Source of the DNA: a virus | Lineage: Duplodnaviria > Heunggongvirae > Uroviricota > Caudoviricetes | Length of the DNA stretch: 33,788 bases | Strand: one strand, 5' to 3' | Virus record (IMG/VR): IMGVR_UViG_3300028374_000006 | In this document: piece by piece, positions 1 through 33,788 of the stretch | Layout: each line of letters starts with the position of its first letter | Numbering within the stretch: the stretch's first letter is position 1 | Notes under the pieces: generated by a model | Database searches by the model: none | What the model was told of the DNA's origin: nothing | What the model saw: only the letters and a program-made list of their open reading frames with translations | Made by a program: the position numbers and the translations under genes

Positions 1-2
1 TG

Positions 3-641
3 GACGACGAGGGGCTTGACTCCGAAGTACCTCCACCCGCTGAGACAGACTTCTCGGACCTATCTGTGGACGTGACTAAGCCTGAAATCACGCAAGATAT
101 GTTGCCGGAAGTTGAGGTCAGCACCCCACTAATGGATAAGTCTTTGATCCACGAGGTGATTGCGGGGTACCTGTTAAAGTACCGTCCCGTGCGCGTTTCG
201 TTTTCGAGGCTTAAACAGGCCAAGAAGATTACTGAAATCATCCAAGGGTTGGATGGTGACATTGAACGGCGCGCTAACGACGTTAGCCTTCTTCAAAGCG
301 ATCACAACCAGATAACGAACACCCTTACGTACAAGGCGACCAGCGGGAACAAGACCTACACGGTTAAGATTCGGGCGGTCCCTCCAGAGGACGAGGATCA
401 GCGACACTATTGGGAAGCGGACGTGAAGCTGTCTTGTTCATGTCCACATTGGCGATACGGGGGTAGTGAATACCACGCATACAAGGGTGACTACCTTTAT
501 TCGCCGAAGAACCCACGGGGCACCTTGGACACCCCGCAGATCCGAGATCCTGAAAACAACAACTTTGTATGTAAGCACATGTACAAGGCGCTGTTAGAGT
601 CGAAGCGGATTTATTTCGATCGCAAGCCACAGGTGATATAG
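3..641 (+). CDS. SWIM zinc-finger protein, 5' end outside the window
   Basis: The frame is open from base 3 (DDEGLDSEVPP...), so the GTG at 66 is probably internal. C-x-C (LSCSCPHW) plus a distal C-K-H (FVCKHMYKAL) matches the SWIM CxC...CxH pattern. Confidence 0.75.
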   Translation, partial: DDEGLDSEVPPPAETDFSDLSVDVTKPEITQDMLPEVEVSTPLMDKSLIHEVIAGYLLKYRPVRVSFSRLKQAKKITEIIQGLDGDIERRANDVSLLQSDHNQITNTLTYKATSGNKTYTVKIRAVPPEDEDQRHYWEADVKLSCSCPHWRYGGSEYHAYKGDYLYSPKNPRGTLDTPQIRDPENNNFVCKHMYKALLESKRIYFDRKPQVI

Positions 642-1069
642 TGGACAAGAAAGGAGGCATAAGCCCCTTTGCCAACAAGGTTTACGAGTTGGCAAGGAAC
701 ATCCGCTTGACGGCGGAGCATCTGGATTCGGTCCAGCACGTGGTGGCCTCCTTGCTCAGTCGTACAGAGGACTTGCCTTTCCTTTTGCAAGAGTTGGATT
801 GTACCGAAGAGGAACTTTTCGATGCTGCCATGCGCTTTTATAAATTCAAGGCGGAGGCGGAGGCGATTGCACAACAAGCGATCGAATGTAAGAATAGGGC
901 AGAAGCGCTTGCTAAAGAGATTTTAGGTGATCGCTATTTCGGGCCGTTTCTGGGCCGGGATGTGGTGAACCCACACAAAGGGGTCTTTTCCCCGGAGATG
1001 CTCTTGACCGCAGGCAAAGTTACCGCACGATATATTCAGAAGTTACGGCAAAAGAAGGGAGTCAAATGA
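641..1069 (+). CDS. Hypothetical helical protein
   Basis: 142-aa ORF coupled to both neighbours (TAG/GTG and ATGA overlaps). No family motif. The C-terminus has TAGKVTARYI, which resembles the class B leader. Confidence 0.7.
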   Translation: MDKKGGISPFANKVYELARNIRLTAEHLDSVQHVVASLLSRTEDLPFLLQELDCTEEELFDAAMRFYKFKAEAEAIAQQAIECKNRAEALAKEILGDRYFGPFLGRDVVNPHKGVFSPEMLLTAGKVTARYIQKLRQKKGVK

Positions 1070-1467
1070 GAAAGTACGATTTCAAGTGCAACGAATGTGA
1101 TCACGTCCAGACAGTGAAACTTTCGGTCGACGATTTTGACGACACGAAAGAGGCGGGCATTGATTGCACCGAATGTGACGGAACAGCCGATTTCGTATTC
1201 GATGCGGAAGGCATGATGTTCAGTTTCAAAGGCGATGCGTGGGCCGATAAGAACTACGCGGAGAAGAAGTACCGCAAGCGACGGTCGAAGTATATGGCCC
1301 GGCGTCAAGAGAAAAACCATATCCGCCCAACCCTCAAGCCCAACTACAAAGGCGAAGAAGCCCAGAGTTGGGAAGAGGCTCAAGATGCGGCAAGGGCCGA
1401 TGGCAAGAGCACCTTGTCTTATGAGCCGTTGATCCATCGTGAACGGGCAAAACAGCGAGGTAACTGA
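1066..1467 (+). CDS. FmdB-like zinc-ribbon protein
   Basis: YDFKCNEC...IDCTECDG (two CxxC) at the N-terminus, then a basic tail. ATGA overlap with the upstream gene. Confidence 0.75.
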   Translation: MRKYDFKCNECDHVQTVKLSVDDFDDTKEAGIDCTECDGTADFVFDAEGMMFSFKGDAWADKNYAEKKYRKRRSKYMARRQEKNHIRPTLKPNYKGEEAQSWEEAQDAARADGKSTLSYEPLIHRERAKQRGN

Positions 1468-1469
1468 TC

Positions 1470-2423
1470 ATGTATATCCATCGGCGAGAAGACCACCTCG
1501 TAGACGCTCTGATCGAAGACCATTTTTGGTTGAAGCTCACAGTCAACGACGGCACAACTGGCACGGGCACCTACACCGTTTCTATCTTTGATGGCCTTTT
1601 CGGCTCCGAGGATACGACTGCAGGTGCGGACGATTCGGCAACGATTGTCGCTGATTTCAAAGCGCAGATCAATGCTTCGTCACAAGCAGTAACAGCTTTC
1701 GACGGTCCCACAGCAAGCGAGCTATACATCCGGTTCGATAAGTTTGGCCAGACGCCGGTGGATACTTACAATCAGATTTACAATTACGCAGCGTCGACTA
1801 CAGACGACGGTGGCACCATTACATTGGTTCCCGTTAGACCTGAATCCTATGCGGTCAAGAACGCCGCCAATTGGGACGGGGCATTTGCTGCAATGGAAAC
1901 AGTTTCTTTTGTGAGCGGGGCGCGGTCGGACAAATACCAGTCGTCAAACGCTATGATGGCGAATCAGGTTTACGCCAACCAGCTACAGAACCGAACCCGG
2001 TTCCTTTTTGATCCGGCAGACTATTCGTTGGACGATAAAGACGTTTTGTTTTTCCAGACGTCGCCGGTGTTTGGCGGTGTGGAAGTACATACGAAACCGA
2101 TCGAAATAGTCATGTCCACGCAACAGTATAGGGATCAAAGGACTCCGTTGCTTCTTACGGGGACGGCCCCCGCAGGTGCTTCGCAAGATGATGCTTTGAC
2201 CTTTGAGTTGCCGCGCAAAGCTATTGACTTTTCAATCCGAAATGTGTCGGCTGGTGATAACGTGTTTGTTTCCTTTGGCACTGGATCTTCGGAGATCTCG
2301 GTCGGATCGAACGAAAAGTTTAGTGATAACCGACCGGGTTTCGAGCGCTTTAGCGTTCGGAGCGATGGGATTGATGTTGATGTTGAAATTTACTTGGTAC
2401 TTTCTCACAGCCCCAGCTTGTAA
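1470..2423 (+). CDS. Hypothetical protein, possibly virion structural (beta-rich)
   Basis: 317-aa ORF rich in T/G/S/D/V, located in the morphogenesis region. No recognisable catalytic motif. Confidence 0.6.
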   Translation: MYIHRREDHLVDALIEDHFWLKLTVNDGTTGTGTYTVSIFDGLFGSEDTTAGADDSATIVADFKAQINASSQAVTAFDGPTASELYIRFDKFGQTPVDTYNQIYNYAASTTDDGGTITLVPVRPESYAVKNAANWDGAFAAMETVSFVSGARSDKYQSSNAMMANQVYANQLQNRTRFLFDPADYSLDDKDVLFFQTSPVFGGVEVHTKPIEIVMSTQQYRDQRTPLLLTGTAPAGASQDDALTFELPRKAIDFSIRNVSAGDNVFVSFGTGSSEISVGSNEKFSDNRPGFERFSVRSDGIDVDVEIYLVLSHSPSL

Positions 2424-2435
2424 ACGGGGCGTCGA

Positions 2436-2449
2436 TAAAGTTTTGATAT
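2436..2449 (+). promoter_or_regulatory. Candidate phage late-promoter motif (TAAAGTTTTGATAT)
   Basis: Intergenic. Similar to motifs at 7217, 12669, 17689 and 18174. Confidence 0.35.
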
Positions 2450-2488
2450 AGTAGGTCAAAGGATCTACTTAACGCTTCGGAGGCTTCC

Positions 2489-3094
2489 ATGCTCATTCGA
2501 CTTGTACATACCCAGAGCACCGATGGTGCGCTTCTGGTGACAGATATTGATTCCGGGCTTCCCAATGAGGAGTTCGGCTTTTACCGCAAGCAGCCTGTTT
2601 ACGTGCCGTATCACCGCACGTATTTCGGCAGCGACAATCTAGTCAAGGTTGACCAGACCAAGGCTGGCTTTGTTGATCTCGTCCCTAGCGATAAGGCTCG
2701 TCTATCTGCGGATAGCGGCGTTATCAAAGGTCTGTCGGATAACGGTTTTCTTACGGTCACTGAGATTCCGACCGGTGCTCTTGCAGCTCCGACGATTTCT
2801 GCAGTCACGATGGACGATGCGACGGGTGGGGATGATAGTATTGGTACTGTGGATGATGGATCGCTCACCATCGACGGTACTAATTTCACGTCTTACGCTC
2901 CCGATGTAACTTCCATTTCAGTGACGGATGGGGCTACTTCGGTTGAGCTTACCGATGCTGATACTGGAGTATCTGTTTCGGATACGCAGATCACCATCAC
3001 GGGTAACGCTCATGGCTTTGCTGCGACGGTTACGGAAGTAACGGTTACGGCTAACAGTCAGGATGTGACCAGCACTGTAACGGCAACTGTCTAA
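2489..3094 (+). CDS. Putative virion structural/decoration protein with C-terminal Ig/IPT-like beta domain
   Basis: GGAGG SD upstream. C-terminal APTISAVT...LTIDGTNF...VTVTANSQ pattern is Ig/IPT-like. Shares the LSxDxGVxKGLxDxG motif with the 3478 protein. Confidence 0.6.
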   Translation: MLIRLVHTQSTDGALLVTDIDSGLPNEEFGFYRKQPVYVPYHRTYFGSDNLVKVDQTKAGFVDLVPSDKARLSADSGVIKGLSDNGFLTVTEIPTGALAAPTISAVTMDDATGGDDSIGTVDDGSLTIDGTNFTSYAPDVTSISVTDGATSVELTDADTGVSVSDTQITITGNAHGFAATVTEVTVTANSQDVTSTVTATV

Positions 3095-3101
3095 TCATTA
3101 A

Positions 3102-3476
3102 ATGGATGAGACACAGGCTAAACAGATCCGGGAAGCACTTTCCCGGCATAGGGCGGACTTTCGAGGCGTCCTATGGCAGCCGCGTCGTCTAGCACAGACG
3201 AACACGGTAGCCTTGATCATGGAAGTCGTAAAAGGTCTTGTTTCAGAAGTTAAAGGTTTACCCCTCGATGACCTTCCCACGTCGAGTAAATTGCGGCGCT
3301 ATCAGCACGATGTGACGATTGCGTATGAGAAGGTCAAGAGGGATCGTTTGTATAATCAGGCCGAGTTCTTTGCGCAGGTTGGAGTAGTGTTCAATCTGGC
3401 GAGCAAGGTTTTTGAGGAGTTGGCACGGCTAGAACGCATGGGTTATTTCGACCCCAACATTGCACAGGAGAATTGA
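3102..3476 (+). CDS. Hypothetical helical protein
   Basis: 124-aa ORF packed tightly between neighbours. Confidence 0.7.
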   Translation: MDETQAKQIREALSRHRADFRGVLWQPRRLAQTNTVALIMEVVKGLVSEVKGLPLDDLPTSSKLRRYQHDVTIAYEKVKRDRLYNQAEFFAQVGVVFNLASKVFEELARLERMGYFDPNIAQEN

Positions 3477-3477
3477 C

Positions 3478-3897
3478 ATGGCAAGAATTAGCGTAGTGGG
3501 TACGCCCTTCGATAAGGTCCTCTTGCAGGATCTCGACAAGAAGCAATCCCTTCGAGAGCACACAATTAACCCTCCCGGACAGGAGCGTTACATTCATCCC
3601 GTGGACGTAGAGGCACTGGACGCATTGCTTGATAGCCTTGGGGTTACCGAAGATGCGGCTGCAGTGATCGCAGGTACGGTTGATGCGGGTGACATTTCGT
3701 TGGCCAACATCGACACTGTAACTACTGAAGGTCTTACGGCTGATGAGCAGCAGGATGTACAGGATCTGTTGTCTTATTCGTTCGTAGAGACGGGACATTT
3801 CCTTCTGTCTTTCGACGGTGGTGTCCTGAAGGGCCTCGTCGACAAGGGATGGATCAAAGTATTCACCGATGCAGGTGACGCACTTTTCACCCTGTAA
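3478..3897 (+). CDS. Putative virion protein, partial paralog of the 2489 protein
   Basis: ATG 3478 has an AGGAG SD and is preferred over 3460. Motif LLSFDGGVLKGLVDKGWIKV. Confidence 0.65.
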   Translation: MARISVVGTPFDKVLLQDLDKKQSLREHTINPPGQERYIHPVDVEALDALLDSLGVTEDAAAVIAGTVDAGDISLANIDTVTTEGLTADEQQDVQDLLSYSFVETGHFLLSFDGGVLKGLVDKGWIKVFTDAGDALFTL

Positions 3898-4040
3898 GAT
3901 GGGTGTAGTCTATGCGTAATTACGATCCAACCCAACCCTTGCGGACTCGTTCCGATTATGGGGAGTGTCACGGGCCAGTGGAAGATCAACCTTCTTACTG
4001 CCCGGCACTCCCTCGGGGTGCTGAATCTGAGGACGATACC

Positions 4041-4364
4041 ATGAGCGATAAGAATTCCTTTCGGGATGACTTAATCAAACTAGGGACGGACCGCCCGGAC
4101 CTTCGGGATCATATCCGACCGGTCTTGGCACAGCTTCAAAAGGAAGCAGCCATTTCCCGTAAAATGGATCGCCTCCTATCCAAGATGGATCGGGCATCAC
4201 AGGAACTGGACGGTACGTTTGATGATGCTGTTCAGGGGCTTATCCGTGAGGACGACGGACCCAGCAAAGACTTAGCAGCGGAAACCCTCCGTGATCAGTT
4301 GGAACTGGTCCTGAAGGATACCAAAGAGTCTTTGCGGTACCTGAAAAACAATTACGGGGTCTAA
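4041..4364 (+). CDS. Small protein with class A leader
   Basis: ATG 4041 has a GAGGA SD and is preferred over 3912. N-terminus FRDDLIKLGTDRPDLRDHIRPVLAQLQ-KEA. Confidence 0.75.
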   Translation: MSDKNSFRDDLIKLGTDRPDLRDHIRPVLAQLQKEAAISRKMDRLLSKMDRASQELDGTFDDAVQGLIREDDGPSKDLAAETLRDQLELVLKDTKESLRYLKNNYGV

Positions 4365-4367
4365 TTC

Positions 4368-4646
4368 ATGTCTGATCTAAAAGACGCACTTATTGGATTG
4401 AACGTGTACCGTGAAGAATCACGTCCCCACCTCCGTCCTATCCTAGCTGAATTGGATAGGGAAGCGGTAACTCCGGGCCGGGTCAAGAAGTTGATCAAGA
4501 CCCTTCAGGACGTGGATGCTGAAATCAGAGGCGTGGTCGGTGAGATTAACACCGAAGGCGACCTCCAAAACGCCCGGCGTCTGAAAGACGAGCTTAAAGA
4601 TCACATCCGAAACCTCAAGCGACACGTTAGTGACTTGGGGGGCTAA
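4368..4646 (+). CDS. Small coiled-coil protein with divergent class A leader
   Basis: N-terminus MSDLKDALIGLNVYREESRPHLRPILAELD-REA. Confidence 0.7.
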   Translation: MSDLKDALIGLNVYREESRPHLRPILAELDREAVTPGRVKKLIKTLQDVDAEIRGVVGEINTEGDLQNARRLKDELKDHIRNLKRHVSDLGG

Positions 4647-4672
4647 TCGGAACCCTAAGTTGATGAAGTTAT

Positions 4673-4909
4673 ATGAGTGTTAAAAAGGATTTTCGAACAT
4701 GCGATCTGTATTTCGCCGCTTTCCTAAAGGCGGCGGGCATCGTGTTCACGGGTTCATCGAAAGTGGGTCGCAAGACCTATTTCATTTTTGAAAATGACGA
4801 TGAGATGCGGGGGATGCGTGACGGGTATTTTGCGGGAACGGCACAAGTGTCCGCCCTTCGACATGCCAATGAGATCCGCAACCTCAAGCGATTATGCCAC
4901 ATGCCTTGA
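4673..4909 (+). CDS. DUF5659-like small phage protein
   Basis: FRTCDLYFAAFLKAAG...GRKTYFIFE resembles this family as I recall it. Not verified by HMM. Confidence 0.5.
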   Translation: MSVKKDFRTCDLYFAAFLKAAGIVFTGSSKVGRKTYFIFENDDEMRGMRDGYFAGTAQVSALRHANEIRNLKRLCHMP

Positions 4910-4924
4910 TCGGAGATACAAGTT

Positions 4925-5815
4925 ATGCCCTTGGAATTGACACGCGGTTCGATTACGGAACCCGATGATCTTGATATTCAGGTAGTTGATTCCGGCAACT
5001 CCCCGATCGACCCTCATACAATCAGTTACGCCCTTTACGATGTGACGACAGGCGTCGAAGTCCTTATAGGGCCGTCTGATCGCCTCCCTGTGCGTATCGA
5101 GTTGGGCCATTATTACGCCCACTTCCAGATCCCAGAGAATGCCGCCTACGGTCTTTACAGGATCCGCTGGACCCTACAAGAGACGACCACCTCACCACAG
5201 TACACGGTGATGCAAGAGTTCGAGGTCGTACAGGAGTCCAAAATCCAAGCCCAGCTATGGACGCCCGTACAGGCGGACCTGATTAGACGGTTGCGTACTT
5301 TGCTCCGGGATAATAATCCCGATAAGCATTATCATTTCAGGCCGCCCACTTCCTCGGGTACGGTCAACGAATACAACAGGGTCTTCGCTTATATTTGGGA
5401 AGACAACGAATTGATCGAATACATGGAACAGGCCATGTTCGCGATCAACGCTTCGCCTCCCGAAACACATTTCCGGGACTTGACTCAGTTGGTCAACACT
5501 AAACGTGATTGGATCCCGTGGGTTATGACCGGTGCGACTGTTCATGCTTGCATCGCTCTAGCCCTCAACTGGATCGCCGACGAATTCGATTACAGTATCG
5601 GCGGCATTTCCTTGTCCATCGAGAAGTCTTCTAAATACGAGTCTATCAAGCAAAACGCCGAAGGCCGTTTCGATAAGATGATGGAAAACAAGAGCCGCAC
5701 GGTGAAAATCATGCGTGGTTTGCGTCAGAGTCGTTACGGACTTGGTGTACGCTCCAGCTTCGGCCCTGTTACGGGTAAAGGCGTTATGACTCCCCGCAAA
5801 TTCATGGGCCTCTAA
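4925..5815 (+). CDS. Putative neck/head-tail adaptor protein
   Basis: N-terminal beta domain followed by a helical region (LIRRLRTLLRD...GGISLSIEKSSKYES). Context and architecture fit an adaptor; this is inference. Confidence 0.5.
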   Translation: MPLELTRGSITEPDDLDIQVVDSGNSPIDPHTISYALYDVTTGVEVLIGPSDRLPVRIELGHYYAHFQIPENAAYGLYRIRWTLQETTTSPQYTVMQEFEVVQESKIQAQLWTPVQADLIRRLRTLLRDNNPDKHYHFRPPTSSGTVNEYNRVFAYIWEDNELIEYMEQAMFAINASPPETHFRDLTQLVNTKRDWIPWVMTGATVHACIALALNWIADEFDYSIGGISLSIEKSSKYESIKQNAEGRFDKMMENKSRTVKIMRGLRQSRYGLGVRSSFGPVTGKGVMTPRKFMGL

Positions 5816-6282
5816 TGTCAGAACGAATTGCCAACCACGTCGCACGGGTTTTCTTGGCGGAAAAGTTAAAGGACACCGGCGAAGAATCCTTTTACGGTGG
5901 CCCCATTTACCGGATGAATGTACGGGACGATGAGTTCGTGCATTTCACCTATGCAGACCGGGCGCAAGAGATACTTGATTCGGGTAAGCTCTTGGCTGAT
6001 CCTCCGTACAAAAAGTTTGGACTTGCGGGCGTACAGGCGGTATCTACCGTGTGGGGTCACTATAGCTCCGGCGTACAGGTCACGCACCTCAAAGGTGGGG
6101 ACAAGGTTGCAATCGTGTTTCAAACCCCGGATGTGCCTGATATCGGATACCCGGAAGAGGTAATCTGGAAATCCGATGTACGCCTTGTCAGGCCCAAAGT
6201 CCTGCACATATTCAAAGGGGTGAAGATGTTACTTCGGACCCCAGAAAAGGTGCCGGAAGGTTCGGTCGTTCAGTACAAGTAA
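5815..6282 (+). CDS. Protein with class B leader and possible ADP-ribosyltransferase-like fold
   Basis: Leader ERIANHVARVFL. FVHFTYADRAQEILDSGKL matches the H-x-T...I-L-x-x-G-x-L start of ART-like domains. Confidence 0.45.
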   Translation: MSERIANHVARVFLAEKLKDTGEESFYGGPIYRMNVRDDEFVHFTYADRAQEILDSGKLLADPPYKKFGLAGVQAVSTVWGHYSSGVQVTHLKGGDKVAIVFQTPDVPDIGYPEEVIWKSDVRLVRPKVLHIFKGVKMLLRTPEKVPEGSVVQYK

Positions 6283-6292
6283 GGAGACCCTG

Positions 6293-6736
6293 ATGTCGCA
6301 TAATTCAAAACTAGCTCGACGGGTGGCCCGCCTCTATATGGCGGCTTCATGGCCTCCAGAACGCAAAAAGACGTATTACGATTTCAAGAGGGGCATGTCG
6401 ATTAAGGACGTCCTTGATCGGTGGTCTGAGGACGGACAGAAACTTTACGACCCGGACAAAATAACGTTCCGGGCCGGGGGTAAGTCAAACAGCATGTACG
6501 CCCACGGCACTATCCCTATTCGGGAACTCCTAAAGTACCGTGAGTACAAACGCCCCGTGGTTGATGAGCTTGTTGATTCCATCCAGAGCGAAGGCTTCAA
6601 CACGGCCATTCAGGTGATTGTGGGTAAGGACGGCAAGGCTAAGATCGGGGAGGGAAACCACCGCGTCGTTGCCGCTGAAAAGGCAGGGCTTAAAGAGTTG
6701 CCCGTCTATTTCCACTTTTACCAGAGTGGTGCTTGA
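6293..6736 (+). CDS. ParB/sulfiredoxin-like domain protein with class B leader
   Basis: LVDSIQSEGFNTAIQV...IGEGNHRVVAAEKAGLKELPV is the ParB N-terminal signature. AGGAG SD. Leader KLARRVARLYM. Confidence 0.8.
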   Translation: MSHNSKLARRVARLYMAASWPPERKKTYYDFKRGMSIKDVLDRWSEDGQKLYDPDKITFRAGGKSNSMYAHGTIPIRELLKYREYKRPVVDELVDSIQSEGFNTAIQVIVGKDGKAKIGEGNHRVVAAEKAGLKELPVYFHFYQSGA

Positions 6737-6828
6737 CACGCGGTCCGACTTTCCATTGAAAATCCACTTATGTTCTGTGTTTGGTGGAGTTGAGTGTTTC
6801 ATTTCCAACACTTCGCCGAGAGGGGCTT

Positions 6829-7206
6829 ATGTGGGCCAAGACTAATGCGTTGTATCAGTATCGTTCACCCTCCTATCCAGAGTTTGCTTTCTTTTACCTG
6901 CCGCTTCCCAAATATGAACAGAAGAGGTTTCGTCAGCGGTACAATCAGTTTATGAACACCTTCGAGTTCATGGATGATCTCGTTCGAAGCCGCCTGATTC
7001 TCATGGAAGAGAAATCCGACCACCGGGTCTTTCGATATGAATGGCCCGATGAGGAGGATATGCAAGATCACCTTATTGGCCGGTTGCCGAAAGGTCTTGT
7101 GATCGAGCTAGGTGCTGTTATCCTCGGTTGGATGCGTGCGGATAATGAAGAAGCCAATGTCTTTATGGAGCGTGTCGTGGGCGACTTGAAGGAGGCCCTC
7201 CTCTAA
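6829..7206 (+). CDS. Hypothetical protein
   Basis: ATG 6829 has a GAGAGGGG SD and is preferred over TTG 6781. 125 aa, no motif recognised. Confidence 0.65.
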   Translation: MWAKTNALYQYRSPSYPEFAFFYLPLPKYEQKRFRQRYNQFMNTFEFMDDLVRSRLILMEEKSDHRVFRYEWPDEEDMQDHLIGRLPKGLVIELGAVILGWMRADNEEANVFMERVVGDLKEALL

Positions 7207-7216
7207 GTTCCATCGG

Positions 7217-7230
7217 TTATTCGCTTATAT
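7217..7230 (+). promoter_or_regulatory. Candidate phage late-promoter motif (TTATTCGCTTATAT)
   Basis: Intergenic. Belongs to the recurrent T(T/G)ATAT set. Confidence 0.35.
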
Positions 7231-7270
7231 ACGAGGTACGGTAGACACAATGCCGTACCTCGTTTTATTT
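7231..7270 (+). terminator. Rho-independent terminator-like hairpin
   Basis: Perfect 11-bp inverted repeat ACGAGGTACGG (7231-7241) / CCGTACCTCGT (7253-7263), followed by TTTATTT. Confidence 0.6.
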
Positions 7271-7283
7271 CTTGGAGTTCCCG

Positions 7284-7592
7284 ATGGATCTCGAAAGTCG
7301 CTTGATAAAATTGGGGGCCTCCCGGAAAGACCTCCGTCCACATATCCGTCCTATCCTTGCTCTAATTAGATTGGCAAGCTCTACCCTTTATGCGGTTGTT
7401 GATCAAAAAGTGGGTGGTGGGATAATCGGTGCTTCTGACAATGTACATGCCAAAAAAGAACGTTTTTGGCGAGGCCGGTTGCCTGCGGACTGGAAAAAAG
7501 CCTACACCGCTACGACCAGAAAAATGGCCGTGACCCCGATTGGGGCAACGCCAATGATCTGGGAAGGGTGCTTGATTTGCTCGAACAAGTGA
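7284..7592 (+). CDS. Small protein with class A leader
   Basis: ATG 7284 has a GGAG SD. MDLESRLIKLGASRKDLRPHIRPILALI-RLA. Confidence 0.75.
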   Translation: MDLESRLIKLGASRKDLRPHIRPILALIRLASSTLYAVVDQKVGGGIIGASDNVHAKKERFWRGRLPADWKKAYTATTRKMAVTPIGATPMIWEGCLICSNK

Positions 7593-7611
7593 ACCGTTTC
7601 ATGTGATCTTT

Positions 7612-8937
7612 ATGGCTCGCGACCGCAAAACCACAACCAAAGAGCGGCAAAACCCGACGCACCCCTTGCCGCCTCTGAACGCAAATGCGCAGTGGTCGTT
7701 TGCCACGACGCGCAATGCGGTGGATTTGTATTGGGACGACCCGGCCCTAGTGCCGAATAATAGTAGTTTCGATATCCTCGGTGTGAACGTGTATCGCTCG
7801 TTCGATTCGGAGTTTGGTCCTTATCATCGCCTGAACACGAACCCGATCGGTGCGACGTATTACCAAGATATCACTTCGACGGCTTCGGTTAACCTTGAAG
7901 ATGTGTCCAGCCGTTTCGTGTCTCGCAATGATGAAGCCGGGCAATGGATTTTCAAGGTCCAGAACTACCCGATCGTCAAGATCAACGACCCGAAAACGAT
8001 TGCCAACAGTCTGGAAGATGTGACCATTTTCATCGACGGGCAAGAGGTAAAGGCCGCCCGTGTGTACGGTGAGACCGGCGAAGTCGTGTTGCAGACGTCT
8101 TACCGGTATGACCCTGCAACCAATGAACAGATGGACCCCATCTTACCACACGCGGATTCTGTGGTGTTGTGTTCCTACGAGTATAACACGAATTTGCTTG
8201 AGTCCGATCTATACAAGCGCACCTTTTACCGGATCACGACTGTTGGTTACGACCAGTGGGATGGGGAGCTTAAAGAGACCCCATTGGATTGGGCCGAAGC
8301 CAAGCATATCCACCAGATGGAAAACCTTGATTACATCTGGCGGGAAGCGATCAGACGTAACCGCTGGATCCTTGACCAAGGTGGTGAACGGGTCAAAGCC
8401 TTTATCCACAAGTACCGGGGCGTCCAGTGTACGTGTTTCAGGCAGTTTGATGATCCTCAGCCGTACAACCAGTGTACGACATGTTTCGGCACGGGAATCA
8501 AGGGCGGTTACGAAGGCCCTTATGATATCTTGCTTGCACCTGCGGACGCCGAACGGACGATTCGCCAGAGCGATAAAGGTCGCGCCTACGAGATGGTCTA
8601 CGATGCTTGGACGGGACCTCACCCGTTGCTTTCGCAACGTGATTTTATCGTCAAGCTGAACGGCGATCGGTATTCTCTGGGTCCGGTTCGTATGCCGAAC
8701 AACCGTGGGAACATTTTACAGCAGCATTTCAATGTGGCGCTTTTCGACAGTCAGGATATCCGAAGTAAGGTGCCCATTCTAGGAACTGATTCATTGGCTT
8801 TCCCGGAAACCCGTACTGCGGATTGGGATGATGATCCCGATGAATTACGCTACCCTCAGATCACAGATAAAGAGGGTGCCCCGGACGGGATTGAAGAACG
8901 TGGTCGTACCCCGGTATGGGAAAACATCAACTATTGA
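7612..8937 (+). CDS. Putative neck/head-closure protein with Cys-rich zinc-binding insert
   Basis: C-terminal half has CTC...CTTCFGTG followed by a beta-rich region, as in neck proteins of large myoviruses. The N-half carries a domain shared with the sheath. The start could be GTG 7603. Confidence 0.55.
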   Translation: MARDRKTTTKERQNPTHPLPPLNANAQWSFATTRNAVDLYWDDPALVPNNSSFDILGVNVYRSFDSEFGPYHRLNTNPIGATYYQDITSTASVNLEDVSSRFVSRNDEAGQWIFKVQNYPIVKINDPKTIANSLEDVTIFIDGQEVKAARVYGETGEVVLQTSYRYDPATNEQMDPILPHADSVVLCSYEYNTNLLESDLYKRTFYRITTVGYDQWDGELKETPLDWAEAKHIHQMENLDYIWREAIRRNRWILDQGGERVKAFIHKYRGVQCTCFRQFDDPQPYNQCTTCFGTGIKGGYEGPYDILLAPADAERTIRQSDKGRAYEMVYDAWTGPHPLLSQRDFIVKLNGDRYSLGPVRMPNNRGNILQQHFNVALFDSQDIRSKVPILGTDSLAFPETRTADWDDDPDELRYPQITDKEGAPDGIEERGRTPVWENINY

Positions 8938-8967
8938 TCGTAGCTTTATGCTGCAACGGAGTAACAG

Positions 8968-9249
8968 ATGACAAATTTGAAGCTAGCAAAACTCGTAGCG
9001 TTTCGTGCCTTTGGCCGCCGCTTGTCTTACAAGGCGTCCGGTGACGTTGAAAAGATGATGGGTGAAATCCTTGGCGAAGAACTCGGCATTGACGATGCCC
9101 CTAAAGAGTTTTTCACGAAAGCCAAAGAGAATCTCAAAAAGGCCCTTGACGAAGCGGGCCTTGATCTCGACATGGATGATACGGACGTGTATCCTTACCT
9201 CCGTAGGAATGTTCTGGAAACAGCCGATGATATGGATATGATAAAGTGA
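8968..9249 (+). CDS. Small acidic protein with divergent class B leader
   Basis: GGAG SD. MTNLKLAKLVAFRAFGRRLSY-KAS, then an acidic helical domain. Confidence 0.7.
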   Translation: MTNLKLAKLVAFRAFGRRLSYKASGDVEKMMGEILGEELGIDDAPKEFFTKAKENLKKALDEAGLDLDMDDTDVYPYLRRNVLETADDMDMIK

Positions 9250-9839
9250 TCATCCAACGAGGATTGGTGGGCCGTGCCTCTTGGATTCCGGGCACTTACG
9301 CCACCGACATAATGATTGCCGCGTATTCGGCATATTTACAGGGTAGCAATATCCATACGGATCAACGAGTCATTTACGAATACGAAAATGTACTCCATGT
9401 TTCGTTTGGAAGACAGCGCGGGCACACCACTTCAATCGTCAGGTTCCTTCGGGACATACGACCTGATTTGGACCATGCCGTAATTGCGGGAAACCGTAGT
9501 ATGTTGGATGAGTTTCAGCGCAATTACCCTAACGGTGGTGGGACTTATCTCACTGTGTCGTCACTTGGTTTTTTACGTGGGCGGCTAGCACCGGATGTGA
9601 TTTTTTTAGATCTAGGTTTCCGTCAATTTGCGGATAGCATGGGCCAACTGTTACAGACGATTTCACCTTATACCGCACATGGCACTAAGATCATTTCGGT
9701 TATGAGCGACGGGTTGGATACCGAAAAATGGGTACATCCCGTTGATATAGAGATCGAAGCGAACGCTGAACTACTGTCGTCACTCAAATGCGTGGACTAT
9801 GACATTGCGAGATCACAACTCAAAACTTCTGGGCAGTGA
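9246..9839 (+). CDS. Hypothetical protein with degenerate P-loop ATPase-like motifs
   Basis: GRQRGHTT (Walker A-like) and FLRGRLAPDVIFLDL (Walker B-like). GTGA overlap with the upstream gene. Confidence 0.5.
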   Translation: MIIQRGLVGRASWIPGTYATDIMIAAYSAYLQGSNIHTDQRVIYEYENVLHVSFGRQRGHTTSIVRFLRDIRPDLDHAVIAGNRSMLDEFQRNYPNGGGTYLTVSSLGFLRGRLAPDVIFLDLGFRQFADSMGQLLQTISPYTAHGTKIISVMSDGLDTEKWVHPVDIEIEANAELLSSLKCVDYDIARSQLKTSGQ

Positions 9840-10035
9840 ACGGCTCGAACGTGTTGCTGCCGAAGACGGTGTGCGGCTAAAGGTTCGGGTGAGTTCCAAA
9901 GTTAAGGGACCATTGTATCGCATTTTCATCAACCAGCAGGAGGCCCATGCGAAATGTGTGGGCACGGTTCGGGAGCGTACCGCTGCCCGTAACCGTTGGG
10001 CGTCTAAAGCCATCTTAAAGACCTATGGCCGGTAA
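9799..10035 (+). CDS. Small basic hypothetical protein
   Basis: 78-aa ORF filling the gap and overlapping both neighbours. Confidence 0.45.
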   Translation: MTLRDHNSKLLGSERLERVAAEDGVRLKVRVSSKVKGPLYRIFINQQEAHAKCVGTVRERTAARNRWASKAILKTYGR

Positions 10036-10531
10036 ATACAGACTCAGAGGCGTATACGGTAAACCCCTCGTCAAAGGGACACCCCTCAAAGACGATGAGG
10101 ACCGTTCCGATTTGCTTGAAGAGACGGGCAAGGAGGCGATCAAAGCGGTCCAGAAAGAGATCCGGCGCACGTCTTTCAAAGGGCAGCCCAAGGATCTTCT
10201 GGATTCGTTCAGTTATCGGGTCGAAGGCAAAAGTACCTTGGTACTGGAGTCCGACCACCCGGCTGCAAAGTATCTCGACAAAGGGGTCAAAGCGCACCAG
10301 ATGACTTATTTGTCGAAATCGGATAAGCCGATCCCTATCCTCACGGATGAGGGCGACGTGATTTTCCGTAGTGCCACACCGAAATCCATGCAAGAGGGCA
10401 AATGGCAGCACCCCGGAATCAAGGGAAAGAATTTCATTGAGCGGGGCGTAGAAAAGGCCCGTGAAAAGGTCAAGGAACGTATTGCCCAGAGCATTAAAGA
10501 TCGCATCAAGAGCCGGTTGCAAGGCAAGTAA
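10025..10531 (+). CDS. HK97 gp10-like / virion morphogenesis protein
   Basis: Basic 168-aa protein with AKYLDKG and C-terminal HPGIKGKNFIERGVEKA, typical of HK97-gp10-like tail-completion proteins. Confidence 0.6.
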   Translation: MAGKYRLRGVYGKPLVKGTPLKDDEDRSDLLEETGKEAIKAVQKEIRRTSFKGQPKDLLDSFSYRVEGKSTLVLESDHPAAKYLDKGVKAHQMTYLSKSDKPIPILTDEGDVIFRSATPKSMQEGKWQHPGIKGKNFIERGVEKAREKVKERIAQSIKDRIKSRLQGK

Positions 10532-10543
10532 CAGAGGTGTTGA

Positions 10544-11242
10544 GTGGAAAAGTTTCTCGTCATAGAAGGGCGCGTCCTCGGGGGACATACAATCCAAGAT
10601 TTGGGGTTGGATGTGGCGTACCAGAAGGAAGAGGTCCTCAACTACGAGCGTGCCAACTGGAGCCGTGATCTTAACCATGCCCTCCAACAGGGTTTGGTAG
10701 TCAAGAAGAAGGTAATCAGCGGGCATGACCTTAATACGGCTTCGCCTGTACCTAAAAAGTCTAAACCTCGGTCGAAGCCCGTCCAAAAACACACGACACC
10801 CGCACCTGCACCTCCGCCTTCCACTACTACCAAGAAGGTTTCCGCCACTGACGATAAAAAGTCCGACTCCAAGTCGGAAAAGATGCTTGAGCAAACCCTC
10901 GAAGAGAACGCAAAGCTGCGGGGCAATCTTGAAAAGCTCATGCAACAGCAACAGCTTATGATGGAAAAGTTTTCCGAGTACATGGAACGCCCCATCAAGA
11001 TCGAAGGTGTACCCTCCACAGGCACAGCGCCCGTACCGACTTCGGATAGTGGTGTTGTGGATGACACTCCTACGTTCATCCCGTCGAAAATTCGGTCGGG
11101 AAAAGCCAAAACCTCTTCGGCGGTCGAAATTCAGTCCGAAGCCAAAGAGGGTAGTGACCAATTAAATAAAGCCGCCGAAGCACTCAAAGCGCTCCGGGGG
11201 TCTAAGAAAGGTAAGAAGAAACAGGAGGATAGCGATGATTGA
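10544..11242 (+). CDS. Hypothetical protein (globular N-terminus, P/T/K-rich linker, coiled coil)
   Basis: GTG start with GAGGT SD. Low-complexity linker APAPPPSTTT. Overlaps the next start. Confidence 0.7.
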   Translation: MEKFLVIEGRVLGGHTIQDLGLDVAYQKEEVLNYERANWSRDLNHALQQGLVVKKKVISGHDLNTASPVPKKSKPRSKPVQKHTTPAPAPPPSTTTKKVSATDDKKSDSKSEKMLEQTLEENAKLRGNLEKLMQQQQLMMEKFSEYMERPIKIEGVPSTGTAPVPTSDSGVVDDTPTFIPSKIRSGKAKTSSAVEIQSEAKEGSDQLNKAAEALKALRGSKKGKKKQEDSDD

Positions 11243-12668
11243 TCTATCTAAAAAGGTCGCACGACGCTACCTCCTATCTCTAGCCTCGGGACGTAATCGT
11301 ACCGCATCGAATGTTATGGAACAGGCTTTCAACCAATATGATGATTTGGTAGAAGCTATGACCGATGCACCTGACCTGATGGGGGATATTATCGAATCCC
11401 TCGTTAACATGGGTGATTTAACGTTCCGTGATGGGTCGTTCTTTTACCGGGAACAGACCCGTTTAGCTTCGAGACGTACCGTGATTTCCGAACAAGCACA
11501 TGAACAGTCGATCGCCCTGATGCGGTTTCTATCCAAAGTCGCCAAGCGGCTAGGGGTTGGGGAACACGTATATGTAGTAGGCGGTGCTGTGCGCAATTTC
11601 ATCATCGACCGGCCCATCAAAGATATCGACGTCGTGATAGATTCGGTAGCGCTTGGGGGAAAGGACTCGGCATGGTTCGCCAAGAAGTTACAGGGGGCGA
11701 TTCCGGCTAAGACCAGCCTCCAGACGAATCAGTACGGCGTAGCTATCCTGTCCGTCAATGAATCGTGGGTAGTGGACGGCGCGGACCTCCAAGGCGAAGT
11801 TATCGAAATCGCCAATGCCCGCAAAGAGTCCTACGGCGGTGACGAGGGGAAAGGATACAAGCCACACATGGTAGAGCCTTCGACTATCGAAGAGGATATC
11901 AAACGGCGTGAGTTCACGTTCAATACGTTGCTGTGGCAGCTCTCAGAGCTTGCTCACGGGCCGGATAAGGCAGAGATTATTGACCTCACGGGTTGTGGCG
12001 TGGATGACCTTCAAGAAGGCGTTATGAAGTGTCCTAGCGACCCGGACAAGACATTTTCGGATGACCCCACCCGGATGTTGCGGGCGGTGAAGTTCTTGGT
12101 CAAGTACGGCTTCAAGATTGATCCACCTGTCGCCAAGGCTATTCGTCGAAACGCTGATAAGCTCAAGAAGGCCCCGCAAAATGCCATTAGCGAGATCCTC
12201 GTCAATGACATTTTACAGATGAGCCAGTCGAAGACCACCCTGAAAGTGCTCAAGAATCTGGGCCTGCTCGATGTGGTCAAAGAGATGCTCGAAAGCAATA
12301 AGCCTTTCCGTAAAACCCTTGTGAATTGGGCGGGTCGGGATGCGAAGGTCCTGTTCCTTTTCGACATGATGGATATCGGCCTCCCGTTGAACACACGGCT
12401 TCGTTTCCTAGACGACGCTCAGATGGCCCGGTTGCGCACGGTTGCCCTAGAGATGGAAGCACGGGAGGCGGACAAGTTCGTTGACCTCCTGAAACAGCCG
12501 GGCCGCCAGATGGATACCCAAGCGTTGATTGGTGAATTTGACCTCCAAGGCCGGGAAATCCGCAACCTCATGGAAGTGGCTCGCGACGTTTTGCTTCGGC
12601 AGCCGGGCCTGCGGAAAAGCCCTCGGAACCTTACCGAAGCAGTCAAGGTTCTGTATCGCAAGCGGTGA
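11235..12668 (+). CDS. CCA-adding/poly(A) polymerase family (class II) nucleotidyltransferase with N-terminal extension carrying a class B leader
   Basis: VYVVGGAVRN...KDIDVV (motif A), EIANARKESY plus flexible loop, RREFTFN (motif B, RRD variant), DDPTRMLRAVKF (motif D). About 95 extra N-terminal residues begin KKVARRYL...RTA. Confidence 0.9.
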   Translation: MIDLSKKVARRYLLSLASGRNRTASNVMEQAFNQYDDLVEAMTDAPDLMGDIIESLVNMGDLTFRDGSFFYREQTRLASRRTVISEQAHEQSIALMRFLSKVAKRLGVGEHVYVVGGAVRNFIIDRPIKDIDVVIDSVALGGKDSAWFAKKLQGAIPAKTSLQTNQYGVAILSVNESWVVDGADLQGEVIEIANARKESYGGDEGKGYKPHMVEPSTIEEDIKRREFTFNTLLWQLSELAHGPDKAEIIDLTGCGVDDLQEGVMKCPSDPDKTFSDDPTRMLRAVKFLVKYGFKIDPPVAKAIRRNADKLKKAPQNAISEILVNDILQMSQSKTTLKVLKNLGLLDVVKEMLESNKPFRKTLVNWAGRDAKVLFLFDMMDIGLPLNTRLRFLDDAQMARLRTVALEMEAREADKFVDLLKQPGRQMDTQALIGEFDLQGREIRNLMEVARDVLLRQPGLRKSPRNLTEAVKVLYRKR

Positions 12669-12682
12669 GAATCTACTTATAT
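12669..12682 (+). promoter_or_regulatory. Candidate phage late-promoter motif (GAATCTACTTATAT)
   Basis: Intergenic. Belongs to the recurrent T(T/G)ATAT set. Confidence 0.35.
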
Positions 12683-12736
12683 GCTCCGTTTACTGTGACG
12701 CCTATCTGTACCTAAATCATATACGGAGCTGCGCCG

Positions 12737-13108
12737 ATGGCAGACCTTAAAGATCAACTCATTCGCCTCGGGTCCACCAACCCGGAACTTCGCCCACATA
12801 TCCGTCCGGTTTTGGCCGAACTACAGCGAACATCCAAACTCAATCTGATGCGGGATATCGTGGATCTCCGGGCTTTTGGGAAGCTCAGATCACAGGCTCG
12901 TAAGGGTGGGGATGAACAGACGGCGGATATGCTCAAAGACATTTTTAAGCATTTTTCCGATCGGCTTCAGTTGGACGGTGGCGAAGAGAAAGCGTTCAAC
13001 AGGCTCAACAATATGCTGGGACGCCCGCCTAGCGATGCGAACATGTTGCGCAATCAGGTAGCTAAGATTGCGGACCTTCTAGGTATCAAGACCCCGGTCA
13101 ACTTTTAA
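12737..13108 (+). CDS. Small helical protein with class A leader
   Basis: GGAG SD. MADLKDQLIRLGSTNPELRPHIRPVLAELQ-RTS. Confidence 0.8.
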   Translation: MADLKDQLIRLGSTNPELRPHIRPVLAELQRTSKLNLMRDIVDLRAFGKLRSQARKGGDEQTADMLKDIFKHFSDRLQLDGGEEKAFNRLNNMLGRPPSDANMLRNQVAKIADLLGIKTPVNF

Positions 13109-13114
13109 CCAATC

Positions 13115-15388
13115 ATGGCAAAGCGCATAGACATACCACGTGACGACCTTCGATATCACCTCGAAGCCGGTTTGTCGTATGCTGATATTGCCGACAAGTA
13201 TGGGTGCAGCGCATCCACGATTAGTAAACGGGCAAAGGAGTACGGTTTGGATAAACCTTTGGAGTCAAGTGAAAATCGGAGTGACGATATGAGTGAAGAT
13301 AAAAAGCCAGAGATGGGTATCGGGTTGGACATTGGTACGATGAACCTTGTGTCCGCTCGTAAGATCGGTACGTCGGTTGAGACGAAACGTGTGCGTGATG
13401 CTTTCCTTGACCTCGATATCGACGCCAAGAAGATGCTCAAGCTGTCGGGTGTTAGTTTCATCGAATATGATGATCGCATTCTGATTTTGGGCGACCCCGC
13501 AATCGAAACAGCCAACCTGTTTAAGCGGGAAGCTCGGCGTCCCTTGTCACAGGGTCTGATTTCCTCTTCGGAAATTGATGCGCTCGAAGTCCTGTCGATT
13601 TTGATCGAACAGGTGGTAGGCAAGCCCCAAGAGGAGGGTGAAGTTTGCTACTATTCGATCCCTGCAGCCCCTCTGGATATGCCGGGTCAAGACGTCGTGT
13701 ACCACGAGGCTGTGTTCGCAAAGATCCTCGACGAGCTAGGATACGACCCTATTTCGGGCAACGAGGCGATGGCGATCATTTATTCGGAATGCGCTAGCGA
13801 CAATTTTAGCGGAATCGGCATTAGCTTCGGTTCCGGGATGGTCAACTGCGCCCTTTCGTACATGACCATGCCGATCATGGAGTTTTCGTTGGCCCGATGC
13901 CTGTCTAAAGATTTCCCGATTGATACGCCTTCTGGTATGAAACCAGTTTCGGGAATCCGACCCGGTGACTTGGTATTAGGTCAGGACGGAGCATATACCG
14001 AAGTCCTAGAAGTATTTAACAACGGGCATCGTGAAGAACTTTATCAACTCCAACTAGAAGGTCTGCCCTTTGCACCGGTTGATGTTACAGGTGATCACAA
14101 AATTAGTGTTCGCCGTGGCGCTCAGTGGGAGTGGGTAGCAGCACAGGATGCTCGGGAGGGGGACATCGTAGGGGTACCTCGTATCCCCTACCGTGGGAAC
14201 CACAGCTCGTACTATTTTTGCCGGGAAGATGGTCAAAATGTCACGGTTACGAAGTCTCGCAACTTGGGTAGATTTTTGGGGATGTTCTTAGGGGATGGCA
14301 GCACCTGTCTTTATAAGAACGGACAGGGCAATTCTGGGGGTCGAGTTCGTTTGGCGTTTAACCGGAAGGATGCACAACTGGTCCAGAAATACCAAGATGT
14401 TATTAACGACCTCTTTGGTCGGTTTCCATCTGTGGTGTCTAGGACTGAGGTTGAAATGGATCTTATCAACCTTGAATACCATAAGATTGCAGACCATCTC
14501 AAGAGTAAATGTTATAATGGGGTGGGGGATAAGATCCTCCCGCTTCCTGTACACGAAATTCCCGATCAGATGGCAGTAGGGGTACTAGAGGGTCTATTAG
14601 ATAGTGACGGGTCACGGACGGAAAAAGGTTTCGAGTTTTATAACACGTCTGAGACTCTTGTCCGCAGCATGAGTCACCTTCTGAATAGATTTGGCATCTG
14701 GCATACAATCGAGAAACGAGATCCAAGGCAAGGTGGTGTAAACTCAAGAGGAGTTCAGATCGAGGGCCGTAAGGATTCTTACACAGTTCGTATCAGAGAT
14801 GCGGTAGCGGTTTCCGTGTTGGGAGCCCTTATTTCCAAGGAGGGCAACTCTTTGCGGTACCCCTCTGGGCATTTTGCGGAAAGGAAAGTGCTTTCCGTTG
14901 AGACTATCCCCTATGACGATGATGTGTATGATATTTCCATTGGAGAATCCCATCATGCTTTCGCGACGTGGGGTGCTGTCGTACACAACTGCGGCGACTG
15001 GATTGACCAGAACGCTTCGAAGGCTGTGGGTTCGACCGCTTCCCGCCTCTGTTCCATCAAAGAGAAAGGGATAGACCTCACGAACCCTCAAAGCCGCGAA
15101 GAGGAAGCGCTGGTTGTCTATTACAAGTCACTGATCAAATACGCCCTCGACAATATCGGCAAGCAGTTCAAGAACACACAGAATGACACGGAACTCAAAG
15201 AAGCTATCCCCATCATCGTGTCCGGGGGAACATCGTTGGCCGGTGGATTCCTCGACTTGTTCAAGGAAGTATTCGAAAAACAGCGCAAGCGTTTTCCAAT
15301 TGAGATCAGTGAAATTCGACAAGCCGACGACCCCATGACCTCCGTGGCTCAGGGACTGTTGGTCCAATCCATGCAAGAATATGTTTAA
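13115..15388 (+). CDS. Actin-like ATPase (MreB/ParM/FtsA superfamily) precursor with intein and possible N-terminal HTH
   Basis: Phosphate-1 GIGLDIGTMN, connect-1 GNEAMAII, phosphate-2 GISFGSG, adenosine IIVSGGTS and connect-2 DPMTSVAQGL. Residues 1-48 look like an HTH. There is an alternative ATG at 13289 with a GGAG SD. Confidence 0.85.
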   Translation: MAKRIDIPRDDLRYHLEAGLSYADIADKYGCSASTISKRAKEYGLDKPLESSENRSDDMSEDKKPEMGIGLDIGTMNLVSARKIGTSVETKRVRDAFLDLDIDAKKMLKLSGVSFIEYDDRILILGDPAIETANLFKREARRPLSQGLISSSEIDALEVLSILIEQVVGKPQEEGEVCYYSIPAAPLDMPGQDVVYHEAVFAKILDELGYDPISGNEAMAIIYSECASDNFSGIGISFGSGMVNCALSYMTMPIMEFSLARCLSKDFPIDTPSGMKPVSGIRPGDLVLGQDGAYTEVLEVFNNGHREELYQLQLEGLPFAPVDVTGDHKISVRRGAQWEWVAAQDAREGDIVGVPRIPYRGNHSSYYFCREDGQNVTVTKSRNLGRFLGMFLGDGSTCLYKNGQGNSGGRVRLAFNRKDAQLVQKYQDVINDLFGRFPSVVSRTEVEMDLINLEYHKIADHLKSKCYNGVGDKILPLPVHEIPDQMAVGVLEGLLDSDGSRTEKGFEFYNTSETLVRSMSHLLNRFGIWHTIEKRDPRQGGVNSRGVQIEGRKDSYTVRIRDAVAVSVLGALISKEGNSLRYPSGHFAERKVLSVETIPYDDDVYDISIGESHHAFATWGAVVHNCGDWIDQNASKAVGSTASRLCSIKEKGIDLTNPQSREEEALVVYYKSLIKYALDNIGKQFKNTQNDTELKEAIPIIVSGGTSLAGGFLDLFKEVFEKQRKRFPIEISEIRQADDPMTSVAQGLLVQSMQEYV
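13898..14989 (+). mobile_element. Intein (364 aa) with LAGLIDADG homing endonuclease
   Basis: Starts CLSKDFPIDTPSG and ends VVHN followed by Cys+1. Internal FLGMFLGDGS and VLEGLLDSDGS motifs. Removing it rejoins FSLAR-CGDWID. Confidence 0.93.
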
Positions 15389-15418
15389 TTAATCCCTCTA
15401 ACCGTGTGAGAGTATCTT

Positions 15419-15844
15419 ATGACCGACCTTAAAGACCAGTTGATCAAGTTGGGGAACAAGAAAAAGGGGCTTCGCACACACCTCCAACCTATCCTCAAGG
15501 CACTGGAAAGTAATACCCGTGAAGCCTACCGATCAGGGCCGTGGGGCAAGTGGTCGCAAGTCCGGGAAATGCTCGGTGCCACAGAAGCTCTCAGCAATTT
15601 GATGGGATACGTGGGGGACCGTGAAAGTCGTGAGCAGTTCGAACAAATCGCCCGTATGTGGGATCTTCCCGTAGAGGTCGAGTCTCGTGATCGGGCGGGT
15701 ACTCTTTTGCGCAAATTTGAACGCCATTTCCGGGACACCGATAAATTGGCTGACGAGTTCGCACAGGGCCTTGACAAGCGCCTCCTTGAGAAAGCGGTGG
15801 AAGATATCATCCAGATGTACGATCTCCATGATTTCGTAGCTTAA
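15419..15844 (+). CDS. Small protein with class A leader and two internal helical repeats
   Basis: MTDLKDQLIKLGNKKKGLRTHLQPILKAL...REA. The repeats end IARMWDL and IIQMYDL. Confidence 0.75.
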   Translation: MTDLKDQLIKLGNKKKGLRTHLQPILKALESNTREAYRSGPWGKWSQVREMLGATEALSNLMGYVGDRESREQFEQIARMWDLPVEVESRDRAGTLLRKFERHFRDTDKLADEFAQGLDKRLLEKAVEDIIQMYDLHDFVA

Positions 15845-15894
15845 AGCGAATTCGTGGGGGCAGTTAATGGACACCCTAATATTGCCGATGTGCT

Positions 15895-17691
15895 ATGTAT
15901 CACTATCTATCACGTGCCGTGAAAAAGCGTCTTATGGAGACGCTCAGGTTTTGCTTCGATGCAAACCCACGGCATCGGGATGTTGTCAAGCACATTCGGG
16001 AAAAGTATGAGTTTTCAGAGCGTCCCCAGAAGGGGATCGTTCTACAGAGCGCCAGCGCCAACCCCATGTCACTGGCCGCCGACAATTACATCGGCACGAT
16101 GTATTCGTACATCATGTTGGCTAAAGTAGACGACCACCGGGGTACCGCCCTTGAATGGGTACGTGAGGACACTGCCGCCGTCGAAGAGTATGGTGGTAAT
16201 TTCCCCTCCGAGCCGGGCGTCTATTATGTCCAGATCGAAGACATTACCCCAACGGGTGATGTACCTGAATTTCAGTTTTGGGTGGACCCCCTCCTTTCGG
16301 TTCTAGAGGAACCGATCATTGAGTTTCAAACCGGAACCGAGACGTCGGCTATCCTAGCGTATGCTCCGGTGCTGGAGGGTAGCGTCCGCCTCTATGCTTA
16401 CCCCGACCATTTGCTCCACACAGGGAAAGCCCTACGCCTTACAGCGGCCCAATCGCTGTACATCGGCGGCGGAAACACGAACATCCTTTTCGGGTTCGAC
16501 GAAGGCTATGTGCCAGTGTCGGTTAAGGGATCGAATACACAGCCCTACACGATTATCAGCGGTTCCAACGACGTCTTTGCTTTCGAGATCAACGGCATGT
16601 CTGTCTCCGTAACACTGACGGCGGGCAACTTTGGGGCAGCCGATGTGGCGGATGAAATCGAAGCGGCTATCGTAGCTACGGGTTTGGACGGGACGCTCTA
16701 TTCGGTAGACGTCGTTTCAAATGCGGTTGAGATCACGGCCTCCCAGAGTTTGCGCATCGAGGATGATGCAACCAGCACAGCCAACCCAACGCTTGGTTTT
16801 ACCTCCGGGTATGTAGCACCGGAAGTAACGGGCCTCATGGTTCAGCCCCATGTGCCGAAGGGTTCCACCATTCGTCTGGAAGTGGATGGTACGGCTATCG
16901 AATACGATCTGAGGGAAGGCACACGCCCCGTTGAAGATATTGCCTTAGAGCTTGAGAACGGGTTCGCTGTGACTTCGCTTGCAGTGGGTACGGAAGACGC
17001 AGGGGATTACACTCTTGACGCTTCCACTGGCGAAATAACTTTCCTTCGTTCCTTTACGCCGGGAACACAGGTCATTGCGGACTATCGTTATCCCGTTGCT
17101 TCTCGGGGGCCTTATTATATTGGTGGCGGGGAGGTTTCGAATAATGAAGCGATCCCCGGCGTCGTTTTGGCTTTCGGAAAAGAGCTAGAGGGCGGTGATG
17201 CGATGGCCGTCGTTGTCGAAGAGAAACGTTCGGATGTGGCGGATGTGTATGGGGGCAAGATCGATATGTCGATTGATTTCGATATCATTGCTCGTGATTC
17301 AATGACGCGGGGCGAGTTGGCTGATCTTGTAGTTATGTACCTCTGGCAATGGCGACGTGAACGGTTGGCCGAAGAGGGCCTCATCCTGAACAGTGTGTCG
17401 TTTGGTGGCGAGTCCGAAGAGCCTTATGACGATACGGGTGACGACTATTACTACCTCGCCAATATCTCACTTTCCCTTATGACCGATTGGGAGATTTACA
17501 TAGCGAAGCCGCTCTTTATTAAGAGAATCACTCCAGAATCCTTTGATCAAGATGCAAGAGGGGCCGTAGCTGACGATGGGATCCTTCTTGAAAGGCCCGA
17601 TAACATGGACTCACGTGGGGAAAACAACCTCAACGGGTTCGGTTTGGTATACGTGGTAGATTCCAAGGGTGATTTAGAGAAGATCCGCTAA
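15895..17691 (+). CDS. Putative tail terminator/completion protein with large inserted beta domains
   Basis: C-terminal IDMSIDFDIIARD...LADLVVMYL...YYYLANISLSL pattern and a position upstream of the sheath. The central insert resembles sheath insert domains. Confidence 0.55.
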   Translation: MYHYLSRAVKKRLMETLRFCFDANPRHRDVVKHIREKYEFSERPQKGIVLQSASANPMSLAADNYIGTMYSYIMLAKVDDHRGTALEWVREDTAAVEEYGGNFPSEPGVYYVQIEDITPTGDVPEFQFWVDPLLSVLEEPIIEFQTGTETSAILAYAPVLEGSVRLYAYPDHLLHTGKALRLTAAQSLYIGGGNTNILFGFDEGYVPVSVKGSNTQPYTIISGSNDVFAFEINGMSVSVTLTAGNFGAADVADEIEAAIVATGLDGTLYSVDVVSNAVEITASQSLRIEDDATSTANPTLGFTSGYVAPEVTGLMVQPHVPKGSTIRLEVDGTAIEYDLREGTRPVEDIALELENGFAVTSLAVGTEDAGDYTLDASTGEITFLRSFTPGTQVIADYRYPVASRGPYYIGGGEVSNNEAIPGVVLAFGKELEGGDAMAVVVEEKRSDVADVYGGKIDMSIDFDIIARDSMTRGELADLVVMYLWQWRRERLAEEGLILNSVSFGGESEEPYDDTGDDYYYLANISLSLMTDWEIYIAKPLFIKRITPESFDQDARGAVADDGILLERPDNMDSRGENNLNGFGLVYVVDSKGDLEKIR

Positions 17692-17702
17692 AGTGTTTAT
17701 AT
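17689..17702 (+). promoter_or_regulatory. Candidate phage late-promoter motif (TAAAGTGTTTATAT)
   Basis: Near-identical to the motif at 2436 (12/14 positions). Confidence 0.35.
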
Positions 17703-17728
17703 ACCGTATCGGTTAGTAGAGGGTCCTT

Positions 17729-18166
17729 ATGGCAGTATTTGAGTATGGTTGTGATTCTTGCGGACTCCGCCAAGAAAAGCTCTTTAGAAAAGAGCCCCCC
17801 AAAACGCTTTCGTGCTCCTCTTGTGGGGCCGAGGCTGAACGGTTGATTTCTGACTTTGGTTTTGCTTTCGGAGACGGAAAAGTTCCGGGAAACACCGGGG
17901 TTGATTCGCTTGACCGAGATCATGATAAGCGAATTGGTCGGGATGCGGAAGTTAGGTGGGAACACGTTAAGGATCGCACTAGTCGAAAAAGAAAAGTTCA
18001 ACGAGAATACGGAGACGAAGGTCAAGTACCGCTTCGTCTCAACTCGGAAGGCAATTACGAACCGATGCCCAACAAGGACGTGCAACGGTTCCAGCGTCTT
18101 CATAAAGAGAATGATCGGGTAATCCGAGAGCACAAGAAACGTGAATCGGAATCGTCTGATCAGTGA
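17729..18166 (+). CDS. FmdB-like zinc-ribbon protein
   Basis: FEYGCDSCG...LSCSSCGAEAERLIS. GAGGG SD. Confidence 0.8.
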   Translation: MAVFEYGCDSCGLRQEKLFRKEPPKTLSCSSCGAEAERLISDFGFAFGDGKVPGNTGVDSLDRDHDKRIGRDAEVRWEHVKDRTSRKRKVQREYGDEGQVPLRLNSEGNYEPMPNKDVQRFQRLHKENDRVIREHKKRESESSDQ

Positions 18167-18173
18167 CGCCCGG

Positions 18174-18187
18174 TATTTTATTGATAT
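18174..18187 (+). promoter_or_regulatory. Candidate phage late-promoter motif (TATTTTATTGATAT)
   Basis: Intergenic, upstream of the tail sheath gene. Confidence 0.3.
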
Positions 18188-18238
18188 TTGCCTTCAGTGG
18201 TTGATCGCATATCATTTAAGCGATAAGTGAGGTTCGTC

Positions 18239-21200
18239 GTGGCATTTGGACCATTCGATAGTTACGCTCCACCCGGAGTATACACAAAAACACAAACTCA
18301 GCAAGGTTCGTCAGGCCCTCCAACGGGGAACCGGATTCCGGTTCTTATTGGTGTCGGTCGGGAGACTCTATCCCAAGACGACTTTGAGCTGGTGCGTGGT
18401 TCTTCGGCATCGGTAGATCAACGTATTGTCAATGAGGACGTGAACGACAGGTTCATCCTCGACAATGCTAACCCTGATAACCCTGTTTTGGGTGCGAAGA
18501 CTGGCAGTGAAGTCAAGTTTCGTGTCCAGAATTATCCGATTGTATCGGGTAATGGGCAAGGGTTAGTGACGAGTGATACTTCCGATATCACAGTAACCGT
18601 AGATGGCGATCTCGTGTCGCCTGCTGCTGTAGACGGTGCGCGGGGTGTTATCACCTTGCAAGTGCCGCCACAGACCGGTGAAGATGTGCGTGTTACGTAT
18701 TTCTTCAACCGTACCGACACGAAGTTCACCGATGACCTTTCGGGTCAGGTGGCTGAAGAGTCCGCAATCCTCCTTTCGTCGCAAGTCGAAGACTATGAGA
18801 TTCTATCCGGGGCTAACGTCCTGAATCTCAACGTGGACGGTGCAGACGCAAGTGTGACCCTCACGACAGGTGCGACTCAGAGCGCCAACAATGTGGTCAA
18901 CGACATTAACGCTGCGGGCATTGTAGGTCTTACCGCCAGTGTAGCTGCGGACAACGAAGGCAATAACCGAATTCAGTTGGAAGCCCAAGGGTCGATTGAG
19001 ATCCTTTCGGGAACAGCTAACTCGGTTCTTGGTTTTGGTGCTGGTCAAAAAACCACGCGCAACCGTACCTTTTACGTCTATCAGGCTCCGATTGTTACGG
19101 GCGATAACGGCGGGATCATCACGACGGATCCTTCCGATGTTGTGGTCAAGGTAGACGGCAACCAAGTAGTGCCCGAAGAGGTTGATGGAACTAACGGAGC
19201 GGTCACGCTCAAGCAGGCTCCGATTGTAGGGGCCGTCGTTTCCGTTGAGTATTTCCACAACACGTGGCAAGACACTTTCGATTACCTCCCCAATACGGGA
19301 ATTCGGAAAGTCCAACAGGTTGGTATCAGCCCCGGACGCACCGATTATATCGAGGGTAACGATTACGTAGTTGACGAGAACGGTCGACTTCTCTGGGGTT
19401 CGGCGGCAACGATCGAATCTGGCCTGCATACGGCAGGCACGGAGTTTTTCGACGAGACTCAGATCAGTGCATCGCTGGTTGATAACCGGATGTATTTCGA
19501 AGAGACCAGCCGATTTGTAGATCGTTCGGTCAGCCCGGCTGTGACCTCCGACACGACTGTCCTACTAGGTAATGTACCTACGACGGGTAACGGACGGAGC
19601 ACGTCTCTAGACTCGAAGCTCTTTGGCAATGTATCGAACAGCCGGGTAGGCGTGAGCACGCACCGGGCCGATCTTGTTAAAGTATACCACGGAGACAATC
19701 TATCCGAGGCGATGGCTAATGGCCCGGTAGGGGTTGTGGACGTTGATCCTGAAACCCGTAAAGTGACGGTTGAAGATGCTATTCCGCCGAGTCACACGGT
19801 GTGGGCAACGTATTGGTACAACCAGCTTCAGGATGATGAACTAACCTTCGAAGTCTTGAGCCAGTCGACGGCTACGACACCCGGCCAGTATAGCGTTTAC
19901 AGTTCCCGCAGAGGCGAGCAGCTTTTCGGGGTTGATTTCGGTACCACCGGAGTTAACGAAACGATCCAGTGGCCTTCCGGTGTGGAAACTAACCCGGACG
20001 CATTCATTGCGGGCGCTGATGGTGTGGACGAAACCGTGACGGTGACGTTCAAAGAGATCGGGGCCGAGCCTGCTGTATTCACGAATTACGCGGCTGACCC
20101 GTATTCGCTCTATGCGGATGCGTCTGACACCTTGTATGTGGATGTAGACGGTAACAGCCTAACGGTAGACCTTAACCAGTCTGCTTTCGGTGTGACCGTT
20201 TCTGACGGACATGACGATGGTTCGACTTACGACATCGTTGCTACCGAAAACGACGTATTTGAGTTTGAAGTAGACGGTACGGACTATAGCGTCACTCTTA
20301 CAGCAGGGTTGGGCCGAACAGGTGCTGACATTGCCGAAGATATCTGGCGGTCGGTACCGACTGATGCTACTATTACTGGTACATCAACGGAGAGCTTTGC
20401 ATTCACCGATGCGTCCGATGATCTTTTCGATTTTGACATGAACGGTACCCCCGTTAATGTTGATTTTGGAACATTGACAGGTCAAACGGCTGCACAATTA
20501 GCTACGTTGATTAACACCGAGATCACCAACGCAAATCTTACGGTAGGTGATCCGGCAGTTGTTGGCAACGACGGACATGCGGTTGATGATGGTTCGGGTA
20601 AAGTCCAACTCTTGGCTTCTGAAAGCCTTACGATTGGTACAGGCACAGCCAACCCGGTCCTTGGTTTCACCAACGGTGATTCGCATGAGAACATTCTGGT
20701 AGCGAGCTACCGGGATTCGGGTGCTGATGATGAGCGTTTCCTCCTTCGATCGAAAGTGTCTCCTTCGGGACCTGCAGATGCATCCCATATCAGGGTGCAG
20801 GACGGCAACGCTAACGGGACTCTCGGTTTCACTGACTTCCAGTATGCCGAGGGCACCGAGAAAGCTGTTAACAAAGGAGCTACGCTTCTTAGTGGTGCGA
20901 TCTCGGCCTCAGACCTTGCTTCCCTTAATAGCGCTTCTACCGCAGACTTTGTTGTAGCGGTAAATGGCACTGAGCATACGGTGGATCTATCGAGCCTAGC
21001 CTCGGTAAGCGCAATCCAGACCGCTTTGGATGCAGCCCTCACAGATGCCACGGTGGCCGTAGAAGATACGGACAAGATCCGCATCACTTCCAACTTGGAC
21101 ACGAACCAGAGTCGCATTGAGGTTCGTGCCGGAACAGCTAACCAGTACGTTGGATTCAGCGAAGGTGATAGTGCCTCGCAACGACGTGTTGAAGCCCACG

Positions 21201-22792
21201 AGATCGCTGCTGTTCTGAACAGTCAAGCCTCGGATTGGTACAGCCCAACGGCTGCTACCGAGTACATTGCATCGGCCTTTGCTGATACGTTTGTAAAGCC
21301 GGGCGAAGGGACTTACCTCCGCTTGACTACATTCGCGGAAGGTTCCACAGCATCCTTCACGTTTGGTACCGGAACGGATTCGGCACTTAACGATACGGGC
21401 ATTGGGATCGAAGCCGGTGATTCGGTTGCGGGAACAGATGCACGGGATGGGTTCGATGTGGCCTCTTCGGCTACCAACGGCTCAACCGGCGAAGGTGTGG
21501 TTGGTCAAACGTATCAGGATTCCAACACGGGACTTCGGTTCACGATTTTGGAGGCTGGTACCGGCGATTATACGGACGGACAGTCTTTCACACTGAATGT
21601 GTCGGATACTTTCACTACGGGATTCAGCAAAGTCGTCAAGGCCGTTCCGGGCACTGAAGTTCGGGTGGACAACACGACGGATATCGGAGTAGGTGATACG
21701 GCGGTAGTAACGACTTACAACAAGTCAGGTGCCGAGCCGGGAATCGGAGATTTCTACTATATCTCTTACGAATACGAAAAGACGGATTTCTCAACCCGTC
21801 TGTTCACTCGGTTCCGGGACATTCAGCGCAATTACGGCAAGCTGTCCGCTGAGAACCCGCTTACTTTGGCGTCATACCTCGCTGTGTTGAACGGTGCGGT
21901 CATCGTCGGGTGCAAGCAGGTACTAAAGACCCCCGGCTTCAGTCAAGCTCCTACAGCGGCGTTCATGGACGCTTTGGAAGAGCTTAAAAAGCCGCTGGCT
22001 TCGGGCATTACCCCTGATCTTTTGGTCCCTCTTACGACGGACCCGGATGTTATGGGTGCCTATGTTAACCACTCCGAGATCCAGTCGAGCCAGCGTTTCC
22101 GTCAGGAACGCCGGTGCATCTTCGGTGTTGCTTCGGGCACTCGTCCTGAAGACGCGGCTAACATCGCGAAGAGCCTCAAGAGCGGACGGTCGATTCTCGT
22201 ATACCCCGATAGCGCAATCGTCACACTGACGAACGAGCTTGGGGAAGATGAGAGTTTCATCGTCGACGGAACGTATGTAGCGGCGGCACTTGCCGGTGTT
22301 CTGGTAAGTCCGCAGTTCGATGTTGCAACCCCGTTAACACGACGTCGCCTTGTCGGTTTCAGACGCCTTAACCGATCGCTTGATGAGATCGAAAAGAACC
22401 AGCTTGCTGTCGGTGGTGTTACAGTCCTCGAAGATCGAGGATCGTTCCTACAGGTACGTGACGGTCTAACCACCGACGTTACCAACCGGTTCACGTCAAC
22501 GCCTTCGATTGTCGCTATTAAGGATCACGTCCAGCAACAGGCACGCAAGAGCTTGGACCGTTTCATCGGTTTGAAGTTCCTCACCAGCCGGGCGCAGGAT
22601 GTAGAGTTGGCCCTTTCGGGACTACTTAACACCCTTATGGAGCAGCAGATCATTGTAGACTTCAAGGGTGTTCGTGCCGAGCCGGATCCTAACGATCCGA
22701 CCGTACTTCGAGTCAGTGCTTTTTACGCACCGATCTTCCCCTTGAAGTACATCCCGATCACGTACACGATCGGAAGCGCGAACTCACTGTAA
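18239..22792 (+). CDS. Contractile tail sheath protein (about 1517 aa) with multiple inserted domains
   Basis: N-terminal YAPPGVYT. C-terminal sheath domain LAVGGVTVL...VRDGLTTD...FIGLK...PLKYIPITY. GTG 18239 has a GAGGT SD and is preferred over 18227. Confidence 0.88.
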   Translation: MAFGPFDSYAPPGVYTKTQTQQGSSGPPTGNRIPVLIGVGRETLSQDDFELVRGSSASVDQRIVNEDVNDRFILDNANPDNPVLGAKTGSEVKFRVQNYPIVSGNGQGLVTSDTSDITVTVDGDLVSPAAVDGARGVITLQVPPQTGEDVRVTYFFNRTDTKFTDDLSGQVAEESAILLSSQVEDYEILSGANVLNLNVDGADASVTLTTGATQSANNVVNDINAAGIVGLTASVAADNEGNNRIQLEAQGSIEILSGTANSVLGFGAGQKTTRNRTFYVYQAPIVTGDNGGIITTDPSDVVVKVDGNQVVPEEVDGTNGAVTLKQAPIVGAVVSVEYFHNTWQDTFDYLPNTGIRKVQQVGISPGRTDYIEGNDYVVDENGRLLWGSAATIESGLHTAGTEFFDETQISASLVDNRMYFEETSRFVDRSVSPAVTSDTTVLLGNVPTTGNGRSTSLDSKLFGNVSNSRVGVSTHRADLVKVYHGDNLSEAMANGPVGVVDVDPETRKVTVEDAIPPSHTVWATYWYNQLQDDELTFEVLSQSTATTPGQYSVYSSRRGEQLFGVDFGTTGVNETIQWPSGVETNPDAFIAGADGVDETVTVTFKEIGAEPAVFTNYAADPYSLYADASDTLYVDVDGNSLTVDLNQSAFGVTVSDGHDDGSTYDIVATENDVFEFEVDGTDYSVTLTAGLGRTGADIAEDIWRSVPTDATITGTSTESFAFTDASDDLFDFDMNGTPVNVDFGTLTGQTAAQLATLINTEITNANLTVGDPAVVGNDGHAVDDGSGKVQLLASESLTIGTGTANPVLGFTNGDSHENILVASYRDSGADDERFLLRSKVSPSGPADASHIRVQDGNANGTLGFTDFQYAEGTEKAVNKGATLLSGAISASDLASLNSASTADFVVAVNGTEHTVDLSSLASVSAIQTALDAALTDATVAVEDTDKIRITSNLDTNQSRIEVRAGTANQYVGFSEGDSASQRRVEAHEIAAVLNSQASDWYSPTAATEYIASAFADTFVKPGEGTYLRLTTFAEGSTASFTFGTGTDSALNDTGIGIEAGDSVAGTDARDGFDVASSATNGSTGEGVVGQTYQDSNTGLRFTILEAGTGDYTDGQSFTLNVSDTFTTGFSKVVKAVPGTEVRVDNTTDIGVGDTAVVTTYNKSGAEPGIGDFYYISYEYEKTDFSTRLFTRFRDIQRNYGKLSAENPLTLASYLAVLNGAVIVGCKQVLKTPGFSQAPTAAFMDALEELKKPLASGITPDLLVPLTTDPDVMGAYVNHSEIQSSQRFRQERRCIFGVASGTRPEDAANIAKSLKSGRSILVYPDSAIVTLTNELGEDESFIVDGTYVAAALAGVLVSPQFDVATPLTRRRLVGFRRLNRSLDEIEKNQLAVGGVTVLEDRGSFLQVRDGLTTDVTNRFTSTPSIVAIKDHVQQQARKSLDRFIGLKFLTSRAQDVELALSGLLNTLMEQQIIVDFKGVRAEPDPNDPTVLRVSAFYAPIFPLKYIPITYTIGSANSL

Positions 22793-22803
22793 ACGGATGC
22801 AAC

Positions 22804-22821
22804 GGGGGCCATAAGGCCCCC
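22804..22821 (+). terminator. GC-rich hairpin after the sheath gene, possible terminator
   Basis: GGGGGCC-ATAA-GGCCCCC. There is no immediate U-tract. Confidence 0.45.
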
Positions 22822-22859
22822 TCAACTTGTAATTTTTAGACACTAGAAGGTGCCCTGTT

Positions 22860-23669
22860 ATGACTGATCTACGCAAAGCCATCATCAAGCTCGCCTATGA
22901 CAATCCTGAGATCCGAGAGGACCTCGTGCCCCTTCTCCGGGATGCGGGCAACAAAGACACCTTCAAAATCGCAGAATTCCCCCACGAGGGTTACGCTATG
23001 AGACGCACCGAAACGCACAGACGCCGCTTTGCCTTCGACACCTCCGACGCCGAGGACCACTTGGCCGGTTGGAACCAAGGGTACACCGAAAATTACGGCA
23101 GCAGTCAGCACATCCCTGGATTCCTCACCTGGGCTTGGGATCTGAGAAAGGAAACCCTCAAGGATCTTGATCGTAGAAATTACGGGGCCATCGCTGAGGA
23201 GTTGGCGTACAGCGCGAAACAGGATCCCGCCTATCGGGATGAGTCCTATGCGGATCTTGAAGCTGGGTTCGTCGACTATCTCAAAAACTGGCGCACCGAA
23301 CTCCTTGAGGCCCTTGATGAGAGTCTTTTCGACAGGAACGCGTCGAGCCGAAACCGGCAGGCCGACGGATCCACATTCACGTGCCCCCACTGTGAGGGTA
23401 AGGTGCTCGAGCAGACAAAATACTGCGTGAGTTGCCAAAAGAAGGTCAAGAAATCTGCCACACGCAGGCGAGCTCGATTCGAAGAAGGTGTCCCCGCCGA
23501 TCCCACGCAGAACATGACGCCCGAGGAAGCGGCGGAGTGGGAGGCGATGAACGAGAAATACAAGGACAAGCTCAAGAAAGAGCGTGAAAGCGCACTACGC
23601 GATGATCTTATTCGGCTTGCGTACAATAAGCCCGAGCTTCGTGGGGCGCTCCTTCCCATTCTAAAGTAA
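22860..23669 (+). CDS. Modular protein with two class A-like motifs, a zinc ribbon and a short conserved module
   Basis: N-terminal DLRKAIIKLAYDNPEIREDLVPLL and C-terminal LRDDLIRLAYNKPELRGALLPIL. Internal CPHC...CVSC ribbon and FEEGVPADPTQNM module. Confidence 0.85.
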   Translation: MTDLRKAIIKLAYDNPEIREDLVPLLRDAGNKDTFKIAEFPHEGYAMRRTETHRRRFAFDTSDAEDHLAGWNQGYTENYGSSQHIPGFLTWAWDLRKETLKDLDRRNYGAIAEELAYSAKQDPAYRDESYADLEAGFVDYLKNWRTELLEALDESLFDRNASSRNRQADGSTFTCPHCEGKVLEQTKYCVSCQKKVKKSATRRRARFEEGVPADPTQNMTPEEAAEWEAMNEKYKDKLKKERESALRDDLIRLAYNKPELRGALLPILK

Positions 23670-23867
23670 GCTGCGGACACTTTCGAATGCCCGAATTGAG
23701 GCACGAAGGTTCTGGAGCAGACCGGCTATTGCGTCAAGTGCAAGAAGAAGGTCAAAAAGGCTGGCGGCTTGGAAAACTTGCCCCCGGCACTGCGTGAGCA
23801 GGCCTAGAAAAAGCAAGAGGAAGCCAAGAAGAAAAAGGATAAGGACGACGACAAAAAGGACGACTAA
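23670..23867 (+). pseudogene. In-frame continuation of the 22860 gene interrupted by stops (second zinc ribbon plus K/D-rich tail)
   Basis: Same frame gives *AADTFECPN*GTKVLEQTGYCVKCKKKVKKAGGLENLPPALREQA*KKQEEAKKKKDKDDDKKDD*. Stops are TAA 23667, TGA 23697 and TAG 23805, with the final TAA at 23865. Confidence 0.75.
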
Positions 23868-23941
23868 GCCTTCCGCGTGTGATCTCAGTTGCATTACGGA
23901 AGTGTTGGACTGCCTGAATACTGGATGTTGTGTGAATGGAA

Positions 23942-23967
23942 GCCCCCGGAGACGGGGGTTTTCTTTT
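23942..23967 (+). terminator. Rho-independent terminator
   Basis: GCCCCCG-GAGA-CGGGGGT stem with GNRA loop, followed by TTTCTTTT. Confidence 0.85.
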
Positions 23968-24005
23968 GAGATATTTCCCATTACACTTGATCTGAGGTGG
24001 TACCA

Positions 24006-24710
24006 ATGAACATCCTGCTGTTAGGCGACATACACGGACGTTTCGACCAAGCTGACGCCCTTTACGATGTGATCCGTCAAGTTTATAAGGACCGGATTGA
24101 TCTCATGATTCAGTTGGGGGACTTCGGCTTTTTCCCTCGTCTGGACCCCAAAAATAGATGGGAACGTGAGTTCGATCACCCGTGCTGGTTTATCGACGGG
24201 AACCACGACGACCACGAAATGCTCCGTGAACTGGAATCCGACGAACTGGTGTATGGCCAATGGGAGTATATCCCACGGGGAGCTATCCGACAGGGTATTT
24301 TATTCATCGGTGGAGCACGTTCCATCGACGCCGAGCATAGACAGCGGGGCCTTGATTGGTGGCCGGAAGAGAACATATCGTATGCCGAGCAAGAGTATAT
24401 CCTCCAAGCTATTGATACGTATCAAGAACGGGCCAAGACAGACCCGGAGGTGATCCCTATCCACACCGTCATAAGCCACGACTGTCCCGGTGGTATTGAC
24501 GTTTCGGAAGCCTGCGTATATACTGGCAATGATGTGGTGGACGGGAATCGTAAGTTCCTTCAACACGTATTAGATATGGTTCACCCCGAACGTTGGTATT
24601 TCGGCCATTATCATCGCAAGATGAGTGGCACGTACCGAGGATGTGAATGGAGATGTGTTGATATGATCCGCCACGGCGGACCTCACGACTTCGCTTTCCT
24701 CGAAATCTAA
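24006..24710 (+). CDS. Calcineurin-like metallophosphoesterase
   Basis: GDIHG, GDFG, DGNHD, SHDCP and FGHYH motifs. ATG 24006 has a GAGGTGG SD. Confidence 0.9.
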   Translation: MNILLLGDIHGRFDQADALYDVIRQVYKDRIDLMIQLGDFGFFPRLDPKNRWEREFDHPCWFIDGNHDDHEMLRELESDELVYGQWEYIPRGAIRQGILFIGGARSIDAEHRQRGLDWWPEENISYAEQEYILQAIDTYQERAKTDPEVIPIHTVISHDCPGGIDVSEACVYTGNDVVDGNRKFLQHVLDMVHPERWYFGHYHRKMSGTYRGCEWRCVDMIRHGGPHDFAFLEI

Positions 24711-24729
24711 AGTAGAGGTTGTAGGATCA

Positions 24730-25458
24730 ATGGAAGTTAATACCATCCTTTTGTTTATCGGGCTTACGTATCTGATTTACCACCTCCTTTCCTTTTCAGT
24801 GCCCGCCAAAAAACAGCTTGATAACCAAGGCAAGATGCTCGAAGAGATGCGTGAAGCTCGGGTTTCCCAAGTCCTTGGCGACGAGAATTTGGACACGTCT
24901 GAGAAGTTTCTGATGCTTGACGATCACGATGAAGCTATCGAGCTTTTCGAGCGCCTCTTAAACGAAGATGGTGAGGTGATCGAAGAGGACGAAGTGGTCC
25001 TAGATGATGGTGCCCCGGACGAACCCGAGGCTAAAAAGCTCTATTACCTAAAGGACGCCCGTAAGAAGTACGTCGTGAAATGGGCGAACGCTATCATCAA
25101 CAAAACCTATGAGGGGGACGTCGAGTGGGAAACAGGAAACATGGCGCATGTGTCGGCTGATCACGTTGGGATTGGCAATAAGAAGTACGTCCAAGATTAC
25201 TACAAGACGCAGGTCGAATTGGACAGCGGGCATTTTTACATCAAGCTGTTCCGGGTGAAGTGGAGTTATCAAAGTGATTCGGACGTCTCTTTGCGAATTC
25301 TAGGTCCGGGCTATAAAGGTATGTCGGTAGTCGAGATGCTTTCGTATATCGATAAGGAGCTTGCCCAAGAACTGTATCGCATGGCAAAAGATAGCGCTGA
25401 GAACAAGGTAGCAACTAAGACGATGCTTAACGTGGTTGAAGAATTGGAAAAAGTATGA
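24730..25458 (+). CDS. Hypothetical membrane-anchored protein
   Basis: Hydrophobic N-terminus (ILLFIGLTYLIYHLLSF) followed by an acidic soluble region. Confidence 0.7.
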   Translation: MEVNTILLFIGLTYLIYHLLSFSVPAKKQLDNQGKMLEEMREARVSQVLGDENLDTSEKFLMLDDHDEAIELFERLLNEDGEVIEEDEVVLDDGAPDEPEAKKLYYLKDARKKYVVKWANAIINKTYEGDVEWETGNMAHVSADHVGIGNKKYVQDYYKTQVELDSGHFYIKLFRVKWSYQSDSDVSLRILGPGYKGMSVVEMLSYIDKELAQELYRMAKDSAENKVATKTMLNVVEELEKV

Positions 25459-25802
25459 TCGACTTTGAACGCACATTGGATGTGGTCACGTATAATGGGG
25501 CCACTTTGTTACGTTTCGGCTTTGACGCCAACAATCAGGCATGGGCACATTATCTGTCCGAAGAGGGTACCGAATATGACCTGATTCTTTGCGTGGCGGC
25601 CACTGAAGATCAATATCAAGATTTGGTTAACGACCGGCTGCCCCTTCGGGATTTTCTTTTGAATCCGACGTCAGGTAAAGCGTACCGACTGGAGCATTCC
25701 CACGCCGGACATTGGGCCGTGGAAACACTCGAAGCAGATCAGATTACAGAGTCCTTTGAGTGTCTCCCGGAAGCGGGAGTTTATCTAAATCCCAAGACTT
25801 GA
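25455..25802 (+). CDS. Hypothetical phage protein (possibly DUF6575-like)
   Basis: ATGA overlap. The pattern YNGATLL...LPLRDFL...CLPEAGVYL recalls that family; unverified. Confidence 0.6.
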   Translation: MIDFERTLDVVTYNGATLLRFGFDANNQAWAHYLSEEGTEYDLILCVAATEDQYQDLVNDRLPLRDFLLNPTSGKAYRLEHSHAGHWAVETLEADQITESFECLPEAGVYLNPKT

Positions 25803-25827
25803 CATTTAGTTGATCGCCCCCTATAAT
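25799..25827 (+). promoter_or_regulatory. Sigma70-type promoter
   Basis: Exact TTGACA-N17-TATAAT upstream of the 25862 gene. Confidence 0.9.
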
Positions 25828-25861
25828 CACCATTGCTAACGCTTTCGTTTGAATTACTACT

Positions 25862-26746
25862 ATGACGATCACAACCCCTTTGGCACGTCTTCGGAAGCTG
25901 GATTTCGTTTATACGGAACTCCAAAAGGCTTTCCCCGATACCGGTCCACACAATATGATGATCGCGGGCGGTGCGGTAAGGGACATCCTTACCGGTAACG
26001 ACCCGAAGGACATCGACGTATTTATCACCGGGGGTAACAAGCGTGGCGTCTTTGCCCGCCTCATGAAAGACAGTGTGGGGCAATTACTTCGCACCAAAGT
26101 CAGTCAGATCCTATCACATTTCAGCCCGACTCATCACGTATGGTCGGTTGTAGATTCCACGTCGATCACTCGTATCCAAGACAAGGATGCTGTGGTTGTG
26201 TTAGGTGAAGTGGTTGATATCGATGAAGTAGATCGCCGTGACCGGATTGCTAACGGGCATATTGGACCAGACGACCCATTTGATACGACCCTTGATAGGG
26301 GTGGCGTTGCTTTTGGGTATCCCGTCCAGATAATGTGCTACACGCATTGTAGGACGCTGGATGAAATCGTAGCAACATTTGACCTTGACATTTGTATGTA
26401 TGGGTACAATAGAGAGCGATTGATTACAGTGGACAGTTCGCCGCCGCTCGATGTTTTGGACAAAAAGCTCAAGGGCGAGTTGCCCGTTGAAATTTTACAT
26501 ACACACGACCGGATGCGGACGTACTCCCGGCTGAAACGTTTTCATGATAAGTACGGCGTGGATACGACGGAGGCTAAAGCGAAGCTCCGAGACCTGCCGT
26601 TGTCACAGACGGAGGTCGTGTTTGAGTACGATGTGGAAAAGGCGGAGATAAAGCGGCAAAAAGTTGAACCAGCAGTTGAAGTTAGCGATCACGGTCTTAG
26701 TGATCTGTGGGCAAGCCCGCCCGATATATCGGGTTTATTTGGTTAA
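25862..26746 (+). CDS. Divergent class II (CCA/poly(A) polymerase head-like) nucleotidyltransferase
   Basis: MMIAGGAVRDILTGNDPKDIDVFI (motif A). TFDLDIC replaces RRD. No DDxxR template motif. Confidence 0.75.
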   Translation: MTITTPLARLRKLDFVYTELQKAFPDTGPHNMMIAGGAVRDILTGNDPKDIDVFITGGNKRGVFARLMKDSVGQLLRTKVSQILSHFSPTHHVWSVVDSTSITRIQDKDAVVVLGEVVDIDEVDRRDRIANGHIGPDDPFDTTLDRGGVAFGYPVQIMCYTHCRTLDEIVATFDLDICMYGYNRERLITVDSSPPLDVLDKKLKGELPVEILHTHDRMRTYSRLKRFHDKYGVDTTEAKAKLRDLPLSQTEVVFEYDVEKAEIKRQKVEPAVEVSDHGLSDLWASPPDISGLFG

Positions 26747-26760
26747 TTACGGAGGAATTT

Positions 26761-28404
26761 GTGGGACAGAAAAAGACGATTCTATTTGACAACAAAGCGC
26801 TCAATCGTTTGCAAGCGGGCGTAAACACGTTGGCCGATGCGGTAAAGGTAACGCTGGGGCCGCGTGGACGTAACGTTGCGTTGCAAAAGCAGTTCGGTCA
26901 GCCTAACGTCACCAAAGACGGCGTGTCCGTGGCTCGTGAAATCGAAATCGAAGACCGATTCGAGAACATGGGCGCTCAGACGATCAAAGAGGCGGCTATC
27001 CGCACGGCTGAAATGGCAGGTGACGGTACGACGACCGCAACGGTTATCGCACAGGCGCTTTTCAACGAAGCCCGCAAGATGGTGGCTTCAGGACTTTCCC
27101 CGATCCCTCTGAAGCGCGGTATGGACCGGGCCGTAGCCGAGGGTGTGAATTACCTCCGTTACCTCGCCAAAGAGGTCGATAACGTCGAAGAAATCAAATG
27201 GGTTGCTACTATCTCTTCGAACGGCGACGAAGCCCTCGGTGAAATGATCGCCGAAGCGATGGAAAAAGTCGGCAAGGGTGGTGTGATCTCCGTTGAAGAA
27301 GGCAAGTCCACCAACACCGTTCTGGAGTTTTCCGAGGGTATGCAACTGGACCGGGGATACCTGAACCCGGACTTCGCCCGAATGGAAGAAGATGGTGTCG
27401 TGAGCCTAGAGAACCCTCTGGTTCTGTTGGCTGACAAGCGCATTTCATCCGCCCAAGACATCATGAGTGCGATGGAGCACGCGGCATCCCAGCGACGCCC
27501 CTTGTTCGTCGTAGCACATGATGTGGAAGGTGAAGCCCTTGCGATGCTGATTACCAACCACTTGCAGGGTAAGCTCAAGGCATGTGCCGTGAAAGCTCCA
27601 CGCATTGGGGACAAGCGGTCGCAGGTACTCGAAGACCTTGCGGTCCTCACGGGTGGTCAAGTTATTTCCCCGGAAAAGGGAATCACGTTCAAGTCGGTAC
27701 ATCCCGGTGACTATCTGGGTGGTTGCGCCACGGCGTCCGCTGCCAAGCAACACACGACCTTCTTGGGTGGTGACGGCGAAGATGATGCTATTGCACAACG
27801 CATCAAAGTCCTTCGCGGACAGGTCAAACTTTCCGGTAGCCCGCACGATCAGGAATTCACCCAACAGCGTATCAGCCAGCTTGGTGGTGGTATGGCTGTG
27901 ATCCGGGTTGGTGCCAATTCGGAGGTTGAACTCAAGGAGTACAAGGCCCGTGTGGAAGACGCCCTCAGCGCCACGAAAGCCGCTGTGAAAGGTGGTGTGT
28001 GTCCCGGAGGAGGTTGCACATTGATCGAAGTCTCCAACATGCTCAACATCTTGGCGGAGGACGAGGAGACGGTGTTCGTCAACGAGGAAGAGAAAGCTGG
28101 TTGGGTTCTGGTAGCCAAGGCTCTTGAAGCCCCGTTCCAGCAAATCGTGAAAAATGCGGGCCTTTCGCCGGAAGTGCTGTTGCACCAGTACCGCACGGAA
28201 GTCGAAAAGCGTGAGACGCCGGATCTTGTGTTCGATGTGAACGCCGAAGAGATTCGTCCCTGCTTTGAAGCTGGTATCGTTGACCCGGTACTGGTTGTCG
28301 AAGAGGGAATCAAGAACGCGGTGTCGGTATCGTCTCTTTTGATTACGACTTCGTGTGCTATCGGATTCGCTTCGAAGGACAATAAGCCCGACGAAGATGA
28401 ATAA
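26761..28404 (+). CDS. groEL: GroEL-like chaperonin (547 aa)
   Basis: LGPRGRNV, VTKDGVSVA, AGDGTTTA, ARVEDAL and PGGG motifs. GTG 26761 has a GGAGG SD and is preferred over 26707. Confidence 0.95.
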   Translation: MGQKKTILFDNKALNRLQAGVNTLADAVKVTLGPRGRNVALQKQFGQPNVTKDGVSVAREIEIEDRFENMGAQTIKEAAIRTAEMAGDGTTTATVIAQALFNEARKMVASGLSPIPLKRGMDRAVAEGVNYLRYLAKEVDNVEEIKWVATISSNGDEALGEMIAEAMEKVGKGGVISVEEGKSTNTVLEFSEGMQLDRGYLNPDFARMEEDGVVSLENPLVLLADKRISSAQDIMSAMEHAASQRRPLFVVAHDVEGEALAMLITNHLQGKLKACAVKAPRIGDKRSQVLEDLAVLTGGQVISPEKGITFKSVHPGDYLGGCATASAAKQHTTFLGGDGEDDAIAQRIKVLRGQVKLSGSPHDQEFTQQRISQLGGGMAVIRVGANSEVELKEYKARVEDALSATKAAVKGGVCPGGGCTLIEVSNMLNILAEDEETVFVNEEEKAGWVLVAKALEAPFQQIVKNAGLSPEVLLHQYRTEVEKRETPDLVFDVNAEEIRPCFEAGIVDPVLVVEEGIKNAVSVSSLLITTSCAIGFASKDNKPDEDE

Positions 28405-28406
28405 AC

Positions 28407-28435
28407 TTGACGGGTCAGGACGTTTAAGGTATAGG
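28407..28435 (+). promoter_or_regulatory. Probable sigma70-type promoter
   Basis: TTGACG-N17-TATAGG upstream of the HD gene. Confidence 0.5.
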
Positions 28436-28442
28436 TGATACT

Positions 28443-28934
28443 ATGAGTGACTCTATACAGACAGCGCAAGACTTCGCGGCAAAAGCCCATAAAGGGCAGA
28501 TGTATGGAAGTCAGCCCTACACGTACCATTTGGTACAGGTAGCGAATGTCCTGACCCGTTTTGGTTTCGACGACACCGACCTTCACGTGGCCGCATGGCT
28601 TCACGATGTGGTAGAGGATACCGATACCACCGTCGAAGACGTACAAGCCCTTGTGGGCGATGTGGTAGCCGACATCGTGCAACGTGTGACCGATGAGCCG
28701 GGCGCTAACCGTAAGGAACGTAAGGCTAAGACTTACCCCAAGATTAAGGGGGATGTATCGGCCACCCTCATTAAGTTGGCCGATCGAATTGCCAACGTAG
28801 AGAATTGCATAGCCACGGGAAAGCGGGGTCTGTACGGTATGTATTGCAAAGAGCAGCCCGAATTCCGCAAAGCCCTTTTCGTAGACGCCCCTGAGACTGC
28901 CTCGTTGTGGGCGCATCTGGAAGCTATTACGTAA
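28443..28934 (+). CDS. HD-domain hydrolase, RelA/SpoT hydrolase-like (Mesh1/small alarmone hydrolase type)
   Basis: AAKAHKGQ...PYTYHL...AAWLHDVVEDT...IKLADRIAN. Confidence 0.85.
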   Translation: MSDSIQTAQDFAAKAHKGQMYGSQPYTYHLVQVANVLTRFGFDDTDLHVAAWLHDVVEDTDTTVEDVQALVGDVVADIVQRVTDEPGANRKERKAKTYPKIKGDVSATLIKLADRIANVENCIATGKRGLYGMYCKEQPEFRKALFVDAPETASLWAHLEAIT

Positions 28935-28956
28935 CAGGGTTGGTAACACACGTATC

Positions 28957-28987
28957 AAGGTCGCCTTTAGGGGCGGCCTTTTCTTTT
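28957..28987 (+). terminator. Rho-independent terminator
   Basis: AAGGTCGCCT...GGGCGGCCTT stem followed by TTCTTTT. Confidence 0.8.
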
Positions 28988-29014
28988 GACCCCCTCCTTG
29001 GGGTGTGTTATAAC
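28986..29014 (+). promoter_or_regulatory. Sigma70-type promoter with extended -10
   Basis: TTGACC-N17-TGnTATAAC. Confidence 0.75.
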
Positions 29015-29020
29015 CGCCAA

Positions 29021-29190
29021 GCCTATAACATGTGGCGATGCACAGCCACGGCGGTTTGGGGAAGGGAATGCGGGACCATTTCAACGCCTGAAGGTGTTGC
29101 CCTACACACTTACAGGGAAACGAGATGGTGAGCAGACTGAATCCAGCCGATGGGACATGAGGGCAGGGGAACAACGGGTTCAACCGCCTA
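29021..29190 (+). ncRNA. Candidate structured RNA or long 5' leader (unclassified)
   Basis: Follows a strong promoter, has no convincing ORF and contains several nested stems identified by eye. Confidence 0.3.
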
Positions 29191-29317
29191 TATTAAAGGT
29201 TGGATCCGTAGGGGTTGTCCTATAATGCCCGTCACACTGGCGCGGATATTCTTTGAGCAGGTAAGCGTTCGAAGAGTACTTCCGCGATAGGTTATGATTT
29301 TCCAAGAGGGTAGGAAA

Positions 29318-30022
29318 ATGCTCCCCGTCTATTTCATACGTGATGTCCATTATGGTGGTGATGTTAGCAACGGCTATAGCGGTCAAGCATGGCTTCGCGA
29401 ACACGCACCGGGCAAATACGTTTTGGATTTTTTGCCCATGAGCGGTAAACCGGCGCTGTACAATTCCGTATGCTTCACAGACCCGGATGATGCAGCCGCT
29501 GCAGTGATCTCGGCTTCAAAGCAAGACCTTTATGGCTTGGATGCAGAGCGTGAGTTGACGACTAAAAAACCACGCCCGGAGCTACAGGTCGTGAAAATAC
29601 CTTGTTCTGTATACCCAATGCAGTGTGATGTGGCAGGTACGTTCCCTTCGACTTCCTCAGCGTTCATTCACGCCGACAAGGGGCCGTTTACTTACTACGC
29701 CTTGCGGGAAACCACCTTAGAGTCTTACTTTTACCGGTGTAACCTGAGAGGGGTGCTTTTGCAGCCCTTAGATAAGGCCACGCTTTTCACCACACATAAG
29801 AAAGCGGCCAACCAGCTTTCCCGGTTGCTCAAATGGAACTCCGAGGTACGGGTATCTTCGGATGAACTTGAACTTGTACGAGCAAAGGACCTCCGGTGGC
29901 GGGTCGAAAAGCGCCACGGTTTTCTGGTCGAAAAAGCCAACTCCCGCATGACCAAACTCTTCGGTCAGGGTGATTGGCGGCAAACACCTTTCATGGTAGT
30001 TCCCCACCTTGAGAGTTTCTGA
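29318..30022 (+). CDS. Hypothetical protein
   Basis: ATG 29318 follows a purine-rich SD (GAGGGTAGG); alternative ATG at 29294. No motif recognised. Confidence 0.7.
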   Translation: MLPVYFIRDVHYGGDVSNGYSGQAWLREHAPGKYVLDFLPMSGKPALYNSVCFTDPDDAAAAVISASKQDLYGLDAERELTTKKPRPELQVVKIPCSVYPMQCDVAGTFPSTSSAFIHADKGPFTYYALRETTLESYFYRCNLRGVLLQPLDKATLFTTHKKAANQLSRLLKWNSEVRVSSDELELVRAKDLRWRVEKRHGFLVEKANSRMTKLFGQGDWRQTPFMVVPHLESF

Positions 30023-30196
30023 GGATCCCGGTTTCTTCAACAAAATTAGGTACTTACCGATAGCTGTCCTCAAATGAGGACGGCTAAGTGTGTTGAATGT
30101 CTAAAGTTTTTGACGAATTGCTCGTTTTAGGGTATATGTTAATGCGAGGGTGGTATGTCCTTCGCATAAATTATCCTGAGACTCAAGGAATCATAA

Positions 30197-32176
30197 ATGC
30201 GACACTACACGACATTAGCCTTACTTGTTCTGGTCTTGACGGCCTTTGGTTGTACCGAAGAGGTTCCGACCTATCCCGTAACCACGGACACCGTAACCAG
30301 CCCTGATGCTGGTACGGACACTTACACTGAAGAAGTTCGGGTGGACAGCGACACGGGAATTGTTCCTGATACGGACAGTGGCACCGATCAGGAAACCGGT
30401 TTGGATACGGGTGAAGATGCGGGTTCGGATACCGATACCGGAGAGCAAGACATCGGTACAGATTCGGGTACGGACACGGACACCGACACCGGCATGGATG
30501 CGGAGGACACCAGTACCGATACGGGAGACGATGGTGGTGATACGGGAGACGAGGTAGAAACGGACACCCCTGAGATTGATTGTGATCCGGGGTACGAGGT
30601 GGTCAATGGTGCGTGCGCCAATATCGACGAGTGCAACGACCCCAATGTTTGTGGTCCCAACGCAACTTGTGCCGATACCGAAGGCGATTACGACTGTACC
30701 TGTGACGCGGGCTATGCGGATGTGGCTGGTACCTGTGAGGATGTGAACGAATGCGACGACCCCAACGTTTGTGGAAACGGTACCGAATGCAACAACACGC
30801 TGGGCGGATATGAGTGTTTGAACGTGGATGAGTGTGTTGACGGTACGGATTCCTGCAGCGCTGGAACCGAATGTATAGACGGTGATCCTCTTAATGGGGA
30901 ACAGGCTTTCACTTGCGCCAACGTGGATGAGTGCAGCAACGGGTCCGCCAATTGCCAAACGGGAACCACCTGCCAAGATCTCGACCCTAACACAGACAAC
31001 GATACTTACGCTTGCGTAGATAACAACGAGTGCGCCAACGGCACAGCGGTTTGCGATTCAAACGCAACATGCACAAACACTTACGGATCATTTTCATGTG
31101 CTTGCGATAGCGGCTTCACAGGCGACGGGTTCAGTTGCCGGGAGCTAAACGTTTGCGGCGACGGTATCGTGGATTCGGCAGAGGTTTGTGACGAGGGTGC
31201 GAGCACGGGCGACGTATGTGTCCCCGGATATGGACAGACTTGCACTTGGTGTGATTCGTGTACCCAAGTGGTGACGGAAACCGGGGCGACTTGCGGTAAC
31301 GGCAACCTCGACGTTAATGAAGGCGAAGAATGTGATGGAGGGCCGGGTTGTACGGCATCCTGTGCTGTTGCTACTGGATACACGTGCATCGGGGGTGCCC
31401 CGTGCCTGAATCCCTGTGAACAGTACGTGGGGGATTTCACAGCAAACACAAACTCAGACTTGATTACCCTTTCCGGGTATTGTTCGGTAGACGGTAATGT
31501 AACCATCACCGGAACCGCTACCCAACTGTTTGAAGTCCACACGTTGCGCGAGATTCTGGGGACTTTTCGTCTGGACCTCAACAATAGCACGGGAAATAAG
31601 GCACGTTTTGAATACGTCAATAACGAAGTGGCTTTTGCGGATTTGGAAACCGTCACGAGTAATTTTGAAATGGATAATTTCGTGGTCACGGATCTCGTCA
31701 CTAACCAAGGCGATGCTGTTGATTTTGTGGGCTTTCCCTCTTTGACCACTATTGGTGGTGACATGTTTATCCGCGATGGGGCCAAAGAGGCTAACACCAC
31801 TAACCCCTTGACAATGGATGCTTTCAACGCACTCCTTACGGTTGGTGGGGATTTACAAATCATTTTTACGGATTTTTACACGGTGTCTGGTTTTCAGTCC
31901 GTCACGTCCGTGGGTGGCGTAATGTATATTCAACAAAACCCGGATCTTGTTTCGTTGGGCGGAGCGTTTTCCAGTTCATTGACGGTGCAGGGTGCGAATG
32001 CCGCCAGTCAGTACATTATTGATATCCAAGGGAACCACCCCGATCTGGTAGATTACCAGAATGGACAATACCAAGGAGATGGCTGTGGTGTGTGTGATAA
32101 AGCCCAAGAGAATTCGTACCAGCATTGCCCTAGCCACGATACCAACGCTCCAGTGACTTGCCGCGTAAAATCCTAG
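30197..32176 (+). CDS. Lipoprotein with calcium-binding EGF-like repeats, myxobacterial Cys-rich (DUF4215-like) repeats and C-terminal receptor-L-domain-like repeats
   Basis: Signal peptide with lipobox AFG-C19 and a D/T/G-rich linker. Five N-I/V-D/N-E-C-type repeats. CGDGIVDSAEVCDEG and CGNGNLDVNEGEECDGG. Repeats FPSLTTIGG, FNALLTVGG and FQSVTSVGG. Confidence 0.85.
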   Translation: MRHYTTLALLVLVLTAFGCTEEVPTYPVTTDTVTSPDAGTDTYTEEVRVDSDTGIVPDTDSGTDQETGLDTGEDAGSDTDTGEQDIGTDSGTDTDTDTGMDAEDTSTDTGDDGGDTGDEVETDTPEIDCDPGYEVVNGACANIDECNDPNVCGPNATCADTEGDYDCTCDAGYADVAGTCEDVNECDDPNVCGNGTECNNTLGGYECLNVDECVDGTDSCSAGTECIDGDPLNGEQAFTCANVDECSNGSANCQTGTTCQDLDPNTDNDTYACVDNNECANGTAVCDSNATCTNTYGSFSCACDSGFTGDGFSCRELNVCGDGIVDSAEVCDEGASTGDVCVPGYGQTCTWCDSCTQVVTETGATCGNGNLDVNEGEECDGGPGCTASCAVATGYTCIGGAPCLNPCEQYVGDFTANTNSDLITLSGYCSVDGNVTITGTATQLFEVHTLREILGTFRLDLNNSTGNKARFEYVNNEVAFADLETVTSNFEMDNFVVTDLVTNQGDAVDFVGFPSLTTIGGDMFIRDGAKEANTTNPLTMDAFNALLTVGGDLQIIFTDFYTVSGFQSVTSVGGVMYIQQNPDLVSLGGAFSSSLTVQGANAASQYIIDIQGNHPDLVDYQNGQYQGDGCGVCDKAQENSYQHCPSHDTNAPVTCRVKS

Positions 32177-32231
32177 GCCGGGCCTAGCTCAACCCAAAAA
32201 GCTCTTATACGGTCTGTATAGTGGAGGCCGT

Positions 32232-33086
32232 ATGAGAGCTTTAGTTTTATCAGGAGGTGCCGCCCACGGTGCTTTTCAGGCCGGGGCGATTCAGGCCCTC
32301 TACGAAATAGGGTGGATACCCGAGATCATTTGCGGATCATCGGTGGGGGCCATCAATGCCGCTGGTCTAGCTTCGGGTAAATCACCGGAGCACCTGTGTG
32401 AACTCTGGCGCAAGGTTACGAGTCGGGATGTGTACCGGTGGCGTCCCCCTAACCAATGGCTGAAGTTCTGGAAATGGAGCCATGTCCTCGATACCACACC
32501 TCTTTCGAAACTCCTCAACAAATACGTAGATTTCGACGAACTTCAGCACTCACCGCAAACCGTTACGTGTTTCAGTGTGGACGTCCGTACTGGACACCTT
32601 CAGGGCTACGCTAACAGGGTAACAGGGTTGCCCCCGAAGTTCCGTCGCCTTTACCGTCCAGACTTGCTTGACGTGGATGCTGTGATGTCCTCGACAGCAA
32701 TCCCTTTGGTGTTTCCGTGGTCCCGTGGCGAATGGGATGGATCTCTGTTACAGTATGCTCCGTTGAAACCGGCTGTCTTGTTAGGGGCCACCGAGATCGT
32801 GGTAGTATCTCTCGAAATTCATGAGCCGGAACCCGCGTTGCCTACGGGAGTGGTACAGACGGCTCTTCGCATCCTCGATATTAGTTCTATGTCAAGGTTA
32901 CGTAGTGATCTCCGAACGCTCCTTGCGAGGAACAACCAAGACGGGTACAGGAATATAGACGTGCGGGTGATCCGCCCTTTACGGAACCTTGGGTACTCCA
33001 AGCTGAATTTCAATTCCCCGTTGAAAGAGGCGGCCATCGCACACGGACGTAATTGCGCTCACCAGATCATGAGTCAAGATGTTTGA
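32232..33086 (+). CDS. Patatin-like phospholipase
   Basis: ALVLSGGAAHGAFQAG (glycine-rich), GSSVG (GxSxG nucleophile) and WDGSL (catalytic Asp). GGAGG SD. Confidence 0.9.
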   Translation: MRALVLSGGAAHGAFQAGAIQALYEIGWIPEIICGSSVGAINAAGLASGKSPEHLCELWRKVTSRDVYRWRPPNQWLKFWKWSHVLDTTPLSKLLNKYVDFDELQHSPQTVTCFSVDVRTGHLQGYANRVTGLPPKFRRLYRPDLLDVDAVMSSTAIPLVFPWSRGEWDGSLLQYAPLKPAVLLGATEIVVVSLEIHEPEPALPTGVVQTALRILDISSMSRLRSDLRTLLARNNQDGYRNIDVRVIRPLRNLGYSKLNFNSPLKEAAIAHGRNCAHQIMSQDV

Positions 33087-33393
33087 ATTCGACAACGACG
33101 GACCGCGTTATTACATACGGTTGGAACAGAAGACCGATTACCTAAACCTTCTGTACGTGCCGCACGCCGACTTTGATACCGCGCAGGCCAACCAATCACT
33201 AATGCTTCTATTTCGGCAGTATGCCGATCCCTGCGGTACGATAGCCTATTTCGATCCCCACGAGTATTGCATCATTTCGAGCCGGGCCAAGGAATACAAG
33301 GGGTTGCGCGTTTATTTGTACGACGATCAGGCTCCTTACGACGGTTATTATTTGGACGGACGGTTTATTGAAGCACTGGAGGAAGTTCCATGA
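33079..33393 (+). CDS. Hypothetical protein
   Basis: 104-aa ORF overlapping both neighbours. Confidence 0.7.
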   Translation: MFEFDNDGPRYYIRLEQKTDYLNLLYVPHADFDTAQANQSLMLLFRQYADPCGTIAYFDPHEYCIISSRAKEYKGLRVYLYDDQAPYDGYYLDGRFIEALEEVP

Positions 33394-33764
33394 GCGTTTT
33401 CAAATGGTCGATCAATCACAAGGCCCGTATGGCCGATGTGCAACAGTTAATCGAAACCTTCGGCTTTAAGCCGACAGGGGACAAGGACCACATGTACGCC
33501 CACAAGATTAGCGCGGGGACGTACTGGCGGGAGATGAAAGTTAGGCTACGCCCGGAAGAGGCGGTTTTCTTCTTGCTCAAAGAGGAGGAGTCGACCACTG
33601 AAACTTACTTTGACTATCTAGTGAAAGCGAGTTTCTTGATGGGGCAATTGGCCGGAAAGATTGAGCTTTTGCCCGTCAAAGAGGAAGGGGTGGAGTTACC
33701 CGAAGCCGACTATGACGATGAGGACGACGATGACGAGGAGCTAGCGCAAGGGGAGACGTCTTGA
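33390..33764 (+). CDS. Hypothetical protein with acidic C-terminus
   Basis: ATGA overlap and GGAGG SD. Ends DDEDDDDEE. Confidence 0.7.
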   Translation: MSVFKWSINHKARMADVQQLIETFGFKPTGDKDHMYAHKISAGTYWREMKVRLRPEEAVFFLLKEEESTTETYFDYLVKASFLMGQLAGKIELLPVKEEGVELPEADYDDEDDDDEELAQGETS

Positions 33765-33788
33765 TGATACGTATCGAAAGGTGTAAGG

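Follow-up and report, generated by a model that had tools for sequence, protein, structure and literature searches.

Probable recent silencing of a terminal zinc-ribbon module by nonsense mutations in a modular gene of a lake phage

Introduction

Programmed read-through and codon reassignment are well established in phages, as in the A1 protein of Q-beta and in TAG- or TGA-recoded phages, where an in-frame stop codon is followed by sequence that looks coding; the stops in such systems are conserved, of one kind, and accompanied by suppressor tRNAs or by many recoded genes. Natural nonsense-inactivated accessory genes, like the amber, ochre and opal mutants of phages, carry a single-base change from a sense codon to a stop codon that yields a truncated product, and an intact allele is available for comparison. 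Phages also escape defence by mutating the gene that is sensed, and selection then favours losing or changing a phage protein that is not essential (bioRxiv 10.1101/2022.08.27.505566; PMC12184496). Generic C4 zinc ribbons, represented in Pfam by DZR (PF12773), Zn_Ribbon_1 (PF13240) and HVO_2753_ZBP (PF07754), share a CxxC...CxxC pattern within about 27 residues.

Here we analyse a 33,788-nt stretch of DNA (the window; IMG/VR record IMGVR_UViG_3300028374_000006) that forms part of the ~230-kb genome of an uncultivated phage of lake origin. An initial annotation had noted that the reading frame of the gene starting at 22860 appears to continue through three different stop codons, and had offered recent pseudogenisation, consensus errors of the oxidative-damage type and programmed read-through as explanations. 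Our data point to the first of these: we put the probability at about 0.85 that 23667-23867 is the last module of a modular phage gene and was recently silenced by nonsense mutations.

Results

Over 22232-33788, the portion that a 230,823-nt ENA contig (L019; ERZ27315384 k141_231862) overlaps, the window and that contig are 100% identical. The plus strand carries every gene in the window, not counting a minus-strand ORF at 23981-23661 that is discussed below. Gene 22860 lies between a sheath-like gene (18227-22792, 1521 aa) upstream and a metallophosphoesterase gene downstream that starts at 23997. On the plus strand, 3' of the sheath-like gene, the hairpin GGGGGCCATAAGGCCCCC (22806..22823) marks, by alignment and identity profile, the left boundary of a block that is ~100% identical between two phage lineages otherwise only ~70% identical. 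Few gaps in the window are as large as the 327 nt between the ORF at 22860..23669 (plus strand) and the gene that follows it. This gap contains a terminator-like plus-strand hairpin, CCCCCG-GAGA-CGGGGG followed by the T-run TTTTCTTTT (23943..23967), which was read by eye; a simple terminator scan did not list it, and Rfam gave weak terminator-type matches at 23916-23967. Elsewhere in the window, the gene pairs 12737-13108/13115-15388 and 3912-4364/4368-4646 share a frame and are split only by TAA plus one or two codons; frame sharing is expected by chance for about one in three adjacent gene pairs.

The ORF at 22860..23669 encodes a 269-aa product, an identical copy of which (P0052) is found on the 230,823-nt contig, and it reads as an assembly of short portable modules. 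Module A is a helix motif, L(I/V)RLAYxxPELRxxLLPLL; module B is a C4 zinc ribbon, TFxCPxCGTKVLEQTxYCVKCKKKVKK; module C is FEEGxPADPTxNM..EEAxxW...KYKDK; and the "central" cassette comprises about 135 aa. The ORF consists of A1, the central cassette, the ribbon B1 (23373..23453, plus strand, TFTCPHC...CVSCQKKVKK), C2 and the helix module A2 (ALRDDLIRLAYNKPELRGALLPILK, 23592..23666, plus strand), and then ends at a TAA; in relatives, E-A-A-D-T-F and a ribbon come directly after A2. The leader-like helix motif, in the form LIxLG/AxxxP(E/D)LRxHxxPxL, is found at the N-termini of several small proteins of the virion gene cluster (genes 4041, 7272 and 12737 of the window) and occurs twice in gene 22860, at 22860 and 23592. 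The central cassette (22965-23378, ~135 aa) splits a ribbon (GNKDTF|K...STF|TCPHC); the cassette-free form GNKDTFKCPECGSKVLE is present in the relatives P0057 and P0004 and in a loose end of run X5, and the cassette is tandemly duplicated in L002 and lies between two C modules in P0103. C modules of the form FEEGKPADPTxNMSPEDAxxW...FK occur in two to five copies in hundreds of large proteins of 500-1600 aa (P0104-P0245), and Pfam found an informative domain in none of seven such proteins (P0104-P0106, P0108, P0112, P0113, P0124).

Past 23669 the frame runs on without a frameshift, as had been noticed at the outset, through nine codons (AADTFECPN), a TGA at 23697..23699, 35 codons, a TAG at 23805..23807 and 19 codons to a TAA at 23865-23867, so that the whole window allele has the order A1-central-B1-C2-A2-TAA-B2(TGA)-tail(TAG). 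The extension was also said to duplicate the upstream ribbon with many synonymous differences, and the alignment of B1 with the second ribbon, B2 (23679..23759, plus strand), agrees: 54 of 81 nucleotides and 19 of 27 residues are identical, and 17 of the 27 nucleotide differences fall at third codon positions. The C4 pattern CxxC...CxxC is complete in B1 and in B2 of the intact allele described below, whereas in the window the second Cys of B2 is replaced by TGA. The last stretch (23808..23867, plus strand) is the remnant of a charged Lys/Glu/Asp tail together with the original stop codon, which intact alleles still use; its end, ...DKDDDKKDD, is the C-terminus of the proteins P0055, P0102 and P0103.

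Family comparison indicates what B2 should look like. The consensus ...LLPLLKEAADTFKCPxCGTKVLEQTGYCVKCKKKVKKA is found in unrelated metagenomic proteins in which A is fused to B, and it places the TAA of the window at the usual Glu position and the TGA at the invariant second Cys. Since TFECP and CPNCG each occur in intact natural copies, B2 is canonical apart from its TGA, which is the sole defect in this copy. Among 29 ribbons on 25 other viral contigs none contains an in-frame stop, and these ribbons differ from B2 mainly at third codon positions. Across phages the module is under strong constraint at the protein level. A search with the intact protein against 1.84 billion representatives returned 737 clusters at E <= 1e-3, and the zinc ribbon is found in hundreds of unrelated phage proteins.

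The module TF[KPE]CPxCGTKVLEQTxYCVKCKKKVKK is conserved far more strongly than the generic Pfam ribbon families, and in contrast to members of those families the single ribbon of this gene falls below all cut-offs: P0055 and the window ORF are under every Pfam threshold, and a relative with three ribbons (P0006) is above those of DZR and Zn_Ribbon_1. Pfam, PHROGs, a PDB sequence search and the ESM Atlas gave nothing beyond weak generic zinc-ribbon matches. In an AlphaFold model of intact P0055 the chain forms a pair of helices, a small beta ribbon and a tail that is also helical; at a mean pLDDT of 63.7 the model is too uncertain for a fold search. Phage GenBank records yielded no DNA match and a protein match of 37 residues only, and exact-pattern scans of IMG/VR, in which the stop sites of the extension were written as N, gave zero matches. 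Protease cleavage at the K-E-A junction was considered and dropped, as relatives differ in the linker that joins helix A to the ribbon (KEA, TAA, VSAS).

Intact alleles of the same locus exist in near-identical phages of the same lakes. When Logan contigs of four lake metagenome runs were compared with window positions 22800-24000, a 1011-nt contig of run X4 (depth 5.7) differed from the window at only five sites over 23384-24000, and three of these (23667 T>G, 23699 A>C and 23805 T>G) give GAA, TGC and GAG. Four further contigs, L015 (ENA ERZ27315599), L016 (JGI 3300028372), L017 (ENA ERZ27315540) and L018 (JGI 3300038658), carry the intact gene in the same slot as in the window, between the sheath-like gene and the metallophosphoesterase gene. 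Their flanking genes are 99.8% identical to those of the window, the sheath-like gene included, indicating that intact and stop alleles belong to the same phage species. Protein searches recovered the corresponding products, namely P0055 and P0102 (135 aa, free-standing C-A2-B2-tail with their own ribosome-binding site) and P0103 (324 aa, long architecture). Every intact allele seen has a 5' end of the MSKDSK type and every stop allele seen one of the A1 type. In the sheath-like gene (18227-22792) the window differs from L015-L018 by 10 SNPs, nine of them nonsynonymous (e.g. G>D, G>E, D>N, R>L, Q>K) and one synonymous, a pattern that looks like diversifying selection on the protein.

Comparison with these alleles shows that the ancestral gene reached 23867 and that A2 led in it to a further predicted C4 zinc ribbon (B2) and then to a tail rich in Lys, Glu and Asp. 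It also shows, at the level of codons, three G:C>T:A transversions in the window allele: G>T at 23667, where L015-L018 and X4 have G, turned GAA (Glu) into TAA (23667..23669); C>A at 23699 turned TGC, the second Cys of a CxxC, into TGA; and G>T at 23805 turned GAG (Glu) into TAG (all on the plus strand). The initial annotation had placed the TGA at exactly this cysteine and had proposed that each stop lies one G>T or C>A change from the expected codon; the intact alleles read GAA, TGC and GAG at exactly those three sites, and in related phages the sense codons for Glu, Cys and Glu appear in the family consensus as well as in the intact alleles. In a haplotype table of eight contigs covering 23575-24420, the only variable sites are 23630, 23667, 23699 and 23805, and in the 3' block the intact orthologous alleles differ from the window only at the three stop sites, as recent pseudogenisation would have it.

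We found the three-stop haplotype in the window, to which L019 is identical, in L005 (ERZ27315374), L006 (ERZ27315599), L002 (JGI 3300028372) and L052 (JGI 3300039190, 81,972 nt), and in runs X3 (depth about 50) and X6. No fewer than five assemblies and two more runs, drawn from several samples, thus contain it, a contig count that exceeds the number of truly independent samples if some ENA and JGI assemblies are re-assemblies of the same reads, which would still leave several samples. Contig breaks beside 23667 (X5) and 23806 (X6) lie at a depth of 2-4 and are uninformative. L002, L006, L052 and run X3 carry two additional changes, G>T at 23409, which converts GAG to TAG within B1 so that the product ends ...CEGKVL, and G>T at 23630 (Lys>Asn). 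Neither the eight-contig haplotype table nor searches for the products revealed haplotypes or products with one or two of the three stops.

The stop allele has reached two phage backgrounds and is seen with its modules in several arrangements. In a second lineage that carries it (G001, the IMG/VR contig of L001; also L006), the upstream structural genes are 65-74% identical to those of the window, and the sequence is nearly identical from the hairpin at 22806 onward. L052, a distinct contig of the sample that gave G001, has the four-stop allele too and is 99.8% identical to the window up to 25544. Beyond 25544 identity between L052 and the window falls, which marks another mosaic joint, and downstream of the shared block L052 has a 152-aa gene (2243-2701) in place of the 115-aa gene at 25455-25802 of the window. 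Module arrangements seen with the stop allele include an extra C-A insert and a duplicated central cassette (P0053, P0002).

On the stop lineages five changes are derived (23409, 23630, 23667, 23699 and 23805), each of them G:C>T:A and four of them nonsense, and we found no shared sequence context around the five mutated G:C pairs. Of all possible substitutions in the stretch, 5.4-5.8% create stops, a share that rises to 10.5-11.8% among G>T and C>A changes. The case was chosen from a very large scan owing to its several stops. The chance that each of the three differences from the intact allele is a stop is about 1.6e-4 under uniform mutation and about 1.6e-3 if only G:C>T:A changes occur; for stops at four of the five derived changes it is about 4e-5 and about 9e-4, respectively, and for stops at both of the changes that lie downstream of the first stop about 3e-3 and about 1e-2. 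If the change at 23630 and the two downstream stops are taken as three neutral G:C>T:A changes, two of three are stops (p about 0.03), which is unremarkable for a case picked in this way.

Discussion

Our data are most consistent with recent nonsense inactivation of the last module of gene 22860. Under the standard code, translation of the window allele would stop at 23669 and give a protein of 269 aa with neither B2 nor the tail, and the next 198 nt would be untranslated RNA, continuing as far as the terminator-like hairpin near 23943-23967; from the position of this hairpin, the dead extension of the stop allele would sit in the 3' untranslated part of the transcript. The ribbon-plus-tail would be dispensable or costly in this architecture, for which reason the first mutation was presumably tolerated or favoured; every stop allele seen has an A1-type 5' end. 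The event is probably recent, since the dead part has picked up no further substitutions. Nor would the stop allele have been a dead end, as it appears to have spread further and then to have acquired a fourth stop, inside B1, in one sub-lineage. Purely neutral decay fits poorly, as about ten other changes are expected per stop and none is seen in the 3' block. What is unusual is that three different stops, with no other change, are perfectly linked, occur across phage backgrounds and coexist with intact alleles; compared with other natural or laboratory nonsense mutants, this locus has three different linked stops packed into 139 nt, in two backgrounds, and a later fourth stop.

Nested within this reading is a version in which each nonsense change was favoured while the stretch in question was still translated, proceeding from 3' to 5'. 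In the proposed order, the TAG at 23805 would have cut off the charged tail, the TGA at 23699 would have disrupted the ribbon and the TAA at 23667 would have removed the remaining stub, and the TAG at 23409 would then have truncated B1 in one sub-lineage. Possible drivers are a host defence for which the conserved ribbon or tail serves as the cue, or a harmful effect of the module when it is joined to an A1-type leader. The proportion of nonsense changes among the five, improbable even when only G:C>T:A changes are allowed, speaks for such selection, as does the fact that the youngest and still polymorphic stop (23409) is the most upstream. The module content of the slot varies widely, and the nine nonsynonymous SNPs to one synonymous SNP in the sheath-like gene separate the same near-identical genomes, from which it follows that neutral divergence is almost nil and that selected changes seem dominant. 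Escape from defence by nonsense mutation is documented, in four of 66 escape mutants, 60 of the 66 being single missense mutants (PMC12184496), and frameshift escapers from bacterial defence are documented as well (bioRxiv 10.1101/2022.08.27.505566). However, laboratory escape is mostly by single missense changes, and the driver proposed here is hypothetical. In addition, a single upstream stop would suffice, no intermediate haplotype was found, and the p of about 0.03 for three neutral changes carries little weight in a case picked for its several stops. The excess of stops therefore hints at selection for silencing, and a G>T bias combined with the way in which the case was picked could also produce it. 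We hold stepwise selection as a tentative reading, at well below even odds. Its broader form is comparably doubtful: the conserved ribbon-plus-tail may work against the phage in certain hosts, for instance by triggering a defence system, and may have been repeatedly silenced with its 3' end first, giving a balanced on/off polymorphism with intact alleles in the same lakes.

If the stops were instead read through, by low-frequency decoding or by a suppressor tRNA, gene 22860 would yield a ladder of 269-, 279-, 315- and 335-aa products, as the initial annotation had allowed. The frame is kept, the ribbon sequence is otherwise perfect and the phage has tRNA genes of its own, all of which would suit such a mechanism. 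Near-identical alleles with sense codons at the three sites indicate, however, that the stops are derived and are not conserved signals; unlike the recoding stops of known phages, they are also of three kinds, which would require three separate suppression events, and are limited to the tail of one gene. We detected no tRNA gene in the window, and the six on a co-lineage contig (L023, 15337-21387) are ordinary and include no suppressor: Arg(tct), Thr(cgt), His(gtg), Thr(tgt), Leu(caa) and Leu(taa). Under code 11 the window's other 37 genes have normal ends, TAG serving as the stop of two of the 38, and neither Rfam nor folding indicated an RNA family or unusual structure at the stops. We consider read-through very unlikely.

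Decoding of the UGA as selenocysteine, which the initial annotation had rightly set aside, was rejected: the TAA lies nine codons upstream of the TGA, and no ATG, GTG or TTG start codon lies between the two. The small hairpin GGTTCTG-GAG-CAGACC that had been compared with a bacterial SECIS is indeed present, at 23708-23723, 8 nt after the TGA, but the likeness to a SECIS does not hold, as the minimum-energy fold does not use it, shuffled sequences fold just as well as the region after the TGA (z = -0.08) and Rfam returned nothing relevant. The palindrome results from the codons of the conserved peptide KVLEQT.

Less probable still is that the region encodes the hydrophobic 106-aa minus-strand ORF (23981-23661) in place of the sense frame. 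The frame is open, contains a Leu/Phe-rich stretch and was called as a gene in L005 and L052. Yet it is the mirror of a Lys/Glu-rich sense frame that fits a conserved protein family residue by residue, its frame is likewise open in intact alleles, all other genes are on the plus strand, and it overlaps the plus-strand terminator; it is evidently a shadow ORF. The least probable explanation of all, and one that the data contradict, is an assembly or sequencing artefact such as oxidative G>T damage in the consensus, for although every change is of the G:C>T:A type typical of 8-oxoguanine, the haplotype is common to assemblies of JGI, ENA and Logan that come from several samples, with contigs as deep as about 50, stop and intact alleles were assembled side by side from the same samples, and the remainder of the window is free of such errors.

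Together, these results settle what had looked like a puzzling coding extension, whose ancestral sequence was recovered from wild intact alleles and did not have to be guessed. They also carry a warning for annotation, in that gene callers put a spurious antisense gene on the dead stretch. The window allele is probably a natural knock-out, a known kind of event, in an uncharacterised, very widespread zinc-ribbon module, and together with the intact alleles it provides a clean natural on/off pair for that module. If the excess of stops does reflect selection, comparison of intact and stop alleles could reveal the role of the module and the host factor that opposes it.
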